Source: Podarcis filfolensis | Lineage: Eukaryota | Length of the DNA stretch: 64,000 nucleotides | Direction: 5' to 3' (one strand) | NCBI GenBank assembly: GCA_964270895.1 | Contig: OZ185438.1 | In this document: piece by piece, positions 1-64,000 of the stretch | Position numbering within the stretch: the stretch's first letter is position 1 | Layout: each line of letters starts with the position of its first letter | Program-made: the position numbers and the translations under genes | Notes under the pieces: generated by a model | What the model was told of the DNA's origin: nothing | What the model saw: the letters and a program-made list of their open reading frames with translations, nothing else | Databases searched by the model: none

Positions 1-47
1 TGGAAGTAAGTTGAATCTTACCTCAACACTGGCAATGGGGTACTGTT

Positions 48-342
48 TGAAATATACTCGGAGTCGAGTGTGGATTTCATGCTCTTTAATCAGCTCATAT
101 TAGTGAGGAATGGAAGTTCCCCCGAAATGTCTGCTTTATATACATTATTTACACAATGGGCCCCACGTGATTGGCTAGTTCCGGGATTCTCCTGTAGGCC
201 AATCAGGTTGCGGATTCACTTCCGCCTGGAGTTGGATTGGGTGGCTCCTGCGGACCAATCAGACTGCTGCCTTCTGAATCCTATTGTTCTAGGGCCAATC
301 AGACTACTGCAATTTGGATCCTATTCAATTCAGTACATAACA
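48..342 (-). mobile_element. Solo LTR, copy 1 (LTR retrotransposon/ERV)
   Basis: TG...CA termini with 5-bp TSD CTGTT (43-47, 343-347). Minus-strand TATA-like (TATATAAA) and ATTAAA signals, five CCAAT/ATTGG boxes. Homologous to 12092-12425. Confidence 0.85.
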
Positions 343-498
343 CTGTTCTTCTGAATACCAGTTGCTGTCTACCACAGGAGGGGAGAGTGCAGTTGCAAAA
401 GGAACGCAGCTCCAGCTTGTATCACATAAGCCAAGGCACATCTGTACATGCATCCTGACTGCTGAACTGCATGGCTCAGGACGGTTGCCTCTCTAGCT

Positions 499-1190
499 TA
501 GGGTTACCAGACGTCCCCGGTTCCCGGGGACAGTCCCCGGATTTGCAAATCTGTCCCCAGACAAATCCCGCCTCCGGAATGTCCCCAGAGTTGCAAATCT
601 GTTCCCAGGAAATGTGGCAGCGGCAGCCTCAGCAGCCTGGAGCCAGACTGGAGGTGCAGTTGACTCTGGCTGGCTTCAGGAGCTGCTCGCTGCCGTGGCG
701 CCCGCCATTTTTCCTCGCTGAAAGTCCCCATATGATGTGTTGCGCACAAGACACATCATATGGGAACTTCCAGGAGGCAAACTGGTGGGCGCCACGGCAG
801 CGAGCAGCAAGCGGCTTCTGAAGCCAGCCAGAGCCAACTGCGCTACCAGGCTGGCTCTGGGCTGCTGACTGCCACTGCCGCCGCCACTGCAGAAGGGGAA
901 CCGGGGACGTCCGGCGGTACAGATCTCCTGCCCCCTTCTCCCTTTGTTCTGACTGATCGGGGGAGGCTAGGGAGTTGTGGATGGGCGGCCGTTGTCCAGT
1001 TTTTTTAAAACTCTGCGCATTTATGTTTCACAGGGTGCAAAAGAAGGGCTTTGCACCTTTATACAATATGCATGTGTGCTTGGGCCCAGGGTCTTTCACC
1101 TTGCCATCCCCACTACTGACTCCCTGTTGCTACTCAGCTTCCAAAAAAAAAAAAAAAGCCCCATTCATTGAAAAAAATCTGGTAACCGTA
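499..1190. mobile_element. Non-autonomous hAT (Blackjack-like) element with long internal palindrome
   Basis: TIRs TAGGGTTACCAGA / TCTGGTAACCGTA and perfect 8-bp TSD CTCTAGCT (491-498, 1191-1198). Confidence 0.9.
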
Positions 1191-1519
1191 CTCTAGCTGC
1201 TCACTAGGCCTGAGGCCTTTCCGAATAGTATTGTCTGCAACATATGAAGAGGAAGCCGGCTATTAAGTGAGAGGCAACTAGCCAGCCAGACCAGGCAACC
1301 AGCAAGTGAGCACTGTCACCAGTGGGTTACTAGCTAAGGTGGATGGTGATGACTGGGGGGTATGGGGCTCGCCCTAGCCACTCGCTGCATCACAGCCACC
1401 TCACTCTGGCAGGAACAAAAAGGAAGCCTCCATATACTGAATCAGACCTTGGGTCCATCTAGCCTAGTACTGGCTACAGGAATTGAGATTCCTATCTGGC
1501 GATTCCAGGGATTGAGCCT

Positions 1520-1656
1520 GGTGCCAAGATTGCAAGTTCAATCTCTGTATGGGGCAGCTGCATCTTCCTGCACTGCGGGGGGTGGGGGTGGGGGTGGGGG
1601 TGGGGGTTTGGACTAGTTGATCCTCAGGGTCCCTTCCAACTCTATGACTGTATGAT
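1520..1656 (+). mobile_element. tRNA-derived SINE with CR1-type 3' tail (boundaries approximate)
   Basis: Degenerate B-box-like GATTGCAAGTTCAATC followed by the CR1 tail TTGGACTAG...GGTCCCTTCCAACTCTATGA. Contains an expanded (GGGGGT)n tract. Confidence 0.65.
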
Positions 1657-1828
1657 ATTCTGCATGCAAAACAGATGCTCTAGCACTGGGTTCCCCTTGG
1701 ACTGGCCCTGGAGCATTCATCAATCTACGTGACAGAAGCATCACTGTAAATAACAAGCCTATGTTGAGTTTTACACATATCAACCAGTGCCGGATTTACG
1801 TATATGCTAAATAGGCTATAGCTTAGGG

Positions 1829-2078
1829 CAGGGGTAGGCAACCTAAGGCCCGGGGGCCGGATGTGGCCCAATCGCCTTCTCAATCCGGCTCATGGACGGT
1901 CCAGGAATCAGTGTGTTTTTACATGAGTAGAATGTGCCCTTTTATTTAAAATGCATCTCTGGGTTATTTGTGGGGGATAGGAATTCATTCTTTTCTCTCT
2001 CCAAAATATAGTCCAGCCCAGCACATGGTCTGAGGGATGGTGAACTGGCCCACGGCTGAAAAAGGTTGCTGACCCCTG
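1829..2078 (+). mobile_element. hAT-Charlie/MER20-like MITE, copy 1
   Basis: TIRs CAGGGGTAGGCAA / TTGCTGACCCCTG and perfect 8-bp TSD GCTTAGGG (1821-1828, 2079-2086). Homologous to 61683-61935. Confidence 0.9.
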
Positions 2079-2182
2079 GCTTAGGGGTCCCACTCCTTTG
2101 GGCCCCACCAAAAAATTTCACTGTTAATAGACTTCTTCTTAATTGTATTTCAGTTCGGCATTTCAATTAGGGGGTTTGGCTG

Positions 2183-2191
2183 AAGATGGCG
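2183..2191 (+). promoter_or_regulatory. YY1-type motif at the LINE 5' end (putative internal promoter)
   Basis: AAGATGGCG about 27 nt inside the 5' boundary. YY1 sites close to the 5' end are established for mammalian L1 promoters. Confidence 0.5.
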
Positions 2192-2728
2192 CCGAGGTAA
2201 GACGCTCTTATCGGAGCTCAAAGAAATCTTTTAGCTAAATGCCTTTGTTGCTGGCTCTTCTCCTTCTTTTGGATTTTATTTCCTCTCACTACTTCGTATC
2301 TCATCTTCCTCGGTGCCGGGACTTAATGAAGTTAGTGAAGTTTTAACAAAGGCTCTCAGACATTCCCTGCCGGGCTTCAAGGCACTCCCTCCCAGTTTCT
2401 CTTTGACTCCGCGTGACAAACTTACTCCAAGGATTTTGAAGGACTTCTAATGGGCTTTTAACCCTAAAAACTACAAATTCATAAAACCACAAATTTCTCC
2501 CACCACCTTCAATTTCGTGGACCCCCAAACATCTCAGTTGTTTTAACAAACTGAGAAGAAGGGGGGGGGATACTGCAAAGGAGTGCTCTAATTGGACCCA
2601 GTTTTTAAACTCCTCGCAGCAGCCCACCTAGGACGGAATGAAAATTGAACGAGATTGCGACCTGAGAACTTTAATACTTTATCACTCTATTTAGAAGTCT
2701 GATCTCATTGATTTAAGAAGAATCTGCA

Positions 2729-4369
2729 ATGAGAAGAACCAAAAGACTCAGGTGTCTTGACACAGAAACTGACGCAGAGCCCTCTGGTTTCAAACAGAGT
2801 AAGCTAGATAAGTATCTGCTACCTCAAAAACAGCACATATCTCCTCCCAAAAACTCCCTCAACTCTTTACATGGAAAGACAGTTGAAGAGATATCCCTAG
2901 GAATAAACGAGGACAAGGCTACTACTCCCACAACCGAGGCACAAGTACTAATTGATAGAAAGGTGGAGCTGCTGGAGGAATGCTGCCTACTGACTGCTCA
3001 AACAGTTCAAAAAATCTTTGAACAATTACAAAACATCTTCAAGAAGCTGGATAACCCAGATGAAAGGAGGCAACTCACTCCCTTTTTGCCATCCTTAACA
3101 AGCCCTGGAGATAAACAGAACAAATACAAACTCATACCTCTAAACCAGCCAAAAATCAGAGGAAGCCCCCCTCACTCAGTCAACTTGATACTGAGGCCAT
3201 GTGAGATTGTTCTCCACATTTTTCCATACAGAGGGCCCCTACCTTACTGGGAGTCATCCTTTTGGGCCAGACATCATCTAAATCTGCTCCTAGGCCTTGA
3301 GGGGGGAAGGATTGACTTAAAAGCAGTCAAGAGGCTCACTAACGATGGATATTCCAAAAAAGTACTACTAAGATTTGGTAGTCATAGAATCCCAACCGAA
3401 ATCTTAAGGGAAAAGGCTCATTTAGCCCAGAAAGGAATTATTCCACGTCGACACTTTGAAGATATATCACTCAGACCATTGATTGCATCTAAAAGACAGA
3501 ACAAGATGAACAAGGCCATTCCAACAGAAGCCGATATCTGCCCTACTCCCGTGGAAGAACCCAGTAGATGGGAGAAACCGCTGCCAGCTACCCGGGAAAT
3601 CACGCAAGAAAAATCCAAGCTCCCAAACCATGCGATTGTAGCATCAATTAACAGCCTCGCCCTTGACACAACAGACTGGACAGTCCCAGAAGAAGAAGAT
3701 CTGCTGAGTAACTTTACCAACCTACCAGATAAAGAACAAATAAGCATACTCAGTAAACTGACGAAACTACAGGCCAAATTGATCGAAATTCACCAACAAG
3801 GTCAACAAAATGCAGTAGAAACAATACACAATCAAACTTCACACCTATCAGCCCTCTCCCCAAAATGCATAGTTAAAAAGAGAGCTACTAATGGAACTTT
3901 TAAATGTATAGATGCAGAGCTTCAAATCCAGCCTCCTTTAAAATATGAAATGACAAGGAAAAACTCCAGTAATGAGACCACAAATTCCTGGCTGAGATAT
4001 CAAATACTAGCCCCAAACGAAATAGGTACCCCTTATTTAAGTACTACAAAGGATTCTAACACTCCCGAACAAAAGATGACTTCCAACAGACCTGACACAT
4101 TGAGCTCAACATCAAATGAGACCAAAGAAATGGAAGTAGAGACCGAAAACAATCCTACGGTCCATAATAGTCCACCAACCACAGAAATCTCTCAGGAACA
4201 AGGAACAGCTAAGGAAGAAAATCAAGAAAGGGAGGAAATTCTAATTTCCCGCACTTTAAAAAAGAATCTAAAAGATCCACCATTATGTTCCCCACCGAAA
4301 GTAGTGACAAATGGCTGTATCGGCACAAGACAAAATTCCTCGCTGGACTCAATAACAGAATTAGAATGA
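2729..4369 (+). CDS. LINE ORF1 protein, 546 aa (putative coiled coil plus RRM-like region, low-complexity C-terminus)
   Basis: ATG-initiated uninterrupted ORF directly upstream of the EN/RT ORF inside the TSD-bounded element. Confidence 0.85.
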   Translation: MRRTKRLRCLDTETDAEPSGFKQSKLDKYLLPQKQHISPPKNSLNSLHGKTVEEISLGINEDKATTPTTEAQVLIDRKVELLEECCLLTAQTVQKIFEQLQNIFKKLDNPDERRQLTPFLPSLTSPGDKQNKYKLIPLNQPKIRGSPPHSVNLILRPCEIVLHIFPYRGPLPYWESSFWARHHLNLLLGLEGGRIDLKAVKRLTNDGYSKKVLLRFGSHRIPTEILREKAHLAQKGIIPRRHFEDISLRPLIASKRQNKMNKAIPTEADICPTPVEEPSRWEKPLPATREITQEKSKLPNHAIVASINSLALDTTDWTVPEEEDLLSNFTNLPDKEQISILSKLTKLQAKLIEIHQQGQQNAVETIHNQTSHLSALSPKCIVKKRATNGTFKCIDAELQIQPPLKYEMTRKNSSNETTNSWLRYQILAPNEIGTPYLSTTKDSNTPEQKMTSNRPDTLSSTSNETKEMEVETENNPTVHNSPPTTEISQEQGTAKEENQEREEILISRTLKKNLKDPPLCSPPKVVTNGCIGTRQNSSLDSITELE

Positions 4370-7300
4370 CTAAACGCTGTCAACCAGCCACCAACTCAAA
4401 AACGGATTCTACGCTTGCTGTCCTGGAATATTGCAGGGTGGGGAAACAAAGACGGAGACCCAGACCTAATGAACTTCTTTAAAGATTTTGAATTAATACT
4501 TCTACAAGAAACATGGTCAACTAGAGATATTAAAATCAATGGATTCTCCTCCTATACGAAACCCGCACTGAAAACAAACACGAAGGGCCGGCCGAAAGCA
4601 GGGTTCTGTTGTATGATCAAAGACAACTTAGGGTTTGAAATCAAGCAGCTAGAAAAATGCTTGCCACTTGCACAAGCCCTACTTTTAACCCAAAAAGAAG
4701 ATACTTTGCTACTTGTAAATGTCTATATCCCCCCATCCAAAAACAACAGCAACAGTGAAAATTGGTCACAACTAACCTTTTATATAGAAAATTTGACCGC
4801 TAAATACCCAAATGCCTCATTGATAATAGCAGGTGATTTTAATGCCAGAGTGGGAACCAACAATGAACAACTATGTAGCAAACTAAATTGGAATACTGAC
4901 AATGATATCGCACATGCCCTGAAAATAGGACGATTCTCCAGAGATAGGGTTGTAAACAACGAAGGCTTACGCCTACTTGAATTATGTAACAACTTTAATT
5001 TGCAGATTGTGAACGGTTCAACAAAAGGCGATAGAAGCGGGGAGTTTACATACTTCTCCCCCCGAGGATGCAGTGTCATCGACTATATTCTTGTCCCTTA
5101 TAATATTATAAATTCGATCATGGACCTCAAAATCGGAACGCGTACTGAAAGCGACCATCAGCCATTATTGTTGTCTATTAACTTAAAGGATGAAACCAAA
5201 ATAACCAAGCACAATATTATAAAACCCTCTCAATACAAACAAATGACCCAATTAAAATGGTCCCAGGAAATGAGTGCAGTAGTGGGGCAAAAACTTACAG
5301 CCAACCTGAGAAAACAAGTATTATCCAATTTAAAGACCACTAATTCCTACAGCGATATTCCGAAAATTTATAATGAAATCTTCCAAATGTTCGTAGAACT
5401 TAGTACTCCACCTAAAGTTTGGGTACTTAAACATAGCGCTAGCCCTTGGTTTGATGATGAATGTTTCCAGCTAAAAAGAAAACTGCGCCAAACATTTAAA
5501 AATAATCGCACTAAACTAGAGCCCTCTTATCTTGATGAAAAAAGAAAATATCATTACATTCTGGCCGAAAAGAAACAGAAATATGCAACCCAAAAATGGC
5601 TACAATTACTTGACTCAATTCAGAGCAAAAATAACAAAGCGTTCTGGAACCTAGTGTACGGAGGATTGAAAGCCGAAAATCAACTAACTCTACCACCAAT
5701 TGCAGAATCCAAATGGTCCCAATATTTTACATCTGTATTTAACAATCTACACAGTGAACTTAAAGGAAATGAAACCACTAAAAATAAAATCAATAAACTC
5801 CAGGAGTGGCCAAGGGTAGAAGAAGAGGAAATTAGAGAGATAGTTAAAAATTTCAAATCGGGGAAATCTCCTGGGCCAGACGGTCTACCAATAGAATTAT
5901 TTAAGACCTATATAGATTGGTGGGCAGAACCCTTAGCTCAATTGTTTACTCTCATAGATAAATATGGGATCATACCTGAGATATGGTTAAGATCAATAAT
6001 TATCCCAATCTTTAAAAATGGCGACCCAAAAGAACCAAGGAATTATAGACCGATAAGCCTATTATCAGTGATAGGGAAAATCTACGCTAAGCACCTTTTA
6101 TCTAAACTCCTTACCTGGATGAAAAATCTAAATTTACCAGGGAAAGAACAAATAGGTTTCTCCAAAGGTTGCTCTACATTAGACCACTGCCTTATACTTA
6201 TGCATTTGGTTGAAAAATACAGATCTCAAAGGCAATCTAAGATATTTGCTGCTTTTGTAGATTTTCGTGGTGCATTTGACTCAATTGACCGCCCAAAGCT
6301 GTGGAGGAAACTCGCAGAATTAAAAATTGATCAGCGCTTATTGATCCTAATAAAAAATTTATACTCTTCCAATATCTGTCAAGTCAAACTTAACACCAAA
6401 GGTCACCTTTCATCAGACATCCCAAACTCGAAAGGGGTAAAACAAGGGTGTATTCTTGCCCCCTTCCTATTTAATTTATTTTTATCAGACTTGCCAGATC
6501 ACCTTCAAAAAATAGAATCACATGCCCCTAAACTTAATCAGAAACCAGTTTCTCTGTTATTATACGCAGACGATGCTGTTCTACTATCATTAACGAGCTT
6601 GGGTCTGAAACGTCTTATATCTTCTCTGATCCTTTACTGCGAATGTAACAAGCTCTCTATAAATTACGAGAAGACAAAAATTTTGGTCTTCTCGAATGGT
6701 TGGAAATTAGAGAAATGGAAAATAAGAGGGCAGGAAATCCAACAAGTGAAAATCTATAGGTATCTGGGAATCTTATTCCAGAGCAATTTAGGGTGGGCAA
6801 ATCATCGCACAAATGCCATAAAACAGGCAAAGTGCACCTCATCAGCAGTTACCCGTTTTTATTATCAGAAAGGCAATCAATTTATTCCTGCGGCCAATCA
6901 GATATTCCAAACAAAAGTGCAATCCCAGATATTCTATGGAATACCGCTATGGGTCCAAGCATATAATAGTGATTTAAAAAAGATTCACTCCAGCTTTCTG
7001 AGACGTATTCTTGGACTCCCAGCTGTGATCAAATACGAAACAATGTGTGCAGAAATAGGCATACACACAATGGAATATTGGGCCTGGTCCACCTCAATAA
7101 AGTACTGGTTACGCTGCCATTTTCGCTGCCCTCCATCAAGTCTGCTCGCTGATTTGCTCAAAGACTCCTACAAATCAAGATGGTATCAGTACCTCGAAAA
7201 AAAGATTGAATCTTTAGGCATCGAGCTGGAGCCCCTGTACAATTCTAATGAGCAATACATTTTCCATAATATCCTAACTAGACTAAAGGATGTCGAGAGG

Positions 7301-7714
7301 CAAAATATTATGGCAGCTGTAAACAAAATTTGTTCGCCCATATTCTATGATTTAAATATCTTAGATAGCAGAGCCAATTACGTCACCAAATTAATAATTC
7401 CAGCCCAACGTAGGGCTTTTATGCTGGCCCGTTTGAATGTTTTTCCCTCAGCATTTGTCAGGGGAAGATATCAAAACATCCCTAGAAACAAGAGATTCTG
7501 CAGATGTTTTATGAATGTCCCGGACACGGTAGAGCACATTCTCTTTCAGTGCCCATTGTACAGTACGCTCCGTCAACGCGTGCTGTCCCCTCTTTTGGGT
7601 GGTCTGGAGCCCCAACAAGGTGAATGTGTGGGATTCTGCCTATCCGACGTTGACCAAAGGGTAACGGCGGGGGTAGCCGAGTTTTTGGTAGCAGTCCTCC
7701 AAGGAGCAGGTTAA
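4370..7714 (+). CDS. LINE ORF2: APE endonuclease, reverse transcriptase and C-terminal CCHC-type zinc motif (start codon undefined)
   Basis: APE motifs SWN, LQETW, GDFNA, IDY, SDH. RT motifs PGPDG, NYRPISLL, FVDFRGAFDSI, GVKQGCILAP, YADD, YLG. C-terminal CRC-x8-H-x4-C. Frame is open from the codon after the ORF1 stop; track start 4415 is a TTG. Confidence 0.95.
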   Translation, partial: LNAVNQPPTQKRILRLLSWNIAGWGNKDGDPDLMNFFKDFELILLQETWSTRDIKINGFSSYTKPALKTNTKGRPKAGFCCMIKDNLGFEIKQLEKCLPLAQALLLTQKEDTLLLVNVYIPPSKNNSNSENWSQLTFYIENLTAKYPNASLIIAGDFNARVGTNNEQLCSKLNWNTDNDIAHALKIGRFSRDRVVNNEGLRLLELCNNFNLQIVNGSTKGDRSGEFTYFSPRGCSVIDYILVPYNIINSIMDLKIGTRTESDHQPLLLSINLKDETKITKHNIIKPSQYKQMTQLKWSQEMSAVVGQKLTANLRKQVLSNLKTTNSYSDIPKIYNEIFQMFVELSTPPKVWVLKHSASPWFDDECFQLKRKLRQTFKNNRTKLEPSYLDEKRKYHYILAEKKQKYATQKWLQLLDSIQSKNNKAFWNLVYGGLKAENQLTLPPIAESKWSQYFTSVFNNLHSELKGNETTKNKINKLQEWPRVEEEEIREIVKNFKSGKSPGPDGLPIELFKTYIDWWAEPLAQLFTLIDKYGIIPEIWLRSIIIPIFKNGDPKEPRNYRPISLLSVIGKIYAKHLLSKLLTWMKNLNLPGKEQIGFSKGCSTLDHCLILMHLVEKYRSQRQSKIFAAFVDFRGAFDSIDRPKLWRKLAELKIDQRLLILIKNLYSSNICQVKLNTKGHLSSDIPNSKGVKQGCILAPFLFNLFLSDLPDHLQKIESHAPKLNQKPVSLLLYADDAVLLSLTSLGLKRLISSLILYCECNKLSINYEKTKILVFSNGWKLEKWKIRGQEIQQVKIYRYLGILFQSNLGWANHRTNAIKQAKCTSSAVTRFYYQKGNQFIPAANQIFQTKVQSQIFYGIPLWVQAYNSDLKKIHSSFLRRILGLPAVIKYETMCAEIGIHTMEYWAWSTSIKYWLRCHFRCPPSSLLADLLKDSYKSRWYQYLEKKIESLGIELEPLYNSNEQYIFHNILTRLKDVERQNIMAAVNKICSPIFYDLNILDSRANYVTKLIIPAQRRAFMLARLNVFPSAFVRGRYQNIPRNKRFCRCFMNVPDTVEHILFQCPLYSTLRQRVLSPLLGGLEPQQGECVGFCLSDVDQRVTAGVAEFLVAVLQGAG

Positions 7715-8199
7715 CAAGGAAAACCACTGATCTTATATGTATATAAATATATATGTATGTAGCCAACTGCTGCCTTTCTGTATATATCTCAAGGCTTTTA
7801 TATGTTACTTTTTCTTTTATCGTTTTATTTGTATAATGCCTAATAAAGGTTTGAATAAGTAAGTATTTCAGTTCAACAATTACTTCGATAAAATACATTT
7901 TGGTTATGTGCAAATGGCTTTAGATACCTATTAGGTCCATAAGGTATCATATAGCATATATTCAACACAAAAGACAAAGACAATTTGTTGCTGACAAAGG
8001 ACAGCTGGACATAGAAAGGGCCCCATTACCTTCAGTATCTTAGGGCCTCATCAAACCTAAATCCGGCCCAGATACCAACACCACCAACAATGAGGCATAC
8101 TTACTCATGTAAGTGCTCCTCATTACTGACTGCACACTCAATGTGATGCCACAACTCTTGGGTTGGGGCAACTGGCTAAAAGGTTTTAAAAGGTTTTAA

Positions 8200-8490
8200 A
8201 TGGTTCTAATTTTGGTTCCTCTGTTTTGTTTTTGTCGGTTTGATGTTGATTTAATGTTTAGTTGGGAATGGCGGTTATTTTAATTTGGGTATAACTGTAG
8301 ACTCTTTATTATTCCTCTTATTGTTACAATTATTGTTACTATTGGTTTCTATTGATTTATTGGTTTGTTTGCTGCTCTTTTAGGATATTTTGTTTTTTAC
8401 TGTTTGATGCTTTGCTGTGTTTTTATATATGTTGTAAGCCGCCCAGAGTGGCTGGGGAAACCCAGCAACATAAGCGGGATATAAATTTTA
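8200..8490 (+). mobile_element. L2 LINE 3' end fragment (boundaries approximate)
   Basis: T-rich 3'UTR ending TGTAAGCCGCCCAGAGTGGCTGGGGAAACCCAGC...GCGGGATATAAAT, similar to the L2 termini at ~10020-10070 and ~59865-59910. Confidence 0.65.
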
Positions 8491-9600
8491 AAAATATCAT
8501 CATCATCATCATCATTATGGTATGGATAAATGTAGCTACTAAACCTTACAGTGAGAGTTGGGATAACACAACCACCCCTTTGGGTTTGTTGCCAGGATTC
8601 TCTGGGCTCTCTGAACATCAGCTCTCCAATAATAGATGTTACAAGAGACCTGCTTGAGCTCACATCCGTGTACCCAAGCAATTGTTAAGATTTCCTTGAC
8701 AGACAAGCTATAAGCGTCTGATGAGCAAAACCATATCCTGAAACACAACCCGAGAAGGCCCACAGTATATCATCAGATAGGTAAGGAAGGAAGCCTCCAA
8801 AGTGACATCCTGCCCCTCTCATATCTAAGTAATGGACAAGCCAGCTGGGTTTGCAGTAGGCTTAAAAAGAAGAAGCAGCAGCAGCAGCAATAGTCTGCTA
8901 GAAACACAGTTGTTTTTAAAAAGCATTGCTTATTTTTAATAGGAATACTTGCAGGAAACCTCAGGTAGCAGTTCTGTCCTAAAAGAGGCACGCTTCATTC
9001 TCTTACACATAGGAGTGAATGGTCCGTCTAAAAGCTACATGCTGGGAATAATTGGTTTGGAATCGCCCAAGAAAGATGTTAGATTGTTTTTGTATGCCAC
9101 AACTGCAGCAAGAATTTTGTTGGCCAAAAATTGGAAACTACAAGAAATGCCTACAGTAGAGGAATGGCGGATGAAGATGATGGACTTTCTGGAGCTGGCC
9201 GACCTGACTGGAAGAATCCGCAAACAGAAAGAGGAGGAGCACCAAGAAGAATGGAAGAAATTTAAGGATTATTTAGTTAAATATGCTAAGATAACATAAG
9301 TAGAATTATTTGTAAGTACCAAATTGGCCTAGGAGTTCAGTATGTAAAATTGTATAACGTTATGGATAGAGGATAATATGAAAAGAAAGAAAGATGTTAA
9401 TTGACTAAGTTTATCTCAATTGAAAGAAGTATTGGAAAACTGCTACAATGACTTATATGGAAACTCAGCTAGGGGGATTTGAGGAAGTCACCCAACAATG
9501 ATAACAAAATTGGGATTTTAACAGTTAGGATAAATGTTTGTTTGTTTGTTTGTTTGTTTTATATTGTAATGTTTTTCTTTTATGTTTGTTATGTTTGTTA

Positions 9601-10065
9601 AGCCCTTCACGGCCTAGGACCCTTGTACCTATGGGACCGCCTCTCCCGGTATGCCCCACGGAGAGCCTCAAGGTCCATAAATAGCAACACCCTAGTGGTC
9701 CTGGGCCCTAAGGATGTTAGATTGGCTTCAACCAGAGCCAGGGCCTTTACAACTCTGGCTCCGGCCTGGTGGAACGCTCTGCCTCATGAGACCAGGGCCC
9801 TGCAGGATCTGATTTCTTTCCGCAGGGCCTGTAAGACAGAGTTGTTCCGCCTGGCCTTTGGCTTGGAGCCAATTTGATTCCCTCCCTCTCTTTCTTTTTT
9901 CTTTTCCTTCTCTTCCTGCGATGAGGCTACATTTTAATATTTTAATGTTTCAATATTTTAATGTTGTATTTTAATTTTGTTTTTAAGTTGTAATCATTCA
10001 ACTTGTTTTTACTATTGCTTGTAAGCTGCTCTGAGCCTGGCCTTGGCTGGGGAGGGCGGGGTATA

Positions 10066-10116
<51 letters not shown>
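9601..10116 (+). mobile_element. 5'-truncated L2 LINE nested in the L1 3'UTR
   Basis: L2 ORF2 C-terminus RAFTTLAPAWWNALP...FRRACKTELF, then 3'UTR and (AAT)17 tail. Confidence 0.85.

Positions 10117-10149
<33 letters not shown>
10066..10149. repeat. (AAT)17-(TAT)11 inverted microsatellite
   Basis: Read directly from the sequence; palindrome centre at 10115/10116. Confidence 0.95.
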
Positions 10150-10150
<1 letters not shown>

Positions 10151-12091
10151 ATAAATTTGGAAAATTAATTTGAAAAAAGGCTACATGCTGAGCCAAGGGG
10201 TGAGGCAAAGGGGTGCCGAAGTGGAGGTACTGAACAGTCCCCTGCAGCACCATCAATCCCTACCCCTACAATCTGTCTCCACGGAGCTTTTTCCTTCTTT
10301 CTTTCTTCTGGTCAGTCTCTAAGAGCAAATTGAACCTAGCTGGATGACAAGGGCTAGGGGGTAGGGTGGGCACCAAGGGGAAATGTCAGGAGCAGAGGAA
10401 GGTTTTGTCACCCTCCAGCTGTGCATCCTACTAAACTGCACCCCTTCTTTCTGCTTTGGATGAGAATGGAGCAGCCCCAAGTCCAGTATTTAAGTTCTGC
10501 TCCCGACATGACATGCAGTTTCGACCTTGGATGATAATGCTTGCAGTGAAATGCAAAGGATCGCCATATATACCAGAAAATTCTGGTGATGTCCTGGGAG
10601 TGGAGGCTAACATGGCCACTCAGAGGAATTTTTAAAATTTCATACTAAATGTCCAGGATTTTGTCTGTTCCTTGGTGGAAGCAGAAACATCTGCTGATTG
10701 TCCAAAAAAAGCTCTGGATTTTTTACTTCTTGAAATATGGCAACCCTAGAATTGCACAACAAAAATAAACAGATGCATAGATTTTTCTGCACTGATTTAG
10801 CCAAGGACATAACAGACTGGGAGGTGAAAATTCACACAGTAAACCAAAGCAGAAGCTTCTGCCTTTGCCTGCTTACTCATAGTCATAAGCAAGTGAATTC
10901 AATATAACTTACTCCTAGGCAAGGATGGCACCCTTTCTTTAAATTAATGACTACAAAGAAATAACAGCCAATCCGTCGGTCAACTATTATGTTAATTGCA
11001 TTAAATGAAAAGTGTGGCTCTCAGTAGCTAAATGGGCATGCCAGGAATATAGCGAAACTTCTCCTGCAAGTAAACATTGCATCCATAAGTTGCATATTTG
11101 TTTCAAAAGACTTGTTTTGAAAGATCAACATGCTGAGCAGAACTTGAAAACCCTGAAAACCCGACACAGGTTGCTTTCAAACTGGAAGCCTGATATAACA
11201 CTTGAGCCTAAACAGTGCTTAAGGAAAGAATATCCACTCCCAAGTGTACCCACACTAGGATTACATGAAAGGGCAAATTGAACACCCTCAGATCTAGCAG
11301 AGCTCTTTGGTTGACAGCAGACAGCTGGGTAGGCATCTGATTACCAGTCAAATCTGTCCTCGAAGCCCACACAGGCTGTTTCCACCTAAACTGAAAAAGA
11401 GGAGTCTTTCAGCTCTACAATCAATGACAGTTTCCACTAAGGTTAAGCTGAAACGGAACGGGCATTAAGGGGATGTGGGGCGTGTGAAAGGGAAAGCTGT
11501 AAAAAAGGGTGTTTCTTCAACCCCCCCCAAGATAAAAGTGATGTGCCCACTGTCTTGGGTGGAGTGGCTTGGAAGCCGTCTTTTCCAAACTTATCGAATT
11601 ATCCCTGGATTGGGGAAATCCAAATTTACTGGGGGGGAACCAGCAGGATAGCTGCTGTTGGAGTGAGACGTCATGCGGACAACACCACATGAACAGGAAT
11701 GCAAACAGCATCGGAAGCACATCAAATGTAGGCGTGGACAAGCCCCATTTTTTACTTTTATGCAAGCAACAATATCTTAGGAGGACTACATTATAGGTCT
11801 ACTTCTGTGCAAATTGTGCAGTGAAAAGTGCACCTGGGGTGTAGTTTTACCCAGAAAGATCTGGGTTGGGGTTAATGTTTTGTTTGTTGATGTTTGTCAC
11901 CATGTTAGCCCCAAACAGAAGGTTTTGTGCTCTTTGTACACTGTGTCTTGTTTACAGTACACACACAGTTCCTTCTCTTGTGATTAGTGACGGGTGTCTT
12001 GCATCTGTTTTGAAACTGATCGTGCCAAATCTGCACACACCTGGCTGCTAGTCCCCTTCATCCCATACATTTACTGCGGGAATAGGGGAGG

Positions 12092-12425
12092 TGAAATATA
12101 CTCAGAGTCACAAAGTGATTTCACGCTCTTTATTCAGCTCATAGTGGTGAGGAGGAATGAATGAATGAAAGTCCCCTCAAAGTATCTGCTTTATATACAT
12201 TATTTACACAATGGGCTGCACATGATTGGCTAATTCCGGAATTCTACTGTAAGCCAATCAAGTTGTGGATTCACTTCTATCTGGAGCATGATTGGGTGGT
12301 TCCTGCCAACCAATCATACTGCTGCATTGTTCTAGGACCAATCAGACTGCTACATTCTGAATCCTATTGTTCTAGGACCAATCAGACTGCTGCAGTTTGG
12401 ATCCTATTCAACTCAGTACATAACA
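12092..12425 (-). mobile_element. Solo LTR, copy 2
   Basis: TG...CA termini, 5-bp TSD GGAGG (12087-12091, 12426-12430), minus-strand AATAAA and TATA. Same family as 48-342. Confidence 0.88.
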
Positions 12426-13363
12426 GGAGGGGGTGGACCGAGAGATTCAGAAGAATGTGATGACAATCAAAGTTGGGTGGGGGTGAGAGATAATTTTGAA
12501 AAGAAGCCTATTTGGTGGGAATTTTCAGGAACAGTGAAACATGCAGACTCAGATTTAAAAATATACAGTCTGAACCTCAGAGGAAGATGGAAGAGAACTC
12601 ATGAGATGAAACCCAGGATGAAAGAAATTTCAGCACCAAATGCCCTTTGCTAACAAGTCATTTTGTAGCCAGGTTGATATGTCTCTGTTGTGGGCTACTA
12701 TTGTTGATGCTGAAAAAGGAAAACCCAAATGGCATTACACTGCAATTCAGGGCGTGATAGATGCTGATTGCAAAATGGAAAATCAGCATGTGTTGGCATG
12801 TCCTATAAGAAACGAAAGGCGGCCAAAATGAAATCTTCCTTATTGTGTCTAACTTGTTAATCGAGCAGCATAATTCTTGCTTTGAGTGGGAGGTTCAGCA
12901 CCCAAACCACTGTCCAAAGCAAGGGTTGCCAACTTGGCAACCTGTCCACTGGTGTCGCTGGACAGGTGTCCCAGACTGAGCTTTCATTTTTTAAAAGTGA
13001 GGAGGGGGAGAAACAAGCCTTTAGGCAACCCCCCCCCCCACTGAAAGTTACGGAGCAAAAGGTGCAGGTCCACTCTAAGTGATTTCTGTGAAATGAGAAT
13101 GAGTGTGTTGTGGCTACAACCTTGCATATTTTTGCTAGTGCTGAGGAATGCTCCCTGTTGCGATTAGACGTCGACAGCATCAGTGTGTATGAAATCAATA
13201 CCTTTTGATCTCCACATTCAGGGCCAGTAGGATATAGCTGACACCCCATTTAAGGTGGTCTAAAGTGGCTGTCTCTCTAACGTTATGCCATGGTCCTTGT
13301 GGCAGCCAATTTGTGTTGTGCCATGCTGCCCCCTCACCATTGCAGCTATTTTGCGGTCACAAC

Positions 13364-13945
13364 ATTATGATGGAAGATTGGGAAAAATTATGGAAAACTG
13401 ATTTAAAATTTACAGATTGTTCCCAATTGAAGGAGAATTACATGAAGATGATGTATAGATGGTACACAACACCAGTGCAGTTAGGGAAAATGTACAAAAC
13501 TAGTTCAAATATATGTTGAAAGTGTAAAGAAAAGGAAGGGATATTTTATCATATGTGGTGGGATTGTAATGTAATTTTAAAATTTTGGGAAATGATATAC
13601 AATGAATTGAAGAAAATGTTCCATATAACATTTGTTTAAAAACCCGAGGCATTTTTGTTGGGGATTGTAGGGAAAGACCTGCCAAAAAAGCTGAAGAACA
13701 TCTTCATGTATGTGACAACGGCCACAAGAGTTCTGGTAGCACAAGGATGGAAGCCTGAAGAAACCCCAACTAAAGAATCATGGCAAGAAAAACTGATGGA
13801 CTATGCAGAACTGGCAAAACTGACATATAAGCTACGGGACAAGGATAATTGTGACTTTAAGGATGAATAGGAACCCTTTACAAAGTATCTGAAGATGCAA
13901 CAAAGCGAACTGGTCTCCTTGGCAGGTTTTGAATAAACATTCATA
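13364..13945 (+). mobile_element. Degraded 5'-truncated L1-clade fragment (boundaries approximate)
   Basis: YMKMMYRWY, zinc knuckle C-*-KCKEKEGIFYHMWWDC and FMYVTTATRVLVAQGWK, with stops and frameshifts. Confidence 0.8.
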
Positions 13946-15311
13946 AACTTTTTATTGATAATAATCAGCTAAATAGTTTGAGGATCTATACAACTTTGTA
14001 ACATGCAGAAAACAGCATTTTTGGAGAAATCAAAGACTGGAACTGAGGGAAGTCGGGGGGTGGGGGCGGGGGAGTTTTGTGTGGGAGGGGGGAGGGAGGA
14101 AAAATGGGGGGGACAAGGATGATATGTTTTTGGATAATAGGTCTTGTTTTCATTTTGAATAAAAAAACTAAAACAAAAACCATTGCAGCTGTTTTGTGAC
14201 TGGTGCCCCCAGCACATGTGCCCACTGGCCCAAAAAGTTTGGTGACCACTATACTAGAGGAGCAACGGGACAAAGCTTGGGGGCACTGCTCAGTGGCAAA
14301 TCATCTGCTTCATATGCAGAAGATGCCTGGCATCTCTAGACAGGGGTCAGAAGAAGCCCTGGAGATTTGCTGCCTTCCAGAGAAGACAGTATTTACCTAT
14401 GTGAACCAACTGTCTGATTCGTATAAGGTAGCTTCTTATGTTCCTGTCTCTAGCTAAAGATACATAGTATTTTTAATGGTGGCGTGCGAAAATGAAGAAA
14501 AATCACAAATAGTTTTAAAAGATGCAGCATAATTTCCCGGAATCACTCCAATATCTCAAGGTATCAAGGTATTAGATACCTGGGTTATCTGGTTGTTTAT
14601 CTAGAAAGAAGATTAACGATTCCAAGACGAGCCCCGGGAAGCTCACTGTGTGTGTTCCTTCTTCCTGGGAGAGCAACAGCTCTCAGATAAGGAAAGAAGA
14701 GAATTGCTTGTGAACTCTTAGTTCAGCAGAATTCTTAAGCTGGATTTGCATACTCTCTGGTTTGAGGTGTCTGTTTGAAATCAGCAGATGGTTGCAATAG
14801 TTTTGGAAATGAGTCCCCAAGGATCTAACCTTCCCAGAGGCCCCTAAGGCACCAGCTTGTATTCAATGACATTAGCAGGCAAGGGCCTAGAGCAGTGTTT
14901 CTTGGGTCTCCAGCTTCTGTTGGAATACAGCTCCCATCATCCCATCATCCCTAGCAAGCAGGACCAGCGGTCAGGGATTGACCCATTCCAAGAACATCGT
15001 ACAGTGGCATACTGTGGGGCGGGCACAGGAGTTGGTTGCCCTGGGCGCAAAATTGTTAGGGGCCCAACATTTCAACACCAGGTGCTGCCTCAATACAGCT
15101 GCACGCATCCATCACTGAGCTTCATTGAAAACGGCTTCTCCATGCAAACCAGGAAGTGACCTCTCCAGACAATGGAACAACTCTTCTTATCTCTGCAGCT
15201 GCAATCTCCTGGATGACACAGACACCTCTATTTTCAGATCATAAAGTCCTTTGCGCAGATCAGCTATAGAGTACTCAATGTGAGACTTTAATGTTGTGTA
15301 CAGTATAAGGT

Positions 15312-15667
15312 AGGACGCGGGTGGTTCTGTGGGTTAAACCACAGAGCCTAGGACTTGCCGATCAGAAGGTCGCCGGTTCGAATCCCCGCGACGGGGTGAG
15401 CTCCCGTTGCTCGGTCCCTGCTCCTGCCAACCTAGCAGTTCAAAAGCACGTCAAAGTGCAAGTAGATAAATAGGTACCACTCCAGCAGGAAGGTAAACGG
15501 CGTTTCCGTGCGCTGCTCTGGTTCGCCAGAAGGGGCTTAGTCATGCTGGCCACATGACCTGGAAGCTATACGCCGGCTCCCTCGGCCAATAAAGCGAGAT
15601 GAGCCCCACAACCCCAGAGTCGGTCACGACTGGACCTAATGGCCAGGGGTCCTTTTACCTTTACCTT
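15312..15667 (+). mobile_element. Sauria SINE, full length
   Basis: tRNA-like head with GGTTCGAATCC B box, (ACCTTT)n tail, 13-bp TSD TACAGTATAAGGT (15299-15311, 15668-15680). Confidence 0.92.
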
Positions 15668-16714
15668 TACAGTATAAGGTTGGGGGAGAAGAGAGGTGGG
15701 GAGAGAGAGGTAAAGACGGGGGGTAGCAAACTTTCATTATTTTTATTTGGGCCTTCTATAAGGGAGATGTGCTTGTGGTTTTATGCACTTGGCACATTTT
15801 TTGTAGACAACAACGCTGATTGTAGTAAGCTACTATGAACAAGCTTGTATAGTTCTGTGGCTTCAGCAGTACAGTACAAACAAGTTCTAAATTAATCCAC
15901 AGCTCTGATGCTATGTTTACTCTCAAAGCCTTCTAAGTTGAGCAACGGCCAACCAGGAGTGTTCAAGAATGTATAAACCATGATGTGATACATTATACCC
16001 AGGCCTAAGAAGAATCTTCTGAGACGAGGCTGCCACACTTATAGGACTTTTGAAACAACAAGCTCTTGGGCCAAAGAATTGAATGCACCAGCATGATGCA
16101 ACAACGGAAAGCTCTCTTCCATCTGCTGACCCCTACAAAATATTATCCCTAGGGAGCTGTCTAGAAGAGTTGCTTTCTCAGAAGGCCTGGAACTAGTTCT
16201 GATCTAATAACTATCTGTTATGCTGACCTCATTTTCCCTGCAGCACACTTTCCATGCAACTGATTAGCAAAAGAGATGCATGATAACGAATGAGACTTTC
16301 AGGCCTTCATCTTTTGAGCCTCAATTATTATCCTCGACAGTCAGCGATAAATTGGGAGACGCTTTGGGCCGTGCCTGTCTTTGGACTAGAAGCAGGGAAT
16401 GAATAATGGTAATCGGGCCCTGTTTTTAGTGCTTGCTTATTGTAACTTTGCACCCTGTTGTGAATTAGAAATGGGAGGTGGGATCCTTCAAAAGAAGACA
16501 TGCTTTTCTCCGCACCCCTCCAGCTGAGGCCTGTAATTGCCTCAGGGCCATCACTCTTGAAAACAAATCACGACATGTTGAAGGAAAGGCATCGTCAAAA
16601 GGCATATACTTCTTCTGAGAGTAGAATCAAATCTGTAATGTAAGCAGCGAGTACAAAGATATAAGATGTCATAGCAGCATCAGGTAATGTGCTGAAGAAG
16701 TTTCATTGAATATA

Positions 16715-17255
16715 CAGGTGAAACTCGAAAAATTAGAATATTGTGGAAAAGTTCATATATTTCAGTAATTCAACTTAAATGGTGAAACTAATATATGAGA
16801 TAGACTCATGACATGCAAAGCGAGATATGTCAAGCCTTTATTTGTTATAATTGTGATGTTTATAGTGTACAGCTGATGAAAACCCCAAAATAACTATCTC
16901 AGAAAATTAGAATATTAAATGAAATCAGCAAATAGAGCAATATTGGACCTCTGAGAAGTAGAAGCATGCACATGTACTCAGTACTTGGTTTGGGCCCTTT
17001 TTGCATCAATTACTGCCTCAATGCGGCGTGGCATGGATGCTATCAGCCTGTGGCACTGCTGAGGTGTTATGGAAGACCAGGAAGCTTCAATAGCAGTCTT
17101 CAGCTCTTCTACATCGCTCGGTCTCATGTCTCTCATCTTTCTCTTGGCAATGCCCCATAGATTCTCTATGGGGTTCAGGTCAGGACACCTTTTAAGTTGA
17201 ATTACTGAAATAAATGAACTTTTCCACAATATTCTAATTTTTTGAGTTTCACCTG
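16715..17255 (-). mobile_element. Internally deleted Tc1 DNA transposon
   Basis: TA-flanked, about 65-bp near-perfect TIR CAGGTGAAACTC...CAACTTAAA at both ends, transposase remnant inside. Confidence 0.92.
16978..17184 (-). pseudogene. Tc1 transposase C-terminal remnant
   Basis: PDLNPIENLW...SMPRRIEAVIDAK...TKY*, the hallmark Tc1 C-terminus. Upstream part deleted. Confidence 0.9.
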
Positions 17256-17506
17256 TATGTGTAGGTACAAAAAGCAAATATGTCATAGTGCAATGAAACT
17301 ACCATCTTCAGGCAGATCAATCCATTTGACAAGTGCTTAGGGAAACACTGGTGTTTAATTCAGCTAGCACAAAAGGCCTTGGTTTCATACATACAAGTAT
17401 GAGCATGTTAAATAGTACACCCATGTACACATGCTAAGGAAATCGTAATTTGACAAGATTTCAAAATCCATCTAAAGTGATGTTTAAAAATGATGTCCAC
17501 AGGTAT

Positions 17507-18122
17507 TTGTTAGAAATGTAAAGAAAAAGGAGGATCATATGTGGTGAACTTGCAAATTAGTAAAGGACTTCTGGGAAATGATATATAATGAAATGTGGGG
17601 GGGGGGGGGAATGATGAAGGTATCTTTTAAGAAGAAGCCAGAAGCCCTTTTTAAAGGAATAATAGGGGAGGAGATTCCAAAACATCAAAATAACTTATTT
17701 ATGTATGCTACGACAGTAGCAGGGATGTTATATGCCCAGAAATGGATGGAAGGAGAAACTCCAACAAAAGAGGAATGGCAGATGAAACTGTGGGAATCTG
17801 CTGAACTGGCTGATTTAACAAGCAGAATTCGAGACCAAGAGAAGGAGATGTTTAAGAAAGAATGGGAGAAATTTGTGGAATATATGAAGAATTATTGTAA
17901 ACACCTTAAAACGCAAGCAGGGCTAGAATAATCAGCAGAGAAACGAAATAAGGCTGAAGGTGAATATAAAATGGTAAAAGAGCATTTTGGATATGCAGTC
18001 GAATAAGGGAAACTTTCATGAGCTACTGAAGGTGGGGTAGGGAAGTCAAGGATAATGAGATTACTTTAATAAATGTGTATTTGTTGTGAAATTGAAAACT
18101 TTAAATAAAATGTGAGGGGAAA
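17507..18122 (+). mobile_element. 5'-truncated L1-clade LINE
   Basis: ORF2 C-terminus ending at 17931 (LFMYATTVAGMLYAQKW...EEW). 15-bp TSD GATGTCCACAGGTAT (17492-17506, 18123-18137). Confidence 0.9.
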
Positions 18123-20061
18123 GATGTCCACAGGTATGATGATCATACATGTATGTTATGTGTTCACTAAAGGAAACGCTGGTTTAACATCAGTATAGTT
18201 AAAGGTGAAGTTTCCATCAGTAAATTGGAAGGGGATCGTACTGTAAATGTAGGGAATAGATTTCCCTCCTTACCTGTTTTGGTTAAGGTTGTAAATGCAA
18301 ATGGATTAAACAGGCATATATAGATAAACAATGCAAACTAGTAACTTTGGTAAGCTTATTTGTAAGGTTCACGTTTTGCAAAACAGTAACTTTGGTAAGT
18401 TTATTTGTATTCTGCATGCATTGCCATTTTCAGTTAGCAATAAAATTGCATCTTAAATGGAATTCCACAAAGTAGCTGCTTAAATAGGCTTTGGTACTTA
18501 ATTGTAATGTTTGTGACAGATTTGACCTCACAATGCTGCGTGCAACGGCAATGCATCTTCTCTGCAAGATTATTCTAATCTGCATGCATCCTGGTGTATT
18601 TATAGCCAATATCATCTCCTTGCAGAACCCTTCAGTCAGGTGGCAATTTCTATATATAGCTGAACTGTATATTAGTCCACCCTAGGGCAGGAGTTCTGAT
18701 TTCAGATTTACAATACAGTACAGCAAACTTTTCAGTTGTCGGCTCTGATAAACGACATTTATTTTACCCTGTGTACTATGTCTGTCTTTATATTATTCAA
18801 AAGTTTTGCCTTGAGTACCTCAAGTGGATCTGGGCAATTGCTAAATAAAATAAAATAAAACCCAAAACACACCAATAGCCCAAATCATTTCAAACTTACT
18901 AAAGTCCTATTCTGTAGACAATGGCTACAAGATCTTTCTCTTCAAATTCATGCGCAAACATTTTGAGATGATTTGAGCCACTTAAAAGGAGAACTATCTA
19001 TCACAAGTACGTTTCTTATTTCACAAAGATCCAGAGATTGTACCTGAGGGAAGCAAATGTTGCATATAAAACTTTGGGGGTGCAAGAAAGTTGACCCTTG
19101 TGAAGTACAGTGGACTGCTGTAACTTTAAAAAAGGACAAAAGAAACATATAGGAGGGAAGGGCGTGGGAAAGAAACATCACAATTACATCTAAATACTGA
19201 TGTCTTGTGCTTTGTTTCTGTACAGCTACCACCACAACAAACACTTCTAAGATTACAGAACTTGTCCTGTCTAGAAGATTCCTGAGAGAATCCAAATGAA
19301 CTGTATACAGTACATTTGTCTGATAAAAGGAAGTCCTTCATAAAGATGTTTGCAATTTTATTTATTTATTTAAAAAAGAAGCCGTACTGATTTCCTTGCT
19401 GCAGAGTAGGTTTTCTGTCTGTATTAGAAATGCTTTTTTTTTAAAAGAGAAACGCGTGTATTTGTTAAGGTTGCTGTATCACGTACACATTTGGAGAGAT
19501 TTAGATTTTTTAAAAAGATCAGGAAGAGTTTTCCTTTTTGGCATACCTCTGAACTATGTATCATTATGGGAGAAATATGGGAATTGTTAAAGCAGACATA
19601 TAGGGCAGCCACTTAAGCAGAAGAAGAAACAATGTTTGAGCTCCCTCTGGTGGGACCACAGAAGAAGGAAATAAAATAAACTGGTCGCTGACAGACTGCC
19701 AGTTGTTTTAATCAATGCCTTACCAGAAATTCAGGTTTGTGCAATTAAAGAGAACTAAAATGCTGTATTGTTCTGGCCCAACAAATCCACTTGTAAAGGA
19801 AAAGAGAGAGGTCACTTTGGGGTTAGAAAAGGAATGAGGAAATGCACTTTGACATGTGGCACAAATAGCCAATTAACCAGTACTTTTTTCTGGAGGTATT
19901 CAAGGGTAAGCAGTACCACTACCCATTTTCCCCTTAGAAAAAAAAAAAACCAGTGGTTAAAAGCGTGGTGCTTCCTGTAACAACATCATGGTTAGTAAGC
20001 GGCACTCTTTTTTTTCTGGAAGAAAAGCGCAGTGTTTAACTACTGTGTAAGCACATCAGGC

Positions 20062-20410
20062 GGGACACGGGTGGCGCTGTGGGTTAAAACACAGAGCCTA
20101 GGACTTGCCGATCAGAAGGTCGGCGGCTCGAATCCCCGTGACGGGGTGAGCTCCTGTTGCTCGGTCCCTGCTCCTGCCCACATAGCAGTTCGAAAGCACA
20201 CCAGTGCAAGTAGATAAATAGGTACTGCTCTGGCGGGAAGGTAAACGGCATTTCTGTGCACTGCTCTGGTTCGCCAGAAGCGGCTTAGTCATGCTGGCCA
20301 CATGACCCGGAAGCTGTACGCCAGCTCCCTCAGCCAATAAAGTGAGATGAGCGCCGCAACCCCAGAGTCGGTCATGACTGGACCTAATGGTCAGGGGTCC
20401 CTTTACCTTT
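20062..20410 (+). mobile_element. Sauria SINE
   Basis: Closely similar to 15312-15667; ends CCCTTTACCTTT. Confidence 0.9.
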
Positions 20411-20655
20411 TTATGGTATTGAAACAGAGTCAGATTTAGGGCAGTGTGACTAGTTTCTCCACGCCGGGGTGCTGCAGTTAGGACATGGTGCATGCGTAAA
20501 ACAGAGATAGAGGCAGGGAGGGAGCACCAAATTTTGGGCTCGCACAGGGAGCCACTGAAAAACCAAAGTCCACACTGGTTGAAACTATACCCAGGAAGCA
20601 GTCCACTTATTCAAACAAGGCTAAGTGGCAAGAAAACAGTCTCCTTTTCACCATA

Positions 20656-20897
20656 CAGTGGTACCTCGGGTTAAGTACTTAATTCGTTCTGGAGGTCCGT
20701 TCTTAACCTGAAACTGTTCTCAACCTGAAGCACCACTTTAGCTAATGGGGCCTCCTGCTGCCGCTGCGCTGCCGGAGCACAATTTCTGTTCTTATCCTGA
20801 AGCAAAGTTCTTAACCTGAAGCACTATTTCTGGGTTAGCGGAGTCTGTAACCTGAAGCGTATGTAACCTGAAGCGTATGTAACCCGAGGTACCACTG
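20656..20897 (+). mobile_element. TcMar (Tigger/pogo-like) MITE, family A copy 1
   Basis: TA TSD, TIR CAGTGGTACCTCGG / CCGAGGTACCACTG. Confidence 0.9.
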
Positions 20898-22789
20898 TAT
20901 TGAAAATTAACTTTGCAGCGGGGCCCCTCGGACCTTCCCGCTGCCGTGACAGGCCTTGCGGTCTCCTTGCAGCTTGTGACATCTCACGTTCTCAACCCTT
21001 CCGAAAAATTTAGGTGGAGCCAGGTGCCTGTGCGCTCCCCAAACTCAGTATTATTATGCCCATAGTACTGACAGAGAACTGAGGCAAAGCCGTCCCTTGC
21101 CTAAAACCACCTCATGAGTTCATGGAAGGGGCAAGATTTGAATTGAGGATTTGCCGATTCGTAACTCCAATCCAACCATTTACCCGGGACTTCTGAACGG
21201 ACACGCGCAGGATTGTGGTGGCAGTGTCCTTGCCACTTTGAGAGCTACGGTGTCACAAGCAAGGGAACAGGTGGGGAACAGGGAGCACAAGAACATAGAG
21301 ATGAGCCCAGGGGATCGGACCAAAAGCCCAGCATCCTGTTTTCAAAGTGGCCAGTCAGATAACTGTGGGAAGCCATGCCACCTCCAAACATGTCACCCAA
21401 CTAAGACACTAGTCCTCACGAAGCAAGCGCAGAAGACAGTAGGCTTACATTGTTGAGTTTCCTTTTGCCGACTCTAAGTCGCAACAAGAAGCGGAGGTGA
21501 AATTTGTCAAACCGAAGCATTTTTTAAAGTTAGAAATGTTCAGATGTGTACATTCTTATTTTATGTAAGTATATGAGCATTGCTGTGGAGGGCCATTTTC
21601 TAGGAACAGGATTTCTGACGGTTCTCCCCCCCCCCCAAAAAAAAAACCTACCCAGAATGCCAATGCCAACATTCCAGTGTCAAATTAACCATTTCCCCTC
21701 CAGTCTTGAACCTGAAATACTTGAGATTTTCATTTGGATTTTCTCATTCGTTTTCCCCCCACATTCCCATCTTACAAAAAGACAACTGCTTTCTAACTCC
21801 ATGTATATGTACAACACATTGATATTCTTACATTGCAGTGTTTTCCCCGGACGCCTGCTGTTTTTACTCCGGGGGTGCACTATTCTCCTCCTCTGTAAAA
21901 AAATGAGCTATTCGAATGAGGGAAGATGCAGTACCTGAGATCCATTCTGCCTGTTTCCTACGCCAGATGGTGAAATTCCCCTTGTGTCAATTTCCATACT
22001 TCATGGGCACACAAAATCAGGCCCACAGACCGTAGTGTCAAATCTCATTTTTCGCACGACAGCCATGGGCTTGACAGGCTCATCCCGATGTCACCAAGTT
22101 CCATGCATGGTCATTCCATTCTACAAACAATTGTTTAACAGCCAAGAGTCTCCGTGTTGCTAAGGATATTGATGCATTCCAGGAACATGGAGAATTTCAG
22201 CCTGAGATCCTCAGTTCAGGTCCATTCACGGTATGTAGCATTTTACGGCTTAAATCCTCAGAGGATTTGTCACACTACAGGATTTTAATGGCTTCACATT
22301 TGACTGCTGTAGTCACATGACGGAATTCGTTTCTATTTTTGCTGTGTTCAGGAGGACGACAAAACTATTTATAATACTTATTATACAGTATTGATGACCA
22401 TAATTGATACTCCCATGAACACGGAAGCAGTTAGCTGCTTGGAGGCACTTGGAATACATAAATAGGCAAATGGGGAATGGCCAAAAACTTCTATCCTCAA
22501 AACGGTCCCTTCCTTTCCTTTTAAATTAGCAGCCACAAATTGCATATGCCATACAGTCTTGGGCCCCCATACCCAAGATTTATTGAATCATCAGACAAGA
22601 CTATCATTCTCAGCATGCTTTACATGTGATAGGCCACATATATCTCATAAAACATGAACAGGAACGCAGCTACGGTTGTACAACACTACATCCAACATGA
22701 AAATGTTCTATCATAAAGCATGGAGAGTTACAAGTGCTGCTGTTCCTCCAGTCCCGAGTCCAGCTAAATCATGAAGTTAATTCTTCATT

Positions 22790-23395
22790 TGTAGCCTTAT
22801 GAGGCTTTGCCCTCGGGTGGGAAAAATATTGCGCCCAGGAAAGCGAGATGGGAGTCAACAGACACTCAAGGAATAGTTTAGGAGAAAAAGCTTTATTTCT
22901 ACCATCCATGAACTGGTAGAAGGAGCAAGTGTGATAGCTCACAAACAAGCACGGGTTCACAGTCATTTGCACAGAGCATATATTCCCCTTCTAGTTCCCT
23001 CCCCTTTCTCCTCCTCTTCAGAGTCCTGCCCCATGTTGAGGTTCCTGAGCATGAACAGAAAGCTCCTGTTTTGGGACTATTGGATTCTTGGCACCCTTCC
23101 CAGGAAAGGCGGGGGGGTGAGAGCGGTTTAGCATGTCCAAGATGTGTTGCAACTGAATGAGATAAAAGTCAGTTCTCAGGCTTGCTTTGAACAGAGCCTA
23201 TTCATTAGCTTTTTGAAGCCTTCTTGTGCCGATAAAAGTAACAATTTTGCCTATGCACAACATCTTGTGAGAAAAGCAGAAGAAAGCTTTAGCTGTGGAT
23301 TTTTAGAAGACAAAAGGAATTTTGGACAGTTTTGAGGCCTGGTTGGGGGGGGTGACTTCGGGCCTAGGTGGGGTCACCTGTCCTCACCTCCTTCA
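22790..23395 (-). mobile_element. Solo LTR of a second family (606 bp)
   Basis: TG...CA termini with 4-bp TSD CATT (22786-22789, 23396-23399). Minus-strand AATAAA (22892-22897) and TATA-like ATATAT (~22978-22983). Confidence 0.65.
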
Positions 23396-23886
23396 CATTT
23401 TGTAATTACATCACTAATACAGTTTGTTATTCCATATTAGTATATTCAAACCCACTTAATGGCAGCGAGACACACTTTAATACACTCCCCACAGCCTGCT
23501 ATATTCAGTGTTAGGGTAGGCAAAAATGGGCAAAATAGCGAATATTTATGAATAGAGTTTCCGGTCCACTTTAGCAACTGAGTGCTGAGTTTGTGGTATA
23601 ATAAGAGCTTTGCAAACTTTTCCTGAAAATGATTCCTGCAGGGTTTGGCAGTACTTACTGCCAAGAAACTGGGGTGAGCAAGAGGAGAAAAGAAGCATAA
23701 GGCACCAGAACATGTTCCAAAGGCGCAGCTTAGTCATACGCCAGACGCAGGAGAGTCTTGCAGAATGTGGAAAGGCAAGCACATTGTGGCAGAATGGGCT
23801 CATTCCAGGCACACAAGCACATTTATATAGAGGGTGGAAATTCCAAACCCTCCAACATTTCTCCAATGAAAATAGGTACATCTTAT

Positions 23887-24275
23887 TCAATAATAATAAT
23901 AATAATAATAATAATTTTATTATTTATTCCAAGCCCTCCTAAGACTGGGGTGGAATCTACGCACATACAAAAAAACGCTGTAAAAATGCTTTAAAAAAAT
24001 GTTTTGAAAAACACATTAAATTTTGCAGAGTTCACTGTCGCCATCTAGCATCACATTTGTATATTGCACTTTATGACACATTTAAAACGTTTTATTTGCA
24101 GCTGTGTAAGTTGCTGCAGCCACTCTGGGCAGCTTTCAACATATAAAAAGCATAATAAAAAAAACACTAAAAAACTTCTCTCTACACGGCTGCCTTCAGA
24201 TGTCTTCTGAAGGTTGTATAATTATTTATCTCCTCGGCTCGGGATTGCATATATTGTAACTCCATACCCTCCGAC
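23887..24275 (-). mobile_element. Degraded L2 3' fragment abutting the promoter (boundaries approximate)
   Basis: Reverse complement reads ...FRRHLKA... followed by a T-rich UTR and an AAT/TTA microsatellite tail. Confidence 0.55.
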
Positions 24276-24900
24276 GGGCCACGCCCCCACGCTTTTGAAG
24301 GAGATCCCGCAGCCTCCTCCGGCTAGTGACGCCCCGCCCCGCCGTGCGCCTGCGCGCTAGCTCGCTCTCCCCGCCTCCCGCTTTCCCCGCGCGTTCCGCC
24401 CCCTCGCGAGGTTTCCGCAAGCCTCGCGACGCTTCCCCGCCGCCATCTTAGTTGTTCCTTGCGCGAAAAGAAGACGAGGAAAGGAAGGGAAGGGGCGGGA
24501 AAAGGGGGGGGGTGGAAATAAGAAAGGAGAGAGGCTTTAGCTGAGGCCGCGTCTGCATAAGCATTCCGGGGTCAGAGTCAGGGCCGGGGAGGCTGCTTGG
24601 CCGCCTGCCGTTGCCCCTTTCCTAGGCTCGGGCCTCTCTCTCGGCGTTCCCTCAGGCCCGGGGCCCTCGCCGCCAAGCCCTCGTCACCGCTGCCTGAGGA
24701 GGCGGGGCTCGGGCCGGCTCTGGATGGTGGCGAGAATGATCATAGAAAACTTCGAGGCGCTGAAATCGTGGCTCAGCAAGACCTTGGCGCCCATGTGAGT
24801 AGTAGGGAGCGTGGGGAACGTCTGAACGCGCGCGCACACACGTGTATTCAGGGCGCCTTCATTCTGCATATGCGTGTGCGGAGGTGCATAAATGCGCACC
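24270..24900 (+). promoter_or_regulatory. RBM26: CpG-island promoter, 5'UTR and exon 1 region of RBM26
   Basis: Sharp rise in GC and CpG content. GC box GCCCCGCCCC 24331-24340, NRF1-like TGCGCCTGCGC 24345-24355, CCTCGCGAGG palindrome, YY1 consensus CGCCGCCATCTT 24438-24449. Confidence 0.85.
24724..24794 (+). CDS. RBM26: RBM26 coding exon 1 (PWI start)
   Basis: MVARMIIENFEALKSWLSKTLAP(I); donor AT|GTGAGT; 71 nt. Confidence 0.95.
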
Positions 24901-25376
24901 CGCCCGCGTGGAGCCTCTGCAAGCGGGGGTTACAAAAATGGACCCATAGTGTCACCGGGGTGGGGGGTGGGGTGTCTGGTGTGCAGAAACCTGACGACTT
25001 CTTCCTCCCTTGCATCTAGTTCAGTGGTTCCCAGTCGTTGCAAGGTTTGGCTGGGGGTGTTGAAAAGCGGGGTCGCCTAGCCCTAACACACCCCTGTCCC
25101 GTCCCCCCCTAACCATGAACACCCTATGCCATTCAGTGTTCAGTGTCTGAACAGCTTCGAGACGTGAAGCTCTGTTACTGTACCTCAGAAGCAAACTGGA
25201 ATGCCAGTGTTAGAAACCGAGATGGGAAAGCTAGGAGCCCTGTGGCACCTTAAACCTAGGTTATGGGCTCCACGGTGTGCTTTTTTATTGTCTTAGCAAG
25301 ACTACAAAGCTGTAAATGAATGAACAGCAGCTAAAATGTTACGTTGATTTTGCACATGGTCTGGCCCTCCCTAATA

Positions 25377-25591
25377 CAGTGGTACCTCGGCTTACATACG
25401 CTTCAGGTTACAGACTCCACAAACCCAGAAACAGTACCTTGGGTTAAGAACTTTGCTTCAGAATGAGAACAGAAATCACGTGGCGGCAGCAGGAGGCCCC
25501 ATTAGCTAAAGTGGTGCTTCAGGTTAAGAACAGTTTCAGGTTAAGAACGGACCTCCGGAGCGAATTAAGTACCTAACCCGAGGTACCACTG
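25377..25591 (-). mobile_element. TcMar MITE, family A copy 2 (opposite orientation)
   Basis: TA TSD, same TIR. Interior is the reverse complement of copies 1 and 3. Confidence 0.9.
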
Positions 25592-25941
25592 TATTCTTAA
25601 GAGGGCCTCTTCTCCAGTCTTCGGAGAGCAGCTGGAAGTGGGGAGGCAGAAAAAGGTCCTCCTTTCCTTCCCCTCTGCAGTTTTAAGCAGAAATCCCAGG
25701 TGCTGTGCTGTGCCCAGAGCTCAGAAACGGCTCACGCTAATGATTTCCCTGTCACAGAACACGCCTCGAATAATGGGAGTTTCGAACGCTGGGTGTAGGC
25801 AATTTAAAAGTAGCACACGTGTTCTCTTCAAAGCTATTGCAGTGCACTACCCAAACAGAAAGTGACAGCCTTAAAGGCTGTCTGTGGTTAGCAAGAAAAC
25901 CATCATCACCTTATGATTATTGACTCATAAAAAGTTTCGAA

Positions 25942-26229
25942 CACTGTTCCCAATTAGGGGTTCAGGGACCCCTGGGGGTCCACAGAACCTATCCCGGGGG
26001 TCTGCAACTCCATCTCTTGCTTCTCCCTTAAATAAATTTTTGCATGGTAATATCACAAATTTTATCGTTATTTAGCGTACCTAAAATCGTTTGCTTATTA
26101 GGGGCTGCTCCACATTTTGTTCAAAAAATTGCTTTGCAGAGGTAGCTACCATAGAGTTATAAAAATTTCCCATGGCTTGGATTTTGAAAAATAGGGGGTC
26201 TTCAGTAATTAGCTAATTGGGAACCACTG
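25942..26229. mobile_element. Old hAT-like MITE
   Basis: Termini CACTGTTCCCAATTAG / CTAATTGGGAACCACTG. TSD not recognisable. Confidence 0.55.
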
Positions 26230-27212
26230 ATCTAGTTCACTCTGTGAAGGTGTGTTTGTTTTTTGTCTTTGGTGGGGTGGAGGAGGGGGGAACATTGTGT
26301 ATGGAGGTGCTTTCAACTCACGACAGCCCCTATACCTGCAGCCTGTAGTGGTACAACTCGAAACAAAAGTTGGAAATTAGCCCACATAGGTATTGCTGCC
26401 TCGACGTTTGTGGAAGGGACTTCTGCGCAAGAGGATGGGTGACTTGACCTTCCCTTGCTGTATTTGTTGTGAAAGTTTGCTGTGCTTAGCTGATCTGCAC
26501 CTATGGCTTATGTATGCATACGCCTTGATCTGGTACACCTGACTCTTACATATGTATGTTTCAGACTTTATAGTGTGTAAATAACTGATGCTGTATAGAA
26601 TTATACCGCCATCATATTGGATGATGTATAGTTTCCTTATGAGAAAGTACACTTAATTAACAAATGCTTTATGCACTTCTGTCATAAAGTCGTATGCTTC
26701 ACAGTTCCTTGTGAGCAAGGAATTGAAGGGTAGAAATAAAAGTTCAGTTGCAAGAAATTTTCAAAATGTCAACTGTCGTTCTTGCCTGTTTGAGACTCTT
26801 GCCTAATAATGTATTAAATTGAATTGTTGGTTCACTCTTTGGTGCTTTGAATTGAATTGTTGACACCAAAGTTTGAGAGTGCAGTGTGATTTTAACAGAT
26901 GTTTATTCTTGCCAGCTATTTCCGGGCTACCACCAATTCAAAGGGTTTGCACTGTGCAGCTGATATGTAGAAAAACATGCAGGAATTGTGATTTGTGGCA
27001 AAGCAGGGTGTTGGTACAATGGAAATACTCCTGGGATGAAGAATCAGTAATTCTTTTAACATAACAAAACATCATTTTAATATAATTTACTGCATAAAAG
27101 CAGAATGGACAAAACACGATAAGAAAATTTAATGACTGTGCTACTCCTTTGCATTGTCTAAGAAGTTGAACACTGTAAGTTGATTTCTGGACGCGCAACT
27201 ACATTTTGGGAT

Positions 27213-27335
27213 TATAGAATTGTAGAGTTGGAAGGTACCCCAAAGGTCATTTATTCCAATCCTCTGCAATGCAGGACTCTCTTGCCCAATATGGGGCCCA
27301 AACCCACAACCCTGAGAATAACAATCTTATGCTGT
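27213..27335 (-). mobile_element. tRNA-derived SINE with CR1 tail (boundaries approximate)
   Basis: Reverse complement gives a tRNA-like head fragment followed by ...CCTTCCAACTCTACAATTCTAT. Confidence 0.6.
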
Positions 27336-27620
27336 GTGCAGATTAAGCCTCCATAACCAGCGTGATAAGAAATGGTATGAAGAGTCATCATTGGTTCTCA
27401 GTTTGTCCAGTTTTTGGTCACGCCAGGGATTCTTGTTTCAAATGCAGAAGTAGGGACTTTGTACAGAAATCGTTACATTCTTTGCAAGAGCTGATTTGTT
27501 AGGCTGAGGATAGTGAACCCTGGATGGAAATGCAGTAGGATCCTTTTTAACACAAAGGTCCTGGAAGGAGCAGATGACCAGTTAGATTCTAAAGGTGTGA
27601 TTTTGGGTGCCAAATAAATA

Positions 27621-27862
27621 CAGTGGTACCTCTGCTTACGTACTGAATTTGTTCCGGAGGTCCGTTCTTAACCTGAAAGTGTTCTTAACCTGAAGCACCA
27701 CTTTAGCTAATGGGGCCTCCCGCTGCTGCCGTGCCACCGCCATGCGATTTCTGTTCTCATCCTGAAGCAAAGTTCTTAACCCGAGGTACTATTTCTGGGT
27801 TAGCGGAGTCTGTAACCTGAAGTGTATGTAACCTGAAGCGTATGTAACCCGAGGTACCACTG
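27621..27862 (+). mobile_element. TcMar MITE, family A copy 3
   Basis: TA TSD, TIR CAGTGGTACCTC / GAGGTACCACTG. Confidence 0.9.
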
Positions 27863-30800
27863 TACTGAAAATGCAAGACGATTCTTTAACTGTTGTGCCC
27901 AGTGAAGTGTGCTGTGTGTGGAAACATTCATGTGTATATGTTCAAACAAGGGGAAATCTTGAAATCCTTGGTCAGATATGTATATTTTTGTGCAGTTTTG
28001 CAGTTAGGTTTCAGGAGTGGTTGGACATCTGCTACATCTTGTTTGTAAAAGCGGCACCGCATTGTGGTTGCTCTCTGCCTTAAGAACAGAAGAGATAGGA
28101 CACATGTAGCCGCTTCATAAAATGGGAAGGGCTGCAGCTCAGAAGTAGAACATTTTCTTTGCAAGGAGGTTCAATCCCTGGCAACTCCAGGTAGGGCTAA
28201 GAGAAATTCCTGCTAGAAACCCTGGAGAGCCATTGTCGGTCTAGACCAGGGGTTCACAAACTGTGGTCCACAAACATCATTCCGGTGTTCCACAGTGTGC
28301 CTGTAAATTCTGTGGAATTCTATGGACTTCAACTTGTAATCAGTGTTGGATAAGAAATTAAAGAAGCAGTTAAAATGCAAATAGAAATCACACATCATTT
28401 CACATAGTGCATTACAATAGCTACAATAGGCGCACGGGGGGTGGGAAATCATTAAGTGGCCCTTCAAGAGTCTAATTTTCAAACGGTTCATAGAGGGGAA
28501 AGTGTTAGGGAATCACGGGTCTAGATAATACTGAGCTGCTTTGACTAAGTGTATGGTTGTTTCCTATATTGCTTAGTACTTTTCTGTTAATTGTGGATCT
28601 GGGAAATGCAGCACTGCTGCTGATGCAGTCCTAGTGCTCTGTTGTCTAGCCTTCTTAACAAGCAAAAAGTCTTATCTACGTAGAGTTGAGGGAAGAAATG
28701 CAACCATTGTAGCATTTCACTATTTACCTACTTGGGGCAGAGTAGCATAGTGCAGCAATAGCTGCTTGGGCAGGTTCACCTTCAACTTTCGGGTGATCTT
28801 CGGAAACGATTATTACCAGCCCTAAGTGAGTAGCAAATTACATAGCTACATTTGCAGGTAATAGTAGCACACCATGGAGAAAGATTCTAGTTCAGCCTTG
28901 TTCTTGTTGCACTCGATGGGCACACTTTTTTTTTCCCCACACCAGAGAGCTTTAAAAAATGTGATTCTTCCATCATCTGAAGTGAGATGGTGTGTTCTGC
29001 TATTCCCATTCCCATCTTATAGTTCTGCATGTCTGTACCAGGCTATTCTTTGCAGATAAATATGTGGCTAAGGAAAACATTAACTTGGAATCCTTTTTTT
29101 TTAAAAATATCACTTTTTGATACCAAACATGGAGACTTCTTTGCAATCAATCTCTCCAAGAAACATGCATAAACTTTTCTTTCATATGGCTACCGATGCC
29201 ACTTCAAATATGGTATATTTTCTTAATGGAGAATCTATCTGATAAAAGATCAGTGTCCTCATAAGACAGCAGTCTTGTGAACACAATAAGTAAATATGGA
29301 ATGGTTATTGTGAAAATAGGTTTTGATTATTATTCTGAACAGTCTTTCTCCCTGTTTTCCTTGTTAATATACTTGTCTCCTAGTTTAAAAGCATCCCTAG
29401 AGGTGCTGTCCGTGTAGACTGGGCAAACACTTTCAGTCATTGTTGTTGCTGTGTTGATTCACTGCAGTGCTCCCGGGAGTTTTCAATCATATTTATTTCT
29501 CATTTGAACTACTTGTTTGATTTGGCTTTTTCAGGATATTCAACCTATTGCTCTTTAGTTCTCTTGGAATGATACTTTTTGCACAAGCTTACTATTTTCT
29601 AACTCAGGTTATTTTGGGAAATCATGGTTAAACATTTGTATTGTACAGAGACATTGTAGAAGCATAGGCTCATTAAAATGGAAAGTGTTCCTTCTGCTTG
29701 TTAAATGCCCTGGGATTTTGTTGCTGTAATTCATTATGATGGGAATACAATCAAGGAGATGGTTTAAATGTAGTTCATGGTTTTATTATTACTTTGGTTT
29801 CCCATCTTTTATATTACCGTAAGTAAGCGGTGTGTAGGAGAAATCTTTGGGCAGGAAGAGGAAGGGGCAGGATTGAGAGGCCTGCAAGTCCCCAAAAGGA
29901 GGCAAAGCCTCAAAATGATGCAGACATTTATTGGAACAGTAAACTGAAATGCATTGTATACATTTCTGAGGCAAAGAAGTTTCTATTCCATTTACGTTGC
30001 CTGAATAAATGATAAAATGGCTTGACTGAATCGTCACAATGTGGAATAGAAATCTTTTTCTAGAAGAAGGAGATCACTTATTTACTTGAATCTAATACGC
30101 CATTGAATCTAATGCACACCTTAATTTTCGCAATGTCGTTTGGCAAAAAAAAAAGGTGAGCATTAGATTTGAGTAAATACAGCATGATGGATATACCTTA
30201 TTTTGTAATGAATTTCTGCACTTCCCTGTTTTGGGACTTAAAGTCCTCCTTTTTTTTTAACTTCCTGAGAGGATTTGTTTTCTTCCTATATTCTAAAAAA
30301 AAATTGGTCTCCTGTTTTCTTAGATTTTCTCACATTTTTCATGTCATTTGGATTCTTTATACATAGTTCATAGTTTAAAATATGAGCAAGTTGCATGGAT
30401 GACCCATTCATTTTGCTCCCAGGGAACAGCACTAAAAACTGTTATGTTTGGGAAATATGAAGTTGCAGGGAATCTACTAGTAGTTGGATTTGTTCTTTGC
30501 TGTTTGCACCACTTTTATAAAATGTTATCCAAAAGAATACAAACATAAAGTGTGTACAACTGAATGTTGCTGAGTGGGCAGAGTTTGTAGCTCAGAACTG
30601 GGGTATACATTTATAACTTTCATTAGGCTTCTGAAACTTGATTTCTGGAAATATTTGCTCAGATGGCTAAACAAATTATGATGCTATGCCATATTGGCAG
30701 CAAGATTCTTGTCAACAAGTCAATTAAAAATGGTAAATGTTGTATGTAAATAGTTTGAATGAGTTGGTGAGCTATATAAAAACTGGAAGAATGTCTGTAA

Positions 30801-31404
30801 TTGACAAGAGAGCTAAACTTCCATTTTTTAAAATGACTTCTTTTTAAAAGGTTTTTAATCTTGTACTGTGTAATTGTGTAAACTCTCCAGCCTCGAAAGG
30901 TTTGCTGAGTAACTGCAAAATACAGTGATTTTTAACAAGTGTGTGTTGCAGTCTAGCATGGTTTTGAAACATTTGAAGCAGATGTAAGCTTCTGAACTTG
31001 TTGCATCCAGGGGAATCATGACACGGGAAGCTTCATATGGTAAAGGTTTTAAAGGGTACACAAGGGACATCATCATGGCAACCAGCCCCTACAAGGTCTT
31101 TTGCTATCATTCCAGCACCATTGTTGGCTCACCTTCCTCTTTACTCAACATGATTTTCATGCTTGAGTCAGACTGTTGAATTTCTGAGAAGCTCACATTT
31201 TTTTTATTTATCTTTAAGATTTCCTATGCACCCTTCATTGTAAGGTCCCAGGATGGGTTACAACAATAAAATGCAAAATTATGAAAACAGATAAAGCTGT
31301 TGCAATGATAATGTATGTAAACTGTTCCAAACAGAAGAGAACAATGTAAATTCAACAGAGGAGGTGGTTTCCAGAAGATAAAACAGTAGAGCAAACTCCC
31401 ATGA

Positions 31405-31554
31405 GAGGTGGTAGAGTCTGCTTCCTTGGAGGTTTTTATGCAGAGGTTGGTTGGCCATCTGTCATGTATGATTTAGTTGAGAGTCCAGCATTGCTGGGGT
31501 TGGACTAAATGACCTTTGGGGTCCCTTCCAGCTCTACAATTCTATTATTCTATG
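31405..31554 (+). mobile_element. CR1 LINE 3' fragment (boundaries approximate)
   Basis: ...CCTTGGAGGTTTTT...GGTCCCTTCCAGCTCTACAATTCTATTATTCTATGA, a CR1-type terminus. Confidence 0.7.
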
Positions 31555-31680
31555 AAACATTAATTCAGTGGCCATATACTGTGCAGAATATATATTAGAT
31601 GTATGAATTCCCGAAATGCTTAGAAATTTTAATGTAATACTGGTAGGGGACCTTTCACTGATAACTTTGAAATTTTAAGA

Positions 31681-32489
31681 CAGAGGTTTTCAACCTTTTT
31701 GAGTCCCCAGCTCCCTTGACCAACTCCATTTTTCTGCTGCACCCCTGTGGGGCTCAGGAGCCCAGTTATGTCACCCCTTTCTCGCAGAACTGGCAGCCTC
31801 TTACCCTTTTTTGAACACCCTCCATTGTGGAATGTTTCCTCAACCTCCTCTTACCTGTCCTTGGGAGTCCTGGCAGTTACTACTGCCACCCCTGGTCTCT
31901 GAGCCCCCCCCCCGCCCCAAAGAGAGGTGCCTCCTCACACTGCCTCACAGGGGCCTGGGAAGAGGATGCCCCCAGCCTTGGTGGCCCAACGGAGGCTGGC
32001 CAGAGGTGAACATGAGGCCAGCACCTTACTCACCTTGGGAGGCAGCAATAGCAGCAGCGGGTGCTGCTGGGTCTGTGTGGTGGAAAGGCTCCCTTTCAGA
32101 ACCAGACACTCAACTCCTAGCAGGCCTTGCACACAGCAAGCACAAGAAAGGCAGAACACTGCCTGCCTGCCAGGCCCCCCACTTGTCTGTCCATTCCCAA
32201 CAGCAAGGACCTGGCAGACTGGCTGGCTGAGCTCCCTCGCCCGCTTGCTTCCTCAGCTCCTGGCAACCAGCACTCCCTGAACAGTCCCTGAGACACCATT
32301 TGCCTGGGGAGCTTGTAGCCAGGACTGCTGCAACAAACAGCTGTGCAAGCCCTTGGGAGACAGACACATGAGAGGGCATCAGAGGAGGGAAGGGAGGAAA
32401 GGGGGACTGAGGCCAGTGTTGCCTGTGGCACATCTGACCTTCTTTCAAGGCACCCTAGGGTGCCACGGCACACTGGTTGAAAACCACTG
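31681..32489. mobile_element. Non-autonomous hAT (Charlie-like) element
   Basis: TIRs CAGAGGTTTTCAACC / GGTTGAAAACCACTG. Flanks TTTTAAGA and CTTTAAGG (6/8 TSD match). Confidence 0.75.
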
Positions 32490-32659
32490 CTTTAAGGCAT
32501 CCTATACCATATTTCACAAGCCTCAGTTACTTGGTAATCAATCACTGTATTGTTATTATTTTTAAGTGCCTCAAAATGGTGGGTTGTAGCCAGCTAAGTT
32601 CTATTGGTGGACCCATTGAAATTTAATGTACTTATTAATTTCAGTGGTTCTATTCTCAG

Positions 32660-32745
32660 TACAACAACAACAACAACAACAACAAATTATATTATTTGTA
32701 TGCCACCCATCTGATTGGGTTGTCCCACCACTCTGGGTGGCAAGA
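32660..32745 (-). mobile_element. L2 3' terminus with (CAA)n tail
   Basis: Reverse complement TGCCACCCAGAGTGG...GATGGGTGGCATACAAATAA resembles the L2 end at ~8435-8485. Confidence 0.55.
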
Positions 32746-34480
32746 TACACCTTGTATCTTGTTTTTAAGAATGGGAAGTGCTTATGTTTAATATTATGTT
32801 TGGTGTTTTTTCTAATCTCTGTGCAAGTGACCGACTGTTTTGTCTTGAAGAACATGATGGATAAAGAATATTTAAAATAGTGTAAAGTTAATTTTTAATT
32901 TAAAAGAACATCCAGTCTTGCAAAGACTGTTGATGCTTTCAGGTGTTCCCAGTTTCCTTGAACCATCTCTTTAAGGCTACTTTGATCATGACGGTCAGAG
33001 AACATTACTTGTTTAGATGGAATATCACACTCCTCCACAGAGAGACTGAAATTAGTCTCCTTTAGATAGATGCACAATGATGAAACAAGTTAGTAAAGTT
33101 TCAGCTGAACCCTATGCCAGTCCTGTATCACACCTACATCTTAAGGATACTCTAGTTGGATAAGTAAATTTGAAGATGACGTGTATGAGCATATTGAAAA
33201 GCCTAGATCTCCCTTTATCTGGAACTCTAAAGCAATTTGGTGGTAAATGTGTGGAATGTTATTGACCCTGCCCTGATAGCATTTGTAGTGGTGTTAAAGG
33301 AAGTGAATGTATTGGGATCATGTTGACTTCTTGGACTTTTGTGCAGCTTTTATGGTTTCTCAGTTACTACAGTAGTGGCAGAATTGACATCAAAAGTTGT
33401 AAAAGTTAAAACCTTGATTTTTCCATAATTTAATCCTCACAGAAACAACCTATGGCAATTTATACTTCACCATAGTGCTTTTTTAAATAGAACTGTATTA
33501 TAACAAGCTAAATACATACAGGTATCAATATATAACAGTATTCCACAACCTTTCATCATTGAGGACTATTTGCAACATTGAATTGTGGAAGAATCCAAAA
33601 GTTTTATGAATGCTTTTTCAGTGCTGTTGGGGTGCATTTAACCCCACTTGTCAATAGATGGTTAAGAAATAAGTGACAATGTGATTGTCCTTGAGACAAC
33701 TTTTGGTTAGCCATGAAATGCTTTTATGTTTAGTATTAGCCAGTTCTCTTTTTCTCTGTGTCATACCTCATCAGCTAATTACATATAGTCTGCAGAACAG
33801 TAACTAATGGCCAGAAGCCCAGTAATTATCATTGATAAAATGAACATCACAATGGTAAAACTATTCCAATGAAACTTCACACACCTTTTTTTAAATAAGT
33901 AAGAACAGCAGAGGCCACAATTCCTTTACTAACTAGCAAAATGTTACAGGCGGTGACCATATTGCATGGGGTTTCTGTTCTTGCCCCCATGTACATGTCG
34001 GCAGAGCATATATTAGCCAGTCCTGTTCTGCTCCGCCCCCATTCCACACCCGAAAGCTCCCAAGTGTTGGCAATTACACATCAGTTGAACGCTCCTAAAA
34101 TGGTCATGCCTGTATTTTAATGATTGGGGCAAAGGGGATTTAATACTTTGCAGAAAGCCTGGCTGAAGGGTACACAATGCCCAGCATTTTGGGTCAACCT
34201 TTTTGACCCTGTCACTGAAGGCTGGGTAACCTTTGTTAAGGGATGGGAAGAGCCATGAGCACAACTGTGGTCCAAAATGCAGTGAAGCAAAACAAATTGA
34301 TGAATCTCATAGACTGGCTTTTTCAGTAGATGTTGACACTTGGTTCATTTTATATAACACACATCAATGCAAAATTAAAGTGTAAAGATGCAAAACATCC
34401 TGGGCATACTGCACCAGCTCGAGTTAACTTTTTAGGGTATCTTCATTACTGACAGCAGCCTTGTTTTGCTCCTTTTACAG

Positions 34481-34599
34481 ATGTGATGCAGACCCATCAG
34501 CTCTAGCTAAGTATGTTCTTGCTTTGGTAAAGAAGGATAAAAGTGAGAAAGAACTGAGGGCATTATGTGTTGATCAGTTGGATGTGTTTCTTCAAAAGG
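34481..34599 (+). CDS. RBM26: RBM26 exon 2 (PWI)
   Basis: TTACAG|ATGT; CDADPSALAKYVLALVKKDKSEKELRALCVDQLDVFLQK; G|GTAAGC; 119 nt. Confidence 0.95.
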
Positions 34600-34939
34600 G
34601 TAAGCTCTTGTAAATATATCACTGACTTGTTCTGAATTCTGACTCCATCTTGAATTAATTGTATATGATTATTATTGCATCCTGGGCTGAATGACTCTGC
34701 ATTAAATAGAACAAAAAAGTATGCAGCCCAACAGATTTCTTGATTCAAAGAAATAAAATAGTGTATAACATGTAAGAGACATTACAGATACTCAAATCCT
34801 GTTGTAGAAAATAAACGCATCATATGTTTCACTCTTAGAAGCTCTGAATCCTTTTTAGTGGTTATTGGATCATCATCTAGAATTAAGTATTAGAAATGCT
34901 AAGAATTAAATAGTAGATGCCTTAGATATATAAAAAATA

Positions 34940-35173
34940 TAGTCGTACCTTGGAAGTTGAACGGAATCCGTTCCAGAAGTGTGTTTGACTTCCAAAATGT
35001 TCGGAAATCAAGCTGTGGCTTCTGATAGGCTGCAGGAAGCTCCTGCGGAACCCGCGTCGGGCGTTCGGGTTCCAAAGAACATTCGCAAAGTGGAACACTT
35101 GACTTCTGGGTTTGCGGCGTTTGGGAGCCAAAACGTTCTGCTTGTAAGATGTTTGACTTCCGAGGTATGACTG
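34940..35173 (+). mobile_element. TcMar MITE, family B
   Basis: TA-flanked; (C>T)AGTCGTACCT / AGGTATGACTG. Related to 45827-46063. Confidence 0.8.
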
Positions 35174-35827
35174 TAAATATAATAAACCAAATGCTTTCAA
35201 TTACAGAGCACTCCCCAGGCATTTTTAGAAACCCAAACATTTTGTGATTTTTAAATGAATAGTGCAATCTGTGAGTTTGTATCTGTCACACCAAAAATTG
35301 GATGTAGTCAACCCATAATTGTGTTTTAGTCTACCATCTTGATTCAAAATGGCTCCTGGCATCCAAGCATTGATGAAGACTACCACCCCCACCTTGGGCA
35401 TTCTTCTACCAAGTTTGGTGATGGTATATCAAGAGGCAACCTACAGAGAATAGACGAACAAAACTTTCCAAAGTGCATAGTAGATATACTTCTCTTCTCT
35501 CTCCTCGGTGCTCTGCTTGCCAGAACTGCTCTTTCCCCATGTGCTGTCTATAAAGAGTGTGCCAACACTTGAGGAGGCAGATGAATGCCTGATGCTGCTT
35601 TTCTCAAGATTGAAAGCTCCAGGGATGGGTTTTGGGGATAGCACTGTGCCAGTGATGGGAAAGGGTTGGTGAAAAGGTTACTGTTGGTCTTCTCTACTGC
35701 CTACAGTTGTCATGTACCCCAAGCAAAGAGGAGAGTGACGATTTACTCAACCGATGTAAAATTGAATTCCGAGTAATACTAGCCATAGAAATTGTTTGTC
35801 AAGTGTTACCTTTGGATCTTGTTTTAG

Positions 35828-35964
35828 AGACCCAGATATTCGTAGAAAAACTTTTTGATGCTGTGAATACAAAGAGCTATCTACCTCCACCGGAGCAGCC
35901 GACATCGGGAAGCCTGAAATCAGACTTTTTTCAGCATCAGGAAAAAGAAACTAAGAAGGAAGAG
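35828..35964 (+). CDS. RBM26: RBM26 exon 3
   Basis: TTTTAG|AG; TQIFVEKLFDAVNTKSYLPPPEQ...KKEE; |GTAGGG; 137 nt. Confidence 0.95.
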
Positions 35965-36655
35965 GTAGGGATCAGTCATGCATCCTCTTCTTAATGCGTA
36001 TCTTGCAATTTGCGTCTGTATGTTTAATCTGTTTTCAGTTACAATGCATTTAAATGCCAATTTCTTAAAGTTCAATACTTTTGATAGGTGATCGTTGAGG
36101 ACAAACTTCACTTGGTGACTCTTAACTACATGATAAAGTGAACCTTAGAGAATGAAGCTATGGGCGTTACTATTGGATCGAGGGTGTGAGACTAGTATTT
36201 ACAGGTGCAATATTTGTTTGGAGAACCCTGAGCAAGAGTGGATTATCACATATATATCTAAAAACCCTTATTTATTGTATTACTCATTATTATTATGTTT
36301 ATTAAATTTCTACACCTCCCTTCATCCAAAGTTCACAGAGCGATTTGCAATATAAAAACACAAAAGGACATACCATGGTAACAAACAAAAGCAACACCTC
36401 CCAGTTTAAAAGGTCATTGATTGTTTAATTAACCCAAGGCATGGGAGAAGTGGAATTTTTTGCCTGATGCGTCTTCTAAACTTCAAATTTTCATGTCAAG
36501 GCATCTTCTTTGTTACAGAGATGTGCAGTTCTGAGGGCTGAGGTTGGCATAGAATTCTTGAGAAGGATTTTGAAATGGTTCTATTTTGTTTGGTTGCTGG
36601 ATGTTTCTCTGGGTGCTGTACTCTTGTCTGATTTTCATTTTCCTTCTTTATCAAG

Positions 36656-36744
36656 GTCATTAAAGAGGAAGAGCGAGAGAAAAAGTTTTCTAGAAGGCTA
36701 AACCATAGTCCCCCTCAGTCAAGTTCACGCTATCGAGAAACCAG
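36656..36744 (+). CDS. RBM26: RBM26 exon 4
   Basis: ATCAAG|GTC; VIKEEEREKKFSRRLNHSPPQSSSRYRET; AG|GTGATC; 89 nt. Confidence 0.92.
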
Positions 36745-38198
36745 GTGATCATGTATTCTGCCCCTTGTAGTAAAAACCAGGAGAGGTTATTTAATAAAGT
36801 TTTCATGTTGTTTTTTACTGGCTTTGCTTTCCTTTTTCATGTATAAATGTTTTGAGGTGGATTTAGTTACATTGTTTGGTGTTACAACCGTTTGAAGCAA
36901 ATTATATGGTAAGGATACAAAGGTATAAATGAGCAAGTCTCCATGTGTAATACATACAGAGCACAATCCAAATTTTGTAGTTTTTAAATGAAGTTTTTAT
37001 AGATACATAAGGGAGTGTGCTTTCAAACATAGCTATCTCCTGCCACCTGACAGTTTTGAAGTTAAAGAGCACCTTAGTGAATTTTGTATTAGAAAATTGT
37101 CAACCTCTGAATTTTCCTACAACAACTCTGAATCATCAGTGTTTTTTACACCCACTTAAATAGATGGTGATTGTCTTGAGTCAATATACATTTTGTATGA
37201 TATATTGGGGGAAATGCACAACACTTGCATCTGCAGGAAAGCACCCAACTATGCACAGATTATTGTATTTGAATTAGCATTTGCCTTTGGTATGCATCCA
37301 TTTTTCATGGAAGTAAATCCTGCCATGGCTACCGCTTAGAATGTCTGAGCTCATGAAGGTCATGGAGCTCCTAGCTTTCCTAACTCAGTTTCTAGCATTG
37401 GCACTGTGCTATTGGTATTCCAGTTTGCTTCTAATATACAGTAACAGAGCTTCATGTCCTTGAGCTCAGAAACTCAAATGGCATAGCATGTTCCTATATC
37501 CATGGGGAGTTCATGCTGAGGGCGGAATAGGAGTGTAGGTTAAGGCTGGGCGATACCGCCTTTCAACATCACAATGTATCACCAGCCAAACATTACAATA
37601 TAGTAATGCATCGTAATGATGAAAAATGGAGGGGGGGGGGGAAAGCTACATCGACCCCTGGCGCCTCATGGGGCCGGGGCCGATGCAGCTCGTTTTCCCC
37701 TCAGTGTTTTGAGTGCTGGCAGCAGAGGGACTCCAGAGCGGTGGTGGTTTCACTCATGATATACCGCTCAGAAAGATGCCATTGTGCTCTGGCTCTCAGA
37801 CCAGTCCTGGGCGATGTATCGATACCTGAACAAGCCCCCAAACCAGGGCTTTTTTTCAGCTGGAACTCACCAGGACTTAGTTCCACCACCTCTTTGGTGG
37901 GTGCCATTGTCATTATAAACCAACAAGGAAGGTGTTCCTGGTGAGTTCCAGCACCTCTCTTTCTAGAAAAATAGCACTGCCCCAAACTATATAGCTTTTA
38001 AAATGGCCTGTGGTAGGTGATAACTGATGCTGGTTCAAAGTTTGTTTTTGCCCAGAATTGGCACTTAAAATAGTGTTTGCATTCATTTTAAAAATATTTC
38101 CACTGATTCTGATACAAATGGTTACACTCTTATATTTGGTATGAATTTTTTGTTTAGAGCCTAGAATTTATTTCTATGTAACAATCCAAAATATTTAG

Positions 38199-38416
38199 AA
38201 GCAGGGATGAAAGAAAGAAAGAGGAGCGTTCTCGCAAGAGAGACTACGATCGGAATCCCCCGCGAAGAGAGTCCTATAGAGACCGCTACAACAGAAGAAG
38301 GGGGCGGAGCCGGAGCTACAGCAGGAGTCGCAGTAGAAGCTGGAGCAAGGAGAGGTTGCGGGATCGAGACCGCGACAGGAGCAGGAGTCGAAGTAGAAGT
38401 AGAACAAGGAGCAGAG
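38199..38416 (+). CDS. RBM26: RBM26 exon 5 (RS/RD-rich)
   Basis: TTTAG|A; SRDERKKEERSRKRDYDRNPP...RSRSRSRTRSR; G|GTGAGC; 218 nt. Confidence 0.95.
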
Positions 38417-39448
38417 GTGAGCGATGCTCTGCACATGCTGACTTGCAGCATTGCAATTCTTTTTGTAAACTGCTTTAAAGTTTTTTTTTTTTTTTACAAT
38501 ATATAAACTTAAATAAAGGAATGAATGAGTGTAGGACTGTCTCCAAACTACAAATTGGTACTCTGTAGAAGATGAACATTTTCAGGTTTGGATGGATAAG
38601 ACTTGCTTACCAGAGACTTTTCAATATATGTGGTTAGATATCATTTGATACATTCAGATGATCATTAATGTTCTGTCCAATGCCGGACATTGCAAAAGTC
38701 TGAGGATACCGCTGAGAGGAGAGGAGTCATATGTGCTGCCTTGGGATCCTCAAAGGAGAGGCAGGATATAAAGTAGGAATAAATATATATGATTACGTTT
38801 ATGCTCTAGAAAAGTTATGAAGATTTCTTTTGAAAGTACCAGGACAATAATATACAAATATGCCACACAAGTGTGTTCTAAGACACACACGTTTTAAGTA
38901 CAGTGCCATCCTGTGGATATATACTTAGAAGTAAAACCATGGTGTTTGATGGTGTGTGTTCTCATGCATTGGATGAGCAGACATGTGCTTGTTGCTTTCC
39001 TTCGCATGTTTTTTCCACACTCTGTACACTAGAGGTGCAAAGGAGCGATTGAACTGAGAAAAACTGTATATATTTGAATGGTCTTTCTTCTGGTTCACTT
39101 GCCTGTTTCTTCCTGTGGTGAGATTATTGGGGAAGAAGAGCACACACGTGGGGCCTCCTCCAGATCTCTCTCTGGGTGAAATCTGATGAAATGACATCAC
39201 AACAAGTTATTAGGTTTGATACCTCATTTGTCCCACAGTAAAGGGCTTTATTTATGTGTTTCAGGATTTAAGACACTTAGCCAATTGTATTTTGTAAATG
39301 TGATTTGAGGTTGCCATTGGCTGTCCTGCATGCTTTCAGATCGATAAACCAGCTGGGATTGGGATTTTTTTGAGTTTTAAAAATGTTCATCAGTTTGCAT
39401 AATACTTGTCTTACTGACATAATGTGGATGCCTTGTTCTTCTTTGCAG

Positions 39449-39709
39449 AAAGGGATATAGGGAAACCAAAATATGACTTGGACAGAACAGAGCCGTTAGA
39501 AAACAACTATACTCCTGTTTCTTCTGTAACAAACATTTCATCCAGCCATTACCCTGCCCCTACACTAAGTAGCACTATAACGGTTATCGCTCCTGCTCAC
39601 CATGGAAATAATACTACTGAAAGTTGGTCAGATTTTCATGAAGAACAATTAGACCACAATTCCTATGGGAGACCTCCACTGCCAAAGAAACGTTGCAGAG
39701 ACTATGATG
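39449..39709 (+). CDS. RBM26: RBM26 exon 6
   Basis: TTGCAG|AA; RDIGKPKYDLDRTEPLENNY...PKKRCRDYD; G|GTAAGA; 261 nt. Confidence 0.95.
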
Positions 39710-39987
39710 GTAAGAACAAAAAATGAGTTATCCTATTGCCTTGCCGAGCATTGATGACAATAACCATTATATCTTCCAGACATTTTAAATACCTTCTTCT
39801 AAACTATTTCTTATCCTCAGTATTTCGTATTTCATTTTATTGTTTTACAAGTGAAACATAAAAAGTGAAAGTGGGTGGAGCTTTCTTTGTGATTGGAGGT
39901 TTATGAACTTAATTCCGAAACTGAATGGAAAGCTATTAATTTGCACTGCTCAGAACATCCTGGTAACATACTGTTTTAACTTTTCAG

Positions 39988-40227
39988 AAAAGGGTTTCTG
40001 TATGAGAGGAGATATGTGTCCATTTGATCATGGAAGTGACCCTGTAGTTGTAGAAGATGTGAACCTTCCAGGCATACTGCCTTTTCCAGCGCAGCCCCCG
40101 GTTGTTGAAGGACCACCCCCTCCAGGACTTCCTCCACCGCCTCCTATTCTTACTCCTCCTCCTGTAAACCTTAGGCCTCCTGTTCCACCTCCAGGCCCTT
40201 TGCCACCCAGCCTTCCACCTGTTACAG
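39988..40227 (+). CDS. RBM26: RBM26 exon 7 (CCCH finger completion, Pro-rich)
   Basis: TTTCAG|AA; KGFCMRGDMCPFDHGSDP...PPSLPPVT; G|GTAGGA; 240 nt. Confidence 0.95.
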
Positions 40228-41067
40228 GTAGGATGTACCTTTTAAATTTCAAAATAACTTACTGTACTATGTTGAAATCCATTAAAACACTGTTCAGATA
40301 CAATGTCTCTAAACCAAATTGGGGGAAATGCCTGTCTTCTTAAAAATGAAGAGGAAGACAAGAAAATATCCTGGGACATGGAGTTCCATAACTGGATTTC
40401 CGTCACTGAGAAGTCCCTAGGTTTTGCAGCAGCTTGATACATCATGAAGCATAAGGGCCTCAGCAAAACAAGCACAGAAGGTCTCGCTGCCTGGGAGAGG
40501 GAATATATAGAAAGTAGCGTACTTTTAGGTATAACGGTGCAGATCTCGTAAGCTTTAAAGGTCAAAATTGGCACATTTATTAAATTTCCATTCAGACCAA
40601 CTGTATCTCTAAGGATGAGTGTTTATATTGTCTCTATTACCTGTTGCATTTAAAATTCTGGTGGCCGAAGTTTGAACTAATTGTGGTTCAGGCACCAAGC
40701 TGAAATCTGTAACCAACCAAGCACTACTCCTCTTTCCTTTTACTACTCACCTTACACTAATAGGGAACAGCATGCTACTATTTTTACGGTGAACCTACAT
40801 AGTACGGCAAGTAGCTTCCCTGGTGACTGTACACTTGTTAAACATTGGTTAAAACATCCAGGACCTTTATTTACATACTGAGGATAGCCTTAATTAAACA
40901 GCCAGAAGCTAAACAGTGAGTTCTTCTATCCCTATGACTGCCTTTATGCTGCTGTCTACCTCTGAAGATCCATAGTGCTGTCAATGGTCAGGATATTATA
41001 TTTTGTGCTGTATGCAGTTGCTTTTTTCTTTTCACTTTTGGTATTAAACCATTTCTGGTTTTGACAG

Positions 41068-41205
41068 GACCACCACCTCCTCTCCCACCTTTGCAACCCT
41101 CTGGTATGGATGCTCCCCCAAATTCTGCAACTAGTTCTGTTCCTACGGTTGTAACAACCGGTATTCATCACCAGCCACTGCCTGCTCCACCCTCTCTTTT
41201 TACAG
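41068..41205 (+). CDS. RBM26: RBM26 exon 8
   Basis: TGACAG|GA; PPPPLPPLQPSGMDAPPNS...PPSLFT; G|GTGCAG; 138 nt. Confidence 0.92.
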
Positions 41206-41848
41206 GTGCAGTACTAGAATATTTACTCATGATAAAGAAAGTTTTATTATCCTTAGACAGATGCAATGGACAATTGGAGTGTAACAGATTTTATCATCTG
41301 GTAGAAACTTGTCATTGTCAAAGAATAAAACTGTAGAATGTAGTTTTACACTCAACAACAGGATCAAAAGCATTGCAAAATTAGTTCCGAGCCCCATGGA
41401 ACATGAAATGTATTTTTTCCAAGCAGCCAACTTCTTGCAGCAAACTACTTTTGAAACTCATGGGGCTTAAGCAGTTTGTAATTTTAATTTTTTTTTTTTG
41501 CAAATTTATGAATGCTTCATAGCCTGAAGCCATCCAAGTGGTGTACAACAGGATAAAAATAAGATAAAATCTACAAAATACGAAATATGTCATGGGGATC
41601 AGATGTTCATATTCAAAACAGAATTATTATTTTTTAAATCCACTGAGCTAGTTCAGGCTCCACAGAGGAGCCAAAGCAGCTCTTTGGATCCTGGCGAAGA
41701 TTGTCCAGAGGAAAGGAAGGTTTTGATCTGTCCACTACAGATAGTTTTAGCTTCTATGGTGAGTGTTGTATAGACTGCCTTGTTTGAATTTGGAGCTATG
41801 TAACCCTTTCTGTATTGTAGTGTAACTAGATAACTTTGTCTTTAACAG

Positions 41849-41989
41849 AAACATACGACACAGATGGCTATAATCCTGAAGCACCAAGTATAACTATCAC
41901 TTCAAGGCCCATGTATAGACACAGAGTGCATGCCCAAAGACCAAATTTGATAGGACTTACATCAGGTGATATGGACCTTCCACCAAGAG
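41849..41989 (+). CDS. RBM26: RBM26 exon 9
   Basis: TAACAG|AA; TYDTDGYNPEAPSI...MDLPPR; G|GTAACG; 141 nt. Confidence 0.93.
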
Positions 41990-43628
41990 GTAACGTGAAA
42001 GATTTATTGATCTATGTTCTCAAGACTCGTCTTAACATTGTGTGTTATGTTTTCTGCCATTTTGAAATCTGCTAGGAGCAAGATGTTTTCCAAGCTCTGC
42101 TGCCTAACCAGCTTGTGATGTTAGAATAAAACATATTGATAATACAGGACTTGTTTGACAACGACATGCTCGTTATGGAAGCCCCTGTTCATAGACAGCG
42201 AAAATGTTGCTTTTGTAAATTTTTTAGCTGAATGTTGGTTTAATGCTATTGTGATATTTTATTATTGTATGTATGGGTTTTACCTATTTTATTGATGCTT
42301 TTGTATTTTTAAGATGTCTTGGGGTCTCCCATGTTGTCCAAAGGCAGATTCTAAAAGCTTGCTTAATATATCATTTGAACATACCTTTTCGCTATGTCCC
42401 ATCTTTTTTCTGATTTAAGGAAGTATTTATGTAGTTATGAAATGTTAAGAATATCTTCTCTGAAGTAGAGAAAATAACAAATCAAAATTTTGTGTGTGTT
42501 TGTTTTTGACTGGTATTCTACTGCGGAGAAGCTAATACCATACTGTTCTGCACATGTACCTAAACCATCCAAAATAATAGATGTGTTTGCATTGATAAAA
42601 GTCCCAGTTTACAAGTTCATTATCTGATTTAAAAAATGCACCAAAAAAGAAAATTTTAAATTAAATGGTTGGTGGGGAGGGAGAGAGATATCAGCTAATG
42701 CATGATGAGACCTGGGCTTCTGATCATTGCCATAAAACATATTGTGTGTTTTGGAAAACTTGGAATGGTCAGTACTTAGGGCACTAGGAATGGTATAGCT
42801 GCTTCAGGATACTATAAAACGGCCATGTTACATATATGATTGGTGCAGATGATATTCTTCCCTCATCTTGCTTTACTATAAATTGGCTTGAAGAGTTGTG
42901 GGGAACTAAAGCATTTTGGTTCACTTTGCAATACATCACACAGCGCAGGATGGTGCTCCTTTAATTCTTTCTGCGCATGCCAAAACTCCTCATTTTTCTG
43001 GTGGACTGGTTTGGTTCCCTGGCTTGCAGCTTGAATCACCTGAGGCCAGGGCAGTTTGCTCAGAAAGATGTTTAGGGGAACTCTACTTTTGCCAGTTTGG
43101 GGGCCAACAAGACTTGCCTAAACTCAGGGTATCAATGGAAGGCATGGTTGGATCTGAAAAAGAAGGGTAAATTTGTGTGGGAGGAAGAGAGACTAGTTTT
43201 CAAAGCTACAAGGCTCTCCTGAACTACCCATGTTATATTTGTACTGTGCATCTATGACAGCCCCCCATCTCTTGTCTAGCTTCTTTTTCAAAAATATTGG
43301 AAAATATCAAAGGCATCCCTTTCGGGCTCAAGTCATAAGCCATCTGCTAAATATCTAAAAGCTGAAAAGAAATCTTGCTTTCTGGGCAATGTATTCTATA
43401 GTTGCCCTGTGGGGTTTCTTGCACTTCCTTTTGAAGCATCTGGTTTTGGTATCTGTTGGAGACCAGTGCTGAACCAAAGGGACCTTGGGTTTGAAGAAGT
43501 ATAGCACTTAGTATGTTCCAAAAATGCAATAAGTCAGCTGATGGTAATAAGGAGAGAAAATCCTACTATAAAATGCACAGACAAACATCTTTTAAAAATT
43601 AATCAGTGTACTCTTCTCTTCCACACAG

Positions 43629-43737
43629 AAAAACCTCCTAATAAAAGCAGCATGAGGATAGTGGTGGATTCTGAGTCCCGAAAAAGAACTATTGGTGCAG
43701 GTGATGGAGTTCCAGCAAAGAAGAATTGGTTTGACAA
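43629..43737 (+). CDS. RBM26: RBM26 exon 10
   Basis: CACAG|AA; KPPNKSSMRIVVDSESRKRTIG...KKNWFD; AA|GTGAGT; 109 nt. Confidence 0.95.
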
Positions 43738-44940
43738 GTGAGTAGTTGCTAGATGTGTTAACTGCATACTAATGCCTGAACTATGAAATGTGTTTCAAGT
43801 TTGCTTTTCCAGTGTTCAAATTTCCAAACCATTCAATATATTCCAATTAAAATTTATGTTTTTTGGTTTGGAGTATCCCCCTCTCCGTGATATGGTTGTT
43901 TGTCACAGGTTGTTTTGTGTAATAGTCGACACTTGTCCGTACACCTGTACAATCAGGTGTTTAAATTGTGTTATACAGCCTTTCAGTTGGTTCCCCATCA
44001 CTATGTGTTTTTAGATTATGGGGGAGAGGACTTTCATCCTTTAAGTCTTGAGCATTTGGTTTCCATGATTAAGTCTGGTTCAACATGGCATGACATTGTA
44101 GTAAATTAGTATATGCAAACCCTGGTTGGCCTATGAGGGAGTCACACTGCTCTGAGTGCCAATTATAGAGGCACAAATGAATGGATACCTGCAGCTTGTA
44201 GCAGGAAGGACAACATATGTACATATCTGCAAATTAAGGAAATTCAGACATTTTTAACCTTAAAATCTAAAGTGGACAAAGCTTGTGATCTTAAGAGGCT
44301 TTCGGTGTTGGATTACTGAAAATTTCAGAGCACCCTCCCACCCAGATCTGCCCAGATCTGGTGAGTTGATGCAAGTGTTTTAAAGGGGACCAGCTCCCAG
44401 AATAACTGGTGTCTCTTCTAACTCCCTGCTTATCTTTTAAAGAGACATTTTGTGTATCCACACCGCAAACTCAGACCATCGGGAGGCCTTTGCCTGCAAT
44501 GAGGGAGGTCTGCAACATCCTGTGGCCCCTTAGCCGTGTGGCCAAGGGAGCATAGGGTTGCTACCTTTGGTAGTTGTTTGGTGTCAATATGTGCACTCCT
44601 TCCACTCTCGTGTTTTATTTTTTGCATTTCTAAACAGCCCTTCTTAGGGCAGTTAACAGAATAGTAAGAATTGCGGAACAGCGATTAAAAACGTATGTAA
44701 GCATTTGTTCATCTGCAACAACTTCCTTATCTCAGCAGACCAGATGTCTTCTTAGACTCCACATCTGTCTCCCAAAAGCCCAAAGGAACAGGAGCGTCTT
44801 CAGTTGAGACCAGAACATTTCCTAAAATGTAGCTTTAGACTTGTTTTTACTGAAATTCCACATCTTACCTGTCTGTCCCATTGCAAATACGTTCATTACT
44901 AGTAGCTCAAGACAGTCCCCAACTCATTGTTTTATTGCAG

Positions 44941-45100
44941 GCAAAACTTTAATAGAACAAGCAGTCCTGCTTTCCAGAAGAAGGTGCAATTTGGAAATGA
45001 AAATACTAAACTTGAATTGAGGAAAGTTCCTTCAGAGCTTAACAATATCAGCAAACTAAATGAGCACTTCAGCAAATTTGGAAATTTAGTAAATTTGCAG
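44941..45100 (+). CDS. RBM26: RBM26 exon 11 (RRM1 start)
   Basis: TTGCAG|G; QNFNRTSSPAFQKKVQFGNENTKLELRKVP...LVNLQ; |GTAGGT; 160 nt. Confidence 0.95.
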
Positions 45101-45826
45101 GTAGGTGGTATCTTTGACTTTTTCATTGCTCCTTGTTAGAGCCTAGATCATCAGGGTGCTTTTTCTAACAGGGTGGCAACCTTTGGCCTTCCAGGTGTTA
45201 TTAGACTCTTATCAGACCTCACCTGTGTAGTCAGTGGTCAAGGATGATAAAAAACTGTAGCCTAGCAACATCAGGTGGGCTGTAGGTTAGCAACCCATGC
45301 TTTATAAGGATGAGCTGAAAATTCTTTGATTTAGTCCACTTTACCGGTAATATAACAGCCAAGTATAAATGGTTATGCTTTCTGCACTCATCCCACTTCC
45401 TTAGCCCTGTTGCCTTTGTCTCCTGCTGTAGTTTGTCTCCTTACTTCTGGCCACTACTGCCATCCCTTAGAGCAAAGGTCTTTGTGATTGTGCAGAGACA
45501 TGAAGCATGATTGGTCTAGGGATGCTGATGTCACAAAATAGCCATGTCTTACATATTCAGATAGCCTTGCAGTGGTTTTCTACACTGCTGTTCCTAAAAG
45601 AAAGGAGCTCTGCACACATCAAATCATTATACAGAAAGATGTGCAGAGGCAAGTGTGACCATGTTGTTGTTTTCACCCTCTGGAAAATAATGTTCTGTCA
45701 TCCCCTCCACCAATATGTAGTAAAAAAGAGGGCCTGAAATTAGAAAGAAAGGCTACTATTTATAAAGTACTAATGCACATTTTGGACAGTGTTTGTACAT
45801 TTAGAAATGGTGTTCCAAGTGCATTA

Positions 45827-46063
45827 CAGTGAAACCTTGTTTGTCGAACGTAATCCATTCTGGAAGCCCGCTCAGCTTCCAAAATATTCGACAACCAAAG
45901 TGCTGCTTCTGATTGGTTGCAGGAGCTTCCTGCACTCAAGTGGAAGCCGCATTGGACATTTGGCTTCTGAAAAACATTTGAAACCCGGAACACTTCCGGG
46001 TTTTCAGCTTTCGAAAGCTGAAGTGTTCCAAAACGGAGGCGTTTGGGAACCGAGGTTTGACTG
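45827..46063 (+). mobile_element. TcMar MITE, family B relative
   Basis: TA-flanked; CAGTGAAACCT / AGGTTTGACTG. Confidence 0.8.
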
Positions 46064-46317
46064 TATTAATAGTTATTCTTCTATCTCCATTCTCTTTTGC
46101 TACTTACTCCCCCCTTCCCAATCCAATTCCTGTTGCCTGCTTAGATTATAGCTGTAGGTATCTTTGAGGCAGGACACATTTTGCTTCTGAAAGTCTAGCA
46201 CGCTGGCGGTTTGGGGTTAGTTTTCCCAGTTTCCCCAAGTGATGTGGCTGAATGGGGACAGCAAGCCTGTGTGTTGTTATTTGTGCTCTTATTCTTGGCT
46301 TTCCTTGAAAACCATAG

Positions 46318-46482
46318 GTTGCTTACCAGGGAGATCCAGAAGGTGCCCTTATCCAGTTTGCTACCCATGAGGAGGCAAAGAAAGCTATATCGAGCACAGA
46401 AGCAGTATTAAATAATCGCTTCATCAAAGTCTATTGGCATAGAGAAGGCAGTGCTCCACCAATGTCAACTTCAGTACAGAAG
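46318..46482 (+). CDS. RBM26: RBM26 exon 12 (RRM1)
   Basis: CCATAG|GTT; VAYQGDPEGALIQFATHEEAKKAISSTEAVLNNRFIKVYWHREG...QK; |GTAAAG; 165 nt. Confidence 0.95.
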
Positions 46483-47499
46483 GTAAAGGGGTAGAAGAAA
46501 CCTGGTTTAAATTTTGTTTTTGTTTTTTTAATCCATGTAAATATACATTAGCTTTCATGCACATACACATTTATGTATGTTTGTGTTTATGCAGAAACAC
46601 CCTACCCTTGAGGAGGCCTCAGGGGTAATGTTGGAAGGTTAGCAGTGGTAATTCATTTAATATCTGATGTGCTACAAACACAAGATAGCAGCTTGGCTCA
46701 GATGTAATTTAGTGGCTGCATTTGCACCTAACTCCAAGCCACGGTTTGTTCAACAACCCCGAGTAATCTCATAGAGGAACAAATGAGCCATGGCTTGCTT
46801 GCTTTCCACCTGCTTTTGCATTGTTCCTTTGTAGCCTGGCAAGCACCTGGGGTAGAGTAGCTAACTAAACCATGGTTAAGCAAGGCTGTTCAGGCATAAT
46901 ACCAAACCATAGTTAAAACAAGCCAACAAAAAATCATGGCTTCACATTAGGGCTTGTTGTTAGAAGACAAACCATGATTAGCCTACAGGACTGGGTTCAG
47001 TTCAAATGTTCAAACAAGCCACACTATTTAAACAAACAATGGCTTAGCTTTATGTTCCAAAGAGTCCAGTGTTTCAGAAATTAGTCTGCGTGAACCTTAG
47101 GTTTGCATGCTTCTCCTTCATGAAAGGAGAATATTTTTCACCTTATGCTTTAGAACTACACTTCCTAGTGACATCTGAATGAAGAATTCTGATTTATTCC
47201 AACAGTGGTTAGTAAAAACAAACTGTCAGACTGTTTAGACTTTGAAGTAATTCATTTTTAGACTTAGAATTTACTCTTGTACTGCAGCCTTGTAAACAAT
47301 TGCACTGAAATATAAATGCTCCTGCAAAAGTATTTGATGCTTAGATTTGGAAATTTCTTCAGCAGATGAATACTTGCAGTTTAGAAAGCAATGGAAGAAT
47401 GAGAACATCTGCACTTAAACATTTAAAAATGGTATTGGGGTGAAAAGTTCATTCTGAAATGTTCATGTGCTGCTATAAAGATCTGCTCTTCTTTTTAAG

Positions 47500-47631
47500 G
47501 TAATGCAGCCTTTAGCTCAACAGCCCATTTTACCTGTTGTGAAGCAGTCTGTCAAGGAACGATTAGGTCCAGTACCTGCCAGTAACATTGAGCCTGCTGA
47601 AGCTCAGAGTGCCAGTTCAGAAGCTGTTCAG
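47500..47631 (+). CDS. RBM26: RBM26 exon 13
   Basis: TTTAAG|GTA; VMQPLAQQPILPVVKQSVKERLGPVP...SEAVQ; |GTGGGT; 132 nt. Possible alternative acceptor 9 nt downstream. Confidence 0.9.
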
Positions 47632-48982
47632 GTGGGTATAATATTTGTTTTCCAAAATATTAAGAGATCTGTAAAACTAAACTGAATTTTCTCTTTGATA
47701 AAGGGTTCTATTTAGCAGAAATTGGTGGCCTTTATACTGAAACATACTGAAATTTATAGATGGTTTTTTCCCCCTAATACAGACTACTGGTAAAAAATCA
47801 TGTTTCAATTTGTGGACCAGGTTAGAGGCTCTTTAAAAAACTCCCTTTCACAGCCCTAGACGATAACTGACATAATACTCTTGTGATATACTGTTTTATC
47901 AAAGATGAAAGATCTGTCTTTTATGCTGCTGGTTGGGTAATATTAAAAGTCTTGGTACAAAATACATATCATACCAATATTGGAAAATGTCAATTATTTT
48001 ACAAGCAAAACCTATCCACTTAAGCAAAGTTCTTTATGTGGAAAAATATGGGCAAAGCAATTTTTATTTTCTGTTTTTATGGAACTTTGGAAAACAATGT
48101 CATTTTGTCACATGTTTTAGGGAGATTGAGGTAGTGACATGGCACTGCTATTTTTTTGTGATATCTGTGTGCTTCCCGTAACTCCTAATTCCATTATAAG
48201 ATTATCTTAACGGTGTGCCCTCTAAAGAAAATGCAGAGAGCACACTGTTGAGTTGATGAATTGTATTCATGTTTGTTAAATCGGTTTGCAATCTGTCTTC
48301 ATGCAGTTCTTGGTATATTATCCCAACGAGAATTACTGCACAGCTTCAGCCTGGGTGTGGAAACCATATGACCCTTAGTTGGAGGAAAGGGGGTTGGTTC
48401 ATCAATGCCCTGATGCGTTTTTCTTCATCCTAGCCTCTCCACAGCCCCTTTTGCAAGCTTTGGTGCTGCATCTCATTGGCCTGCTCTTCCCAAGCATTTT
48501 GTAGCATGGCTTCCAAACTGCTGACATCTCTCTGCCAACCCTCAAGGTCCTACAGGGTCTTGTGATAATGCAGGAGGGTGTGTTGCCATGGTGCTCTGAC
48601 AACTTTTCACTACCTTGACCTCCTTGTTGCTGGGATAGGCACCTGCCATGCCAGCAATGGAGCTCCTGAATCCTACCACATCCAGCAAAAGGTGGGGGGA
48701 CATATTCTTACCTGTTGGCCATGACTGCTAAAGTGGTGCTCCTTACTCTCATATGCTGCAATCACCTTTTCTTTCAACCTCCTGGAGGCTGTACTAGATC
48801 CATCTCTCCGAACTACTTACCAATCAAGCCCAGCCTTTCTAACTGAACATAAAAGAATATTTAAAAATGTATAAGCTTAAGAGAAATAATGGCTTTGCTT
48901 ATAGCTTCAGTTAAAGTGAGAAATGCTGTGTTTAGTTTAAAAATACATGATCACAAACTATTTTTTAAATTGTTTTTCCTAG

Positions 48983-49054
48983 AATGTAACAAAACTGTCT
49001 GTGAAGGAAAGGCTGGGCTTTGTACCTAAACCACCTATTCCAACCACTGAAAAG
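48983..49054 (+). CDS. RBM26: RBM26 exon 14 (72-nt symmetric, probable cassette)
   Basis: TCCTAG|AAT; NVTKLSVKERLGFVPKPPIPTTEK; |GTAAGG; phase 0/0. Confidence 0.92.
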
Positions 49055-50414
49055 GTAAGGAAATAATCGTGCCCTTGAACTGTCACATAGCAATAATATC
49101 ACATGCACACTTAGCATAGGTGCTTCTAATGTCCATTAAACATGTGAATGCAAAATGATTGCATGCTTCTTCCTCTCCTCCTCCTCCTCCTTCTCCTTCT
49201 TCCACTGAATAGAACTCTGCAGTGAATTTAACACAACTAAACCTTGCTGACAAAGTTAAGATGAAATAAAGTTTTCAGTATATATAGCCGTCTTCATGAA
49301 ACCTAAATGGTTGCGGTTTGGGCAGGAGCTTGCATGACAGGGTTGTTATTTGTAATACTAAATTGAGATTGGGCCTGTGAATGAAGAGTGGACAGAATTA
49401 TGGTACGTTGGAAATGGCCTCTGAGATCTGGTGACAGGCATCCCTTACCGTGATTCTACTTCTTTTGAGGTCTAGGATATTCAGTAAGAGTTGAAACTGC
49501 ATGGGTGAGCTGCCTTCTTCCTGAAAACTCTGAATGTTCCTAGTGAGTGAGGGGTAGCTTCTGCTGAGTTCTGCTTTTTGCTTTCGGTGTTGCTTTTGCT
49601 GTTGTCTTACTGCTTGCCCAGTCTGCTTGGGTGCGTGACCTGCATCTCGCAGGATTGAGATGCTGCTCCCTTCTAGAGCTCTTCTGTTCTGCTTGGTGAA
49701 AACTGCATGATAGAAAGGGGAAAGAGAGGTTGTCTGGAATGGGTGCAGCATCTTCATCTACTGCTGCCCTTGGATTGTGGACTTAGCTTCTTGCCTTTGC
49801 TGAACCAATATACGTGAAATGTGCTTCAGGATCATTTGACTTGGATAAAATTGCTCACGCTTAGTGCTATAAGCTTTCTGAAAGCTAGTTGGAAGCCCTG
49901 TTTATGTCTTACTTGTATGTTGGACATAAAAGCACGTAGAGCAAGGAGCAGGGATATGCTTTTAGGCCTGCCCACAGCATTGTGTGTTTTTCCTTCTCCC
50001 CACAAATGTAGCGCTGTGTGTGGTTGTGTTAACGGACAGCCCAGTGTGCAGACTCTTGCTCACGAGTAGTGGCTCCACATGAACAGGGCACTTCCATGAT
50101 CAGGTGTCCTGATTGAGTGCATCAGGAACTCAACATGTTGGACTTTTTGTTCATACAACATTTGATGGTTTTTGAGGAGTGGGGAAAGACTCAGTTCATG
50201 CTAAGAACACAGCCCAGCTGCTTGTTCTAAATACTTATTATGCCCTACTTGCAAGTAATGTGTGAATAGGGTCAGTGTTGCAGAAAAGGGGGTGGGAGAA
50301 TAACCTTAAATTAAGGTCATGCATGTTTGTGAATGCTTAAAATAGATTTGACACCCTAGAATTCATTTCTAGTGCCTGTTAAAGGAATATTTTGAAAATA
50401 GTTTCCTTCTATAG

Positions 50415-50520
50415 GTGTTATCTACTTCTACTTTGACATAGCTTCAATATACATATTAACAAACTGCTTGACTTGGTAGCATTGCTTCTGTATTTGATGA
50501 CGCGCAATACAAAATAAGAC
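50415..50520 (+). pseudogene. Decayed duplicate of RBM26 exon 15 with retained acceptor (3' boundary approximate)
   Basis: 50401-50432 matches 51715-51746 at 30/32 nt, then TTGACA after a 3-nt gap. Reads VLSTSTLT* (TAG 50439-50441). Confidence 0.7.
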
Positions 50521-51728
50521 TGGTTCTGATTTTTTTATTTGTGAATCCTTTCGTTTGTGACACAGTGTGAGGCAAGAGAGTTAACACCTTTCCCCCCCTT
50601 ATTGTTTTTTCCCCCTGCGTGTGGGTTGGGTGATGAATAAGATCTGTGCTAAGCTTATAGAGCATATTTCTGAGACTTGTTTCTTAGACCGTAATATTCA
50701 GTACTGCATAGCAAAACTCTCTTGAAGCCGAGAAATGTTTAAAAGCAATTTTGTATGGCAGGGTGGCAATCTGCCGTTCAAAGGGGAAAGTCAGCAATCC
50801 CACTGGACATCCTCAGACATTAAGCAACAACCATTTGGGGGTGAGCGGGTAGGGATCAGCGGAGAATCTGCTTCCAGGTTTTACTGTGCTAGGAACTTCT
50901 GAGAAGAACATTAATCTCTGTATAGTTTGTGTTTTTCAATGAAAGACTTTTTAGCGATATAGAAATTCTTAGGTTTGCTAAGCAGATATCTCCCTTGGCT
51001 ATAGAGCTACTATATCCTAGGGTTCTGTAGTCAGCAGAGTACTTATGTGTCTTGCTTGTATACTTGGGTGTAAGCGATCAACTTGTTCCACAGTGGGAAT
51101 GAATCTCTCCCCAAGTCAATTTTACTGAGTTGTTGTGTTTCATCCCCCAATACTGCATAATGCTTGGCTTGCATGCAGCTTGGCTTGCTTGTTTATTTGA
51201 GCTATATGTTTTTTAACCAACCATATTCCATGTTGGATATATTGCTTCTTTCTAGGATGCTAGGGACATACAAATATCTCGGGCAATTGCTGGCAGCTGG
51301 GAATTGATCTTATTAGCTATATTCCGGCTGTGGAATTCTATGACTTTGTAACTACATCACTTGCCAGCACTTAAAATATTCACCCCAAAATAAGTGAAGA
51401 AATGAGAACTCCCATCTCTTCATTAACTGTTTATATTGCATCGTCTGATTCATATAGAAACTGCGAGGCACAACTTTCGTGCTGAAACAGAGGCACATGT
51501 TGATAAAGCTCAAATAGATTGTTTTCTACAACATATGGAAAACAATTCTGACCTTAGAGGCAGTCCTAGCCTGTCTTTAAATTGACATGAGTCTGTTTAC
51601 TCCATTTTTTATGTTCATGCCATCTTTGCAATCACAGCAATAAGCATCTGTCTTGGAGTAATATACTTTGAATCCTATATTTACGAATTCTTTATTTACT
51701 AGCAAAATAAAATGGTTTCCTTCTGTAG

Positions 51729-51857
51729 GTGTTGTCTACTTCTACTGGCTTGACAAAAACAGTGTATAACCCAGCTGCTTTGAAAGCAGCGCAGAAAATG
51801 TTGCCTGTTGTTAACAGTTCCATGCTAGATTCTAGTGAAGCACAGAAGAAAAAACAG
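51729..51857 (+). CDS. RBM26: RBM26 exon 15
   Basis: CTGTAG|GTG; VLSTSTGLTKTVYNPAALKAAQK...EAQKKKQ; |GTAAAT; 129 nt. Confidence 0.95.
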
Positions 51858-54800
51858 GTAAATTGAACTCTGCTTATTTATAAAACAGCAATAATTTATT
51901 TAGAAATTTGCAACATCTAGAACATAGTTTGCCATGATTGCTTATTCCTGAAGAAGCTGGATACTGTGCCTTTGCCAGAATCTCTGTCAAGTTCTGAAAA
52001 TTATTTCAAAAGTTGCAGTTTGAGATGTTTTGTTGGTGCACCTTCTCAGTAAAGGCTAAACCTGAATCTGCTTTCATGGACACATTTTAGGAAGAGGGGT
52101 AATTTTCTCCTTGCTACCTAAGGCAGTGGGTTGTTAGATGCTATTTGATTATCTTACTTGGCTTCTAGGGTTGCAGAAGATTTGTTACATTGTACTCAGA
52201 CCAATTGTTAGAATTTAGTTATGTGAATTATTTTTCTATTTCATAATATTTATATACCGCTTGAATGTTAAGAAAAAACCCCAAAGCGATTTACAAAAAG
52301 ATAAGACAGTTGTAATTGCAGTTGTGCTTGTAGGTGAAGGATGCCTTTCTTACATCGGATCAGGCCAGATGCAGCCTAAAGCTTTCTGATCATCTAACAA
52401 CGATTAGATTGAAGATGCCCCCTTCTCTGCGCCTTCCCCTCTTTTTAACAGATTCCCTTCCCTTCCATTTTTCGAGCTAACTGTGCTGTAGTGTCCTGTC
52501 CTCACTTAGTGTGCTTGCTAAAAAACGCTTAACTCCAAATCAGTTGCAGCCAATGTTAGTGGTGGGTTTGTAAACTGAAGGTTGAGCAGTTCATGGCTAG
52601 TGGAAATTCAGGTGCAGATTTAGTGCTATATCAGCATTATAAAGCAAAATGGAAGGAGGATTTATGTGCAGAAGCAAAGGAGAATGTAGGGGAAGTTCCA
52701 TATGAGTTGCTCATATCTTGTGACTTTCATTAGACTTGGTTTGGTACCTAACTTCTGGTATTCAGTGCCTACATAGAAGTAATACCATCATGAATTACGT
52801 CTGGCCTGCTTAATCCCTGTACTGTGGACAAAAGAACACAAACGATGACCTCTACACGATAAAGCACAATGAGCTATTGAAGATCTTACACTCAAAAGCA
52901 TGAAAGAAACATCTTCAGTACCAATTAATGAAATGCCCTTAGCCCCAAGTAGCAGTTTAATCTTGTGTTGATCTTAAGGACAGAACTTTGTTTCATGTTA
53001 CATTTTTCAGTAGTATGTATTTTCTGCTGCTGTTCTTCCTGCTTAGCTTTCTGAGTCGTCACTTTTTTCACAACATAGTGAACCAGTTTTCTTCTTACCT
53101 TTTTTAGCAATGCACTTCATCTTTGGGTGTATTCATCTCCCTTTTCTAGAGTTAAATAATCCTGAACAATCTCTGCCTTGAGCTGCTGCTTCTCTTCTCT
53201 TAACGTCTTACATTTTCTCATTATCCTTGGAGAGGAGACTTCTTTCTTTTTTCACTTGATGTGGACAAGCGTAAAATGTTTTATCGGCATTTTCCTTTCA
53301 GGGCTGTAAGTTTCCAACATCAGATTTGCAGTATTCTGCACAGTATTTCGCTGAAGAAACCCTAGTATAAAAACATAATATTGTGCACATTCATTTTCAG
53401 AATGTCAAACCATTTTTCATTAGTTGAAAAATTTTTATCAGTGTATAGTTAGGGGAAGGTAATTAGTATTTGAACTTTGCTATGGGCAAGAGAATTTATT
53501 TGAATGCTGGGGTAGGTGATAAGATCTTCAGAACAGGGATGCAGCTGGTAAAATTTATCAGGAGATGCGAACTCTGGTATTCATACATGTAACACCTAGT
53601 GGTAGAAATCATTTGACATTCTGCATACTTCATTTTGCAGTAAGATAAATAAACTTGGTAAATTTACTTCCTAATGTCCCAAGATTAGCAACACATCTGT
53701 GTTATCTAAGTAAATCAGACAATTCACCAATTGAAACTCTTGCATTATCCAGTTTAGTCTCCAAACATAACAATTTGGAATCATTTATTGACCTTTGCAT
53801 TTCTCTGTATGCTCTGGATTATTCGGGGAAAGGCCTTGAGTGATACTCAGCTAAGTTTTACTTAGAGTAGACCTCTTGGAATTACTAGCGCTTAGTCATG
53901 TTCATTAATTTAAATGGGTCTACTCTGAATAAGTTGAATAGCATCTCTTCAGTTTGGTGCCCAACTTTGGTTAAGAGATGCCACATAGAGCTAATATGCG
54001 CAATATATCTGAAACATTGACACTTAATTCTAATGTTTTAGAATTTCTATGCATATGTTCTAATAAAAAGGGGTGAGATCCATAGTTACCTGCTTTCAGA
54101 AACAAGTTTGATTTCTTACAAATCTGGTATTCCTATTAACCACTTTAGAAAGTTGTCATGATAAAAGAGTTTCTTTCACTTCTCTTGCAAGCTCAGATTT
54201 GTTTCAGCTACCACAGAAAAATCAATAAAATAAAATCCATTTGATCAAATATTTTGGAAGGGTTCTCTTATTGCATCACATTTTCTTCGATTGTAAATCA
54301 GACATGAATGGGATTCACCTCCATTTGAAAACAACTGGATTACTCAGTACTGTAGTCCCATTAATGTAGTAGTTCTGCAGGCTGGTTTCTTCATTTGCAG
54401 AGGCCAAATATGCAGATTTCTTTCTCAGAGGCCATTGATTCAGAATAACCCAGATTTGTGTCACATCTTTTTGTATTTAATCATTGGGAAAAGCAATTCC
54501 TCTAATTTCCTTGCATATTAATCATATTTGTCACCAGAAATTGAGTTTCTGGGTATCTTGCTCTGAAAGTCACGATGCAGGTGGTTCAGTGCTTTAAGAA
54601 ATTGTTCTTGAGGAGAACAAGCTGGTTTTGGAATAGCAAAATAGGCTACATAGAGTTACAGCGATTTCCTTAATTTAGAGTCTTACATGCTTTGTGACAA
54701 ATTTTCTCTGTTAAACTGTTTTGAATTTCACTTTTGTGCAAGTTATGAAACTGAAGTATATGACTGTCATTACTGTGTCTTGCCTCAAAATGGAAAACTT

Positions 54801-55772
54801 TCTGCTATTTTTTTTTTTAAAAAAACAAACTTCATTTGCAATTCCTTATTCAAAGAGTCATGGAAAGTTCAAACAGAAAGGAAACAAGGAATTCAGAATC
54901 ATTTACTGAAGCAGTCCTAAGAGTGCATTCCAGATTTAATGAATTGCATTTCCTTGCTATGTGTATCTATTTTTCTGTAGGCTCTTAATTCATATTAGTT
55001 GGAAATCCAATATATTTTCAATATTTCTGTTAATTTAGCTACTAGAAAGGTGCAATTCAGCCATAAAAGTTATGCATCCTCCAGACCCCTAACTTTAGAA
55101 ATGCTCCAACAAATCCTGTAAACAGCACAGAATTAGTAATCTTGGAATTCCAGAGTGGCACCTGTGACAAAAAGTATTGCACAAAAAGCTCTAAATATAT
55201 AAATGGTGCAATGGTGCAGCATCCCCATAGTAAAGTGTGGAACCTTGCACTTCTTAATCCTGAATATGGTAAGGGAGTGTACAAGTGTCCAGAGGAGCAG
55301 ATATAACACAAGCATTTGGTCCAAAATATCGGTTGTCAAATGATGGAACTGCATATACTGCTGTTCTGTGTCAATTATAAATATAGGAAGAGATGATATC
55401 ACATAACCATTCAAGGCGAGATTCCATGTATTGTTAGCTCAAGATGTTTGAGAACTGACATTGTGCAAGTGGTAGCATGCAGAGTTTAATAATAGTAGCT
55501 GCATTAGGGGCTGAATATGATCTTTCACAAATGCAAAATACCCATTGGATTCTGCTGTTGTGCTACACTAAGACATAGGCACGAGTTAGCGGTATGGCTG
55601 CCATTATTGGAGATCACCTTCAGCATGCTCATGCTCAGTCACATCAGTTCTTTCCACATTATTGGTTTATTCTAATAGGACAGAATATATGGTTAAATGG
55701 GTGGAATTACGCAGTTACTCATCAGCTTATGTTTAACAATGGGTGATAATAATTGTGTTTTTATGCTTCCAG

Positions 55773-55847
55773 GAGGCACTAAGACTTCAGCAAGACGTGA
55801 GAAAGAAAAAGCAAGAGATTTTAGAAAAGCACATTGAAACACAAAAG
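55773..55847 (+). CDS. RBM26: RBM26 exon 16 (coiled coil)
   Basis: TTCCAG|GAG; EALRLQQDVRKKKQEILEKHIETQK; |GTAAAT; 75 nt. Confidence 0.95.
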
Positions 55848-57123
55848 GTAAATGTATACATTAATGCAACTGGACTACTGTTGAATAATATTAATAATCA
55901 TTGATGTATTGTAAGACAGTGCTACTCAAAGTGGTGGTCCATGTACTGATGTTGGTCCACAAGCCATCACTTGCTGGTCCATGACCCCATCACAGCCCAG
56001 GTTGAATAAGATACTTCAGGAACCAAATAATGGCATATTGTGGGTGGGTTGTTGATCCACCACAGCAACATAGTTTGAGAAGCAATGTTGTAAGATACAG
56101 TGCTCGCTACGTCATCGTAAAATCCTGTGCTGTAAAGGTTGCTAAGCAGTGATTCAGGTAAAACACAAATCTTACTTATCATTCCAGGGCTCATAGGGAT
56201 CCCACTAAAATTAATGAATCTGGGGCGGTGTGAGCTTGTGCACACCCAGATGAAACTTTGCAAGTAAAACAGAAAGTGGTGATGGAATTAATGGGGTGGA
56301 AGCCTCTTCCTCCGTATCCTAGGTATTAGTCTGTGTTATTTGAGTGGAATTCCGCTTGGGTCGCCAACCAAAAATCCACTCTGGAAGGTCCAAACTGTGT
56401 GAGGTGATGCCACAGGGCTGAAGGGAGAACTAGCGAAGAATTGCCCTCCCACTTTCATTCATGGAAGCCCCTGCGGAAGGTAAAACACTCCTTCCAAGAA
56501 CAAAATAACTCCTTCCGTGGACAGAACCTTTTGGATCTGGCTCATGGAAAAATAATTCCAGATTCTCAGCTGAAGCAATCCATGCTATTCACAGCTGGTG
56601 TTACTACCAAGCTAGTACTACTTTAAGAATATGGGTTTTAACAGCATAAAAAATCTTCCCAAGTCAAGTTGTGGAGAGCTTCTACAAATTCAGTTCAAAT
56701 CTGCCAAACGCTGCCAAGCTTTTCCACGAGTTGTCCTAGCCGTTCTTTCCCAGCTCTTCACAGAGGAGAGCACAGTTTACAAATTTGTAGAAGAGTTATA
56801 AGAATGACTAGTTGGATTCTGTATTGGAGTGTTCTCAATGCATCTTTCAAAGCACACTAAGTTTGGTGTGAAGACTTTAGTTCCTACATCAGAATTTAAG
56901 GGTTGCCTAATTCCTCTCTCCAGTTGGAGCTGTTTTCCATGGATGTTGGTGCCATTTTGGATATTTGGCAGGTTTCCTTATGTATGGATAATTATTTTTT
57001 TTAAAAAAACTTGTGTCTTCATAAATGCGTGCGATGGTGGGGAGCTTAGATAAACTTCCTTCAAAGATGAAAAATAACCCACGCGCAAAGGATTCCTGTT
57101 AGTAATATGTGTAATTTCAATAG

Positions 57124-57294
57124 ATGCTGATTTCAAAACTGGAGAAGAATAAAACGATGAAATCGGAGGACAAAGCTGAAATCATGAAAACTCTGGAGAC
57201 CTTGACTAACAGCATTACCAAGTTAAAGGATGAATTGAAAGGGGTCTCCACTCCAGCAAGCACTCCCCTGAAAAACATGAAAACAAAAACACAG
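57124..57294 (+). CDS. RBM26: RBM26 exon 17
   Basis: CAATAG|ATG; MLISKLEKNKTMKSEDKAEIMKTL...KTKTQ; |GTATCT; 171 nt. Confidence 0.95.
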
Positions 57295-57603
57295 GTATCT
57301 GTATTTTGTCATCATTGGATGCTTTTAATCTTTCTTTTCTTTAAATCATTTTCTTTTGATCTATAAGTTTGCTGCGGAAAGCTGGGAGCGGATGCATTGA
57401 TCACATTTTTGTTTTGCTTATCCTCCAAGATAACATACATAGGACTCTCTCTTTCCCACCACCACAATCCCATGAAATAGATAAGACTGAGAAGTAGTGA
57501 CTTGCTTAAAACCACCAAGTGACCTTTATGGCTGACTAGAAGTTTGAATCCATTCACCTGTCACTGGTGGGTCATTACAACACACCAAGGTCATGCTAAA
57601 TCC

Positions 57604-57924
57604 AAACCACGGAGCCTAGGACTTGCTGATCAGAAGGTCAGCGGTTCGAATCCCCGCGACAGGGTGACGTCCCGTTGTTTGGTCCCAGCTCCTGCCCACC
57701 TAGCAGTTCGAAAGCATGTCAAAGTGCAAGTAGATAAGGTAAATGGCGGGAAGGTAAACGGTGTTTCCGTTCGCTGCTCTGGTTTGCCAGAAGCGGCTTA
57801 GTCATGCTGGCCACATGACCCGGAAGCTGTACGCCGGCTCCCTTGGCCAATAAAGCGAGATGAGTGTTGCAACCCCAGAGTTGGCCATGACGGGACCTAA
57901 TGGTCAGGGGTCCCTTTACCTTTA
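57604..57924 (+). mobile_element. Sauria SINE, 5'-truncated
   Basis: Aligns to 15312-15667 from AAACCAC onward; ends CCCTTTACCTTTA. Confidence 0.9.
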
Positions 57925-58201
57925 AGGCAGTTTTCAGTGTGGGAGAGGAGGAGACAATTTTTGAAATTTGAGAAAAATAAAACTGCATTACCCTCCTGGA
58001 TTTATACCCCGTTAAAAAAAGAAGTAGGCCCATATGCTAACCTAGCAATCATCCTTCTCATAGATGTCAGCTAATGTTTCTTTTGAAGACGTTCCCCCTG
58101 AAACTTGAAACATTGTAATGCTCTATGGGAGTCTGGCTATTTACTCCCATGTTTTCTGCACGAGTTAAGAAATGCATACTAAATTGCTTAGTATCCCTTA
58201 G

Positions 58202-58306
58202 ATGCAAAAAGAACTACTGGACACTGAGTTGGACTTGTATAAGAAGATGCAGGCAGGCGAAGAAGTCACTGAACTAAGACGAAAGTACACAGAACTGCAG
58301 CTTGAA
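58202..58306 (+). CDS. RBM26: RBM26 exon 18
   Basis: CCTTAG|ATG; MQKELLDTELDLYKKMQAGEEVTELRRKYTELQLE; |GTAAGT; 105 nt. Confidence 0.95.
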
Positions 58307-59490
58307 GTAAGTTTATTTCATTTTTGATGGTCAGCACGGCACTATTCCACATGTATCCCCCCCTCAGTGAATTTGTGTAACAGGAAAAAATAGATTCTTA
58401 CAACATATGACAACATCATACGCATAAAATAAAATATCCCACCCTAACCCAGAAGATGAAGTTTATGCATTATATCCAAAATATCATCCAAATAACTTAA
58501 CTTTGGGAGCAGCATGCATTTTCAAAATGTTCCCCTAGGTGGTGCTGTTGGTGTTTAGAACTGTTAAGCAGTTACTGAAATGTCTGTTTTCAATTCACTG
58601 CCTTTAAAAGAGCGCGAGAACATTGAAAATAATGCATTACCTTAAAATGATTGTATGTTAAGCCCAGACTTCTAGAGTGAAGTGAAATGAATGGCAGAAG
58701 GTCATCTGATGCAAAGTTAGTTCTCTTTCTCTTTGAAACTGAATTTTGCTAATTATTGCTTCCCAATTCTTATCGGTTTGCAAAGCATATTAAAATGAAG
58801 TGTTACGTAATGTCAGCTTGATCAGCATTCTTTCATATTTCATTTCTTTGGAAGTGCCTTTAGCAGGCCTAAACTTCATACACTGGCATTTGCTGCCCTG
58901 TTAGGTGCTGACTCAGTGCAGCGTACCCATGGGGAGAGAGCCTGTAATCCCATCAGGAACATAGTATTTCCTAAATGGGGCAGACATGAATTTGGCCCAG
59001 GACAAAACAGACTGACCACTACCACATATTAGAGAGATAAGAAAATGAATGGGTGGATTTAAGCATCTGGAATGATCAAATGTCTTTGGGAGTCCTAGAA
59101 TCTGTGCCTGAGTATGAAAGTTGTTGCATGTAATTGCTCTGGGTTGTGTTTCAAGAGGTTTGCTATTCAAGGTGACTTGGGGTGGTGTTGCAAAGGGAAT
59201 AAGCTGTCAATTGGCAAGTCTGGCTCAGATCTTACCTCTGCCATAAATTCCTGAGGTAGCATTAGACTTGCTTTTCCCAAACTTGGGTCTCCAGCTATTT
59301 TTGGACTACAACTCCCACCATCCCTAGCTAGCAAGACCAGTGGTCAGGGATGAAGGGAATTGCAGTCTGAAAACAGTTTGGGAAACACTGCAATTAGACA
59401 ATCTCCCCGAGTCCCCATTTACAATGTGGAAAGAATAACAATACTGGTATATCATTGAGATGTTTTAAGGTTTACAAGTAGCATAAGTAC

Positions 59491-59933
59491 AGACCCTCGT
59501 ACCTACGGGACCGCCTCTCCTGGTATGTCCCACAGAGGAACTTACGGTCTTCAAACAAAAACATCTTGAAGGTCCCAGGCCACAGAGAGGTTAGGCTGGC
59601 CTCAACTAGAGCCAGGGCTCTTTCGGCTGTGGCTCCGATCTGGTGGAACGCTCTGCCACAAGAGACTAGGGCCCTGCAGGACTTGACATCTTTCCGCAGG
59701 GCCTGCAAGACAGAGCTGATCCACCAGGCCTTTGGCCAAGGCACAGCCTGACCCCCTCCTTTGGCAATCTTCACAGAACTGTAGCCCAGTGGTTGCCATC
59801 AATTTGATTTGAATTAATTTTGTAATGAAATGATTTTAGAATGTTGTATTATTTTATTGTTGTTAGCCGCCCTGAGCCCGGCTTCAGCTGGGGAGGGCGG
59901 GATATAAATAAAATTTATTATTATTATTATTAT
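59491..59933 (+). mobile_element. 5'-truncated L2 LINE (boundaries approximate)
   Basis: RLASTRARALSAVAPIWWNALPQETRALQDLTSFRRACKTELI; same family as 9601-10116; TTA-type tail. Confidence 0.88.
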
Positions 59934-59987
59934 AACACATATGTATTAGCTTGGCTTGTATTAGATGTTGTTGTTATTTCATGTTAG

Positions 59988-60197
59988 GCTGCGAAACGAG
60001 GGATTTTGTCCTCGGGTCGTGGGAGAGGAATTCATACACGAGGTCGCGGTGCGTCTCGCGGCAGAGGCAGGGGAGGACGAGGCCGGGGTCGGGGAAGAGG
60101 TGTTCCTATCCATGCCGTGGTAGATCATCGTCCAAGGGCACTTGAAATCTCTGCTTTTACAGAGAACGACCGAGAAGATCTCCTCCCACATTTTGCG
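59988..60197 (+). CDS. RBM26: RBM26 exon 19 (RGG region, RRM2 start)
   Basis: TGTTAG|GCT; AAKRGILSSGRGRG...DHRPRALEISAFTENDREDLLPHFA; |GTATGT; 210 nt. Confidence 0.95.
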
Positions 60198-61071
60198 GTA
60201 TGTACCCGCCCCACTGCCTTCCTGATCTCAGTGTGATAATATGTCTTAGAAACCTAACATTCTGTTGCAATGTGATTGTGATCAGTGAAAATCAGCAAAG
60301 TGTTGTAAATCAAATATGCATCTCTAACTTCCGGAGGAAGGCCTTAGGCTAGGTGGGCACTATAATAATGTTCTGTCAAGTATGTGAAATTAAGTGCAGT
60401 GGACAGGGATGATTGGTTCTTATAGTCACGACTGCAGGTTTGTTTTGATGCCTTTCCTAACTTGTCCGTCCGTTCTGGCAAACAGTCATTCAGAGAGAAG
60501 ACGAATGGGCACACATGTTAGATTTATTATCAAGAGTGTTCTGTTGCATAATTTGAAGTACGTTGCAACTGTTTGTTTCTACTGTGAATATATTAACTAG
60601 AAAGGCAAAAGCCTTTCCCTGACGTGTGTAAAACACTCGATGCCTATGTTTTTTTCTACATGGAGTTTATTTCACAAACTCATGTGAAGCTGCTCTTAGC
60701 AGAACTAAGAACTGAAAATAGCTCTCTTGATCCAAAGTCAAAAGCAAGTAAAGTTTCAGGTCAAACTTGAAGTACATCTGACATAATAAATTCTTGGGCT
60801 GCTCTTTGGAATCATAAAAGTTATCATTAGTGACCTATTTATAAATTGAATATCCGCTTTCCTTGATATTTAAATTTGCTTAAGTTTCATTTTTCAGTTT
60901 CCTGTTCTTCTATTTTTTAAAATTTTGGGGGATGGTTTATTTTACAACTATCTTAGAAAATTTGGGACCATTAGGTTGCGTTATCAATCCAGAACTGTTA
61001 ACAGCCCTTGCATGTTATGCATCAAGGAGAGATTATTTCAGTAAGGTGACAATTTTCCTCCTCTTAAAAAG

Positions 61072-61158
61072 CAATATGGTGAAATTGAAGACTGCCAGAT
61101 AGATGACTCGTCTCTCCATGCAGTGATTACTTTCAAGACGAGAGCAGAAGCCGAGGCA
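61072..61158 (+). CDS. RBM26: RBM26 exon 20 (RRM2)
   Basis: AAAAAG|CAA; QYGEIEDCQIDDSSLHAVITFKTRAEAEA; |GTAAGT; 87 nt. Confidence 0.94.
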
Positions 61159-61682
61159 GTAAGTAGATCCTCCTTTTTTTTGCTTTCATGATAGGCGGTA
61201 AGGTTGAGTTTAACTGCATCTAACTATTGTACAGAGCTTCTGTGTTCCACCCCTTCCTATTACCTGTAATACATGTGTCGTGTATTAGCATACACTTTGT
61301 CTGGCTTCAGTTATTTAATTAAATAATGAAGACCAAACCACCGAAATAAAGTGAGTGTGTACAGAGGCTTTGCTCTCATTTTCCCGTTTCAATCTAAGAT
61401 GTTGGAGGACGAAGGACTGCCGGGGCGGGGGGTGCATTTCCTATAATGAAGTGTATCTGGCAATGTAACCTTAAGCACTTTGGATTGGTTTCAGCTAAGG
61501 AGTCCCATTAATGGAAGGATTTCTGCTGGTGTTGCAGGGATCTTCCCTCTCCACCCCACCCCGGGCTACCACACAGACAACCGATTGGCTCTGGGAGCGT
61601 TGAGAGAACCTCCACAACAGCATGCAGAATGTGGAGAGGGGGGTTCGTTCCAAGCATCATATGGAAATGCTTGTGTCTAGGG

Positions 61683-61935
61683 CTTGGATAGGCAAACTAA
61701 GGCCCGGGGGCTGGATCCGGCCCAGTCGCCTTCTCAATCCGGCCCGCGGGAAGTCCAGGAATCAGCGTGTTTTTACAAGAGTAGAATGTGTCCTTTTATT
61801 TAAAATGCATCTCTGGGTTATTTGTGGGGCATAAGAATTCGCTCATTCTCCCCCCCCCCCCAATATCGTCCGGCTCCTCACAAGGTCTGAGGGACAATGG
61901 ACTGGCCCCCTGATGAAAAAATTTGCTGACCCCTG
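61683..61935 (+). mobile_element. hAT-Charlie/MER20-like MITE, copy 2
   Basis: Perfect TSD GTCTAGGG (61675-61682, 61936-61943). 3' TIR TTGCTGACCCCTG intact, 5' TIR mutated. Confidence 0.88.
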
Positions 61936-63890
61936 GTCTAGGGAATCATTGCCACAGCGCTACATTGAATTCTTCCCTTCATGGTTGTGTGTGTGTAAAA
62001 TGCAGTTGACACGCTGACCTCTGTTCTATTTATCAGCTTTTGTCATATTGGCGTTTTCTTTGGCTGTAGTTCTCTTTCTCAGCTTTTAGTTGAAGAATCA
62101 AGAGAAAATGTGCTTTATCAAAGCTAGAAAGAGCTACGGCCTAAATTCCTTGTAACACGTTTGTTTTCCATGCTTGTGAGCGCAGGGATCGTCAACTAGG
62201 ATTCTCTTTAACATCTTGCAGCTTCTAACAGTATTTCATCACTAAATGGCAAAGCAAAGTTTTGTGCAAAATTACTTTGGAAAGATTAAGGCCCCAAAGA
62301 TGCTCTCCAAAACCCTGAGGGGTCCTTTGTGACATTGCGAATGGAACAACAGATTTGTGTTTTCTCTAAAACTTTCAATCTGATTGTGTTATGGATATGA
62401 ATATTTTCTCGAATACAAGAAGAGGAACTTGATTAGCTGTAAAACTAACAAAAAAGAAGTTCATAGTGTATAAATCAAATATCTGCAAGTTAAGTTTCTA
62501 CTTGTTAGCAAATCAAATATATTATAAATAATAATTGGTAGTAGAAGTTAATCTTCAAAGTAGTTATAGCTTTCTTTGAAGGAATGGTAGCTAATATTTT
62601 ACTGTCTTGAATGAAAGAGGTTTAAGTTTTATGGCCGTGTGCATTTGAGCTTGGAAGGGTGAGGAGGATTCCCTAGTCGTAAAATGTTGCATTTTTATGT
62701 TGCAGTAATTTCTTTCAAAGATTACAAGTTGTTTCTGAACCCAAATGTCATATATAAGTATTCTTTAAAAATTCCAGTTTGTGACATTGTGATGAGACCA
62801 TGGACAAAAAACCCACTCCTGTGGTGCATTTTAATAGGCATGGAATCTTTTAAAATTGATCATAAATTTATATGTACAGATTTAAAATTTATACCTGGGG
62901 ACCTTAATATCACACAATTCATGTTCAGATGTCATCAAACATGTAATTGTTTCCACATTTCACATTATGCTGTACTTTCAGATTGTACTATAAATCTTTT
63001 GTGACTGTGGCAGTTATTTCGGAATGTTGCTAACACTGATTTATGCTAGTTCATGTTACTTTAATTTGAACATACTATTTCCAAAGCAGCCACTTAATGC
63101 AGCTGGTACTTAAGAAGGCATGAATATCCCATAGGTTAATTTTTTTATTTTTTACATTTCAATTACCAAGCCTTTAAAGAAAATGGAATGCTTTTCGGCA
63201 GAATAAGTTATATTCTTTAAGTTTATTTTTTTTAAAAAACCAACTCAGTTTTATTTTCAGGATGCCCCGTTTTGGGCAGTAGTAATAATGTATGAAGATT
63301 AAAAAGTATCAATATTTCAAAAGCAATACACCAGTGAGGAGATTGTTCAGTAACAGTTGGTTTCTCTGAACAGCATGCTACCTTCATGTTGAAATAATTC
63401 AGGACTTTAAAAAAAATCATTTTTCTTCATTGCCTTGTGTATGTGTAGACACCAAAAGAAATCTGGAAAGGCTTGCATGCACGTTTACCTTTGAAATAGT
63501 AATCTGCAATAGAATACTAAGACTACAGTATACCTTGTATACTGCACTCCTGCATTGAAACCTAGGCTTAAAATTTGCCAAAGGACTTGGGGATGCCCAC
63601 TGGGGTGTTGATTTGTTCTTTAAACAACAACCCCCCCCAAAAAACCCCCACCTCCCAATGCTATATCATAACCTGCTTTTGTTAATACACACATTTTCCA
63701 AAGTGATTTGTCATGTGGCATAGTGAAATACTGTCCTAAAAACAAAAGTCCTGAGAGTTGGGACAATTATTTCAGTTGCAGCCTAGTTACGCAGAGGTGC
63801 ATGCAGTTTATTCTGGTATTTGTTGCCATTCAACCATTTCCCCCCAGAGGACATGTTTCGTTATAAAGAGAATATTGCTGTTCTCTTTAG

Positions 63891-64000
63891 GCTGCTATCC
63901 ATGGATCTCGCTTCAAAGGGCAAGACCTGAAGTTGGCCTGGAACAAGCCAGTCGCAAATATCTCAACGATGGAAACGGAGGAGACTGAACCAGATGAAGA
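63891..64000 (+). CDS. RBM26: RBM26 exon 21 (partial, runs off the window)
   Basis: CTTTAG|GCT; AAIHGSRFKGQDLKLAWNKPVANISTMETEETEPDE... Confidence 0.95.

What the first reader, a model, noticed from the sequence alone, without database searches (positions are those of the whole stretch)
4360..4475. LINE ORF1 and ORF2 are one frame split by a single UGA in readthrough context (UGA-CUA), and ORF2 lacks a usable AUG
Seen: ORF1 (2729) and ORF2 share a frame. ORF1 ends GAA TGA (4367-4369), followed by CTA AAC GCT... 15 open codons into LLSWNIAGW, the first APE endonuclease motif. The first in-frame ATG lies after that motif (DLM), so initiating there would truncate the endonuclease. Decoding the UGA would give a 1661-aa ORF1-EN-RT fusion. 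Established: UGA-CUA is the leaky context of alphavirus nsP3/nsP4 and of vertebrate MDH1/LDHB/AQP4 readthrough (there usually CUAG; here CUAA). Characterised bicistronic LINEs instead use reinitiation or stop-start coupling (human L1, silkworm SART1). Inference: this family may make its RT as a gag-pol-like readthrough fusion. Competing reading, also visible: an AUG overlaps the stop (ATGA, 4366-4369) in another frame, and removing one A from the A5 run (4398-4402) would join MTKRCQPATNSK to RILRLLSWN. ORF2 could therefore be expressed by stop-start coupling, with this copy carrying a 1-nt insertion, an assembly error or a frameshift site.
Basis: partly seen in the sequence, partly recalled or inferred. 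Interest (0 to 1): 0.85.

Follow-up and report, generated by a model that had tools for sequence, protein, structure and literature searches.

The report
LINE with in-frame leaky ORF1 stop
An intact lizard jumping gene (a LINE) and its distant relatives keep their two genes in one reading frame, split by a single stop codon in a "leaky" context, so the reverse transcriptase is probably made as a gag-pol-like fusion by stop-codon readthrough, which the LINE reviews I read do not list.

Summary
ORF1 (2729-4369, 546 aa) and ORF2 (4370-7714) share a frame. They are split only by TGA 4367-4369, followed by CTA. The first in-frame ATG (4469) lies after the invariant endonuclease W-N.

The rival reading (ATGA stop-start coupling plus a 1-nt insertion in the A5 run) is rejected:
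- High-copy contigs from four related organisms show no indel. They show no listed variant at TGA, CTA or A5.
- A 94% relative has GTGA and CCAAAA of the same length.

Nine deeply diverged lineages (26-52% ORF2 identity) all keep ORF1 and ORF2 in one frame across one stop. Their spacers run from 5 to about 62 codons, always whole codons. Seven more distant LINE lineages with an ORF1 never do this.

In the well-supported core clade the stop is always UGA. It is followed by CUA, CUG, CUU, CAA-CUA or CAA-UUA, which match or resemble the known type II and type I viral readthrough motifs. Most lineages have no AUG before the endonuclease motif.

ORF1p is predicted as a long helix plus an RRM fold.

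Best explanation: programmed UGA readthrough gives an ORF1-EN-RT fusion (about 0.6, untested experimentally). Main rival: reinitiation at a non-AUG codon.

Two first-reader notes report the same junction elsewhere in this genome.

The parts
2145..2156 (+). 5' target-site duplication gtatttcagttc
   Evidence: Identical 12-mer at 7863-7874.
2157..7862 (+). Full-length non-LTR retrotransposon (5.7 kb). It has no poly(A) and ends ...aataagtaa.
   Evidence: It is bounded by the perfect 12-bp TSD. The bounds agree with note s1-274848.
2729..4369 (+). ORF1, 546 aa plus stop
   Evidence: ORF list and translation. dN/dS against L001 is 0.335, compared with 0.56-0.62 in the other two frames. There is no Pfam hit.
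2933..3052 (+). Predicted long helix in ORF1p (aa 69-108), a candidate coiled coil
   Evidence: AF2 model, helix H69-108, pLDDT 51-67. The coiled-coil role is inference.
3185..3475 (+). RRM-fold domain of ORF1p (aa 153-249)
   Evidence: AF2 pLDDT is 76-93. Most of the 50 rows shown in the VIA-align wide search are RRM domains, Z 6.2-7.5. They include the human LINE-1 ORF1p central domain 2w7a_B (Z 6.8, rmsd 2.9, 78 aligned). These Z values lie in the range the tool calls common.
4364..4375 (+). Candidate recoding site: GAA UGA CUA AAC (stop at 4367-4369)
   Evidence: Sequence. No variant is listed at these bases in contigs of four organisms. UGA plus C at +4 is kept in L003, L091, L004, L006 and L007.
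4370..4420 (+). 17-codon spacer, open in the ORF1/ORF2 frame, with no ATG
   Evidence: L003 has the same 17-codon length. Other lineages have 5 to about 62 codons, always whole codons.
4370..7714 (+). ORF2 frame, 1114 codons plus stop. EN is at about 4418-5167, RT at 6026-6772, and C-terminal CCHC at 7499-7552.
   Evidence: Pfam: Exo_endo_phos (aa 17-243), Exo_endo_phos_2 (aa 114-266) and RVT_1 (aa 553-801). C1044, H1056 and C1061 are invariant in the alignment. All four CCHC residues, including C1046, were located in the window. dN/dS is 0.11.
4469..4471 (+). First in-frame ATG of the ORF2 frame (codon 34), downstream of the invariant W19/N20
4366..4369 (+). ATGA overlap. Its ATG opens a 38-codon dead-end frame.
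   Evidence: It is GTGA in L001/L002 and absent in L003, L091, L006 and L007.
4398..4402 (+). A5 run. It is not an insertion.
   Evidence: No indel is listed in any laid contig. L001/L002 read CCAAAA at the same length.

Best explanation
The element is an intact, recently inserted LINE in a lacertid-type lizard genome. Its mRNA carries one long reading frame interrupted by a single UGA.

Proposed mechanism:
- Most ribosomes stop at the UGA and release ORF1p, which is predicted as a long helix plus an RRM and is likely the RNA-coating protein.
- A small share decode UGA with a near-cognate tRNA, because it sits in a leaky context (GAA-UGA-CUA).
- These ribosomes continue through 17 linker codons into the endonuclease and reverse transcriptase, giving a 1661-aa ORF1-EN-RT fusion, much like retroviral gag-pol.

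What is shown: the architecture, its conservation across copies, species and deep lineages, the conserved stop identity and 3' context, and the absence of an AUG.

What is inferred: that readthrough actually happens, how efficient it is, and that the fusion is the active enzyme.
For: 1. The junction is real and is the family's majority state.
- Contigs of four runs from four organisms show no indel in 3400-5400 and no listed variant at TGA, CTA or A5.
- A contig of word-depth about 1466 spans 4333-4712 with two mismatches, neither at the site.
- L001 and L002 (94% ORF2 identity) have GAG TGA CTA in frame. There is no indel over 4785 nt.

2. Nine deep lineages keep ORF1 and ORF2 in one frame across one stop: the window family, L003, L091, L004, L007, L008, L092, L010 and L009. 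Their spacers are 5, 13, 13, about 15, 17, 17, 20, 21 and about 62 codons, so every length change was a whole number of codons.

3. Seven more distant lineages with an ORF1 (L011/12, L033, L036, L063, L065, L067, L079) all have it in another frame.

4. On the tree, clade A (SH-aLRT 99) is uniformly same-frame. Two changes of state explain all rows.

5. In clade A the stop is UGA in every lineage. The contexts are UGA CUA, UGA CUG, UGA CUU, UGA CAA CUA (twice) and UGA CAA UUA.
- UGACUA is the type II motif.
- CAA-UUA and CAA-CUA fit the type I CAR-YYA motif, which works in mammals without downstream structure and also with UGA (PMC13517186).
- UAG CAA AUA (L092) and UAG CAA AAA (L009) occur in the sister group.

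6. There is no in-frame AUG before the invariant W-N in the window, L003, L091, L006, L007, L092, L010 or L009.

7. Both ORFs are under purifying selection: dN/dS 0.335 for ORF1 and 0.11 for ORF2.

8. The ORF1p C-terminal half is predicted disordered, so it could serve as a flexible linker in a fusion.

9. No SECIS or other Rfam match, no splice-like joint in the contigs, and no UGGGA (TURBS-like) motif upstream in any lineage.
Against: - There is no experimental or ribosome-level evidence. No run is on record as RNA; X15 and X19 are only guessed to be RNA.
- No stimulatory RNA structure is predicted 3' of the stop (z = +1.6), so efficiency may be low.
- The +7 base is A, not the G of the optimal CUAG.
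- Two intact same-frame relatives have non-leaky contexts. L010 has UAA-GGG with no AUG. L008 has UGA-AUU with an AUG 5 codons on. L004 also has an AUG 4 codons after its stop. So ORF2 can apparently be reached without a classic leaky context in some lineages.
- Human L1 is reported to translate ORF2 by an unconventional termination/reinitiation route (reviews read). From memory, this does not require an AUG.
- The hosts of the deep relatives are unknown. They come from metagenome or Logan contigs, one contig per lineage in most cases.
- The read-laying table left 41 weaker differences unlisted.
Confidence: 0.6

Rival explanations
1. Termination-reinitiation or non-AUG initiation. Ribosomes finish ORF1 at UGA, and some restart at a near-cognate codon (for example UUG 4415 or CUG 4418) or, in L004 and L008, at the nearby AUG. 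ORF2p is then made as a separate protein, as proposed for human L1 and SART1.
For: - L004 and L008 have an AUG 4-5 codons after the stop.
- L010 is intact with the poorly leaky UAA-G and no AUG.
- CUG or UUG codons lie just before SWN in several lineages.
- Reviews describe reinitiation-type mechanisms for LINE ORF2 (PMC5972666; PMC3894237; PMC2881922).
Against: - Reinitiation puts no constraint on the frame of ORF1 relative to ORF2, yet 9 of 9 assessable lineages of the clade keep one frame through repeated spacer length changes. More distant LINEs with an ORF1 do not.
- It does not explain conservation of UGA and of C at +4 with CUN or CAA-YUA.
- No UGGGA/TURBS-like motif is present.
- ORF1 is long (343-649 aa in complete copies), which the Luke 2013 review argues disfavours classical reinitiation.
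Confidence: 0.25
2. ORF2 is translated from a different RNA, for example a 5'-truncated transcript or one from an internal promoter, starting at a non-AUG codon. The shared frame would then be a historical leftover of an ancestral single ORF.
For: No direct evidence. Single-ORF LINE clades exist (Vingi/Ingi). Contigs cannot show RNA ends.
Against: - The frame is maintained through at least five spacer length changes. The stop sits at a homologous place after a conserved NG[CS]-x15-16 ORF1 tail in the window, L003, L091 and L007, so it is ancient and not a leftover.
- This reading does not explain the conserved leaky context.
Confidence: 0.08
3. ORF2 starts at the AUG of AUGA (4366) by stop-start coupling, and this copy carries a 1-nt insertion, an assembly error or a slip site in the A5 run.
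For: ATGA is present at 4366-4369. Removing one A would join the two frames.
Against: - No indel is listed in contigs of four organisms, including a contig of depth about 1466 over 4333-4712.
- L001 and L002 have GTGA and CCAAAA at the same length, in frame.
- ATGA is absent in L003, L091, L006 and L007.
- The ATG frame stops after 38 codons.
Confidence: 0.02
4. UGA is decoded as selenocysteine, or the stop is removed by splicing or editing.
For: None beyond the stop being UGA.
Against: - No SECIS or other Rfam match in 2100-7900 at E<=1.
- Relatives use UAG or UAA.
- No joints appear in the contigs.
Confidence: 0.01

Closest known systems
Gammaretrovirus (MoMLV) gag-pol readthrough
   Same: An RNA-binding structural ORF and the polymerase ORF share one frame and are split by one stop. 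A minority fusion product would carry the RT.
   Different: MoMLV uses UAG-GGA (type III) and needs a downstream pseudoknot. Here the stop is UGA-CUA and no structure is predicted. There is no protease, and the element is a non-LTR retrotransposon.
Alphavirus nsP3/nsP4 UGA-CUA (type II) and tobamovirus UAG-CAA-UUA (type I) readthrough sites
   Same: The window has the hexanucleotide UGACUA. L007, L004 and L006 have UGA followed by CAA-UUA or CAA-CUA, which fits CAR-YYA. These motifs act in animal cells without structure (PMC13517186).
   Different: The host is a transposon, not a virus. L003 and L091 have CUG and CUU rather than CUA. No function has been tested.
Silkworm SART1 (UAAUG stop-start coupling) and human L1 (63-nt spacer, unconventional reinitiation)
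   Same: These are bicistronic LINE RNAs in which ORF2 translation depends on ribosomes that translated ORF1.
   Different: Neither is described as depending on a shared ORF1/ORF2 frame. Here there is no ORF2-frame AUG at the stop, the frame is conserved, and the stop context is of the leaky type.
Single-ORF and 2A-containing LINEs (Ingi/L1Tc, Vingi, some CR1)
   Same: One long frame, with a recoding event that sets the ratio of upstream to downstream products.
   Different: Those use a 2A peptide skip within ORF2 and mostly lack ORF1. Here a true stop separates a full ORF1 from ORF2.
Plant L1-type LINEs with ORF1 and ORF2 in frame across an amber codon (Arabidopsis ATLN/Ta11). Recalled from memory, not verified here.
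   Same: An in-frame stop between the LINE ORFs, with suppression proposed.
   Different: A different clade and kingdom, and UAG rather than UGA. I could not retrieve the papers, so this is a lead only.

Membership tests
APE-type non-LTR retrotransposon (LINE) | N-terminal AP-endonuclease domain and RT domain in ORF2 | tested here: met
   Pfam RVT_1 1.6e-32, Exo_endo_phos_2 7e-12 and Exo_endo_phos 1.7e-6, all above the curated cut-offs.
APE-type non-LTR retrotransposon (LINE) | Insertion flanked by a target-site duplication, with no LTRs | tested here: met
   Perfect 12-bp TSD at 2145-2156 and 7863-7874.
RTE-X clade (label from note s1-274848) | RT-domain phylogeny placing it with RTE-X reference elements | not testable with these tools
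   No Repbase references were available. In my tree the clade is separate from the RTE/BovB-like rows L017 and L022. It also has a large RRM-type ORF1 and a C-terminal CCHC. The clade name is left open.
L1-like (type II) ORF1p | Coiled coil followed by an RRM domain | tested here: inconclusive
   The RRM fold is supported: Z 6.2-7.5, mostly RRM hits, and L1 ORF1p 2w7a_B at Z 6.8. However, Z below 8 is in the tool's 'common' range. The helix 69-108 is predicted at modest pLDDT. There is no Pfam Transposase_22 hit.
Type II readthrough site (Beier-Grimm) | Hexanucleotide UGACUA or UGACGG | tested here: met
   UGACUA at 4367-4372. Definition from PMC13517186.
Type II readthrough site (Beier-Grimm) | Measurable readthrough in a translation assay | not testable with these tools
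   This needs a reporter assay or ribosome profiling.
Type I readthrough site (stop-CAR-YYA) | Two codons CAR YYA directly 3' of the stop | tested here: not met
   Not met in the window (CUA AAC). Met in relatives L004, L006 (CAA CUA) and L007 (CAA UUA), and nearly met in L092 (CAA AUA).
MoMLV-type (type III) readthrough | Downstream pseudoknot starting about 8 nt after the stop | tested here: not met
   Folding of 4367-4500 gives -17.6 kcal/mol, compared with -23.5 for shuffles (z = +1.6).
SART1-type stop-start coupling | An AUG overlapping the ORF1 stop that opens the ORF2 frame | tested here: not met
   The ATG at 4366 opens a 38-codon dead-end frame. It is not conserved.
Calicivirus-type termination-reinitiation | Upstream TURBS motif (UGGGA) within about 100 nt of the stop | tested here: not met
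   No TGGGA in the 100 nt upstream in any of the 10 junctions.
Selenoprotein recoding | SECIS element in the transcript | tested here: not met
   No SECIS hit in 2100-7900 at E<=1.

The most novel reading that the evidence does not exclude
A deep LINE clade, present in lizards and in other as yet unidentified hosts, makes its endonuclease-RT only as an ORF1-ORF2 fusion by programmed stop-codon readthrough. It would use two short, interchangeable, structure-free signals (UGA-CUN and stop-CAA-YUA). This would be the first non-LTR retrotransposon group shown to use gag-pol-style readthrough. The fusion would physically tie the RT to the ORF1p-coated RNA that encoded it.
Probability: 0.5. Interest if true: 0.8.

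Novelty: new variant of a known kind. Interest (0 to 1): 0.72.

Why it matters
How LINEs translate ORF2 from a bicistronic RNA is a long-standing open question. The reviews I read list stop-start coupling, reinitiation, IRES and 2A skipping, but not readthrough. Ten full-text searches found no paper on LINE readthrough.

A clade with a conserved in-frame leaky stop offers a natural, testable case of a gag-pol strategy in a non-LTR element. The test needs only a short junction fragment in a dual reporter.

If the fusion is real:
- It would give a simple physical basis for cis-preference and for the low ORF2p:ORF1p ratio.
- It would add vertebrate-active examples of UGA-CUN and UGA-CAA-YUA signals.
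- It would warn annotators that such "two ORF" LINEs encode a 1661-aa product and that gene predictors mis-model them (see L009 and the Zootoca LOC entry).

Tried and rejected
- A5/ATGA frameshift reading: rejected.
- Downstream RNA structure: none predicted. I did not attempt covariation because the relatives are too diverged at the DNA level.
- Selenocysteine, IRES or another known RNA family: no Rfam hit.
- TURBS-like motif: absent.
- Other copies in the 64-kb window: none.
- Pfam on ORF1 and its relatives: nothing.
- Word-indexed search with ORF1: found only close lacertid relatives.
- RNA evidence: no run is on record as RNA. X15 and X19 are guesses, so expression is not shown.
- Naming the clade (RTE-X, Proto2 or other): not possible without reference elements. 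The papers read did not describe the junction.
- Literature: ten searches and reads of PMC3894237, PMC5972666, PMC2881922, PMC5009743, PMC1965478 and PMC2861651 gave no LINE readthrough report. The SART1 and L1 primary papers are not held.
- L006 and L093 junctions: too little upstream sequence to assess ORF1. P0063 has no contig on record.
I counted states copy by copy instead.
Full report
**Observation**

The window sequence is as described.
- ORF1 runs 2729-4369 (546 aa) and ends GAA TGA, with TGA at 4367-4369.
- The same frame continues CTA AAC GCT GTC AAC CAG CCA CCA ACT CAA AAA CGG ATT CTA CGC TTG CTG TCC TGG AAT. It stays open to 7714, giving 1114 codons.
- Pfam finds an AP-endonuclease at aa 17-266 and an RT at aa 553-801 of that frame.
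- The only in-frame ATG in the first 60 codons is codon 34 (4469). It lies downstream of W19, N20, G23 and D30, which are invariant in an alignment of eight relatives.
- The ATG of ATGA (4366) opens a frame that stops after 38 codons.
- The element spans 2157-7862 between perfect 12-bp target-site duplications. Both ORFs are intact, so it is a young insertion.
- ORF1's nearest named relative is a Zootoca vivipara LOC entry at 85% identity, so the genome is probably a lacertid lizard.

**Is the junction a quirk of this copy?**

No.
- I laid Logan contigs of four runs, from four coded organisms, on 3400-5400. There were no insertions or deletions, no joints, and no listed base difference at TGA, CTA, the A of ATGA or the A5 run.
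- In run X2 a contig of word-depth about 1466 covers 4333-4712 with two mismatches (4375 and 4568). The high-copy majority form therefore has this junction.
- Caveats: these are contigs, not reads, and 41 weaker differences were not listed.
- Two contigs encoding a 94%-identical ORF2 (L001, L002) read GAG TGA CTA AAT ... ACT CCA AAA CGG. They have no ATGA. The A5 run is replaced by CCAAAA of the same length, so the difference is a substitution.
- Window and L001 align without a gap over 4785 nt. dN/dS is 0.335 for ORF1 (0.56-0.62 in the wrong frames) and 0.11 for ORF2.

**Deep relatives**

An exhaustive HMMER search with ORF2 and contig look-ups gave the independent lineages listed below. Pairwise ORF2 identity among the seven lineages compared is 26-41%. 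L091 is 43-52% identical to L003.

| Lineage | Junction | ATG before the EN motif? |
|---|---|---|
| L003 | GAT TGA CTG GTC | no |
| L091 | GAT TGA CTT CCA | no (copy frameshifted further downstream) |
| L004/L005 | ATA TGA CAA CTA AAG GAA ATG | yes, 4 codons after the stop |
| L006 | GTC TGA CAA CTA | no (upstream too short to judge ORF1) |
| L007 | GAC TGA CAA TTA AAG | no |
| L008 | AGA TGA ATT ... ATG | yes, 5 codons after the stop |
| L092 | GAA TAG CAA ATA AAG TTG | no |
| L010 | GAA TAA GGG TGC | no |
| L009 | TAG CAA AAA, with 328 open codons upstream in frame | no |

- In every lineage where ORF1 can be assessed (nine, counting the window family), ORF1 and ORF2 are in one frame across one stop.
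- The spacers are 5, 13, 13, about 15, 17, 17, 20, 21 and about 62 codons. Each length change kept the frame.
- As a control, I ran the same script on more distant LINEs fetched from metagenomes (22-28% identity). Seven lineages had an ORF1 of at least 120 codons next to ORF2, and all seven had it in a different frame.
- On a maximum-likelihood tree the window sits in clade A (98/99, SH-aLRT 99). Clade A is L008, L007, (L004, L006), ((window, L001), (L003, L091)). All are same-frame where assessable, and all use UGA.
- L009, L010 and L092 fall in the neighbouring group, together with one other-frame lineage (L012). Two changes of state suffice on the tree.
- These lineages are related, so the counts are not independent trials. 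The fairer argument is that the frame persisted through at least five spacer length changes and near-saturating divergence.

**Stop context**

- In clade A the stop is always UGA. In six of the seven junctions the +4 base is C: CUA, CUG, CUU, CAA-CUA (twice) and CAA-UUA.
- A 2026 review gives UGACUA and UGACGG as the type II motifs and UAG-CAR-YYA as type I. It states that type I works in mammals without a downstream structure and that UGA can replace UAG. It also states that CAAUUA-derived and CUAG-derived contexts gave more than 15% UGA readthrough in saturation mutagenesis (PMC13517186).
- The residues encoded here (L, or Q-L) sit in a variable linker. Conservation at these bases therefore looks like a nucleotide signal rather than protein constraint. 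This step is inference.
- No structure is predicted 3' of the stop.
- There is no SECIS or other Rfam family and no TURBS-like UGGGA motif.

**ORF1p**

- There is no Pfam hit.
- ORF1s of the clade share a roughly 100-aa block and, in four lineages, a tail NG[CS]-x15-16 ending in acidic residues just before the stop. The stop is therefore at a homologous, ancient position.
- An AF2 model shows a long helix (aa 69-108), a confident beta-alpha-beta-beta-alpha-beta domain (aa 150-247, pLDDT 76-93) and a largely disordered C-terminal half.
- A full PDB-representative search returned mostly RRM domains (Z 6.2-7.5), including the human L1 ORF1p central domain (Z 6.8).
- The Z values are in the range the tool calls common, so the RRM assignment is likely but not proven.

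**Mechanism**

The best-supported reading is programmed UGA readthrough. It would give mostly ORF1p and a minority 1661-aa ORF1-EN-RT fusion, analogous to gag-pol. I put this at about 0.6.

The main rival is reinitiation or non-AUG initiation after ORF1 termination (about 0.25). This is the mechanism proposed for L1 and SART1 in the reviews read.
- For the rival: L004 and L008 have a nearby AUG. L010 is intact with UAA-G and no AUG.
- Against the rival: it does not explain the conserved frame, the UGA identity or the 3' context.

**Known or new?**

- Two LINE reviews (PMC2881922, PMC3894237) and one reinitiation review (PMC5972666) do not list readthrough for ORF2.
- Ten full-text searches found no such report.
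- From memory only, in-frame amber-separated ORFs have been noted in Arabidopsis LINEs. I could not verify this.
- The clade name remains open. RTE-X comes from a first-reader note. My tree separates the clade from RTE/BovB-like rows, but it lacks reference elements.
- I classify the finding as a new variant of a known kind: a LINE using a virus-type readthrough strategy.
- Two first-reader notes (s1-317998, s1-268817) report the same GAA-TGA-CTA junction on other pieces of this genome. I did not read those places, but the high-copy contigs agree with them.

Noticed in passing
window 615-870: A long inverted repeat. Its arms (cagcggcagcctcagcagcctggagccagactgg... and the reverse complement) surround a palindromic core, tccccatatgatgtgttgcgcacaagacacatcatatgggaa. 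It lies upstream of the LINE.
   Followed up: no
window 1575-1607: A G-rich (GGGGT)n-like microsatellite, ggggtgggggtgggggtgggggtggggg.
   Followed up: no
L009 3501-12828 (NCBI GCA_030710605.1, CP092874.1): The deposited gene model P0139 (1353 aa) joins a 437-aa N-terminal part to the EN-RT part. The genomic frame, however, has an in-frame TAG at 9898. The predictor seems to have spliced around the LINE's ORF1 stop.
   Followed up: partly
P0059 (Zootoca vivipara LOC118077222): A 362-aa 'uncharacterized protein' in the NCBI annotation is 85% identical to this LINE's ORF1p. A transposon ORF1 has been annotated as a host gene.
   Followed up: no
L006 1-90: Upstream of its TGA CAA CTA junction, this copy has short repeats of tctgagcatg and several in-frame stops. 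They leave only a 3-codon ATG TGT GTC mini-ORF before the stop. ORF1 may be lost or replaced, or the copy may be rearranged.
   Followed up: no
L091 1740-1765 and 3364-3422: This relative keeps the in-frame UGA-CUU junction, but its ORF2 is broken by frameshifts. One lies at a T run between the SWN and QETW motifs. It is a decayed copy.
   Followed up: partly
window 4364-4366 and homologous sites in L001, L003, L091, L007: The codon before the stop is always GAN (Glu or Asp) in the window/L003/L091/L007 group. It ends a conserved acidic ORF1 tail. It may be part of the signal or a protein feature.
   Followed up: no
same genome, other pieces (notes s1-302362, s1-333227, s1-313989, s1-287831, s1-292338): First-reader notes describe several roughly 2.1-kb 'half-L1-like' elements that keep ORF1 but lack nearly all of ORF2. 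They are unrelated to this finding, but they suggest ORF1-only non-autonomous LINE derivatives in this genome.
   Followed up: no
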